A DNA stretch of 51,539 nucleotides, the filler included, from Basidioascus undulatus (Eukaryota), in assembly GCA_000826855.1 (NCBI GenBank). It is 3 parts of 3 records of this genome, joined end to end, with 100 filler letters (N's around TTAATTAATTAA, not from the genome) between each part and the next. Parts side by side here need not be neighbours in the genome. Positions count along the whole stretch, not along the records: positions 14,822 to 36,786 come from JTLS01000703.1; 2 more parts are not named here. One strand, given 5' to 3'. Under the pieces are notes generated by a model. That model was not told the DNA's origin. It made no database searches and saw only the letters and a program-made list of their open reading frames with translations. The stretch's first letter is position 1, and each line of letters opens with the position of its first letter. The position numbers and the translations under genes are program-made. Shown here piece by piece: positions 1 through 51,539 of this stretch.

Positions 1-1680
1 ACGCCAGCCCACCTCGCACAGCATGGCCGCCGCCCTCGCCAAGTCCCAGCGCGAGACGCGCATGCGCCCGTCCGAGACGCTCGACGACCTAGTCCGCTTC
101 GGGACGCTGGCGGAGTGCCTGCGCGATACGCTCGTCTCCTCCGCGGCGCTCGAGCGCGCGGTCGGGCGTGCTGTGGAGGGGGGCGTTTGGGCGCTCGGTC
201 GGGAGGTCAGGGAGCGCGAGGAAAGGGCGAGGAGGTTGAGGGGGGGCGTGGAGGAGGCGAGGAGGGGGTTGGAGGACGGTGAGTTTCGGGTGAAGGGGGA
301 AGGGAGAGGTAGGGTAGATGACTGATGGTAGGGGTTGTTTGTGGACGGGTAGCGAGGGAGGAGCTGAAGAGGAGACGAGAGGCCCTGGAAAAGCGGCGGA
401 GGAACTTGGATGCTGCGCGAGAGGCGCACGACGAAGAGCAGCGCAAGAGCTCCGCGCTCGAAGCAGTGCTCGCCTCCGAGCGGTCAGTCTCCCCCATCCC
501 TTCCTCCACCCCCATCCTCTCCGCGCTGACCCCTCCGCTTCTTACCCACAGCCAATCCCTCTCCAGCCTCCTCTCCCTCCGCCCCCCCGCCCGCGCGCGC
601 CTCTCCTCCTCCCTCTCGGCCCTCTTCCCCATCGACCCCCTCCCCTCTTCCTCTGACAGCCTCGCATTCCAGATCCTCTCCGCCCCGCTCCCCTCCCCCG
701 CGCCGCCCGGCCCCGAGTCCACAGCGACCGCACTCGGGTTCGCAGCGCAGGTCGTCCATCTGCTCGCGGCGTACCTCGGCGTGGTGTTGCCCTACCCGGT
801 GAGGTGCGCGGGGAGCAGGAGCGCGGTTAAGGATCCCATTAGCGCGATGAGGGGCCCGAGAGGCTTTCCGCTATTTGGGAGGGGCGCCGAGAGGTACAGG
901 TTTGAGTATGCGGTTTTCTTGTTGAATAAGGATATCGAGCAGGTGCGGGCTTCCCTCGCCTTCTTCTCTTTCTCTCGATGGCACACGCTGACGGATGCAC
1001 ACGCTGACGGACCGCCCCGCCCCGCCCCGCCCGCAGCTCATGCTCTCGCAGAACCTGCCCGTCCTCGACATCCGCCACACCCTCCCAAACCTCAAGAACC
1101 TCCTCCTCATCCTCTCGTCCTCCTCTACTTCATTACCTCCCACAAAGTGCGCTTATCCACTCTCCATCCCACCTTCCTTTCCCCTGACTGCCACCTGCCC
1201 GTGGAACGCAGCGCTCGCAACGCGCTACTCCTCGCAGTCGAGCCCTCCACCCCCTCCGCCACAGAGGAAGAGTCGGAGTCCGAGTCCGAGGACGACCGTT
1301 CCTCCCTCTCCGACGCCGATGCAGACGGCTCCGAAACCGCCACCCTGCGGGGGAGCGTGCGCACTCTCCGTCTCTCTGACGTGAACCCCGCCTCCTCCAC
1401 CTCCGACCCCACCCCCTCCTTCGATCCTGCTCCGGAGACGCCCACCCTCCGGAAACGCGCGCTCTCGATATTCGAGAAGGCCGCGGCGAGCGTGTCCGGC
1501 TCCTCCGGCTCGGGCGGGACGGAGGAGCCGGGCGAGGGGGCGGATGCGGAGGGCGAAGGAGGAGGGGGAGGAGAAGGAAGGAGGGAGAGGGAGAGAGAGG
1601 GAAGCCAGGGGAGACAGGCCCAGGCGCTGGGAGGGTGGTTTGGGAGACGATCGGTCGTTGTTGGGTCGGGGAGGGGGTGA
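1..1680 (+). CDS. UVRAG: UVRAG/Vps38-like PI3K complex II subunit (Atg14/UVRAG family), 5' end probably outside the window
   Basis: Coiled-coil followed by 'ALGFAAQVVHLLAAYLGVVLPYP...SAVKDPISAMRGPRGFPLF...YRFEYAVFLLNKDIEQLM...LDIRHTLPNLKNLL'. Removing GT-AG introns 279-352, 943-1036 and 1147-1211 gives one frame to TGA at 1678-1680. Confidence 0.85.
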
Positions 1681-2093
1681 GGCGAGCGTGAGGTTGAGCG
1701 AGGATCAGTGCATTGCATGCAATTTAGTTCTAGTTAACGGAGTGTTTTTCGTCGAAAGAGATATGAACAAGCGAATCGGTGAAAGTCCCGAGAAGATTGC
1801 TTCAAGCTTCAGTAGCAGCGTCAGCCTGGGCCACAGCAAATTCGACGATCCCGCTCCCTCGGCTCGCACCCACGCAGTTCAGCGTTCTCCCATTCTATGC
1901 CTCCACAGTGGACATGTCTCCATTGTGGAAAGTGTAAGGCCTCAAGAGTGAGGTCAACTGAGTGCAATGGATAATGAAATATTGGATACATTGTTCATCA
2001 AGGGGCATATGGTGTAGTGGCTTATCACGCCTTCTTAGCATGGAGGAGGTCTCCGGTTCAATTCCGGATATGTCCAGTTCGTTCACCTTTTGG

Positions 2094-2149
2094 TGCTCTG
2101 GGTGCGGACCAGAGCATGTCTCGCACCCAGAGCATGTCCGGACATGCTC
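2094..2149. repeat. Compound inverted repeat / perfect 20-bp palindrome
   Basis: TGCTCTGGGTGCG (2094-2106) is the reverse complement of CGCACCCAGAGCA (2122-2134). GAGCATGTCCGGACATGCTC (2130-2149) is a perfect palindrome. CCAGAGCATGTC occurs twice. Confidence 0.8.
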
Positions 2150-2724
2150 GCCCAAACGCTGCGCCGTGAAAGCACGAAGTCGCAAAAGGTAGAGATGCAA
2201 AATTGTCGTCTCGCGCGCATCTGCCATCACTTTATTGTACACGACATAATGAACCCATTGTTGTGGATGGATCCTTCGCAACTGCAGTCAGGCAATGTGG
2301 GGGACACAAAGCGCACAGCGCCAGTTCCGAAGCCTGTGATTCTCTGTCTGACTGGCAAATGCGACTCGACTGAGTCGGTTAGCAGCCTTCGGCCAAGGGA
2401 AGCTGCTTCTCCAACTGGCAGGCTGCAGTATGAAAAAATTGCTGGAAATTTAGAAAGGAAGGGATGTATCTCAATGAGTGCGATGTCCTGCTGATATACT
2501 CCAACAACTGGCAGCGGCCCGCGACGGCTCTCCGCCTCGTCGCAATGAGCTGCATCGCGGTGTTCTGCCTTCAACCGCTCAACCCGGGTCGCGTTCTTCT
2601 TGTCCTCCTCCCACATCCATTTCCCCCTAAATCTTCCAGACATCTCAGAGCCAACTAGGCCTTTCTCCTCACGACCCGAGCCATCCACCCACTCCACTCG
2701 CTTTCCCCTTCCGCTCGCTCTAGA

Positions 2725-3267
2725 ATGTACTCGGCCTACGGCGGAGGCGGAGGCTACGGTGGCGGCGCGCCTTACTGTATGTCGGTCCGGAGATGTCTTC
2801 CCCGCACATTCGGAATGACCATAGGGGAGTTTCGGGATCCAGACGGCTACGGCTCAGCGTACGGCGGCGGGGGCGCGCCCGGCGGATACGGCGGCTACCC
2901 CTACAGCGGCTACCCCTACCCGATGCCTCCCGGCGGTGGACTTCCAGCGGGGTATTACCCCCAGATGCTGCACATGAGCCCAGGATACGGGATGCAAGGA
3001 TATGGGATGGGAGGAATGGGGGTGAGTCCTGCTCCGTTTTCGTCAGAGGCCCTCGAAAGACGCTTGATTCCGCACTGCTCATCCTTCTAGCTCTGGCCCG
3101 GCCGTGGGCAGTACTCGCAGTACGGAGGCGCCTACGGAGGCGGATATGGGGGATACCCGGTGGGCTACGGGGCACAGGGTGGCTATGGGGGGTACCCGGG
3201 CTACGGGGGGTACGGCGCAGGCGGGTATGGCGGAGGATATGGCGGGTACGGACCAGGGTGGTACTAG
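2725..3267 (+). CDS. Small Gly/Tyr-rich low-complexity protein (~135 aa), 3 exons
   Basis: Exons 2725-2776, 2843-3021 and 3091-3267 (GTATGT..CAG and GTGAGT..TAG introns) total 408 nt and give MYSAYGGGGGYGGGAPYYGYGSAYGGG...GYGGYGPGWY*. Confidence 0.8.
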
Positions 3268-4394
3268 GGTTGGGCGGAGGAACATAGGAGAGCGGACGAA
3301 CTTGTGATTTTTCCTTGAAGGTGGCGTCTAGGTTGGCTATTGAGCTGACCAGGTGGGCGAGCAGTGTAAAAGTATTGCGCCCACCGCTTGTGGAAACACA
3401 ACAAATTACTGTGACGCATTGACGACCATCAAGGACCCATTATGTACTATTAACGAAGGCATATCGCATGTTCAAAACTGATGTTCTACTTAAAGATCAG
3501 AATATGTCTGAGTGATGGCGTGCTGCAGCGACATCGCAGTCGCAGTACTGACAGGCGAGCTGAACGAGGACTCGAGTCTGCAGGACGCTGCCGTCGCATC
3601 CCGGCGATGAACTTTTTCCGAGGAAGTTCGAGGCATAAGCAAAAATTCAGCGGCCAAGTGTGGGCCCGGAAGTCGGATCCCCAGTTGCGAGGGGGCGCTC
3701 AAACGCACTGGAGCTCATGAAGTGGCGGCTTCGAACCGTTCAGCGCGGATGGTTGAGTACACTGTTAGGACAGTCCACCTATCCAGTAAACTGCTTTACG
3801 GTACCGGTTGGGCTCTGGTGCTCTGTTGACGCACGGAGAACCGATGTCGCCTTCAAACCTCAAGAGGGGCTGCGCGAGCTCGGAGGGTTGTTGGAGGTGG
3901 AGATGCACAGTCGAAGGGGTTTTTTTCTTAATCTTCTGAGTGGGTTTTGGCGGTTTGCCCAGGTGTCCGCAAGTGGACTGTTGCATGAGCTTCTTACCTT
4001 CAGCTGCTCAGCATCGCTTTCTAGAAAGTTGAAGGCATCGAGCTTCGGGCTGGCGAAAATCTCGAACCTCGAGTCGATCCCGCCCCCGGTGCTTTTCTTC
4101 GAATAGTGGCACCTTTCAATTATGCATTGGTTCGCGAGCCTATCCCCTTCAAGCTGACATGAGAGTTGTACACAGACCCAAAGGCATATTCGTGTCTGTC
4201 AAATGCCCTATGATCTGGATAACGCGGAGTAATGCAAAGTAACAAGACGGAATGTATGTGTCTAAGAGCAGAAACCGTCTCGAGGTGGCGACTGGATGGT
4301 TCCCAACGAGATGTACGGTCATTCTTCGACTATATAGGCATAGCGTGAGTGAATCCGCCCACAGTCCGCTGCAAAGATTGTCGAAGAGAAAGCG

Positions 4395-5255
4395 CACCTT
4401 CCTCACAGCCCGCCAGAATCATCGTCGCCCTCATGTCGCGCTCGATACTCAAGCGCTCGTCTCCGGTCACGTCCGTGTCGGCAAGCCGAAGACCAAAGCC
4501 GCGACACTGAGGCGTGTCTGGAAGAGCAGGGTGCCGGCCCCGTTGGTCCGCTAGTTTGCCTTGCAGTCCTCCACGCAGGCGACATCGACAGTCAAGAACG
4601 ACCGGCGCATGCGCCAAAGCAAGGATCCTCAACGTCTTCAAGCCACCTAGTCCTTCCGAGCGTCTGGCCGGGCAGCAGTCGGACGAAAAAAGGCTCAAGA
4701 TCGGGAGCGTTCTCCAGACCAGCCACCAACTGCTCGAGCCCTTGGTGGCTATCCGAGGGGGCGGCGATGCACTCTTGGATCGAGGAAGTCCGTAAGAGGT
4801 CGGGGAATATAGACCAGCAGTCAAGGACTTCCTGGCGTCGATACGGCAAAGGGCCTGAGCCAGAGCACGACTTGAGCAGGGCCAGACCTTCGCCAGACTA
4901 AGACCTCTCGTCGGGGACCTGGATGGCGTGAAGCTGGAGCTCGAGGACGCGGGGGGAACAACAGCTTGTATAGGTATGCGAGCTCGGGCAGAAAGGTCGA
5001 CTCGCGGCAGACGAGGACGAGGCGATCAAGGGTGAGGCTGAGCAAGAAGGGGTTTCGACAGAGGGTCGACGCGAAACACGAGTACTGGCGCAAGTGAGTG
5101 AGAGCGCAGTTGGAGTAGGCGACTCGAATCCCCATGAGGTACCAGAGTCGGCAGACGAGGAAGAGGCGAAGCGAGACCGGATGCGCAACGGAGTCGGCGG
5201 GGGGCGGCGCGAAGAGGAAACCGAAGATGACGACCAGAACCTCGAGGGGGAGTGT
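4395..5255 (-). pseudogene. F-box-like protein remnant with frameshifts
   Basis: The minus strand reads TLPLEVLVVIFGFLF...SLRLFLVCRLWYLMGIRVAYSNCAL, matching the F-box pattern LPxE(I/V)LxxIF...LxLVCRxW. Downstream, Leu-rich protein-like sequence continues only by switching frame (near the homopolymer run at ~4950 and again further 3'). Confidence 0.55.
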
Positions 5256-6997
5256 CCCTGGGGACTGAATAGCAAAGGATCAGTCAGTGTCCATTCTCGC
5301 AGGTTCTCTCAGTGTGTCAGGGAAGTTGCAAACATACGAGCTCGCGAAACCAGCTGGCTCGGCCGCAACGCAAGCTGCACTCGCCGGAACAAGTTCAGCG
5401 CCTGTTGATCCCCACATGAGTCTCTTGAGGTGCGATCCTTGGTTGTGGGTGTGCGCACATTGAATGCCCCTCTCGTGGCCGCTATCGCCGGCTGGAGTAC
5501 GCTCATCTTCAGGAGCGGTTTCGGATGCGCATGAGGATATAGTTGCATACGCATGATAAATGCTTGTCTCCCTCCGTAAGATAGACTATAAACTCACATT
5601 TGAGCCAGCTATTCAAATTAAGTATCGCGATAAAAGGCAAGAAGACAAACCCGAAGCCAGCGAATGCAAGTCGTTGGGCAAAGGTCGCAGAGTCCCCAGC
5701 CTGGGTGCCCGTGAAGACAACATGCCAGCACCAGAAGACGAGCCCGTATCCCAGAATATTCCAGGAAAGTTGGGGAATGCTGGGCGATCCATCGATAAAG
5801 GTCGAGAGGCGTAAATTCAGTAAGTAAGGATAACGTGGTTGAAGGGAAAGAAGGTGGGTGAACGGAAAGAATGTGGGTGAGTGTGGTGCTGGCGGAGAGT
5901 GGCCGCCCCAAACAACAACAACTCCTGGTTGCCCGCCAGCCACTGTCGGGACTCTGATTCTGATAATTTAGAGGCCTTTTATGCATAGCTCCCCAGCTTA
6001 TCTGACGAAGCGTCAGATCTTTCACGAGCTGGACAGATACTTGGATGGCATGCAACATTCCGCTCTTCAGGTGTGTTTGAGCACGCACACACGCACACTC
6101 AAGCACACGCGCACATGAACTCACCCGAAGAGTAGCCTAGCCTTAGTTATGGGCTTCAAACTCAAGTATACTACGGAGATGCTCACTGGATTCATTCAAA
6201 GACATACACTGACCAAACGATTGTGACCCAGTGCCCAGCGGCTCACAGCCCGGCTCTCAAGTCCGTATTTCATGAATAAAAGCACGGTTTACGCTTCATG
6301 TGCCCTTCGTTTCTCATACCAGGAAAAATAACGCAGTTCATTAATCTAAATCCTGCTTCCTCCTTCGGTCAGCCAGTCTGCCTATGTAATTCCGGCCCCA
6401 CTGCCCATCTGTTGTCGCCTGTCTTGCTCTGCATGTTTTCGTGACAAGCTGTACAGAATTGGCACACTATTCCACCATCCTGCATAACTTTCTCAGGAAG
6501 TACATCTGCGGACTGACCGCCTCACTTGAACGTCTTTGTTGCTTCAGCTCGCTTTAGCGCAACGCGGGTGCCTCAGAGCGCTTTACGGCTCAGAAACATC
6601 CTACTTCGAAACAAGACAGCACGGTGAGTGTAGATGCCCTCCGAAATCATGCTTTACTTTCAGGCACCCATAACTATATACATCATCTACATGTAGCATT
6701 CAGGACTCACCGCCTCACTGGGTGCCAGCCCCTCTGCGCCCGCTTCTCGCAGCAATCGAGGTGAACTCTAACCTGGACTTGATGTTACCAACGAAGAGAA
6801 TGCATCTCATGTTACCTAGTTCTTATTCTGACTCTTGACCGGACTTTTCGTCTCCGTTTCAAGGGGCAACGGTGGAGGGCGGTCTGCTCGTCCCCAGAAA
6901 TACGTCACATGAACGCGGTGCCGACGCGTGGTGCATTCAGAACATCCCATCTCCCCTTCATCTTCCCTTCATCTTCAACTTATCCGACCTGCTCATC

Positions 6998-8156
6998 ATG
7001 TCCGACAGCTCATTCAGCCTGCATGGCAAAGTAGCCATCGTCACCGTGCGTCCACGAACCTTTGTCCATCCGTACTCGTTCGCTGACACGAACACAAATC
7101 ACTCATACTGCAGGGCGCTGCCAGTACGTCGTGACCGTTCATCCTGTTTGTAGAACCGTACTCACACCGTTTAACAGACGGAATTGGCCTAGCTTCGGCA
7201 CGCCTGTTTCTCTCTTCGGGCGTCGCAGGCCTCGCACTTGTCGATATCTCTCGCTCAGCCCTGGAGCAAGCTCTCGACTCTTTCACGCCGGACGAGAGGC
7301 AGCGCTGCTTGCTAATCGAAGCGGACGTTGCGGACGAGAATTCTTCGATCGACTACGTCCGGAAGACTGTCGAAAAGTGGGGTCGTGTGGACATCAGCGT
7401 GCAAAACGCTGGGATTGCCAACGAGCGGCAGTCCATCCTCGACACGCCGGTCGAGCTCTGGGACAAAACACTGAGGGTTAACGGGCGTGGCGGTACGCAA
7501 ACATCGTTCTTCCTCATCCAAAAAAAGAAACCGCTAATTTCTCTATGTACAGTATTTCTCGGAATACGAGAGTCCGCAAGGGCGATGCTCGCCTCGTCGG
7601 GCGGCGGATCGATCGTCGTTATCTCCTCGCAGCTTGGTTTGGAAGGTACGTCTTCCGGGCCGAGCTGTTGAGCTTCGACTAACCCGTCCTTTGAAGGGGC
7701 GGCTGGACTTTCGGCATACTCATCGAGCAAGTTTGCCGCTCGCGGTCTCGCCCTAACCACTGCGGAGGAGTTAGGTCCGAAAGGCATTCGAGTTAACTGC
7801 GTCTGCCCAGGTCGTAGGTCATGGAGTGACATCCTAACATTGAGAGTTGGACTGAAACACTCGTCCTGCAGCTATTGAAACTCCCCTCCTGCATAACTTC
7901 CACAAGTCCACATGGCCGATGATGGCTGGCAAATGCGTTCTCAACCGTCTCGGACAGCCCGAGGAGATAGCTCGTGCGGTGCTCTTCCTAGCATCAGACG
8001 CTTCGAGGTGAGTCTCTCTCTTACGAACATATGCACACCGTTTTTGAATGATTGAGGACACGGTGGCGCTGACTTGATACTTCTTCTCTACTGTACGCCA
8101 GCTATTGCGTTGGCACAACACTCAAGGTCGACGGTGGTTACGCGAAGTTTGGGTGA
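6998..8156 (+). CDS. Classical short-chain dehydrogenase/reductase (SDR), multi-exon
   Basis: Spliced: LHGKVAIVTGAANGIG (TGxxxGIG), DISVQNAGI, catalytic AYSSSKFAARGL (YxxxK), GIRVNCVCP, LGQPEEIARAVLFLASD, LKVDGG. Stop at 8154-8156. Confidence 0.92.
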
Positions 8157-8473
8157 AAATAGTGGAGGGGGAAAGAACATTGGCAATGTAAAATAAATAT
8201 CAATGAAATAATTGACTAGCTAATACGGAGAGAACCTGACGAAAGAGGCAGGCTTCCTGTAAGACCCCGCGGAGCGTTGCCGATGGCTGCTGCATGCAGT
8301 CTGACGGGCAACGAACTTCACCCGCTGTAAGCTGAGATCTATCTGACTGGAATATTTGTAACGCAGGAATATCCAGGTTTTCACGCACTGCACTGCCAGC
8401 GATACATTCATTGTCATTATTGCACATTGTTCGCAACGCCCACCTACACACCGCCTCCCGCCCCAACATCTGA

Positions 8474-8970
8474 TCACTGATGAGTTGCCGGACCGCTCTC
8501 CTCGGCCTCCGCGATTGCCCTCCTCACCTCCTCGGGACTGGGATTCTTTCCGAGGGGCCGACTGACTTTGGGATGTTTGTCGAGCTCCTTGCCCAGCATC
8601 CGCCGCTCGGGTGGATTCTTGCGGGATTGGTCGATCGTCACCATCATCGCCACCGCCTGGTACCCAGAGCCCTGTAAGTAAAAGGGACTTGGATACCCAA
8701 AAATAAAGAGACGGACAAAGATAACCGCCGCCCCGCCAGCCCATAGTGTCCACATCTCATTCACGTCCCCGCGCTTGACATGCTCCTTCTCGCGGCGCTC
8801 GTGTTCCCAGCGTGTAGTGTACGAGCGACAGCGTAGGAAACAGGCCTGCTCCGTTCCACCTCACAGGTCAGGAAAAGTACAGAGAGTCGTTTCAGTTGGT
8901 GGCCGACCGTGAGGGGGAGCGGCGTGCGGGTTGCGCGTCGCAGTATGGTAGCGGCTCGAAGGGGCTGCAT
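8474..8970 (-). CDS. Small hypothetical protein (~129 aa) with a predicted mitochondrial presequence and one hydrophobic segment
   Basis: Exons 8970-8908, 8845-8717 and 8671-8474 join in phase 0: MQPLRAATILRRATRTPLPLTACFLRCRSY...WTLWAGGAAVIFGSGYQAVAMMVTI...GPATHQ*. Confidence 0.55.
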
Positions 8971-9308
8971 GGACGTCGAAGATCTCGAGGTTGTGTGCAG
9001 ATAGATGGTTGATTATGCATATATAGCGGAAATGCGAGTCAAGGAATGATACAATAGAGAGACACACTAGGGAGGGGCAGTACAGTTTCAGCGAATGACG
9101 AATGCATGCCCTCGATTGAGCTTGTTCGACCGTGATGTGAATGGTGGGCAGACAGTACGCAGTTGTGCTCGAAAATGCGTCAAGGCGTCGTAAAGCCGTA
9201 AGATACATTCGGATGAGATGCGAGACTGAGGTGCTGCGATGCGGCGGTACTACGTGTGCGGATGGTGAAAAGAAACGGAAATGCTCGACCCCGCCCCCCC
9301 GTCGCCAT

Positions 9309-11668
9309 CTACCCCTCCTCCTCCTCCTCTGGCCCCTCGCTCTCCCAATCCTCCTCCTCCACATCCCACTTCAGCATTCCCGGCTCGACCCCACAAGCGC
9401 TCAGCATCCTCCCCATATCCCACCCCTTCTCCTCCTCCTGCTCGTCCTCCTCCCTTCCCTTCCCCTTTCCCGCCCTCCTCATCGGGTTGCTCATGACCCT
9501 CTCAAACTCCGCCTTGACGCTCTCCACACTCGGGGGACTGTCCAGCTCCCCGAACCCTCCGAACTCCCCCGCACCCGCCCCCGAACCCATATCGTACCAC
9601 CCCTCCTGCCCCGCCCATCCCCAGCTCCTCTTGAACTCCCCTCCACCCCCGCCCATACCAGCCGGCTCTTTCCCCCCGCTCTCCCAGAGGAGCTTCGCGG
9701 CCTCGCGCGCCGCCGTGCGCCACTTGCGCGCGAGCGCGCGCAGCCGCTCGAGTGACTTGTCCGCACGGATCTTGCGCGCGCGCTTGAGCGTCAGGAGCCG
9801 CTGCTCGAGCGCGAGGATCTGCGCGCGCCTGGACGGCGCGCGCGAGGGCGTCACGCTGCTGCTGCTGCTGGACGTGGGGGGGCGGAAGGACGAGGAGAGG
9901 CGCGAGGGGCGGTACGGGGTCGTGGTCGGTGGTTTGGGGGTGGACGAGGACGAGGAAGAGGGGGAGGAGGGCGTCTTGGAGCTCGAGACAGACTTGATGA
10001 CGGGCGATTTGAAGGGCTTGAACAGGCCCGGCGAGTTCTGCGGCACACCGCCGCTACTCGCTGAGGTGCGCGCCTTCTTGGCGGGCGTGAACACTGGGGC
10101 GCGGGATGACGACTGCGAGGGTCGTGGCCGGCTGTCAAACGGCGTTCCGAGAGAAGGATGGTAGGAAGACGTACGGGCTCGGGGCGCTTGCCTGCTGACT
10201 TGGATGTCGGCATCGAGGCGGGCGAAGCGGGGGTCTGCATTGTACGAGGCGAGTCATGAGCGTCCTGCGCGGTGCCAGGACGAGAGGGGACATACAGATT
10301 TGTGTATGTTGTGGTCGGCGGCCGATGCGTCCGACTGGATATAAAGGATGGATGATGGCCGGTCAGATATTTACACTTCAGCGCGAGGGATGACAAGACG
10401 ACACACCGATCCGGACGCCGCCTTCTCCTTCTCCGCCTCCACCTGAATATCAGCACCGGTCGAAGCCCCGCCGTCTCCTATGCTTTCCTCATCCGGCCCA
10501 ACACGCGACGCCTGGCCCTCCTCGGCGCTCATGCGAGCCTTCGCAGAGGACGCCGAGCTCTCAGTCGCAGAAACAGTAGCCGCGCGAGATGGAGCGGAGC
10601 TCGCGGCACGACCAGCGGCCGAAGCGCCCTCTGCGGGCCCGGCGATAGGCTGGGCGTTCCGACTAGGTGCGGAAGATGTGCGCGAGGGCGTGCGAGCATG
10701 CACTGCGAACGGTTGGGGAGAAGAGGATGCGACGCGGGAAGGGGCGGAGCTCGCGGCGCGCCCACCGGCCGGAATGGCCTCAGCGTGCTCGGGAGTATGC
10801 TCGCCGTTTCGTTTGGGGGCGGAGGATGTGCGCGAGGACGTGCGTGCGTGCACTGCGGATGGGTCGGACGGAGAAGAGGCGATGCGGGAAGGGGCTGATG
10901 TGGGTGCACGACCTGCGCGTTTGCTCGTCTCCCGCGAGGGGTGGCTCGGTGAAGAGACTGGGCGTGACGAAGACGTATGGGTGTGCGAGGGGACCCTGAA
11001 GAGCGGGGAGGGGGCGGGGGCGGATGAACTGGGGACGGGCGAAGTGGACGCGCCCGCGCCTGCGCCCCCGTCCCCGCTCTCGTCGTCCGTCTCGACGTCA
11101 ATCTGTGTCCGGTCTCGAGGTTCGTGAGGACTCTCATCCACAGTCGGCGAGGGCGTGTTGTCCGCCAGGCGAGACGGCCCAAACCCGGCCGCGGTTGAGC
11201 GGGTGCGGCGCGCCGGGGAGGCGGGATTCGTGCTCGCCGTGGCGGACGCGATGGAGCGCGAACGGCGAGTATTGGTTAGAACGTCCTTCTGAGGCTCCGG
11301 ATGGGCATGTTGTACTGGCTCCGACACCGGCACACGCGACAGTGAGGACGATCCTGCCGTCTCCTGCTCCTCGTGCGTCCTCAACGCCTTACTGGGCGGC
11401 TCCGGTTCTTCGACCGCGTCAGAACGCCCAGATGCAGGACGCTTCTGAGCGCTCGCGCTCGACGGCGGAGAGAGTGGGTTCCAAGCGGCCGGGGGCAGCT
11501 GCGGGAAGTGCGAGGGTGCGGAGAGGGGGCGCTCGAAGGCTCCTGGCGAGGAGAGGTTGAAGACGCGGCGAGTTGGAAGGGATAAGGATGCTGCGCAGAG
11601 GTAAGTAAATGGGATCCTTGAGAGTGAAAATGCGAGTGGACGGCAGACGGACGAGGTGGGGTGGACAT
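9309..11668 (-). CDS. SFR1: Sfr1/Mei5-family Swi5-partner recombination mediator (~700 aa) with a long disordered N-terminus
   Basis: Exons 11668-11653, 11590-10407, 10334-10296, 10234-10175 and 10112-9309 total 2103 nt in frame. The C-terminus has KPFKSP, 'LERLRALARKWRTAAREAAKLLW' and 'WDMGRMLSACGVEPGMLKWDVEEEDW', typical of Sfr1/Mei5. Confidence 0.75.
10580..10925 (-). repeat. Intragenic tandem repeat, 150-bp (50-aa) unit, ~2.3 copies
   Basis: GGAGCGGAGC (10591), GGGGCGGAGC (10741) and GGGGCTGATG (10891) recur with period 150. 10671-10710 and 10821-10860 are near-identical. Encodes 'APSRxASS..P.AVHARTxSRTSSAP'. Confidence 0.85.
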
Positions 11669-11986
11669 GTTCGAGCGGACAGCAAGCGGCGGTTGGAAGG
11701 CCGGCGAAGGTGAGATTCCGACAGACAAGCTTAGTAATGACGGCGTTTATGAAGAAATAAGGTCAGTGTATGGCGGTATGCGTGGATGATGGTGGTGGTC
11801 GGAAGGCAACGACTGCGCTGCGATGCTGCCAGTTCCTGTCCGTGTCGAACCGCGGATGGGCGCGGACCAGGTAGGCACGCAGGCCCGTCGCGTGAGATTC
11901 GCGTATGCCATTATTCCTTCCCGCTTCTTCGCGTCCACATCCTCGCTCGTCCTTAATTCTTGCAACGACACAGACGCAGACTCAGA
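11669..11986. promoter_or_regulatory. Putative bidirectional promoter of SFR1/PCH2 with three TCGCGT (MCB-like) boxes
   Basis: About 320 bp between divergent ATGs. TCGCGT at 11888-11893, 11899-11904 and 11929-11934. Confidence 0.45.
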
Positions 11987-14230
11987 ATGGCGACCTCGAA
12001 CGGTCTCAACGGGCACGCCGACTCTGCGCAGCCGACGGACCTGCACTCGCCCCCGCCCCGCAGCGTGCCCGAGTCCTCCGCCTCCAGCTTGTGCACTGCC
12101 CAGCCACAGCCCAAGCGATACGCTGTGCACAGTGCGTGAAATGCGTGAAACAGACTGCTCTATATCAAAACGCACGATAGCTAAAATACTCCCCTATGAA
12201 CTCCCAGTCGAGGTCCGCCTCAACGCGCGCAGCACCGCCCGCTTCGACACCATCCGCCGCGTCGTGGGCACCTACATCCGCGAGAACTTTACGTCCCTCC
12301 CCTGCCCGGGCGACATCGGCGGGTTCGATGACGTCCCTCTCCTCTCTGACAACGTCGACCTCATCCGCGTTACCGAATCCAGTTGCGTCTCTTCCTGCTC
12401 CCTCCCCTCCCTTCTGCGCGTGCTCATCTGGGCGGTGGTGGTCCGAAGCTCTCAACCAGCCGTACCTCCCCCTCCCGCTCCTCGCGCCCCAAATACACGT
12501 CTACCAAACCGCCCACTCGGACTTCCATACCTCACTGGGTGGCCTCGGAGATGACGACGAGGGCGAGGACGGCGCGGGGAACGTCCAGGCTGCGAGCGTG
12601 CTCGAGCTCCCAAGCAGCGGGCTGGAGGGGCTGTGGGACAGCTTGGTCTATGAGGAGGGGATCAAGGGGAAGCTGCTGGACTATATTTATACCACTCTGC
12701 TGTTTTCCGACGGTGCGCTGCTCCTTTTCTCCTCTGGGTGTTGCGGTCCCTGAAGGAAGGGCTAGGACAGCCGACGTCGACTTCAACATCATCTCCTGGA
12801 ATCGGTGGGCTTCGTCTATACCACAACCTTCTCCTCAAACTTAGAGCTGACCTTTCACCCTATCCCCTTCTCCCCCACCAAAGCGTCGTCCTTCTCCACG
12901 GCCCGCCCGGAACAGGCAAGACCTCCCTTGCGCGCGCGCTCGCGCAAAAGCTTTCCGTCCGCCTCTCAGATCGGTGTGTCCCTGACATCTCCCTTCTTCC
13001 CCCTTGCCCCACCCCTCTTCTCTTCCTCTGCTTTCTCTCCCGACGCCCTTCTCACCCCTTCAAACCACCTGACGTGTGTTCGACGCCGGCGGAGGGCAGG
13101 TACACGCACGGCAAGCTGATCGAGATCAACTCGCACTCGCTCTTCTCCAAGTGGTTCTCGGAGTCGGGTAAGCTCGTACAGCGCCTGTTCGGGATGGTCA
13201 ACGAGTGTGTGGACGACGAGGGCGCGTTCGTGGTCGTGCTTATCGGTACGCTCTCTCTTCTCCCTCCCTCGCTCCTTCCTCTAGCGCCTTCATCCTCTTC
13301 TAGATTGTTCATGGGAATGTTGGTGCGAAAACAGATGAAGTCGAGTCCTTGACATCTGCGCGGAAAGCGGCGATGTCGGGCTCGGAGCCATCAGATGCAA
13401 TCAGGGTGCGTTGTCCTGTCTATCATCTCACAGTTCCCTCCCTCAGAAGCAGCCCTGACGACGCGGCGCCGCATCATGCAGGTGGTCAACGCCCTCCTGA
13501 CGCAGCTCGACAAGCTCAAGCACCGCAAAAACGTCCTCGTCATCACCACATCCAACATCACGGGCGCGATCGGTGCGCTTGCCTCCCTCTCCCTCTTTCT
13601 CTTCCTTCTTTCCTTGTCCTCCCGGCCCGGCTGAGATGATATGTGGTGGTGGGTAAACAGATGACGCCTTCATCGACCGCGCGGACATCAAGCAGTACAT
13701 CGGCCTCCCGCCCCAGCGCGCTGTATACTGGATTTTGGCGTCCTGCTTGCGCGAGCTGAGACGCGCTCGGATCGTTTCGGGCGCTGTGCGTGTCCTTTAT
13801 CCTTTTCCTTCCTTCCCGCGGAGATCAGATTCTGAATACGAGCAACCACGGACGTGAGCGCAGGACGTCCTCGACTGGCCGCACGTCGAACTCCTCCAAG
13901 CAGCGGGCGGCGCACCGCCCGCAGACCCAGACGGGTCGAAGCGCCTCTCGCTGCGTCTCCATTGGCTCGCGGGGAAATGTCAAGTACGTTCCATTCCCCC
14001 ATTCCCCTCGTCTTCCCTCCTCGCCTCTTCGGTAACTTGGTTGACGACGATGGCGTACGCAGGGCATGTCAGGCCGCACGCTTCGCCGCCTGCCCGTCCT
14101 CGCGCACGCGCGGTACATCGGTCTCGACGTCGACGGCGCGGGGGCGGACGCGGAGATGTGGGTAGAGGCGATGGGACGGTGTCTGGCGGATGAGGAGGTG
14201 CAGAGGGAGTTTGTGGAGAGGGGCGGCTGA
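11987..14230 (+). CDS. PCH2: Pachytene checkpoint AAA+ ATPase Pch2/TRIP13
   Basis: 'LEGLWDSLVYE', '[30 protein letters not shown]', 'LIEINSHSLFSKWFSESGKLV', Walker B LIDEVESL (spliced), 'DAIRVVNALLTQLDKLK', 'DAFIDRADIKQYIG', 'GMSGRTLRRLPVLAHA'. Stop at 14228-14230. Confidence 0.95.
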
Positions 14231-14721
14231 GGCGGGGGGCTGCATCGCATGGCATGGCGTTTTCGTGTCACGCCTTCTGGGACTAGGCTAGAGCGGGGAT
14301 GTCGGACGTGTGCGCTCTGCATTGGAAGCCGACGTTGACATCGTGTGCACTAAGTAAATCGCTGAGGATGCCGGTGAGCCACGCGAGACAGATCTGCATT
14401 CCCAGAGCGTTTATTCTGTACCGTGCCAGTCTTAGTTTCGCAAAGAATCGTTAGGAATAGGTGTTAGTCTTTGCAAGTCTCCTGAAGTTATTAAGAGACG
14501 AGAAGGCTTGGAGAAAGAAGAGCACGCTGGAGAACTCGCTTCAACTCGCGCGAGTTGGTCTGCACCGCACGCTCATCATCTCCGCTCCTCGCTCGCCCCT
14601 CTCCTCGAGCTCAAGGTCGCCCAGCGCTTCCCTTCGCTCACAAAATTATTCCAATAGACTGACATTCACTGCGACACCCCATCCCCACCCCCTACTACCC
14701 CCCCCCCCGCACTACTCCCCC

Positions 14722-14821
14722 NNNNNNNNNNNNNNNNNNNNNNNNNNNNNNNNNNNNNNNNNNNNTTAATTAATTAANNNNNNNNNNNNNNNNNNNNNNN
14801 NNNNNNNNNNNNNNNNNNNNN
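14722..14821. other. Assembly gap with artificial six-frame stop linker
   Basis: N44-TTAATTAATTAA-N44, identical in design to the second gap. Confidence 0.97.
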
Positions 14822-14920
14822 GGCGCGCGCATCGCGCAGGCCAAGCGCGCAGCGCGGAATGCTGTGCTGGGCGCGGCGGGGGGGCTGGCGGTTTGGGGAG
14901 CGGTGAGGCGGTTTTCCTGA
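14822..14920 (+). CDS. 3' end of a gene lost in the gap, with a tail-anchor-like C-terminus
   Basis: Reads ARIAQAKRAARNAVLGAAGGLAVWGAVRRFS* (hydrophobic stretch then basic tail), with the GC-rich codon style of neighbouring genes. Confidence 0.4.
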   Translation, partial: GARIAQAKRAARNAVLGAAGGLAVWGAVRRFS

Positions 14921-15949
14921 CGGAGTAGTGCTGCTTGGAGGAATGGGGAAAGAGATGGACAATTTATTACAGCTACGTCCTGTTATAACAGTAGTGCTCC
15001 GCTGCTGGGCGTTGGAATGGAAGGGTGCAAGACCGCATGCGGGCGGTGCAGCACGGCTAGCACGGTACAGTCGCTTCAGGAAGCTCTCGCTCCGGCTGCG
15101 GTGGGAACCCGCCCACAGGTCGCCCGATTCAGAAGCGTTGCATATTATCCCGGATCGGGGTGGGGCGACATCGCCAGAGCTCTACCGTTTCGGGGGAACA
15201 GTCGGCGAGGCAGCCGGCAGCGACGGAGGAGTGTCCAAGGGGCGGGAAGGCATGGGGCCGGCAGCGGCAGCGGAAACAAATGCTCGGTCACTGCGCGTAA
15301 TGGCTTGTTGTATGCGTCCGCTAGACGACACAATAGAGATTTGGGAATCTGGCCTTGCAGACACTGCCAGTGCGCTGTGCCAAAGACCGCCATCCACCGT
15401 CCCAGAACGTGACAGCCAGCTGGATGCGACGAAGAGGCGCTACGGACGATTTTTCAGTCATTAACGTCCGACTCGGACTTCCAAAGGGACCCGAGTAAGT
15501 CCTTCTTATGTTATGTATTCAGCTGCACGATGAACATGCAATGAGGATCGCTGTCGATCGTGGCATGGTGACTGTGGCCTTTCGCGTCCGATGCCAACAC
15601 GCAAGCTACCTGTCCCGACTCCAAACATCAGAACCTCAAACAGCTTCTTCAGCTGAGTAAAAATTTTACAGGATATCTTTGGTGGAGACTGCGCTGAATT
15701 CTTCATTTTTTTCGACACTTGCGAGTGGCTTACGGAGTCACCCGCGGATCCGTCAAGGATGCCCCACAGGATGCCCCACACTCGCAGCGTCGCTCAGCTC
15801 GCTTCGGTCGCTCGCTCGCAACGGTCTTCATCCGCCTCGACGTCCCTCTTCCCACAAAACTGACCTCGTTACCGCTTCCTTCATCTACTGACCACATTCG
15901 TCCTTGTTCACTCACCTTCGACTCGTTTACGAGTCCCCATCGATCGAAG

Positions 15950-18900
15950 CTGTCTCTCATTCGTTCATTTCGAGTCGCGGCGCGCGTCGCCGCCGTGCCC
16001 TCGTTCGGCTTGCGCGGCTACGCTAAGGCCAAGGGCCCGGCGTTCTATGCGGTGGTAAATGGAAGAGAAGGTTCTAAAATATATAGAACATGGTAAAGCT
16101 GTCCGTTGTTGTGATTGAAAATGAACGTGATCCGCTCACGCTGTACGGAACTTACAGGGACGAAGCAAAACCGAATGCAAGCTGAATCTTTCGAAAGATC
16201 ATATCGGGAGACTAACGATAGTCGTATACTCGACATTCAGATCATACACTTCCGTTCGACGAAACACCGCAAGTTCCCCACGTTCGAGGAAGCGCAGGCT
16301 TTCATCAAACGCGGTGAGCTTTCTCGAGGCCAGCGCGACAGCCCACCCGACACTTGGGTTGTACCAAGGCTCATTTGCTTGGCGGATATTCAGGAGGAGT
16401 GCGCACGCCCGAGGAAGAAGCGGCGACGGACACTAAGATTGCCAAAAAGGAGCCCCGCATGGCCGCGAACTTCAGGTCGCCGCCCGCTGCCGTCCAGGTG
16501 AACTCCTCGCCCCGATCAGCCCTTGAAGCCTCGCCATGGGTATGGTCCATTAACCGAGCGGCGTCCGCCGAGAAAGCATCTCCGCACATTCCCTCTCCTC
16601 CCAATGTCGTATCCCCCCATCAATCTCACGCCCCTCGCAGCTCCTCCCCTGCTTGCACCGCTTTCCCCGCTCGCGCTCCTGCTCCTGCTCGCACTCCTAA
16701 ACCTGCAAAATCTCTGCCGCCATTCGAAATCGTGCGTACCGGTACCATCCATCGCATATCACTACTTTTGATTAACCCTGCGCTACAGCCGGAGCTATCT
16801 AAGGAACAGCAGCGCGTGCTCGACAGCATTATGGAAACCGGCGAGAGCACCTTCTTCACCGGATCCGCGGGTGCGTTTGAGGAACAATGTGAAAAAACGA
16901 GCGCTCATCTCGAATCCGTCTAGGTACCGGCAAATCTGTTCTTCTTCGGGCGATCATCAACGAGCTGCGAGCGAACTACGGCCACGATGCCGTTGCGGTC
17001 ACAGCAACGACCGGAGTTGCTGGGCAACAGGTGCGTGCTCCCCCTGGCATCCAGAAGCAGGCCGCATAGCTGACTCTTACGAACAGCTACGAGGAAGCAC
17101 TGTCCATACTTTCGCAGGTAGACTGCTTGACTTCCCACGACGCTGAGTCTGCGCTGATGAGGTCCGCTTCAAAGGCATCGGGCTGGGCAAGGGCTTCGCA
17201 CGTGAACTTTACAGGGCCGTACGTGATAACAAGAAAGCGGCGGCCAACTGGCGAAGAATCAGAGCGCTAGTCATCGACGAGAGTGAGCTACAATTTCATA
17301 GCAAACATTGCGCGCAGTTGCTCAGCTTTACTACTCCCTCACAGTTTCTATGTTGAATGCGGAAACGTTTGACAAGCTCGAGTACGTCGCACGAAAGATC
17401 AGGAAGAAGGACGCTCCCTTCGGCGGTATGTCTTGCGATCTTTTCACCATTTGGATAATCCTCTCACGCGGCTCAGAGCAGGTCTACAGCTCATCCTCGC
17501 CGGTGACTGGCTGCAATTGCCTCCAGTTATGCGGGGCATCGAGCCCGCCAGGGTGTTCGCGTTCGAGGCGGTAAGCTGGCACGAAGTGGTCAAGCACGAG
17601 TATCGTCTAGAGCAGGTCCATCGCCAGGCTGATCCGAGTGCGCACCTCTCATACTCTCACCCCGCCAGCGCTCTGCTGACTACCATCATTTAGACTTTGT
17701 CCGAATTTTGAACGAGACGCGGTTAGGCGAGCTTAGCCAAGAAGCGATCGAGGTGTTCCACTCGTTGGAGCGTCCGGTCAGCGATTCAAGCGATGGCACG
17801 CCTGTCGTCGAGCTGTACGTAAATCTTCCGCAGTCGTAGTAGATGTCATTTACGCTTACACCGCCCACGCTGCTCGCAGGTATCCGTTGCGAGTCGAGGT
17901 TGCCGCTTCCAACCGTGCCCGCTTGAATGTAAGCTCGCGTCGGCTCATAGCTGAGCTTTACTCTGACTGTTTTCAGGCTCTTCCCGGAGAGCCACGTACA
18001 TTCGAGGCGCAGGATATTGTCTACGCGTGGGGGTGGGATTCGAGCGCCGCAACAAGACGCTTGGACAGCGAGACGGTCGTGCCTCGTTCGTTGTCGCTCA
18101 AAGTCGGGGCGTCTGTGATGTTGGTCAAGGTGCCCACTCTTCCGCTTGATTGCGTGCAATAGAAAATCTTATACCGGCGCCGCAGAATTCGCCAATCGAC
18201 AAGCTCGTCAACGGCTCGCTGGGAGTCGTGACCTCTTTCGTCAAGTTCGATGCGCTGCGCGGACCAACGGACGCGGAGACAGGCAGGCCGGTTCAGGTCT
18301 TCAGCTCCATAGGTCCAGGTCGCGGAATCCGGACAATGTTCGGCCAGACGCCCCCGAGCGATGGGATTTTTCCTATTGTGCGGTTTTCGCACGGAAAGGA
18401 GATGGTCATTCTGCCGTCGGACTTCATCTGTACGGACGCGCTGGGAAACGAGCTCGCTGCGCGGATGCAGGTGTGTATGAGGTGCTTTGTCCGTCCTGCC
18501 TTTTAACGTGCTGACACAGTCTATCACGCAGGTTCCGCTTGTTTTGGCGTGGGCTTGGGTTGGTAGACCGGCAGTCTGCTCATGGCAGAAACGCATACTG
18601 ACAGCGCAGACGCTCTTTTGTTGCAGTCCATACACAAAAGCCAAGGACAAACGATCGAGCGCTGCAGAATCAACTTGACCAATGCATTCGAGCGGGCGCA
18701 GGGGTACGTCGCTCTCTCGCGCGCGACGGCGCTCGATACTTTACAAGTGACCGGCTTTCACCCCTCGTATGTCATTCCACATCTATACTCTTTATGAATC
18801 ACCAGCGCTTACCAAGTGTCGTAGTAAAATCTCGGCCCATCCTCGCGCGCTCGCTTACTTCACTACGGAACGGCCGACGGAGGAAGAGATCGCTGGGTCC

Positions 18901-19020
18901 GCCTTGGCGCGTCGCCGGAGGGAGAAGGAAGAGGATATGGCTGCTCTGCGCGCATCTATAGAGGATGATGAGAGGGTGATGGCGGCTCGGGTCCGAAGAA
19001 AGGACGCTTGGGTCGATTGA
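15950..19020 (+). CDS. PIF1: Pif1-family 5'-3' DNA helicase with an N-terminal RNase H1-type hybrid-binding (Cauli_VI-like) domain; start codon uncertain
   Basis: Spliced motifs: FFTGSAGTGKS, AVTATTGVA, TVHTFAGIGLG, LVIDE.SML, PFGGLQLILAGDWLQLPPV, VHRQAD, LKVGASVMLVKN, LVNGSLGVV, QVPLVLAWAWSIHKSQGQT, YVALSRA. The N-terminus has FYAVVNGREGSKIYRTWDEAKPNIIHFRSTKHRKFPTFEEAQAFI. Confidence 0.93.
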
Positions 19021-19397
19021 GGTTATCGCTTGGCGTAGACGTACAGACGTTTGCAAGTCCATCGTGCAGCGCGGGTGTGCTTGTTTTGCCAGTCCCGCTG
19101 GACCATTTCGATGAAGAGTACTGCTACATATCAGCGCTCTCCTTTATCTTCAAGAAATGCAAGGTTGTGCGGTGGTCGGCAAACTCAAGTGATGTTTCAG
19201 AGCTTCGAAACAAAGTCTGCACACGACTATCGTCTCAAAAAGCGACTGCGATTCAGATCAATACCTTTCAACCGGGACCAACAAACCAATTTATTCCGGT
19301 TGTGAACTAGGATGGGCGAAGCATGGTGAATGCAGAAGAAGCCTCTCGTAAGACAGTGGACGGCACCGGCCTGCAGCCTATAGTCGGGCGACGACCC

Positions 19398-21144
19398 TCA
19401 CGCGTATGTTGCACTGAGACGCTGAACCTGTGCACCATCTGGTAAATTGCTTTATCCTGGAGGTCTCAAGCTCTCCATCAATCTAACACGTACAATGTAG
19501 TCCTCCGTCTTAACCGCAGGGTACTTCGGCGTGCCGGTGTTTGGCATCGCGGAGACGACGGTGTCTGAAATAGAAAAGAACTTCAGACTCGAAGGACAAC
19601 ACGTAGTGAGACTGCGGTACTGACCCATGTTGGGGTTCGAAAAGAACGCAATCGACTGCCTCGCGGGTGTCAGGGGGGCGGTGCCGGTGGGAGGCTGCAC
19701 GACGCGGTGCACCGTCGACCGGATCACGTCGTTGGACCTGTGCAACGCTTCTCAGATTCAATAAGAAAAGGAAGGCACCGAAGCCTAGGGATCACCAGCG
19801 AGAGAGGAGGTCCCCTGCGTTGATCACGATGGTGCCAGGGACCGGTGTAGCCGGGACCCAAGCGCCAGTCGTGGGGTGCACGACTGAAAAGAAGAGCGAA
19901 AGGATGAGCACGCAGTGGGCGTAACGCGGACACAAGGAAAGGGTACCTTCCAGTCCACCAACTGAATGCTGGAACAGTAGAGTGACCTGGTTTGAATAAG
20001 GAACGTCAGACTTTTGTCTGTACTCGGAAGATAGCGCAGTTTAGTCACAGTGCCTGTGCGATCAAAACCGGTCAGATCCTGCATTGTTTCGTAACTCGCG
20101 GAAGTGGCACTGGGGCTCACCATAGTCAGAATGCGATCCAGCGCGGCTTTGTCCGCCTTCGAGCAGACGACGGTCGATAGGAGGGTAGTAGAGAAGGCGA
20201 AGGTTGTGGTCGCCGATGTTGCACCGTTCGTCGAAGTACGCTAAAAACGCGGTACCCGCCCGGTAAGTGCTTACTCTTGGGGGGGCTCGGAAAGCTTCGT
20301 ACCGGGATCGAATTCCAGACCGGTGGCGATCGAGCGAAGGAGCTGGAGCTGGAAGGTATGGCATGTCTGAAAGAAGGCATTCATGGCTGCACAGTTCGTC
20401 AGCCGTCGGACGGCAAATACTCCGCGGGTCAGGCGAAACACACTGTTCTTAAAGTCTGGGCACTCCTCCTCTTTCGGCCACATGTTCTTCCAAGTGGGAG
20501 CGTCATCCCGACCGATCTCCCTGTTCACAAAAAAAATAAACTGATGAGAAAAATCGCCCACGCAGTGGAAAGCAGTCAGCAGCCTCACATGCTCTCCTTC
20601 GCGTCCGGACTACTCGCACGTAACGCCATAACCTCCTCCTTCGAGTAGATCTGACTGACCTGTAAGCAGTAGAAGTCTGTTCAAGCATCGGATAGCAACG
20701 CTCGATAACGATTAAGTACCTTCTCCCGCCCGGTCGCGACGTATCCCCTGTTACTCTCAGGCCGCTCCCACTGCAGCCCGTCCTTCACCTCCAGCGGGAG
20801 AGAGAAGAATTTTGCGCTCTGCAAGATGCATTACCGGTCTCAGCTAGAGACATTCACTAGGCGTCGGGCTTTTGTGTGCGGCTCACCTGCGCAAAAGCAT
20901 TCGAGATCGCTTCAGGCGGGATGCCATGGTCGGCGAGGTAGATAAACCCGACGCCCTTGAAGCCCTCGACCACCTGGCGAGACACTTCCTTCTTGTCCGC
21001 CTCGTTCCCTTGGAGGAATCCCTTGAAGGAGATGATGGGGAGCAGGTCGTTGACGGCACCCGACGGAGTCGTCAAACCGCGGCGAGTGAACTGCATGCGA
21101 GTCGCCTGGCTTGCCTGGCGAGCACTGCGACGAAGTGTGAACAT
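19398..21144 (-). CDS. 2-oxoglutarate/Fe(II)-dependent dioxygenase (DIOX_N + 2OG-FeII_Oxy; IPNS/thymine-dioxygenase-like) with a presequence-like N-terminus
   Basis: LPIISF...GVGFIYLADHGIP, LRLLYYP, RAGSHSDYGTVTLLFQ (HxD), GGLEV, PVPGTIVINAGDLLSRWSND, STVHRVV (distal His), RQSIAFF (RxS). Last exon VQRLSATYA*. Confidence 0.9.
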
Positions 21145-21438
21145 GATCGTGAGGTGAATGTCTTCGAAGAAAACGGTACAAGATCAAGGGGATTAAAAGC
21201 ACCAAAGCTCAAGTCCATCGTCAGCGTTGCGCGAACACATTCACATCCGTTATCGTTATCAAACTGAGATAGGCAGTCGTTTCAAGCTCGGGACGATCGG
21301 TACGCGTATGTCCGCGCTCGCCTAAGTCCGCCCGCACCGCCGTCGCCAGCTTGTCCACGCCTGTTCACCCTCATCCTGCAACCACCATCTTTACCTTAGT
21401 TATCAAACCTTCCAACTCGAAGAACCTCCAGAACTTTC

Positions 21439-23109
21439 ATGTCGTCCCCGGAAGCGCAGATCGCTTACCTCCGCTCGCTGCCGGCTGTGCGCGAGCGTTG
21501 CAGCCAGGTCCATGCTCTGGGCGTGGAGGGAAAGCTGCCGTACTTCGGTGCGAATCATAGCTTGTCTCTGGTACAGGGAAAGGAACTGAACCTTGACACA
21601 AAGAGCTCGACCTTAGCAAGGAGCCTGATGTCGTGGACTTCTGCGCGGGGCTCATGATCGTACGTCCGAACAAACTGGCTTGTCCGAGGTTCCAATGCTG
21701 AATGAAAGACTTCAGCGCGACTTCCCTTCCTCGACGTCCAGCTCTCTCCCGGACGTTTCCGCTATCCCTCCCCACTCGCGCTGGCGGCACTTCGACGTCG
21801 ACACGGTCCCGCGCGTCCAGGCCCTCCTCGACTCGTTCGGTCCATCGACGACGCCGACCGAGCGCGCTAAGCGCCTTCTCGACCTGTTCGTCGTCTCCGT
21901 CCTCCTGGACGCGGGCGCTGGGGCGAGCTGGGCGTACACGGAGCCTGGAACTGGGAAGAAGTACGGGCGCAGCGAGGGTCTCGCCGTGGCCAGCTTGGAG
22001 ATGTTCAAGGGGGGCCTATTCTCGGGTGTGGAGGGGCAGCCGTTCCAAGTCGACGGTAAGCCGACCTTCGCTGTTCATCTTTTCCCAAGGCTTTACCCAA
22101 AACATCCCCGCCCGATCAGCTTCTGGTCTTGCAAAGCTAACGCCCAAGGCTGTCGAGGAGGGCCTTCAAGTGTCCGAGTCCAACCCGATGACCGGCATCG
22201 AGGGCCGCACGCAGCTGCTCATTAACCTCTCAGCCGCTCTTCGCGCTTCGCCTGAATATTTCTGCACCGGAGACAACGCTCGCCCCGGCAACCTCATCGG
22301 TACGTTGAGAGACCGATGCATGCAATCGCTTGACTCATCCGTTCTCCTCTCTGGCAGACTACCTTTCGTCCCACCCGTCCTCGTCTCTCCCCCGCGTCCA
22401 GCTTTCCACCCTCTGGCATGCGCTCTTGACCGGCCTCAACCCCATCTGGCCCGCCTCGCGCACCGCCCTTCACGGCGAGTCGCTCGGCGACGTCTGGCCG
22501 TGTTCCGCGCTAGGCAAGGAAGGCGCCGAGGGCCTCGTGCCGTTCCACAAGCTCAGTCAGTGGATGACGTACTCGCTGCTCGAGCCGCTGCAGAAGATCC
22601 TTGGGTGGGAGATCGAGGGAGTGCAGGACATGACTGGGCTTCCGGAGTACAGGAACGGTGCGTGCTCTCTCGTAGCCGGGGAGCGTCCGAGTTACTCAGT
22701 TGACGAGGTTTCCTGTCCTTTCAGGTGGTCTGCTCCTCGACTTTGGCGTCCTCAAGATCAAGCGCGAAGCGCTCGGCCCTTCGGCCTACCCGTCTTCCGG
22801 CTCGGACATCCCCGAGCTCGAGCCATCGCACCCTGCCGTTGTCGAATGGCGTGCCCTGACGGTCATCTCGCTGTGCGCCTTTGACCTTCTGATCTCTCGT
22901 CATTCTCTACCAAAACTAAAAGGATATTTCGCAACAGTGACCGTATCGCAGCCGGGATTAGGAAGAAGTTCGGTCTGAGCGACGCGGAACTCGCGCTGGC
23001 GCAGGTGCTCGAGAGCGCAACGTGGAAGGGTGGTCGTGAGATTGCTCGGAAGCGCCGTGAGGGAGGGGTGCCCCCGATCTCGATCATCTCGGACGGGACG
23101 GTTTTCTAA
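21439..23109 (+). CDS. URC4: URC4/Urg3 family protein (DUF1688), uracil catabolism
   Basis: YLRSLPAVRERC, IPPHSRWRHFD, DLFVVSVLLDAGAG, GRSEGLAVASL, VPFHKLSQWMTYSL, TGLPEYRNGGLL, VVEWRALTV, LAQVLESATWKGGRE, ISDGTVF*. Confidence 0.92.
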
Positions 23110-23202
23110 GATGTTGTTCAAATTGATACTTGTGTCGCGCGACGTTCGCTGCTAGGCTGAAATCGGCCACGTCTGGAGCGTGCAAGCTTGCCAAGGCAAC
23201 CA

Positions 23203-26200
23203 TCACATTATCAGGGTTTTCAAGATTGCTATAGAGCCTGCTGTTCGACGAGTGTCCGACTCTCCGCCCTTCTCAACAATCGGCGCTGACATCTGATGAG
23301 GTTGCGTCGGTGTGCGAGGGGGCAGCCATGGCGCCCCTTCCAGCTCTGCTCGAAACGCTGTCTGATATTCAACGGGCAGTTGAATATGCGGTTGGTGAAG
23401 CAAGGATCGTAAGCTCGCAGAGTTAATATTGGACAGCAACACAGCTTACCGCGCGGTCGACGCTGAATGGCAGCCCGCGATGCCGACCACGGATCATGAA
23501 AGCCATCAGGATGAGTTTCGCGACGGTGGTGCACCCTCCTGCCAATGAGAATTTTTCCTAGCAGCGCCCGCCGTTAATGAGACGCACGGCCCATGAAGAG
23601 GACTCGAACCTACGTTAGGTATCCCAAGCGAGAAGCCGACTAAGGTTCGCAATGTCAGCCGTCGCTCACAGCTTAGGGAACACGCAGACGTACTGTCTGT
23701 AAAGGCTGCCACAAGCTCGAAGTTGAGAGAGAAAATGTTGAAGTATGAAGTGTCCTCATTCTCAGGTTGCGGCGCTGCGCACGTACCGTCAGGAACGCAG
23801 TCCGGAGACGATGCAAATCATCGACACACCTCGACCAAGCAGAACAATATTAGTCCCAGAACCAACCAGACGCGTCGTTCGAGAGCTGACGTTTGCGTGC
23901 CATTGAAGATCTGCAGCGCCGGCATGTGGGACCTCAAGCGTGCACGCTATGGGAAAGAGAGGAACGACGACAAAACGCACAAGCCTTTGTAGCCTCGCCA
24001 GCGTCGCGAGGAAGATTGGTCGGCTCTTCGTCACTTGGCTCATCCTCAAACACCGCCAGAGTACCGTCCTCGTACTTCAAGAAAGACGGTTTTACGCATC
24101 AGCATCGGCGCAGCGTTTCGTCTGCTTTGTCTCATGGCAATTTAGGAGCACCTGAACTGCATGTGCAATCGCCGAAAGTGACACCACACCGAAACCACCT
24201 GATCAGATGCAGGCCGCCTGACTGTTGTCGCAGTTTCAGAATCCGAAATATTCACTCTGGACCAATGCTCAGGAACTTCAGAAGACTTGCCACAACGCGT
24301 TCGCCGACCTGCTTCCCTTGTCAGGGGTGAGGAAGCACATCTTGATGGGGTACACGTACAGGCATTGCGTCGATATCCGGGACACCAATGTTGAACAGGA
24401 GGAAGCATACGAAGTATATGACTTGTAAAGCGTGAAACGGGTAAGAACGCAGCTTTGCCGCTTGATCGGCAGGAAGCGCATGAGGCTTGCCTAAGCGTAA
24501 CGAGAACGAAGAGCAGATACCAAGACTGATGGGCGGGGAAGAGGTAAAGGTAGCAGCTGAACTGGGAAAGAGAGGGTCAGCATTCCCCGAAAGCCTCGGG
24601 TGAAGGAGTGAAAGGCAGCCTTGCCGTCGAGGATGATCGAGTAGGAAGTGCAGTGTCTCGAAAGCGCCCGAGCTGCGTCGCACGACCTTCGTACCCAGCC
24701 AGCTGAAACCCCAAGGTTAGTGTTACACCAAATATAACGCAGAAGATTCGTACATCACAAATCGAAGCCTGTTCAACCCCAACAAGTTAGTACTGTTTCG
24801 GGAAAGAACTCAACGACATATCTCACCCCAGCGGAAATGCAGTTGCCCCGGCGAAGATCAGAGCGATCAGCGGGAGAATCAGTCCTATGCGCCTTGCAGT
24901 CTGGTACGAGTTCCGAAAGTTAGAAATGCTGCAGCTTTTCATACATACAGAGCTGGAACGACACTTCACTGCGTCAACGACGTGTCAACCAACGACAAGC
25001 CGCTGATTACGACGATGGTCAACTCAAGTCGTCCTCAGTGCACGCGAAACTACTAGCAGTTCATTCGAGTATGCTGAAAGACACTGGAGCAGCGAGTACC
25101 TGGAGGAGTACGTAAATGGGGACCCTTCAGGCTTTATTTGTGCATGGGAGGGCACGCGGCGTACCAAGTGATCTTTAGCCTGCCTTGCTGGTCCTCTATT
25201 ACCGCCCGAACTTTGTCGACTGCATTGCAGTACGGTGCAATGATGGAAAAAGCAGTGAGTATAGTCCCGAAGAAGTACTGGCAAAGCTTTCGTTAGCTTG
25301 TGCCTGGGAGGTGCACGGCAAGCGACCGACGCAAAGTACGATCCTCGACAGCCAGAGGAGAGCACGGTACTCGATACCGCTAAACCTACAATCCGGGTTC
25401 AACGTGAGGGCTCAACCAAGGAGGAATCTTGTAACTTTAGGACTTACTTCTCGACTTGGTCGCAGGTCATCTCTTCCGCCTCCTCAGCCTCTACGAGCGC
25501 CCGAAAGGCCAGGTGCGGGCCCGACGAGGCCTCAGCCTGCGGTCCTTCGGCTTTCTCTGCGGCGGAATAAAGCGTGAAGGCCCGTCTGATATTTGGGCTA
25601 ATTTTGGGAAAGATGCGACCAGACACCGCCCGAAGTATCTCTACCGGCCCAGGGAACCCGCCGAAACCGATGTCTTTGCGGCGAAGGCGAGGTGCTCCCG
25701 ACAACGGTCCACCGGCGGTGATGTGTCGAGTTTGATGACGGAATACAAGAAGAACTGTCAGTATATTTGGCAATAATGACATTCTATGAGAAGAAAGGGC
25801 GTACAACGAAGAGGAGTACGCTCGCGCACAATGGTTAGCCGCCTGCCAAATGGAGTTGCCTGAAAGCGCTGCCGAGGAGAGCGGCCGGAGATGGGAAGAC
25901 TGTTGTTGAAGGTCAGAAAAATCTTCAGGATGGCAGTACGCCGGCTCCTCACTTACCGGGGGAGCTGGCGACTTCGGTCATTTGCCCAGGCGACTCCACG
26001 CGCCTGGTTGGCGTGTTTCCTTCGGTCAGCAAGATGGAAGCGCGGGCTATCGAGCGGCTGAGCGTACCTCAGAGCTAGAATACTCCACCCTTTTCGACGT
26101 TCCTCCTCCTCCTGCATGTCCAGCGGAGGATCGGCGACCAGCGGCTGCGCGGCGGGTCGTACCGTGAAAGCCCGAGTCAGACGACGAAGCAGCCCGCCGC

Positions 26201-26884
26201 TCGCGCTTGATTGTCTGCTCTCGCGGAAACTCTCTCTGGCTTTGTCGACGACCTCCGTACATGAACGCCGGAAGTACACCCTATGTGGCAAGAAACCGTC
26301 AGCTCTTCTCAAATAGCTTTGCGAGCATTGAGCATGCGAAGGGAACAGAGCCAATGGACTGTCGCACTCCTACGAGGACCAAGAAGACAACAGTCTATGG
26401 GACAGTTATTCACATTTATGGTTTTATTTTCAAAGAAAATTGGATAGACGCACTGTGTTCCCAAGCATCATGAGAAGGAAGAGGATCGTTTGCTGCCATA
26501 CTGCACAAAACAGTGAGCGTGCACGCAAAGCGGGACTGGGAGTTAAAAATGCTTACCAGTCACGTGGACAGGTTGATTGTCGTAAGAGCTTTTGGACAAC
26601 GACTGCTTAGCTCTCATGAAAATATCTCTACAAAGGAAGTCTGGGACGTACCAGTATTCGTGAACGCCGAGACGCACATGAAGAGAGCGTCTACGAAAGG
26701 AACGTGCATGGCCCCCATTGGTCGCGTAAAAGACCGCGCCGCTGACCAGCGGGACGAACAGGAATGTGAGCAAATGAAGACGTAAGAAGTTGAGATGTTT
26801 CTCCAAGGAGGACGTGAGGCGCTTGGAAGACGAGAGAAGTGCCGCTTCCGGCGCTGCGGCGTCGATGGTCCTTTGCGACGACAT
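23203..26884 (-). pseudogene. TRK1: Trk-family K+ transporter, multiply disrupted
   Basis: Motifs NFLRLHLLTF, FVDALFMCVSAFTNT, WQQTILFLLMMLG, GFGGFPGP, GIEYRAL, FLLDHPRRCYLYLFP, IRGRHRGLPFSVDRA. Lesions: +1 at 26712-26716, -1/TGA at 26560-26562, frameshift/TAG at 24885-24887, in-frame TGA at 24203-24205, and further shifts near 23850-23900. Confidence 0.85.
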
Positions 26885-27138
26885 CGTGGATCGAGAGGTG
26901 GAAACGAATGTGATGGTTGATGCTCGAGCTCTGTTGATGCGAGAATCACGAGCGCGATCAAAAAGCGGACACCGTATGTTCTACACGTGTCGAGGAGTCC
27001 CCCGCTTGACCATGGCCGTGGTGACATGCGGCAATTAGACGGGCCGCTTGCGATTAGGTCTCTCGTCAACGAGACATGCAGTGCACACCGCCCGCTATTT
27101 TCCAACCTTCACAAGCGAAGCAAAGCATATGATGAAGT

Positions 27139-29085
27139 TCATTTCCCTATGCAGAACCCGGCAAAGAGGGCATCCAGAATCTCCTCGACATCCACACGTC
27201 CCGTCACACGTCCCAGCGCCTGCGCAGCATAGCGCAGCTCCTCAGCAGCTTCAACCGGCAGAGTCTCGGGCGTATCTGCACCCCCATGGTCAGGCAATGC
27301 GAAGGAAAACAAAAAAAGAACGGAAAGTCTTACTCAAGAAAGCGTCGATGAAACCGAGGCATTCCGTCAAGTGGTGCCGATGGCGTGCGTCGGTGATGAG
27401 CGGCGTCTCCGTCCCTCCAACGACGTCGAACCGCTCCTTCAGCTGCTCGCCGAAGCACTGCATGAAGCGGTCCATCCCAGACCCATCGCGCACACTCGCG
27501 TCCCACACACGCGAGCCTTTTGGCAACGTGTGATAGAGCGCTTCGAGCTGCGCTGCTGATAGCGGCGCCGCGAGGTCGATCTTGTTCAGGAGGACGAGGG
27601 GTTGTGGCGGGAGGTGTGGGAGGAGGGAGGAGGGTATGGACGGCGTGAGCGTGTCGGGGGTGGGGAAGACGGAGGGCAGGGACAGGACGAGGAGGGCGAT
27701 GTCAGATTGGGCGACACTGGGGGTGATGTTGGTCCGTGAGTGAAAGCACGGCCTAAACGCAAGTAGAAACGAGACGAACGCGGCTCCTGCACGCTCGACG
27801 CCAATCTTCTCGATCTCCTCACCCGTCTCGCGCATGCCAGCAGTGTCGGCAACGATGACCGGAAAGCCACCGACATCGAGGCTGAGCTCGATCACGTCGC
27901 GCGTCGTACCCGGCAGCGGCGAGACAATGGCAGCCTCGCGTTGAGCTGGAGACCGGAGCAAGATGAGACGTATTCATGTCCGAGCAGAGCGTCAGGCAAA
28001 GACGCACCCATGTAGTTCAGAAGACTTGACTTCCCCGCATTCGGCGGGCCGAAGATCGCTAAGCGGATGCCGGAACGGAGGATTTCGCCTCGACGCCCAT
28101 CGGCAAGATGTCGAACGACCAGCGAGTGGAGGTGCTTCGCTCGAGCGGTCACTGTCCAGTTCAAGTCAACTCGTCTGAGCACCAGCCTGAAATGCGGTAT
28201 CCAGGCAAGTACCTTGCTCATACAAACCCTCTTCTATTTGCTCGTCCTCCCCGAAGTCGATGATGGCCTCGATGAGCGAGAGGCATCCGATGATCTCCGT
28301 CCGCATCGCCTCATACTGCGTCTTCAACGCGCCCTGTGCACAGTCCCAATACGATCAGCACTCTCTCCTAACTGCGCAAGCCAGGCCGCACGTACCCCAG
28401 CCTGCCGCATAGCCAGTCTTCTCTGGCCCTCAGTCTCCGCGTCCACCAGGTCCCTCAGGCCCTCGAGCTCAGTCAGGTCCATCCGGCCCGCTTCGAACGC
28501 CTGGCAAGCGAACTCGCCCCGCTCGGCGGGCCGGCAGCCCGGGATGCGCGAGAGCACGGCGAGCACGGCGGAGACGATCGAGGGCCCTCCGTGCAGGTGG
28601 AACTCCAGGACCGGCTGGGAAGTGAAGGATCGGGGGGCTGTCGGTTCGGAATCGTCAAAGGGGCCGACGCGGTTGGGCATAGAGAGTAAGGAAACGGAGC
28701 ACGCACCGGCAAAGTAGACCACTAGCGCTCGGTCCAGAAGCTCGCCTGTGTCGGGGTCGCAGACGTTCCGGTTTACAAGCATGCGCGGTTCGGGCAGGTT
28801 GGAGGCCCTGCCGCGTCCAGCGAGGGCCTTGTAGACGGTCGGGACCTCAGGGCCGGAGACACGCACGACGGCGACGCCCGCTTTGCCTGGCGCACTCGCA
28901 AGAGCGAAGATGGTCTTCTGCTGAGATGAAGACGCTTTGAGGGTAGTGAACGAGTGTTGCAGTCGCGCTTGGCTTGCGAAAGCGCCGACGGGCGAAGGGA
29001 TGTCCCGAGGCGTTCGAGGGAAAACGGTTCGAGGCCGTGCGAAGGCCGATCGACGCTGAGCGAAATGTATGAGTCGCCTCATCAT
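27139..29085 (-). CDS. MSS1: Mitochondrial tRNA-modification GTPase MSS1/MnmE (GTPBP3)
   Basis: [36 protein letters not shown]...[50 protein letters not shown]-terminal FCIGK*. Arg-rich presequence. Confidence 0.95.
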
Positions 29086-29398
29086 GAGCCTTGATTGAAT
29101 GAAGAGGATTTTATCAGCTTCATAATGGGTCAGAAGGTGGACGATGGGCGGACAAGGGCGAGGGGCTGAAAAATCGTAGTGAAAGAAAGAAGAGAAGACA
29201 CCACCCAACCCCTCGCCGACTCGCACGCGCCCTCGCGCCGAGCTGGAGACGAGTAGCCTCTCAGACTCGTACCGCCACGACACTCTCCTGCCTTCTTCCC
29301 TTCCAATTTGCTCTCAGGCAGAAGATTATTCACCTGATCTAGTCTCTTTATATCCCTCTCCACCGTCCCTCTTCTCGCCCCATCCGCCGCCTGCCAAC

Positions 29399-30442
29399 AT
29401 GGGTCAATCCGGCTCGGTGCTGCTCAACGATCTCGAGCGGAATTCCAACTGCATGTCGCTCCCCCCGCACCCCTAAGCCTTTCCGCCCCATGCGCAGCAC
29501 CCTGACTTACCTGGGGGGGGNGGGGGGGGGGGGGGCGCCGTGCGGCATGCAGTCTCCGCCGCCGAGCTCCAGCGGCTCAAGAAGCGGTTCATGAAGCTCG
29601 ACCGCGACGGCTCAGGCTCGATCGACCGCGAGGAGTTCCTCCAGATCCCCCAGATCGCCAACAACCCGCTCGCGTCCCGCATGATCGCCATCTTTGACGA
29701 GGAGTGCGTCCTGCGCTTGCTGGCGCATACTGAGAGGGGAGGAGGAGGGGCCGTGGCTGACGCTGGCGCTGGCGGGGCTGCAGCGGCGGAGGCACCGTTG
29801 ACTTCCAGGAGTTCGTGGGCGGGTTGAGCGCGTTCAGCAGCAAGGGCGGGAGGGAAGAGAAGCTTCGATGTGCGTCTTCTCTTCATACTCAAGGTGACCG
29901 GAGGCGGTCGTGTGACTGACCACGACTCCTGTTCCCTGCCCCGTCCACCCTCGTTCCCTTGCACCTCGGTCCCTCTCGACCGCATTGGCTCCCGTCCCGC
30001 TCCGCTACATACAGTCGCCTTCAAGGTGTACGACATCGACCGGGATGGGTTCATCTCCAACGGCGAGCTGTTCCTCGTCCTGAAGATGATGGTGGGCAAC
30101 AACCTCAAGGTGCGTTCGCTAGCTCACCTCGACTTGCCAGTGAGCGTGAGGGGTTCTCACGGTTTGGCATACGCGTGACAGGACCAACAATTGCAACAGA
30201 TCGTCGACAAGACGATCATGGAGGGGGACAAAGACGGGCACGTCCGGGTGTGGATCAGGATGTGCTGACCCAAGCTCACCCCTGATCCGCTTCGCAGGGA
30301 TGGCAAGCTCTCATTCGAGGAGTTCACGCATATGGTGGCGGCGACGGTACGTTCGTGCAAGGCGTTGCTGCTTTTTGTCTGACCAGGCTTTGTCTCGCTC
30401 CAGGATATTCTGAAGCAGATGACGCTGGAGGACCTGTTCTAA
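29399..30442 (+). CDS. CNB1: Calcineurin regulatory B subunit
   Basis: MG myristoylation start, [85 protein letters not shown], four EF hands, ending KQMTLEDLF*. Confidence 0.97.
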
Positions 30443-30784
30443 TGACTTGATACAATCCCTACATTTCTTTCGCATTCGCACGATCATTTGTCTGCCAAGC
30501 GCCGGCCTACTTTTGCCTTCATATACCCGAAATTGCACGTCACTTTACATGGATTGCCACACTGCTTGCATACGGTGGAGGACGTAAGAGTTTGCAGCAA
30601 GAGTTTGTTTAATATAGAGCAGGGAATGCGACGGCGAGAAAACAAGGCACGTTGGCTAGAGTACAATCAGACTGGATGCGAGGACTGCAGCAGAGTCAGA
30701 GCGAGGAGGCTGGGGCGGTACACAAGTGGGAAGGAAACTAGCAACAGGCATGAGGGGAGAGGGGGACGGTGGACGCGCGAAGAA

Positions 30785-31592
30785 TCAAGAGTGCGTTGGA
30801 GAAGCGCTCATGGGGATCTCGATCGGAGGCTGATGGAACGCGCCTGGCGGTCCGAAGCCGTACGGGCCGCCGGCGGTCGGCCCGAAAGTGTTGGACAGGA
30901 ACGCGGGATGTGCTTGTTGGGGTATGGAGGCGGAGTGCGGAGCGGAGGGAGAGGTGGGGGAGGTGGTGACGAAGGAGGAGTAAGCGGGGTAGGACGAGTC
31001 GATGTAGGGCGCGAAGGGGTTCTTTGCGGCGAACGCGTTGGAGGGGAAGGCGGCGGACCGCATGGGGGAGGATGGACGATAGAAGTGGGCCGACGGCGAG
31101 GCCCCACCCATCATCAGGCCCGCCGACTGCTGCTGCTGCTGCACCGCGTCGACGGGCCATCTCCCGCCGAGTCTAAGATCCACCTCGCGCTCATCCTCCA
31201 CGATCCACTCGTCCTCCACGACGCTCACTCTCCGCGTGCGCGACTCGCGACTGCGCCCACGCTCGCTGCCGCGCCCGATGCTCGACACGCTCGTCCGGCG
31301 GATGCGCCCGCCCATGTCGACGACCGCCCCGCCACCCAGCGACTGTGGCGTCGACTGCGGCGTCGTGTGCGGTGCGCGCGTGAAGCCGCACGCGCCGTTC
31401 GACGGCGGCTGGCAGAGCGTCGCCATGAGCTGCTTCTGCGCGAGGGTGGCGGGGAGATGGCAGAGCGTTTCAACACCAGGCACAGGGGCGTGGTGAAGCG
31501 AGATAGGGACGCACCTGGAGAGCGGCCAAGTCGAGTTGCTCCTGTCCGACGTGGGAGCCAGCGAAGCTGCTGATGAGGTCGTCGATGTCCAT
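30785..31592 (-). CDS. Hypothetical protein with a short structured N-terminus and a disordered Ser/Pro-rich body
   Basis: MDIDDLISSFAGSHVGQEQLDLAALQ, then an intron (GTGCGT..CAG), then KQLMATLCQ...TTPQSTP...RRTSVSS. Open to the stop at 30785; the 3' end is uncertain. Confidence 0.6.
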
Positions 31593-33806
31593 TGTATGGT
31601 TTGGGGTTGCGTGGGGGGGATACGGTAGGAGGCCAAGGGAGATAAAGTGGTGGGCGGTGTTGGCCCGAATCAAGTCAACCGACAACGGATATGTATCGGC
31701 GGTCGGGATTTAGACAGAGTCCGGGCGGTGTATCCGGATGTCAATAGAATTGAGAAATCGAGTAGATTAAGAGCGGAGATGTGTCGTACGCCCAAAGAAG
31801 GAGGGAATGCAAGATGACAGGGCGGCGCGGGGAACGTGGATGATGGTCGGTCGACGTTCAGTGAGAGCGCTCGCGAAGTTGCGCGCAGACCGGGTGAACG
31901 CGGGACCGGGTCCCTGCTATAGCCTTGCATCTTAGTCGCCTTCGTTTCATTTGCCTTGGTTCACGAGTGCCCAAACAACGTTGCACGTGCGTTGCATATG
32001 GAGAAACTATGTAAAAGCTCTACATTTGTGCATGGCGTGCTGTCAGCTTGTGCTGCCAAGAAAATAGCAGTCCGTTGCTCTTTCTCTCCGCGCCTCCCGG
32101 ACATGCAGACTGACTGCATCAGGCTGCCGCCGGTGAAGTACGCTCCTGCAGAATGAGATGATGGACTTATTGCGGCTGTAGGGGCTGGCTTAGCGTGGGA
32201 AATGACCTGCTCAAACGAAGCGGTATACAAACAACGCTTGACGACGCAGCCCGCCCCGTCGCTCCGACGTCTCACGCCCCCATCCTACCGCCGGCACGGG
32301 CACATTTGCAGTGTTTCCCACTCACGTTTCGTGCACGGACTTTTGCAGCAGCAACAGCTTCAAGACTGGATAAGCACTTCAATTCCATGGTCGCCGATGC
32401 CCGCAGCACATTCATCTCGGACAGCGCAGAATTAACGCTACGGTCTGAGGACCGTACGTTGCGCAATGTGCGGTAACGAAGCGCTGCAGTTCGAATCTCC
32501 TCATCGGAGTCACCGGCCTTGACGGAATTGATGGAGGAAGACTTTGGAAGCGCGAAAGCCTGAAAATGCCGACGGCCGGTGGCAGCTCGGACTCCCTTCG
32601 AGGCCACCAGCGAGCCTTCCGTCTAGCCACCGGAAATACGAGCCCGACTCAAGAGTCAAGCGTAACGCTTGATCGTTTGCAAAGGCAAACACAACCGGCT
32701 TGTGTAAGCCGGTGCGGAAATACGATCATGAGTACGGTGCAAGTCGGGCTGGACTCTTTGAGGCCCTGAGAGGAGTGCACGAAGCATTGCCATGAAACTC
32801 GGCGAGAGCACCTTCGGCCGCACAGTTTTGTGAAGTAGTTTGAAATGCTGATGTTCTTTGGTCTACAAGCCGCATATAACTATGAATGACTGGCAGACTA
32901 CGTGTTGCACTGCCGTTTCAGCGTCAGCAAGTGGCAGACCGCGCTCTCATCGGTTACCACATTCCATCTACGTCTGAAAGCAAGGGTCAACTGAGTGCGT
33001 ATAAGAGGCTTATGGATCAATGACATGCAGCTTTCGTGGAATCTCGACCCCGCCAACAGGAACGCAGCAATCCTTCAATCCTTCGATGGCAAACAAGCTG
33101 ACGGCGCGGGGCCGAAAGCCACATGTCCATCAACGCTGAACGTATTCAACGGATTTTGGGAACGTCCACATTCAGAACTCGCACAAGTCATCGCACATTC
33201 AGAGGGAATCTTGAGGGAAACTGCTCCCCACGAACACCGAACTCGGCAGGCAGCGACTCAGCATAGCTACTCAGCACGCAGCCATGCTTGCCAAGCAACT
33301 CTTACGAATATTGCGGCTGACATGCCAATACCCTGCTCTACGAAATGAGTGTAAGGTACTATTGGCCATAGAGTACCCTAGCAAACCTCAGCACGCAGCG
33401 AAAGATGCCAGGGGACTGGAAAGAGAGAAGGGTGAAGCGGAAGACAACTGATTAGCGAGCGTGGATAAAGGGTCCGATGAGAGACGTTTCTGGAGGAAAT
33501 ATGTGCGGTGTGCACCGCGAGGAAACTTCACTGCTTGTGCAGTCTTGTGTAAATCGGCGTCAAGTATGGCATATCTCTGTAGCCTTTCTGGTTTCCACAA
33601 TGGTTCTATCATCTCAATTCCGGACGACAGATCCAAAATTTCAGTTGAAAAGGGGACAGAGTGCATGTGATTGTTGTCCGCGACGGCTGAAGAGCGCCAT
33701 AGTTACGGAGCTGCGCGGAGTGATCGTTTCGCCGTTGCCGCATCCCCATCGCCTTACGCTCTTCCATTACACTTCCACCTCAAACGGCCAATAGAATATT
33801 GCAGTC

Positions 33807-34700
33807 ATGATCAAAATCGGTAGCGCCTCTCGAGTCAAAGGCCGATGGGAGACCTGCCGCAAGCCGGCGCCGCCGGGTGGCCCGAGGCTCAGCGTCTGTG
33901 GCAGATGCAGGGAAGGTGAGCCATTCTCATAGATCCCCCATAAAAAGGGCTTCTCGTTTATTATCCTACTGCTCCAGCGAATGCCAACGCGCCGTCTGGC
34001 CGCACCACCGCCGCGGGTGCGAGCACAAGGCCGCATTTCTGGCCGCGCCCGCAACGGCACCTTATCATGACCTCCGCGAGGTGATCCAGAAATGGACGAC
34101 GCTGCACACCGATGCGCTGTGGGTGGCCCTTCTGCCTACCCGAGGACTCGTCGACGGCAGGCGCTGGTGCGCATTGAGCTCCGCCCAGTTCTTTCGACCC
34201 ACCCCGCTTTGGCCTCGTCGCTCGCGAGCTTCTTCCGCTGGATAAAGCGACAAGAATCTGGGATAAGACACCGTGAGATACCTCCAGGTGCTTCAGGAAG
34301 CTCGTGGGTACTGGCATGACCTTTGTCGATCCTGGGACAGTCGATCCTGGGACAGGCTGTGCTGATGACAAGTCACGTCGGCAGAGGTCGCGAAGGGCAA
34401 GCCAGGAGTAGCGTTGCTCATACTCGACCCATTCCCAATCTCCGCCGGCCAACCGTTCCTGGGAAGGTGAAGCGAAGGTGGGGCGGCGGCGCAATACTCT
34501 GGCTTTGACTGGTGGGCGGGTTGGAGTCCTACTTGCTGGAGCGACAGGGTTGAGGAGAATGCTAATGACTTTTGGAAAGACGATTGCTATGGGGCACTTG
34601 TGTAAGCGTGCCAGAATAACCAATGCTATACGGTCGTGCCAACAATGCGTATTCAACAGCGCTTGCGAGGTTGTTGGCCTGGGCGAGAAACGGGGAGGGC
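33807..34700 (+). pseudogene. MYND-type zinc finger protein, probably degenerate
   Basis: (W)ETC...LSVCGRCRE|VSYCSSECQRAVWPHHRRGC matches zf-MYND. The first Cys codon is TGG (33846-33848), the needed acceptor reads TAT instead of TAG (33959-33961), and stops occur downstream. The 3' limit is approximate. Confidence 0.6.
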
Positions 34701-35416
34701 CGAGGCTTCGTCCGCTGAACGTCGAGCGGCCAGCCGAGGCGACAGAAGTCCTTCACTCTTCTCCTCGCGCCCTCATCTCCGGACGGCTGGACGCTACCTC
34801 TCGCCGTTTCTTCGCTCCCACCTCCCCCGAACTTCGTTCTTTCCTCGCTCCTCTGCTCCAGGTCAGGCCATTTCCTGAGTCTGGGCTGTTTATCCTGTGG
34901 TGTTGCCCTTCGCCGAGCGCTGACCGCTCGCGATCCCTCCCCTTCCCCGCACCACAGGTTAGGCAGTCTGGTCTCAGGCAACTTCCTGCCGGTCGTCCAG
35001 TGCCCAACCGTGCGTTGCTATTGACTCAACGCACACGAGCCCAGAAGGCTCGGCAGGAGCAGAGCGCCGCAGCGCAGCGTCGTAGTCATGTAGTCTATCG
35101 ATACATTCCTATTGTTTGCCGCTGTTCTCACGTCTGCGTCTGCGGCGCGCCCTTCCCCTTGAAGCCTCGCGAAAGCTCGACAGCGGACGGAGCGTTGAAG
35201 TGAGCATACAAATGGCTGTATCCTTATGTTCCAGACGGTCATCTTTGTCCTACCGTAATCAACCCTTTAACTGGAGTTTCATAATAAAAGAAAAAGCAAT
35301 GTTGCTAACGTTCCGGAAGACTAGGCATACCAGACTGCACTACTGACACACCACCAAATTGCGGTTGAACGTTGACACACGTTGCGAGCACCGGAGGACC
35401 TTGAGGAATGAGGACT

Positions 35417-36425
35417 TTAAATCAGCCCCAGCTCCTTTGCTGTGATCAAGTCGCGCGTCTCAGGCCAGTGCAACGAGACGACGTCCGAGCGCTGTAGGAG
35501 CTCTTCAAGCGAGTGGACACGCTCGTGCTCGACCTCGCCCTTCCACAGGTCGGGCCGGCTTGTGGGCGAGTAGACGAGGATCTTGCACTTGATTGCGCCC
35601 TGCGGGGTGAAACTTCAGTAAAAGCGGGACTAAGCACTAATCAAGAGAAGGCGGATGCTCACGATGAACTTTAGCGCAGTCTCCTTGGCGATGTTCCCCG
35701 CTCCAATGAGGCCGACAGTCCGGCGGAAAGGCAATGAAGACAGGTTCGCAGCGCTCGTGGGGCGCTCGCCGCGACGCATGCGTCTGTCGAGCTCGACCGT
35801 CTGACGCAGGACAGCCAGTGTGGGAGTCAAGGCACACTTAAGTGCCCTCGTTAGTGTAACCATTCAGCCGCCGCGCGATGTCAGTAAGACTGCGAGAGCA
35901 CCTCCGCGACTGCCTCCGCGTTCAAGCTCGGGATGTGGGTCAACCAGACCCCGCGCTCCCTCCACGCGTTGACGTCGATCGAGTCCTTCGTACCCTCCCC
36001 TTTTCAATTAGTCCGACCCTTCCTTCAGTTATCAGGAAAAATTCCCCCAAATCCGGCTTATCGCCCTGAGCTTCTTCGTGCGGTAGATCTCGTCGGCCGT
36101 GACGCTGCCGGCGCGTACGACTGCCGAACCTCGCTCGATTAGCCACAACATAAATAATATAGTTGTTCTGTAAAAAGAAGACGACAGTTCCCGTCCGCGT
36201 ACTCAGGCCAGTCCCTCACCCTCGTCCGGCCACGCAACGAGCTCCCGAAAGCGCGCACTGCAAGACGACGAAGTCAGTTCCTGACTTCGACCTCGATCGA
36301 GAGGATTTGAGAGAGTGGAAAGAGCGACGTGCGTCCGGGTGCACGTCGTTGATGATCGCGATGCAATGGTCGTCGCTCTTGCCCAGCGAGGGGGTCGTGA
36401 GCGTCGAAGCTGGGTCGGACGGCAT
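35417..36425 (-). pseudogene. D-isomer-specific 2-hydroxyacid dehydrogenase remnant
   Basis: DSIDVNAWRERGVWLTHIPSLNAEAVAE, RTVGLIGAGNIA (GxGxxG-like), SLEELLQRSDVVSLH, then 'WPETRDLI' (CPLT apparently deleted) and a premature TAA at 35417-35419. No catalytic R/E/H half is recognisable. Confidence 0.75.
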
Positions 36426-36786
36426 AGGATGGAGGTCGCCCATAAAAATGCCAATCTGAGTGAGCGACCGCGATCGAGAGGCCGTGGCCGGTGTGGATAT
36501 CTCAAGAAAAGAGGAGGAGGTATGCGCGGACGCGATGGTCGAAGGAAGAAGACAGGCTGGCCAGCCGTGACTCGGGCGTTCGGAACGATGGCGTGCCGAG
36601 CTGTTAAAACCAGGACGCGACTCTGCAGACAAGGCGTCTTTCGAAGAACACTGCATCGCGGGCAGACAACATACACACCAAAGCATAGCGTAACGAATAA
36701 CGAATAAACGTCCACGAAAAGGTAGTACAAGCCCGATACATCGCTCTGCAACGCAAATCCAGAACACCCCCTCCCCCCTTCCAAAG

Positions 36787-36886
36787 NNNNNNNNNNNNNN
36801 NNNNNNNNNNNNNNNNNNNNNNNNNNNNNNTTAATTAATTAANNNNNNNNNNNNNNNNNNNNNNNNNNNNNNNNNNNNNNNNNNNN
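36787..36886. other. Assembly gap with artificial six-frame stop linker
   Basis: N44-TTAATTAATTAA-N44. Confidence 0.97.
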
Positions 36887-37519
36887 CCCCCACCCCGCCC
36901 CCTCAAACGCCGCCGCATTCGCCCCCGCAGCCATCACGTCCCTCAGTGCACAGAAGTCTCCCGCCTCGCCCGCGCCCGGCGCGTCCGCCGCCTTGCCGAG
37001 GAGGTACGGCAGGCACTGCCCACAGGGGTACGTGTCCGGCTGGGAGGGTGCGGTGAGGTTGTAGAGGGTCAAGCACGCAGTAGCGGACGCGGAGAGGCGG
37101 GAGCGCGAAGAGCGGGAGAGGCGCGCGAGGCGGACGTGCAGGATGATTATGTTTAAGAGCAGAATGAGGAGAATAAGAACGACCAACGTTCCGCCCGCGC
37201 GGCGCACGACCTTCCTCCTGGGCTCGACCTTCTTCCTCCGGAGTTCCTCCTCCTCTTTCAGAGAAGGCAGAGCCAAAGCCTCCCACGGGGGGAGCTTGCG
37301 CTCCTCCTCCGCGACGGCGCGCTCCCACTCGGCCGTGCGCGTCGAGATGAGCGAAGAGGGGCGCGTGGTGGGGGGGTAGAGGAAGGTTTGGGGTGAGTTG
37401 GGCTTGGAGGGGGAGGGGGCGAGGAGGTGCGGGGATGGGGACTGTCGTGGTGCGTTGATGGAGGACCGCGGGAGGGGGGAGGGGATGAAGGAGAGGTGCT
37501 CGCGGAACCGGAAGTCCAT
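36887..37519 (-). CDS. Type II single-pass membrane protein with a Cys-rich ectodomain start, truncated by the gap
   Basis: Pro/Ser-rich N-terminus, basic cluster, TM 'TLVVLILLILLLNIIILHV', then CLTLYNLTAPSQPDTYPCGQCL...FCAL...GW, running into Ns. Confidence 0.7.
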
Positions 37520-38039
37520 CTTGTCGTGTATTTGATTATCGAATGTGTGAGGACAATCGAAGTGCTAAGTGCGAAGCGAAGAGCAATGCGAGGAGTGCGA
37601 CCGAAGAGCTTGCGTGCGAGGTGGCGGTCTTTGAGCTTCGATGTTAAGAATGAGGATGAGTATTTGATTTCCCCGGGCAGACAGACAAAGATCTCTCCCA
37701 TCACGGCCCCAAGAAGCCGAGTATATCTGTTGACGTTCGTTCGAGACCGAGAATGGTGCGGCTGAAAGGGCAAAGGACAAAGAGAGCGGACGGAGGGCAA
37801 CAAAGGGCGCCGAGTTGCGGAGGACTCGCCTCGCTTGATTGATTTTATTTGACGCTTGTGAGGCTGGGGAGACGCTCGGTTGTGACGCAATATCCAGCGA
37901 GTGGTTGCCGGTTCGTAGACGGTCGATCTGTTCCTTCTCCCATCGCGATACTCGAACACTCAACGACACACCTCAGATCTACTCGATTTTTCACAAGTTT
38001 TCGAAGATCTTGGGAGCAAAGCAGTCTCTCCTAGCAAAT

Positions 38040-39263
38040 ATGGGTGCGTCCTGGTCGTCTCAGTCTTCGAGATCCGCCCTCACCTCACCTTGTCCTGGCG
38101 TCACAGCAACGACAACGCTTCCCCCGCTCGTCCAAGCGCTCTCGGGTGGGACGGGCAGCGCCGTAGCCAATGTGAGATTTGGGGACAATCTTGTGATTGA
38201 GCTGGCATAACTGTTGGGTCCCCGGCACAGCTCGCTATTTACCCGCTCGATGTCCTGTCCACCCGCCTTCAAACGTCCGAGAGCAAAGGCAAGCACACGC
38301 GGCGTCAGCCGAGTAAGCCTCTCCCCACCCCTTCCCCACGCTCCATCCTATCCACCTCTCATCTCCTCTCCCTCCAAGGCACCCCCCTGCTTCTCAAGCA
38401 CCTCCTCGACACCGAGGGTCTCTCGGGCCTCTACGCAGGGGTCGCAGCAGACACGCTCTCCTCGCTCTCCTCGCACACGCTCTACTTCTTCCTCTACTCC
38501 TTCCTCAGGCGCCAATCTCTCCGGCGGTCACCGCGATCTAAGGCACCTTCCGCCGCGGAGGAGATCGCGATCGGCTTTTTGGCCGGTGTGGGGAGCAAGG
38601 CGGTTACACTGCCGTTGAGCAATGTCGTTGTGGTGCAGCAGAACGAGAACGGGTCCGGAGGAGAGGGGAAGCGGAAGGGGATGAGGGAGGTCGCGAGGGA
38701 TATCGTTAAGCGGCGGGGGATCCTGGGGCTTTGGGCCGGTGCGTCGTCGTCCTCCCTCATCTTACCCCTCTTCCTCACGCGCATTTGCCAGGCCTCCCCG
38801 CCACCCTACCCCTCACCCTCCACCCCTCCCTATCCCTCTACCTCTTCACGCTCCTCATCCGTCTCACCCTCCCGCGCGCGCGCCGGGCGAAGCCGCGCGC
38901 GGCGGAGGTCTTCCTCGCCTCCGCGTCCGGCTCCGCGCTCGCCACGCTCCTCCTCTACCCGCTCATGCTCGCCAAGACGCGGCTCCAAGCGGGGACCGGG
39001 AAAAGCGGGGGGCTCGTCCAGGGGCTGAGGGAGGTGTACGCCCGCGATGGCGCGGCGGGACTGTATCGGGGCATGGAGCCCCAGCTTATTAAGGGCGCGC
39101 TTAATCAGGGGCTGACGATTCTGGTTAAGCAGAGGTGCGTGTGATTCGCTGTTCGAGCAGAGCGCGATGTTTACTTCCTCTTCGGTGCGAACACAGGATC
39201 GAGCTGGGCGTGATTGCGCTCTACTGGATGCTGCGCAGGCAACGAGCGGCCAAGGCGGCCTGA
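38040..39263 (+). CDS. ANT1: Mitochondrial-carrier-family peroxisomal adenine nucleotide transporter (Ant1/PMP34-like)
   Basis: LPPLVQALSGGTGSAVANLAIYPLDVLSTRLQ, GLYAG, TLPLSNVVV, YPLMLAKTRLQ, GLYRGMEPQLIKGALNQG: three Px[D/E]xx[K/R]-type repeats. Confidence 0.85.
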
Positions 39264-41855
39264 ACCGTCCCCCATCTCGCGTCATGCGAGCTCTGATTGA
39301 CTTATTGTTGTACTTGTAACTGCAACGAACAATTTACGATGACCCGCCATGAATCCATATCGGAGGCGCTCGTGATTGCCGAGACTCTGACTATTTCGTG
39401 TCAGCAGCCCGAGGGCAGTCTGGCGAGCGCATACCACCTACCACGGCTGCATTGCGTCGTAGAGTGCAGTTCTCGCGGGGGTTAAGCACCTTCGCCACGC
39501 CTTCACGACCAAGCAAGCGGGGTCGATGGCGGAGCGGCAGTCACTTGGGCGTCGTCGTTTCACTCACAAACTACTGCGGCCGCGTGCTAGGGAACCAACA
39601 AGCCACTGAGACAAAGGGATTACACACAAACTAAGTGGCTTTATCTAGTTCATTTCTACTGAAAGGATTGGATCGACACCTGAGGAGACGAGTTGCCAAC
39701 TAGGCACAGCACCGTCCGAATCCGCGGCTGGACGGACTGAGCTCACTGCATCTCCTGTATCCCTTCTTTCGTATATGCGCAACCATTTGGGTCCATCCAT
39801 GTTCAAAGAAGAGCAAAGTTTCGGACGGCCCTTACCCAAAGAGCTCAGGTATCCATGAGTCAAATGGGGACTTCGTGTATCTCTCGCAACGTGTCAACTA
39901 GGTGAAGCCCACACTAGTAGGCCCTGTTCAGGGTGAACTTCTCCACTAAAGCATTCAAAATGCTTACTTCCAAACAGGGTCGGCAGCGAAGCGGCAAGGG
40001 TGCGGCAAGACGCGAGTGCAACTGCGCTGGAGCATCTCGTCGTCAGTTAACGGGCGGGCACACACCTCCTGAGGGGTGCGCATCCGTTCTCGTGCTCATT
40101 CTGGTCTGAGCAGTCACGTCGGGTTCTCAAGCTGCTCGTACAGCCAGCCCGGGACTACCCGTTCGCTGCAGGCGCCCTCACCTGTCCGTCGTCGTGACTT
40201 CGTGAGTGCGTTAATTTGGATGTCATGCTTTTCTCAGTGTGAAGATGTCCGGAAGAGCTAACTTGAATGAGGAACGTCTTCATAAAATTGAGGATAAGCA
40301 ACGATGCGATCGGAGCAAGGCTGCACGCGGTTTTCCCGGCCAGCTGCGTGAATGGCAGACTGTAGACTTATCTGCGCAGCGCTCCATGGAATTGAAACAG
40401 GTTTGCCAAAGACGCTGACTGAGTGACTTGAGCAGTGAACTATGTATAAATAAGATTTTGAGCTGGTCTGCTCCTTTCACGCCAGCGTCAGGTCAATCGC
40501 CCAAGCGGCTGACTTAGCGGAGGTGCTGAAAACTCAGCCTTTGAGCACGTCCAATAGTCGTTTGAGTACGTAGATGTGCACTCTAGAATTAGACGTATCT
40601 ATCTTTCAGGTGTGGACGTGCAGGCTCTGAACTGCTTGTCGAATCAACTTGAAGGGGTGGCGGATTGATTCAAGTTGCCTGCTGTGTGAAGCAGAGTTCA
40701 AGGTGCGCACGGACGCCTTACCATGATCTGAAATTTGAAACTGCAGCTGAGTAGAGACATGCTTGCAGTTCGAGAGGTTCCGCGGGTTGTTGAAGTCCTA
40801 ATTTACTTAATACCATACCCATCGACCGCAAACGGTGCGCACTGAGCGGGAACAGCGGCATGGGGACGCTCGTTAAGCAGGCAACAGCCATTCTCCCCGT
40901 GCATTCTCTTCACCGCGCCAAAAAGCCTGTTCATTCCTATCGGAGCGGTCCTCTTCGCCCGAATCTCCCCCTTCATCCCCCTCCCGCATCCGACTCATGC
41001 TGAAGCTGCAGCAGAAAGGTTCCATTCAGTCTGACCCCAGGGGCCACACAGGTCTACAGCAATCTAGTGTTCGATAAATTACATTCATTAATGAGCTTAG
41101 AGAAGATCACGGGCGCAAACGGTCGCAAGAGCGCACCGGAGCCACGAAATGCTCACGCCGCAGCCTCAATTACACAGAAGCTGGCCTGGTAGGGATAGAC
41201 TGTCCCAGAAGTCAAACAAAAGGGCCGCCTCGTCTGCCACGACCATGCGCTGCGCAGTGGCGGATCACACAGGCGACTTCAATGCTCGGGTGCCCATTGC
41301 ATCTATCCCAACGCACGATCCGGACAGACAGAAACATCGCCTCACGATCTCAACGGATTCTCATCGACTAGTAATCTCCTAGCAATCTACTTCCCATGAG
41401 GCGGCTCCGGACATCCCCAATTAACGATCTGCATGCTTCTGGAAACCCATTCCCAAGGCTTTCCAAGGCCCCCACCGCGATAAGGCGCGAGCTGAAGGTG
41501 TAGCTGGCAAGATCGTTCGCCAAACCAAACCTCCTGCTCGAATACCCGTATGGAAGCATCGAACGATAATACTGCGCGGGATTCAAGAACCGCCGAAAAC
41601 CTCTCAGCCCGCTGTATTTCGTTGCAGCTTGATACGACTGCGGCCCTTCGACGCGCGCTTTGGGAAACACAGAACACGCTACTACCTGAACTATCGTGAC
41701 ACATCCATAGTAGTCTCTGCCCCGACCCCGAAGATGCCCTTGTGTGCACGCAGCAGCACGGGCGAAGCGAATAATTAGGCCTCAGGAGGCACCTTCTCTC
41801 TTCTACAAGAAACGAACTGAATAACCAACTGTCCAACGCCCCCTTCCCCGCACAC

Positions 41856-41888
41856 CAAGCAAGGAAGCAAGCAAGCAAGCAAGCAAGC
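41856..41888 (+). repeat. (CAAG)n microsatellite, imperfect, just 3' of GPR89
   Basis: CAAGCAAGGAAGCAAGCAAGCAAGCAAGCAAGC. Confidence 0.85.
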
Positions 41889-41897
41889 CCCCCACCC

Positions 41898-44150
41898 TTA
41901 GCCCATCTCCCTTACCCTCCCCATCACCCACCTTCCCCCTGCGCTCGCCGCCACAGCGACCAAGAACGCGACATCGAACGTGCCGCCGAAGAGCTCGAAC
42001 TCGGGCAGGCCGGCCAGGACGGAGGTGGAGTCCTGCGGGGAGGAGGAGGAGGAGAGGAGGGAGGTGCGGAGCTGGATGAGGGAGGAGAGGAGGTATGTCC
42101 CCTTTTTTTCCGTTCCACCACCCCACACAGCATCAGCCATCCACCACCCAAGGTAGGTTGGGGAGGGGAGGGACGTAAACGTACCATCAACTGCGCCAGC
42201 CCCAAAATCAAGAAACTCGTCCCCCTGCCCGTCCCTCCCTGCGCTCCTCCACCTCCTCCCCCTCTCTTCCTGAAAACCCCCCCAAGCCCACCAAGCAAGC
42301 TCCTTACATTCCCCAGGATGACCAAGCCCACCGCGGCGAGGCCGACCTGGCGCGCCCAGAGGTCTGCGTCGGCGGGCGAGTGCAGCGCGCGCGCGAGGAG
42401 CGAGCCGAGGAGGAGGGAGAGGTAGTCCGGCGAGGAGGAGGATGGGGAGGAGGGGTGGCGGGGGAGGAGGAAGAGGGAGATGAGGGACTGTTGCGGGGGG
42501 AGGTTAGTGAGGTGAGGAAGGGAGGGAGAGGGAAGGAGGAGGACGGACCATGAGAACGCGGTAGAGGCAGTAGAGCGCGAAGACCGGGGAGAGGAGCGCG
42601 TAGAGCCGCCCGCGCAGGGTGCGGGAGAACTCCTGGCGGGCCTGGAATCGGGGGCGTCGGCGAGATGAGCTTGTGGGAAGAGAAAGAGGAGGGGAGAGGG
42701 AACACGCACGCGCCGGGAGCGCAGCTCGTTCAGGTCTTTTTGCATCTGCGTCTCCATCGCTTGCAGGCCTGCGAGCTCGGCGCGGAGGTCGGCAGTGGCT
42801 GGATTTCGAGCACGAAGTAAGTCTCTCGTGCAGCTGTGAAGGGGAACAAGGTGGAAGACCCACTATCGCTGCCCCCAAACACGTTCCCCAGCCAGCTAGA
42901 CGCGTTCAACCCGCCCGCCGCAGCCGCGGCGTTCTCAGCTGCGTTGATCTCTGCGCGCTTCTGGGACGCCTGCTCGCGCACACGGTAGAGCCCTCCCTCA
43001 GCGGAGAGGACGTCGTCCTCCTTTACCGGGAGCCTGCCGTGTGTCCCGCGAGTCTCAGCACTGTCCAGTAACACAGGGGGAAGGAGAGGGAATGGTACCA
43101 GCTCTTCCTGGACACCGCCTGGCTGAACATCCTCGTGGTGCTGACAACTGCGAACCCCGAGAGGGCAGCGAGGACGACGATGCCCAGCGTGGCCGTGCGC
43201 GCGAGGAGGCGGAGCTGGAGCGTTGGTGGGGGCGGCGAGGGGAGCGGGATGAGCGTGAAGAGGAAGAGGTAGAGTGTGAAGGGCAGGAGGGCGAGGGCGA
43301 GCGTGCGGGTGAGGGATGCTGTGGGAAGGGGGAGGGGGTTGGTGAGTAAAGAAGGGAGGATGGAGGTGGAGTGGGGGAAGCAGGAAGACGGACGGGAGGT
43401 GGTGCAGAGGGATGAGGAGTAGGCGGTGCGGAGGCGGGTGAGGAGGATGCATTGGAGGAGGGGGATGAGGAGGAGGATGAGCGCCAGGAGGAGGTACAGC
43501 GACGTGTCGAAGCTGAGATGGAGGGCCCTGTGTCCCTCCCCAGCTCATCAGCTCCCCTCTCTCACTACCTCCTCAGTCTCCGGCAGTCTCACCTCTTCTC
43601 CCCCACTCCCAAGCCCTCCCCAACGCCCACCACAGCCATCCCCACGCCCTCCTCAAAAACAAGACAAAACGCGGCCCTCGCGGCCCTGGCCTCCCAGCGC
43701 GCCCTCCGCCCCGCGTCGCCCTCGGTCCGCCGCGCCCCCGGCCCATGGAACAGTCTGAGCACGCGCTTATTCTGTCGTGGCCGGCTTGACGGCGCGGGCT
43801 GGAGCTCGAACGGCGCGGAGGGGGCGTGATGGAGGGGGAGGTGCTGCGCGTTCTCGGTGTGGAGGGAGGGCGATGGCGGGGCGGAGAAGGAGGACCCGCC
43901 TGGGGTGGGCGGGGAGGCGGAGGAGGAGAATGGGTCGGAGGAGGAGGAGGTGCGGACTGCTTGGCGCAGAGAGGGCGTGAGGGTGCGGAGGAGGAAGGTG
44001 CGTGAGACGAGGTAGAGCGCGCCGCTGGGAAGGGTGGGCGCGGTCGTTAATGGGGATGTGCAAGGTGGGGTCGGGATTGGCGAGCACGCACCGCAGACCG
44101 ACGAGCGCGAGCGCCTCGACGCTGCCGTGAGGGGCGCTGGACGAGGACAT
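41898..44150 (-). CDS. GPR89: GPR89/Golgi pH regulator (GPHR; ABA-GPCR/GTG-like) membrane protein
   Basis: Multiple TM segments. GIVVLAALSGFAVV, a coiled-coil loop, FSRTLRGRL...FALYCLYRV, WARQVGLAAVGLVILGNVR, LGLAQLMGTYLLSSLIQLR, FDVAFLV. Stop at 41898-41900. Confidence 0.85.
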
Positions 44151-45159
44151 GGTGACGGCAAGGGGACAGGGCACCGAGAGGAGAGACGCGTTCAAGACGC
44201 GCGGGACTGCGGATGGGGTCGAAAGTCGCTGCGTGGGCAGTCTGCGTAACAGCCTGCCTGGCTGGCGGTGAGTTTGCTTGTGGTCTGTGAGTAGAAGAGA
44301 GGGGGGAAGCTGATTAAAGGGAGGGGGACAGGATGTGTTGGATGTTTATCGGGACAAGATGGAGCGGAGCAGGTGATGATGGATGGACTGAAGCGGCTTT
44401 TTTTTCATATGTGTTGCACGCTTGGGGCCATGCCCACATGGATCATGTGGATATCACGGCTGTAAATCCCTAGCTGCTATGATGGTGGATGGGCCAGAAG
44501 TCCACAGCAATGTCTGGTAAGGAAGCTGTGCACGTGGTCGCGGCAGGGGAAGGCTAGGGGGTTGAGGAGTGCGGCAGAGGGTTGTGACAACATAAAAAGG
44601 AAACACTGCGGAGGACAGCAAGCGGGCGTCGACGGGAACGGAGAAGAAGCTGGACGATAACATCCACGCATCGCGAAAGGCCATCGGCGTCCTGCCTCTT
44701 GTCGGGTCTTCGCCTGCCGAAGCTTCTCCGGTATCAGCAAAGTCAAAACTTCGAGATGAGATGAAGTATGTCGGACGAGGGTTGGACGTTGTTGTTGAAG
44801 CCCTAGAAGTTATGATCCCATCCTACAAAGTGATGCTGCGACTTGAGAATTCGAGAGATGTCCAATGGAGCGGTGTCTCGGCAGCTTTATTCAATCCATG
44901 TATGAGATCTTTGTCATAGTCCGTGCTACTGGCGCTGAAAACAATGAAACGAACAGCAGGCACATCGTGAAGTCGCAGCGATCACAGGCCGTTGCCAGCT
45001 ACATGTCTTGCTAGCGGCATTGCATCTATGGATCACAAAAGGGGTGTCGCTCACTGCAGAGGATGGGAGGACCACACATTAATGAAGCCTAGGTGTAAGC
45101 TTCACTGATCAATGCAGTGTGAGGCAGGCGGTAGGCCAATTCTGCCATTAATTCGTCCA

Positions 45160-46040
45160 CTAGCGTACCGACAACACGCTCAGAGTGAAATGTAAGTAAA
45201 TTCGCATGTTCAGAGGGCGCTGAATGTAAGTAACTTCGCATGTTGAACTGTTTCTAGCCTTCCCTGGCGGTGGTATGAGAACCGACGACCAGTACTTCAT
45301 ACTGGACGTTGTGACCGTCCCCAACCGCGTAGTCGGCAGTAACGTCTTACGGTGCTCGCTACGCAAGTCGTGCTTGCGTGCGGTCTCAAGCGAGATAGCT
45401 AACGAAGGATGCTTTCCAAGAAATACCAAGAGCTCTGAATTACATTAGGGTAGACAGAAACCCATCCAACCCGGCCCATGTTACTTGCTCCGCCCTCCCT
45501 TTTTTGGCGGCGCTTTTCTCTTCCCTTTCTCGTCGGCGCTTTCCCTTCTCCATTATCACATGCTCCGCCGAGGTCAGGTCGCCATACGCCTGTATGAAAC
45601 GTTCCCAGTCAGCCTCTCAACTCGGTGCAGGAGCTTATTCCGGCATCACTCCATGGGCTTACCTTCTCGAAACGCCATGCACCCCTGGCGTACGCGATGG
45701 CGTCCTTCAGCGGCCCGTACTCTGAGGGCAACCGCAACCCTAAATCTCCGGATAGCCTCTGCAATCGGCGCGCCAGTGTCGTCCATATCGGCGGCTTGCA
45801 CATCGAAGGTTGGGGATGCTGGAACGGCCACTGCCGCGAGAGCCAGCCGAGGAGCTCGGCAACGAGCTGGCATCTGCCTAGCCTCAGTGCCTCGCAGTGG
45901 GGTGGGACGTGCGTTGGGTGGTACAAGTCAGCTGTGGGCGACACGGGCGGGCCTGGTGTAAGCGGCGGGAGCGGCGGGGCAGCAGGCGCTGTTGCAACGG
46001 CGGCACTTCCGGCGGAGGACGTCGAGGCTTGAGGGTCCAT
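45160..46040 (-). CDS. Hypothetical multi-exon protein; 3' extent uncertain
   Basis: MDPQASTSS...ARGAWRFEK, intron GTAAGC..CAG, then AYGDLTSAEHVIMEKGKRRREREEKSAAKK: phase-consistent splicing, no family recognised. Confidence 0.4.
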
Positions 46041-46269
46041 ACTGGCGCTCGAATCGGAGATCGCGATTTCCGGCGACTAAGGCGAGAGGATGCAGCGTTC
46101 TTAGCTTCACATGCGTGGCAACCCTGATAGTCAGGGCAAGACGCACCTCCGACCTTCGCTTTTTACTAGCAGGAGGACGCACCACAACTTCGACGTCGGA
46201 GTCGTCGTCGGCTGAGGGACGTCATGGTGAGCGGTTGATTTGCTTCTTTCGTGCAAATTGACACGCACA

Positions 46270-46750
46270 AGGAATAATGATCTCTGGCTGGGCCTTTTTT
46301 AAGCTCCCGAACCTCGCTTCCTGGAGAGGGGAGTGCCATCAGCTTCTGCGTGTGACTACGGATGATACAATGATACAAGGCAGGCTGCCTACCGTGCAAT
46401 AATCATATGTAAGTATACGACGTTCCTCTTCGGGAAGATTTCTCCCTCGCACGTCCAGCGCACGGTATTCCACCTCCTGCCTTTGCCTCGCCGCCGCCTG
46501 CACAGGTAGAGGCACGCTATATCAGTACCAATTACCAAGAGCGTCAGAGCATCCACCGAACACGAGACACCTCAAACCGTTCCGTTCCCTTCAGCTGTCC
46601 CCCCAAGTCATACGCGCGGGCTTTCAGCGACCTCTGCTCGACCTCAGCTTCCTCCCGCTGGGGTTTCAGCCCCTCAATCTTATCTTGTCCGCGCTGGATC
46701 TGCGCGACCAGCTCGGCGTGCGCCTGCCGTTGTTCCGCCAGTGTCAACAT
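46270..46750 (-). CDS. Hypothetical coiled-coil protein or fragment
   Basis: MLTLAEQRQAHAELVAQIQRGQDKIEGLKPQREEAEVEQRSLKARA...FE, intron GTGTCT..CAG, then AAARQRQEVEY. Heptad-like pattern. Confidence 0.35.
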
Positions 46751-47018
46751 GCCGTACTGGGCGTGATGAAGGAGCGTGACCGAGCGAGGGAGGCCCTTGC
46801 GCGTAATCGGGCTTACGCGATTGGAAAACTCATGAAGTGCAGTTTCAAAAAGACCAGTTGATAGTTTTCTCCTTTTTTTTAGGAAGTTCAATAATCTTAC
46901 AGAATGGTAAGGAACCCCTTGCGGGCGACGTACACCCCCTTTTGCCGGCCCTAAACCACAGAGCGGCAGCGTCTCCCTCATTCCCCTTTCCTTCCATTTC
47001 TCCTCCCACCATCATCCT

Positions 47019-48095
47019 ATGTCTTCCTCAACATCACCATCCACTCATCTACGCGTAGCATGCGTGCAGCTCAACCCCGTTCTCGGAAATGTCGAAGCTA
47101 ATATCGCAAAAGCTCGATCCCTGACCGCCTCGTTCGTTTGTTTCGATCGCCTGCGTCGCAGCGCTGCTGCATGCTCACCAATGCAGCTGGGTAGACTGAA
47201 ACCCGGCCAAGTCGATCTCGTTTGTTTCCCCGAGATGACCTTCACTGGTGCACATCAGCCCCTAAACCTCAGCGAAGCTCGGGTCTGACACTTTTTATGC
47301 TTCAGGCTACGTCTTCACTTCGCCGTCCGCAATCGAGCCTTTCCTTTCACCAGCTTCCTTGAGTCCGACCACGGCTTTCTGTCGAAGTTTGGCGGAGCGC
47401 CTTGATTGTTTCGTTGCGGCTGGATTCCCCGAGAAGGGCGACGACGGGAAGGCCTACAACGCCGCGGTGCTCGTCGACTGCAACGGGATTCGGCACGTCT
47501 ACCGGAAATCCTTCCTATACGAGACGGATGAGAACTGGGCAGAAGAAGGTGCATTCGGTACCTTGGTTATTCTGCACATCGACTTGACACCTCTTCGCAG
47601 GTCCCGGCTTCCAAACCATTGACCTGCCCGCGCCGCTGGGTAGTACGACGATCGGAATATGCATGGACATAAATCCGAAAGGATTTGTCGCTCCGTTCGA
47701 CGCGTACGAGCTGGCAAACTACGTCCTATCCTCCGGCGCATCGACTCTTATCCTGCTATGCGCGTGGCTCGACTCTGCACCTGACGACGCGCATACGTCG
47801 TGGAGCCAGGATACGGTCCGATATTGGGCTGCAAGGCTTCGGCCGCTTTGGGACAGGGAGGACGGCGGGCCGGTCAACGTCGTCGTTTGCAACCGGACGG
47901 GGGTGGAGGAAGGTGAGACGCGTGGTCTAGAGCTGAGGCTTCTGTGTTCGGCGAACCGCTGATGTGGATGGGGAAGCAGGCGTTACGTTTGTCGGAAGCA
48001 GTACCGTCATGCGGTTGAGCCCAGGGGAAATCGATGTTGTGGGGCTACTGAAGAGGACGGTGGAGGGTGTTCTCGCGCTGGACGTACCCATATGA
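47019..48095 (+). CDS. NTA1: Protein N-terminal Asn/Gln amidase (nitrilase/CN-hydrolase family)
   Basis: LRVACVQLNP, DLVCFPEMTFTGY (Glu), YNAA, YRKSFLYETDENWAEEG (Lys), GICMDINP (Cys), APFDAYELA, YWAARL, VCNRTGVE, FVGSS. Confidence 0.92.
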
Positions 48096-50353
48096 GCTGT
48101 TCCCCGCCGCCGTTACCCTCGGCTTTGTGTTCGGTTCGAATTTGACGGCAAAGCTGACTATAGGGCATGCCTGAATGTAACACCGCCGAACGGAAGAGTG
48201 TCTTTGGCTTGGCTTCGGTTTCCTGAGGTGGCCAGTTGGCGCTTCACGCACTTTTCCTCCTCGTTGAGTTCGTTGAAACTGGCACTCGACCTTGCACACA
48301 GGAGTCTTCCAAAAGCTCAGTAAATGCATGTGTTGACGGTCTGCAGAACGCTTTCATTTCGGTAAGATCGACAAATAGGTTCCCATGCAGCCGCTTTCTG
48401 CAACAGCCGCACATTGCCGGGACGACGCAACCCCGCGATGCAGAGATTCTCAGACCCAGCTGGATTGTACTGTTAAACTTTTGCGTACTAGCAAGATTCA
48501 AATGCCCGAGCGGCCAGTATGCGATGCAGCGAGCGACAATATCCGATCCGGCGCACCGCCGTCGCCTTTCACCTTCAGTCGCCGCCACCGCACTCAACCA
48601 TTCACCATCCCGGCCTGGCTCTTCTGCCTACCCACCCCTTTCCTTCCTCTGCCCCCCTTTGGCATCCCCTAATAGTAAGCCCCCATCCAGCATCCAGTCC
48701 GGCTGCGGATGCCTCCCCCCCTTTTTTTTCTTGCGGGCTCCGGTGGCCGGTGGGCGGCAAGGCGGGTCAGCGCGGGCGCAGGAGCCTGGGGCGGAGGTGT
48801 GATCCTGGCCGGGACCCCGCCGTATAAGGGTGTTTTCCGGGTTTCGAATCCCCGCCGTGATGGATGTTCCTCCAGTGCATCTCCTCCACACGACGCGCTG
48901 GCTCGCTGCGTGACATGTTGACTGTTCTGCGTAAAAACCTGCGATACTCGCTTGACGGGTAATTGGCTCGAGATATCCTGTAACTTTCCTAGATAGCGAT
49001 GGGCTGGGATGAATCCACGGAAGGGCGGAGGGAGAGGATGAGGGGGGAGGGGGGGGACGCCGAGCGTGGGTGTCAATGGCGGTGAGCGAGCCAACAGCTT
49101 GCCGGAGGATGGCCCTCTCAAACCGCCAAGCGGCGGGATGGACTCAATGGACTCGCTTCAACGGGGCACCTGCTGTCAACGTGCAGGACACAGGTCAGTT
49201 CTGGCATGAGAACAGGGCCATTGCACCGGGCAGGTGCTGCTTGCTTCCCTCAACGGTGACGCTCTAGTCCCAAGCTCCCATATACGGTGGACCTCATCCA
49301 CTGAAGTATTTTTCGGACTTCCACGACCAGTACACCATGACAATAGGGCAGTGACTGCTGGCTTCTCCCAGGCTCGAAACTTTCTTGATGTTGGCTTGGA
49401 CTGCTGGCTGCCGCCGCAGCTTCCACCTTCACTCCTCCCCATTCCGAAGTGTCGTTTAAACTACTAGCAAGTCTCAAGCCTCGCTGTCCGAGTATGTTTC
49501 AGCTCGGACGCTTTGACAGCATTCTCGCCGGCAATACCATGTCGGCTTGTTCCCACCGTTGACGGAGCAATGGGTCATCCCGCCCCGCGAGTGAGCCATT
49601 CTGTGGAAGCTCGGATCTTGAGGAATATGAAACATGTCCCAGCACTTCCCCATTGGCGAGATCTGCATGCGCTCGACTGGACAGATCCGCAAACCCGCTG
49701 CTTCCGGAAAATGCCAAGCAGGTCGCAGAATCCTCAGTGAGCATGTCAATGTTCACGGAATAGGATTTCCGTTGGATCCGGCGATATGTATAAATATTCT
49801 TCAGTCAAGAAAGGAAAGCACGTCGGCGGCGAGGACGGATGTCAGCGAGCAGAGTGTACAAACAACCCACGCACGCATTCGCTGCCAATCGCTATCGCGA
49901 TTCGCGATTCGCATTCTTGTATCTGCCTTGAGGCCGTGCTGAGCCTTGACAAGGTCCAGCTGCGCCAACCGAAAATGAGGACGTCTTCTCTTGGCAGTTC
50001 AGCTCACATCGCGCGCAAGTATTCGGAACGGCCCCCAGCCCACTTCCATTATGACACGTCCGGCACAGGGTGTATCTATGCGATGCATCGTGGCAAGCAG
50101 CCAAAACAAACAGCACCAAGTCATCAAAGCAAAAACATCGAGACGAGATATAAAGCGAAGTGGTGAAGGTGGTGATTTAAAGAAAAGCCAGAACGATACA
50201 ACAAGCAACGAATCGTCGTGTAGAGGAGCCAAGCACAGTCAGAGAAGCGGGAAACACGAAGCAGAGCAGATAGCGTAGAACAAAGTTGAAACGAAGGAAG
50301 AAAAGTAGTCCATGGGGAAATCAAAGTCAAATCAAAGTGTGGTCCGATAGGCA

Positions 50354-51539
50354 TCACTTGCGCCCTGGCTGGAGGGACGATGGCCTGGGCGCGGGCATGG
50401 GCAGGCGGCTCTGCATCGCATCCTGGACGGACGGTCGGCGCGGGAGGCTGCCCGTGCTGGACGCGCTCGTGCTTGTCGACGCGATGGAGTCGCTGCGCTT
50501 GGCGGTGGCGGTGCTCGTGGCGGCCGCGCGCGAGGTTGGAACGGGGATGGACGAGGGCGCGGGGGACATGCGCGCCTCGAGCGCTTGGGCCCAGAGCGGC
50601 TTGGGCGGGATCCGGCCGACGAGGGAGCGGAGCTCCTTGAGCCTGTGGTCGTCCAATGCACGCAATGTCAGTCATACGCAGAAGCGGAAGGGTGCAAGGA
50701 GGGGAGAGCACACGCACCAAGTCGCCTTGTCCTCGTCCGAGTCCGCGAAGAACGCGATGCCCTCGCCGTCGTCGAACACGATGCGGAACGAGCGCTCGAC
50801 GCCGTTCAAGTCGCTCCCGTCGTCGTCGTAGTACTTCCGGCCGGAGGTCGGCGAGACGTCCTGGCAGTCCTCGACGCTCACGGCCTTGGTCAGGTCGATC
50901 TGCGTGATGGGCTTGCGCGTGACATCGTTGAACGCGATGATCCGACCACCGACAAGCTGGAACAGACGACGCTTCCAGGACTGCCCCGGGGAATGAAGGA
51001 AGTCAGCGGGTGAGAGTGAGAAGGTAGAAAGGGAATGAGCGGACGCACGCTGCACCCTCCGCCGAGCTGGGTCAAGATGCCCGAGCACAGCTTCTTCTTG
51101 TGCCACTGGATCTCGCGCATAGCCTTGACGGTGTGGTCCAAGCACTGGGGCAAGTCCCTCTGGCGGACGCCGGGCAGGCTCGGGATCGCAAGCACATGGA
51201 GCACGAGCTTCCCGACGACACACTTGGTCGTGCCGCGGTGTGCGGCAGGGACGCCCAGGTCGCCGGCGCGGGCGCGCGCGAGGCTCGGCGAGTCCGCGGC
51301 GGCGCGCTGGCCATACAGGGGGAGGACGAGCTCGAGGACGCGGCCCTGACACTTGGGCGCGACGTCGGCGTACACGACGCGCGTCGCCGCGAACGTCCCG
51401 TCCTTGGCGAGGTAACGCTTGAGGGGCTCGACGGGCGGAGTTGGCGGCGGCGGCGGCGCAGCGGCGGTCGGCGCAGCTGCGGCGGCGGCGCGGAGCTTCT
51501 TGTCCTTTTTGGGAGAGCCGAAGAGCGAACGTAGACCGC
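50354..51539 (-). CDS. BUD4: Bud4/anillin-like septin-associated protein, C-terminal DUF1709 + PH domain (5' end outside the window)
   Basis: RYLAKDGTFA...LPQCLD...SGILTQLGGGCSSWKRRLFQLVGGRIIAFNDVTRKPITQIDL...VERSFRIVFDDGEGIAFFADSDEDKATW. Confidence 0.85.

Follow-up and report, generated by a model that had tools for sequence, protein, structure and literature searches.

A probable fusion of an RNase H1-type hybrid-binding domain to a Pif1-family helicase in Basidioascus undulatus

Within the window, the whole 51,539-nucleotide stretch of Basidioascus undulatus DNA that was analysed, a plus-strand gene model runs from 16043 to a stop codon at 19018-19020. When spliced by coordinates, it comprises 17 exons and 671 codons (2016 nt) and is open throughout. 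Its first three exons (16043-16092, 16158-16176 and 16241-16313) join into a 47-residue domain resembling the hybrid-binding domain (HBD) of RNase H1. Exon 1 encodes the first beta-hairpin and ends within a conserved Trp codon; the second, a micro-exon of 19 nt, finishes this codon and adds six HBD residues, and the third supplies the C-terminal half with a basic pair and a helix. Exon 4 (16394-16731) specifies a Pro/Ser/Thr/Ala-rich linker (S, T, P and A account for 61 of its 112 residues) that matched no Pfam family and contains an internal in-frame ATG at 16459-16461. The Pif1 helicase part, with its C-terminal tail, occupies exons 5-8 (16789-16870, 16924-17030, 17087-17117 and 17175-17282), exons 9-12 (17345-17425, 17482-17637, 17694-17814 and 17880-17928) and exons 13-17 (17977-18129, 18186-18470, 18532-18558, 18627-18766 and 18825-19020).

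The HBD exons are separated from each other and from the helicase part by three short introns. Intron 1 (16093-16157, GT-AG, 65 nt) has a CTCAC branch motif 19 nt before its acceptor, intron 2 (16177-16240, 64 nt) a CTAAC motif 25 nt before its acceptor, and intron 3 (16314-16393, GT-AG, 80 nt), which joins the HBD to the helicase part, a CTCAT motif 20 nt before its acceptor. Such branch motifs were found in only 7.6% of exon control segments. Leave-one-out splice scores were middling for introns 1 and 2 (6.7 each). That of intron 3 (11.5) was the third-best, tied, of the 16 introns and lies above the 99th percentile of the antisense controls (5881 pairs; 99th percentile 9.9, 90th percentile 4.9). 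Intron 2 is of the rare GC-AG type. Skipping of the micro-exon would place a stop codon at the junction, as deduced from the exon ends rather than from translating the skipped form. The earlier note had located intron 2 exactly and began intron 1 at 16092, one base too early. It had also described a continuous frame from the HBD through a Pro/Ser linker into Pif1, and this frame is indeed open to 19020 once intron 3, which the note had not spelled out, is taken into account; removal of this intron is needed because the frame that retains it stops at 16499-16501.

We then asked what the downstream exons encode by scanning single exons and open reading frames (ORFs) separately against Pfam. Exons 6, 9 and 10 matched PIF1 (PF05970) with 19.8, 16.6 and 20.9 bits at collinear profile positions (33-63, 112-139 and 142-191, respectively). 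Each score lies below the gathering score of 25.9 bits, and their sum, if summing is granted as an inference, exceeds it at 57.3 bits. The Pif1_2B_dom family was matched by exon 13 with 22.1 bits. Exon 9 aligns over all 26 residues with the signature-motif region in yeast Pif1 (E 5.8e-5) and in human PIF1, and PIF1 chains make up all six of its PDB matches (E up to 10). The Pif1 signature motif, which is 23 residues long and lies between helicase motifs II and III, is described as unique to the family (PMC6144812). In the spliced translation, the Walker A motif, motif II and the C-terminal helicase motifs occur in the order of eukaryotic Pif1 proteins, and the 2B domain is present. Human and yeast PIF1 were the best PDB relatives of exons 10 and 16, and exon 10 lies nearest to clusters of PIF1 fragments in the ESM Atlas. 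This computation supports the view that the rest of the protein is a complete Pif1-family helicase, for which 5'-3' unwinding is predicted from the family.

A Helitron Rep-helicase was considered as an identity for the helicase and rejected. Among the 19 PDB matches of exon 16, Helraiser came last (E 0.6), yeast Pif1 reaching 5e-9, and no match to a Rep-type family occurred in the 130 ORFs (stop to stop, 30 amino acids or longer) between 15000 and 21000 on both strands. The neighbours are housekeeping genes. The next gene downstream is convergent and encodes a 2OG-Fe(II) oxygenase. An RNase H catalytic family was likewise found in none of these 130 local ORFs at E up to 0.1. As no RNase H catalytic domain lies downstream of the HBD, the locus is not an RNase H1 gene.

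The identity of the N-terminal module rests on several lines of comparison. The exon-1 piece matches positions 2-17 of the Cauli_VI profile (PF01693; E 0.0053, 17.4 bits) and the exon-3 piece positions 26-44 (E 0.0015, 19.2 bits), with the match starting from position 23 in a longer exon-3 ORF. Scanned separately, each half stays under the Pfam gathering score of 21 bits. The two half-matches are collinear, and the six residues of the micro-exon fill positions 18-23 without a gap. Among the 130 local ORFs, Cauli_VI was matched by two, which are exactly the two HBD exon pieces; a screen of 1651 ORFs across the window found no further HBD copy and returned two self-matches only. A profile built solely from two giant-virus HBDs, both of which exceed the Cauli_VI cut-off themselves (74.9 and 62.7 bits), gave 27.1 bits (E 2.4e-7) on the spliced fungal domain and matched none of the 1651 unspliced ORFs in the window. 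The sole PDB match of the exon-1 piece is the N-terminal domain of yeast RNase H1 (1qhk), and that of the exon-3 piece is the human RNase H1 HBD (3bsu). The nearest ESM Atlas neighbours of the exon-1 piece are small Cauli_VI clusters (score 0.90; the family is annotated on 15% of their members); neither this proximity nor that of exon 10 to PIF1 fragments bears on the architecture.

The binding surface of human RNase H1 is reported to comprise Trp43, Lys59 and Lys60 (PMC6846478). In the fungal module, the Trp is kept at the exon 1/2 junction, the second HBD half follows it at a spacing of 8 residues, equal to that of human RNase H1, and the Lys59-Lys60 position is occupied by Arg-Lys. The residue aligned with human Phe58 is His. 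The collinear Cauli_VI halves, the RNase H1 HBDs returned as PDB matches and the E value of the viral profile support by computation that the module is an RNase H1-type HBD. The earlier note had assigned this identity, a complete Pif1 core and the absence of a nuclease domain to the protein; all three held up, the core on its signature motif, ordered helicase motifs and closest solved relatives (yeast and human PIF1), and the absence on the lack of an RNase H catalytic domain in all 130 ORFs at the locus.

The composition of the HBD exons was also examined. G or C occupies 3 of 16 third codon positions in exon 1, 3 of 7 in exon 2 and 18 of 24 in exon 3, the fraction in most other exons being about 0.6-0.75. 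The odd, AT-rich third position of exons 1 and 2 was counted against a fusion. Between the acceptor of intron 3 and the internal ATG (16396-16458), codon usage gives +5.6 bits in the fusion frame, as compared with -3.0 bits in the frame that reads through intron 3 and -5.5 bits in the remaining one. The computation supports that HBD and helicase are joined in frame by intron 3, which is canonical, 80 nt long and strong in its splice score, and we consider a real fusion the probable state of this gene.

Upstream of the HBD, a plus-strand frame continuous with its first exon is open for 115 stop-free codons (15698-16042) and may represent 5' coding sequence for a presequence. Its length is only weakly unusual: 115 or more open codons precede 9.5% of the codon positions in the window, and the P derived from composition is 0.067. 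The 38 residues just before the HBD include 8 basic and no acidic ones. No in-frame ATG occurs before the HBD in the open frame at 15698-16093. ATGs at 15759 and 15771 lie in another frame and were rejected, the best intron leading from them to the HBD frame scoring 4.8, under the antisense 90th percentile. The best model with an ATG starts at 15565, with a donor at 15568, an acceptor at 15769 and a 202-nt intron; it scores well, is one of 645 combinations and is unproven. As a speculation, a near-cognate codon such as CTG 15950, with A at -3, could serve as the start. A CT-rich tract (about 15840-15930) may act as a core-promoter element, and transcription would then begin shortly upstream of the HBD. 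Since this draft assembly contains scaffold linkers, a frameshift error at the 5' end is possible.

These features bear on whether HBD and helicase really belong to one protein. If intron 3 were kept, a small HBD-only protein ending at 16499-16501 could be made, with the helicase translated from ATG 16459 and lacking the HBD, or both forms could coexist as isoforms. The in-frame ATG ahead of the helicase core, the lack of an ATG for the HBD-containing form and a read-through frame that stays open for about 60 codons, a basic cluster included, would all fit such an arrangement. Precedent exists as well, for yeast Pif1 and S. pombe Pfh1 are each produced as two isoforms through alternative start codons. 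A nuclear isoform is mentioned in PMC6144812. Against two products stand the splice score and branch motif of intron 3 and a codon usage that favours the fusion frame over the read-through frame. In addition, the two genes would lie on the same strand with an overlap of about 40 nt, and ATG 16459 has C at -3. Taken together, we regard separate products as unlikely. Comparably low is the probability that the HBD exons have become a relic, untranslated or in decay, i.e. 5'-UTR remnants of an old exon capture, with a plain Pif1 made from ATG 16459. The locus would then amount to a standard Pif1 gene whose leader contains a relic. Such decay is compatible with the absence of an upstream in-frame ATG, with the low third-position GC of HBD exons 1 and 2 and with a promoter element within the CT-rich tract. 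It is harder to reconcile with a domain that remains intact over two introns, free of stop codons and frameshifts, and that retains the conserved Trp, the basic pair and the exact Pfam spacing. Nor does it sit easily with the 115 open codons upstream or with the coding-like codon usage between intron 3 and the internal ATG.

Finally, the resemblance to an HBD might be fortuitous or an artefact of splice sites picked with the motif in mind, as the half-matches are short and each lies under the Pfam cut-off. This is very improbable, given that the only Cauli_VI matches among the local ORFs are two collinear ones on the same strand, that the independent viral profile recognises the spliced product and no unspliced ORF, and that all three introns carry branch motifs at odds with the exon control rate. 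Our preferred reading, which we hold with fair though not full confidence, is that the locus encodes one protein with an RNase H1-type HBD, a disordered-looking linker of about 110 residues, a complete Pif1-family 5'-3' DNA helicase and no nuclease. The analysis shows the identities of the domains, the in-frame exons and the missing nuclease domain; we infer the joined transcript, the start codon, hybrid binding and targeting.

The same domain order was looked for elsewhere. Two of the 49 giant-virus Pif1 ORFs scanned place an HBD before Pif1 in one uninterrupted ORF. They lie on IMG/VR GVMAG contigs (L046:242-1855, minus strand, and L051:2082-3761, plus strand), with Cauli_VI and PIF1 matches above cut-off; the HBD-Pif1 architecture thus recurs in nature. 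As in the fungal protein, Cauli_VI is followed by PIF1 and the 2B domain. The viral linkers are shorter (about 30-45 residues, as compared with about 110) and the viral genes are without introns, whereas the fungal gene is intron-rich. The spliced fungal HBD aligns end to end with the two viral HBDs (15 of 45 and 15 of 44 residues identical), the micro-exon stretch included. In the helicase core, the fungal protein shares 28-31% identity with the viral HBD-Pif1 proteins and 33-34% with viral Pif1 proteins that have no HBD. Because the former are no closer than the latter, there is no sign of recent transfer.

Searches for homologous proteins identified no fungal relative that could show conservation, with no match among 80 candidates for exon 14, 14 for exon 16 and, even at E up to 10, 18 for the exon-1 piece. 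A phmmer search with exon 14 against 1.84 billion representatives gave two weak matches, a 108-aa fragment (38% identity) and a 1375-aa repeat protein that looks spurious and was discarded; exon 14 is a poor query, being a variable 2B insertion. A scan of metagenome contigs with exon 10 yielded a sole locus (L001), a bacterial cytochrome oxidase operon with a chance match to one peptide pattern, which was likewise dismissed. No paper describing a Pif1 that carries an HBD was found in the literature searched. A Pleurotus helitron is reported to contain a captured Cauli_VI gene that is not fused to the helicase (PMC4289320).

The predicted protein was also compared with characterised ones. With the Pif1 proteins of S. 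cerevisiae (5o6b/8xak), human (6hph/5fhh) and S. pombe (Pfh1), it shares the SF1B core, the signature motif, the 2B domain and an N-terminal region that is variable and of low complexity. To our knowledge, the N-terminal regions of the Pif1 proteins studied so far contain no folded nucleic-acid-binding module, whereas that of the fungal protein has an RNase H1-type HBD. With eukaryotic RNase H1, it has in common the layout of an N-terminal HBD, a long flexible linker and an enzyme module, as well as the Trp and basic pair of the binding surface, with His in place of human Phe58. The enzyme module is a helicase in one case and an RNase H nuclease in the other. RNase H1 has a mitochondrial presequence, which the basic, acid-free stretch before the fungal HBD resembles. 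The same small domain is attached to yet other effectors in caulimovirus P6/TAV, a translational transactivator, and in bacterial RNase LS-type HEPN proteins, although partner domains and lineages differ from those of the fungal protein. On such effectors, the domain has been interpreted as targeting to RNA in DNA-RNA duplexes (PMC3710099).

These likenesses suggest how the fungal protein might act. The HBD would anchor it on RNA:DNA duplexes, for example R-loops, Okazaki or mitochondrial primers, or the hybrid of telomerase RNA with the telomere, and the tethered Pif1 motor could then load onto adjacent single-stranded DNA and strip the RNA strand. This would parallel RNase H1, whose HBD and linker raise the local concentration of that enzyme on hybrids, except that the hybrid would be unwound and not cleaved. 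RNA:DNA hybrids are efficiently unwound by Pif1 helicases in vitro, and in yeast these helicases suppress R-loop damage. Suppression by PIF1 helicases of R-loop damage at tRNA genes is described in PMC5413955.

A bolder reading, which we offer as tentative and rather unlikely, is that a non-nucleolytic equivalent of RNase H1 has evolved in a cellular eukaryote, in which HBD and flexible linker serve a Pif1 motor rather than a nuclease. The HBD would perhaps be isoform-specific. The long form, made from a spliced-in or non-AUG start and bearing the basic, acid-free presequence, might carry the HBD into mitochondria, and ATG 16459 would give rise to an HBD-less form. In mitochondria, RNA primers and R-loops govern the replication of mtDNA. 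As the viral order is the same and the helicase similarity is no closer, the fusion would have more than one origin.

The recurrence of this domain order in giant viruses suggests that the combination of HBD and Pif1 is useful rather than accidental. If true, an HBD-Pif1 protein would be a natural precedent for the engineered HBD fusions used as R-loop probes, and the existence of a natural Pif1 equipped with its own hybrid reader would constitute genetic evidence for hybrids as a selected target. Should the non-nucleolytic reading hold, the protein would serve as natural 'Rosetta stone' evidence for RNA:DNA hybrids as a primary substrate of Pif1 in vivo.

The identity of the RNase H1-type RNA:DNA hybrid-binding domain (HBD; Pfam Cauli_VI, PF01693) was examined by comparing its exon pieces with Pfam and the PDB, and by applying an independent profile of viral HBDs to the spliced domain. 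The exon-1 piece (16043-16092) matched positions 2-17 of the Cauli_VI profile (E 0.0053, 17.4 bits) and the exon-3 piece (16241-16313) positions 26-44 (E 0.0015, 19.2 bits), the family cut-off being 21 bits. As the exon-1 match ends at 17 and that of a longer ORF around exon 3 begins at position 23, the six residues of the micro-exon (16158-16176) occupy positions 18-23 without a gap. In a control scan of both strands of 15000-21000 (130 stop-to-stop ORFs, minimum length 30 aa), only two ORFs matched Cauli_VI, exactly those of HBD exons 1 and 3. Against 177,635 PDB sequences, the sole match of exon 3 was the human RNase H1 HBD (3bsu, E 0.87) and that of exon 1 the yeast RNase H1 N-terminal domain (1qhk, E 0.98), E-values that are weak because the queries have only 23-24 residues. 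The conserved Trp lies 8 residues from the start of the second half, the same spacing as in human RNase H1. According to PMC6846478, the human hybrid-binding surface consists of Trp43, Lys59 and Lys60, and W43A abolishes binding. The fungal domain keeps the Trp and has Arg-Lys at Lys59-Lys60, whereas His replaces Phe58.

The strongest test was a profile built from two giant-virus HBDs alone: among 1652 sequences it detected the spliced fungal domain at E 2.4e-7 (27.1 bits) and matched none of the 1651 unspliced ORFs of the window, even at E 10. The spliced domain aligned end to end with both viral HBDs, micro-exon included, with identities of 15/45 and 15/44 and one 1-residue gap. The collinear half matches and the viral-only profile thus agree with the earlier note, which had recognized an RNase H1-type HBD here, and we regard both domain identity and micro-exon splice as established in silico. 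Third codon positions are AT-rich in HBD exons 1 and 2 (16043-16176; GC3 of 3/16 and 3/7), compared with 18/24 in exon 3 and about 0.6-0.75 in most other exons. This could be chance in short exons or the trace of a separate origin of the domain.

The helicase part (exons 5-17, 16789..19020, + strand) matched Pfam PIF1 exon by exon and collinearly, at profile positions 33-63, 112-139 and 142-191 (19.8, 16.6 and 20.9 bits), and exon 13 matched Pif1_2B_dom (22.1 bits); in five further exons scanned against Pfam, no family was matched at an E of 1 or below. The nearest solved relatives in the PDB were human PIF1 for exon 10 (1.3e-7) and yeast Pif1 for exon 16 (5.3e-9). Exon 9 aligned along its full length with the signature-motif region of yeast and human PIF1, all six of its matches being PIF1 chains. 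In PMC6144812, this motif is described as 23 residues between motifs II and III, exclusive to the Pif1 family. A Helitron helicase was rejected, as Helraiser ranked last of the 19 PDB matches to exon 16 (E 0.6). By these comparisons the Pif1 core read by the earlier note appears to belong to a bona fide Pif1-family gene.

A 17-exon model, with junctions read off the sequence and checked by coordinate, runs from 16043 to the stop codon at 19018-19020 (2016 nt, 671 codons) with no interruption of frame. Its 16 introns measure 48-80 nt and are all GT-AG except for one GC-AG (intron 2, 16177-16240). Splicing the first three exons (50, 19 and 73 nt) reproduced exactly the domain sequence quoted in the earlier note. 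Its junctions stood only in part: intron 1 (16093-16157) begins at 16093 rather than 16092, and an extra intron, intron 3 (16314-16393), must also be removed before the linker (exon 4, 16394-16731). Removal of intron 3 is required for in-frame passage into the linker, and its retention leads to a stop at 16499-16501. Skipping of the micro-exon would, judging from the exon ends, create a stop codon at the junction. In the read-through of intron 3 (16314-16501), the HBD frame extends some 60 codons further and crosses a strongly basic cluster similar to a nuclear localisation signal; an HBD-only isoform via intron 3 retention is conceivable.

The proposed join of the HBD to the helicase lies at intron 3. 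Its leave-one-out splice score was 11.5, compared with 9.9 at the 99th percentile of 5881 antisense control donor-acceptor pairs, and is one of the highest in this gene. Of the 16 introns, 14, including introns 1-3, have a CTNAY branch motif at a distance of 8-45 nt upstream of the acceptor, compared with 7.6% of 2000 equally sized exon segments used as controls. The stretch from the intron-3 acceptor to the first internal ATG (16459), 21 codons long, shows coding-like usage in the fusion frame (+5.6 bits), compared with −3.0 bits in the read-through frame and −5.5 bits in the third. A separate HBD gene on the same strand would overlap the helicase gene, the distance from HBD to helicase motifs being too short otherwise. 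Nor is there an RNase H catalytic domain as an alternative partner for the HBD: such a domain occurred in none of the 130 ORFs of 15000-21000 (both strands), in line with the earlier proposal that the protein lacks a nuclease domain. Possible points against the join are the splice scores of introns 1 and 2 (only 6.7 each) and the AT-rich third positions of HBD exons 1 and 2. On balance, we consider it likely that HBD and Pif1 form a real, translated fusion. The earlier observation is confirmed. The architecture is well supported in silico, and the interpretation placed on it earlier is partly supported.

Upstream, the HBD frame stays open for 115 codons (15698-16042) with no in-frame ATG in that interval; open runs of at least this length are only weakly unusual (9.5% of codon positions in the window; P 0.067 from composition). 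ATGs at 15759 and 15771 start a 34-codon frame (15759-15860), out of frame with the HBD exon; in this frame Arg, Ser and Ala are abundant, and codon usage is good (+3.4 bits, GC3 of 0.74). An intron linking it to the HBD frame was rejected (best splice score 4.8). The frame may represent an upstream ORF or else the true start, shifted by an assembly frameshift; as this is a draft assembly, a single-base error in the region is conceivable. A model in which an ATG at 15565 directly precedes a donor, with a 202-nt intron and an acceptor at 15769, scored well, but it is one out of 645 that were tried. Of the 38 residues immediately preceding the HBD, 8 are basic and none is acidic, which by composition alone would suit a mitochondrial presequence. 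A CTG at 15950 has A at −3, and fungal mitochondrial isoforms with non-AUG starts are known.

The surroundings are an intron-dense eukaryotic, fungal-looking chromosome segment with housekeeping genes, long neighbouring ORFs matching ATG14, DUF1688, TrmE and mitochondrial carrier in Pfam. Directly downstream, the convergent gene at 19455-21183 (− strand), with DIOX_N and 2OG-FeII_Oxy matches on several minus-strand ORFs, encodes an ordinary 2-oxoglutarate/Fe(II) oxygenase. The gene at 11790-13349 (+), upstream of the HBD-Pif1 gene and on its strand, has an AAA ATPase P-loop as well as a TRIP13 N-terminal domain and resembles meiotic checkpoint ATPases of the Pch2/TRIP13 type. The filler at 14722-14821 and 36787-36886 takes the form of two identical N44-TTAATTAATTAA-N44 constructs, flanked by C-rich homopolymer-like sequence, which look like the six-frame-stop scaffold linkers of a draft assembly; a single N stands at 29521. 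Since about 1.2 kb separates the first construct from the HBD downstream of it, DNA before 14722 need not be contiguous with the HBD-Pif1 gene.

Single-exon queries retrieved no fungal orthologues, which reflects the limit of such queries and is not evidence of absence. Searching IMG/VR with a degenerate pattern of a conserved Pif1 motif gave 113 stretches, 80 of them with flanks, and 113 ORFs from these loci were similar to the spliced fungal protein (E of at most 1e-5). Among the best 49 of these 113 ORFs, to which the Pfam scan was applied, two carried Cauli_VI followed by PIF1 in a single uninterrupted ORF, all matches lying above cut-offs: L046:242-1855 (−; Cauli_VI 5-47, 74.9 bits; PIF1 90-295) and L051:2082-3761 (+; Cauli_VI 28-71, 62.7 bits; PIF1 101-306). 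Both come from giant-virus MAG contigs, and neither ORF matched a glycosylase family in Pfam at E up to 1e-5. Screening of all 2684 ORFs of the IMG/VR loci with a three-sequence HBD profile revealed no additional HBD. The fungal helicase core shares 28-31% identity with these HBD-bearing viral Pif1 proteins, compared with 33-34% with HBD-less viral ones. Nothing in these sequences indicates a recent virus-fungus transfer, and more than one origin of the fusion is probable. Other Pif1 fusions were seen among the scanned viral ORFs: a 2129-aa ORF (L016:126-6512:+, IMG/VR) joins a NADAR domain (499-634) to a PIF1 helicase (779-961), and two more contigs encode a C-terminal HTH_40 (L014) or HRDC domain (L067). 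A 2471-nt metagenome contig, L001, was rejected as a relative; it carries a bacterial cytochrome c oxidase operon and was fetched through one 8-residue exon-10 peptide pattern, a chance match to its subunit III.

The HBD of RNase H1 attaches to RNA:DNA duplexes, and a flexible linker holds the catalytic domain on its substrate; Pif1 helicases translocate 5'-3' on DNA. From this established behaviour of the two modules, we propose that an HBD placed in front of Pif1, with a linker of about 110 residues in between, would raise the local concentration of the motor at hybrids, and that these would be unwound rather than cleaved. The hybrids targeted could be R-loops, primers, the telomerase RNA-DNA duplex or mitochondrial replication intermediates. 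The internal in-frame ATG (16459) could additionally yield an HBD-less form. According to PMC5413955, R-loop-linked damage at tRNA genes is suppressed by PIF1 helicases. Our literature search found no paper on a Pif1 with an accessory hybrid-binding domain, and the architecture may already be present, unremarked, in domain databases. The gene would encode a Pif1 helicase equipped with an additional hybrid-reading module, an architecture that has counterparts in giant-virus contigs.
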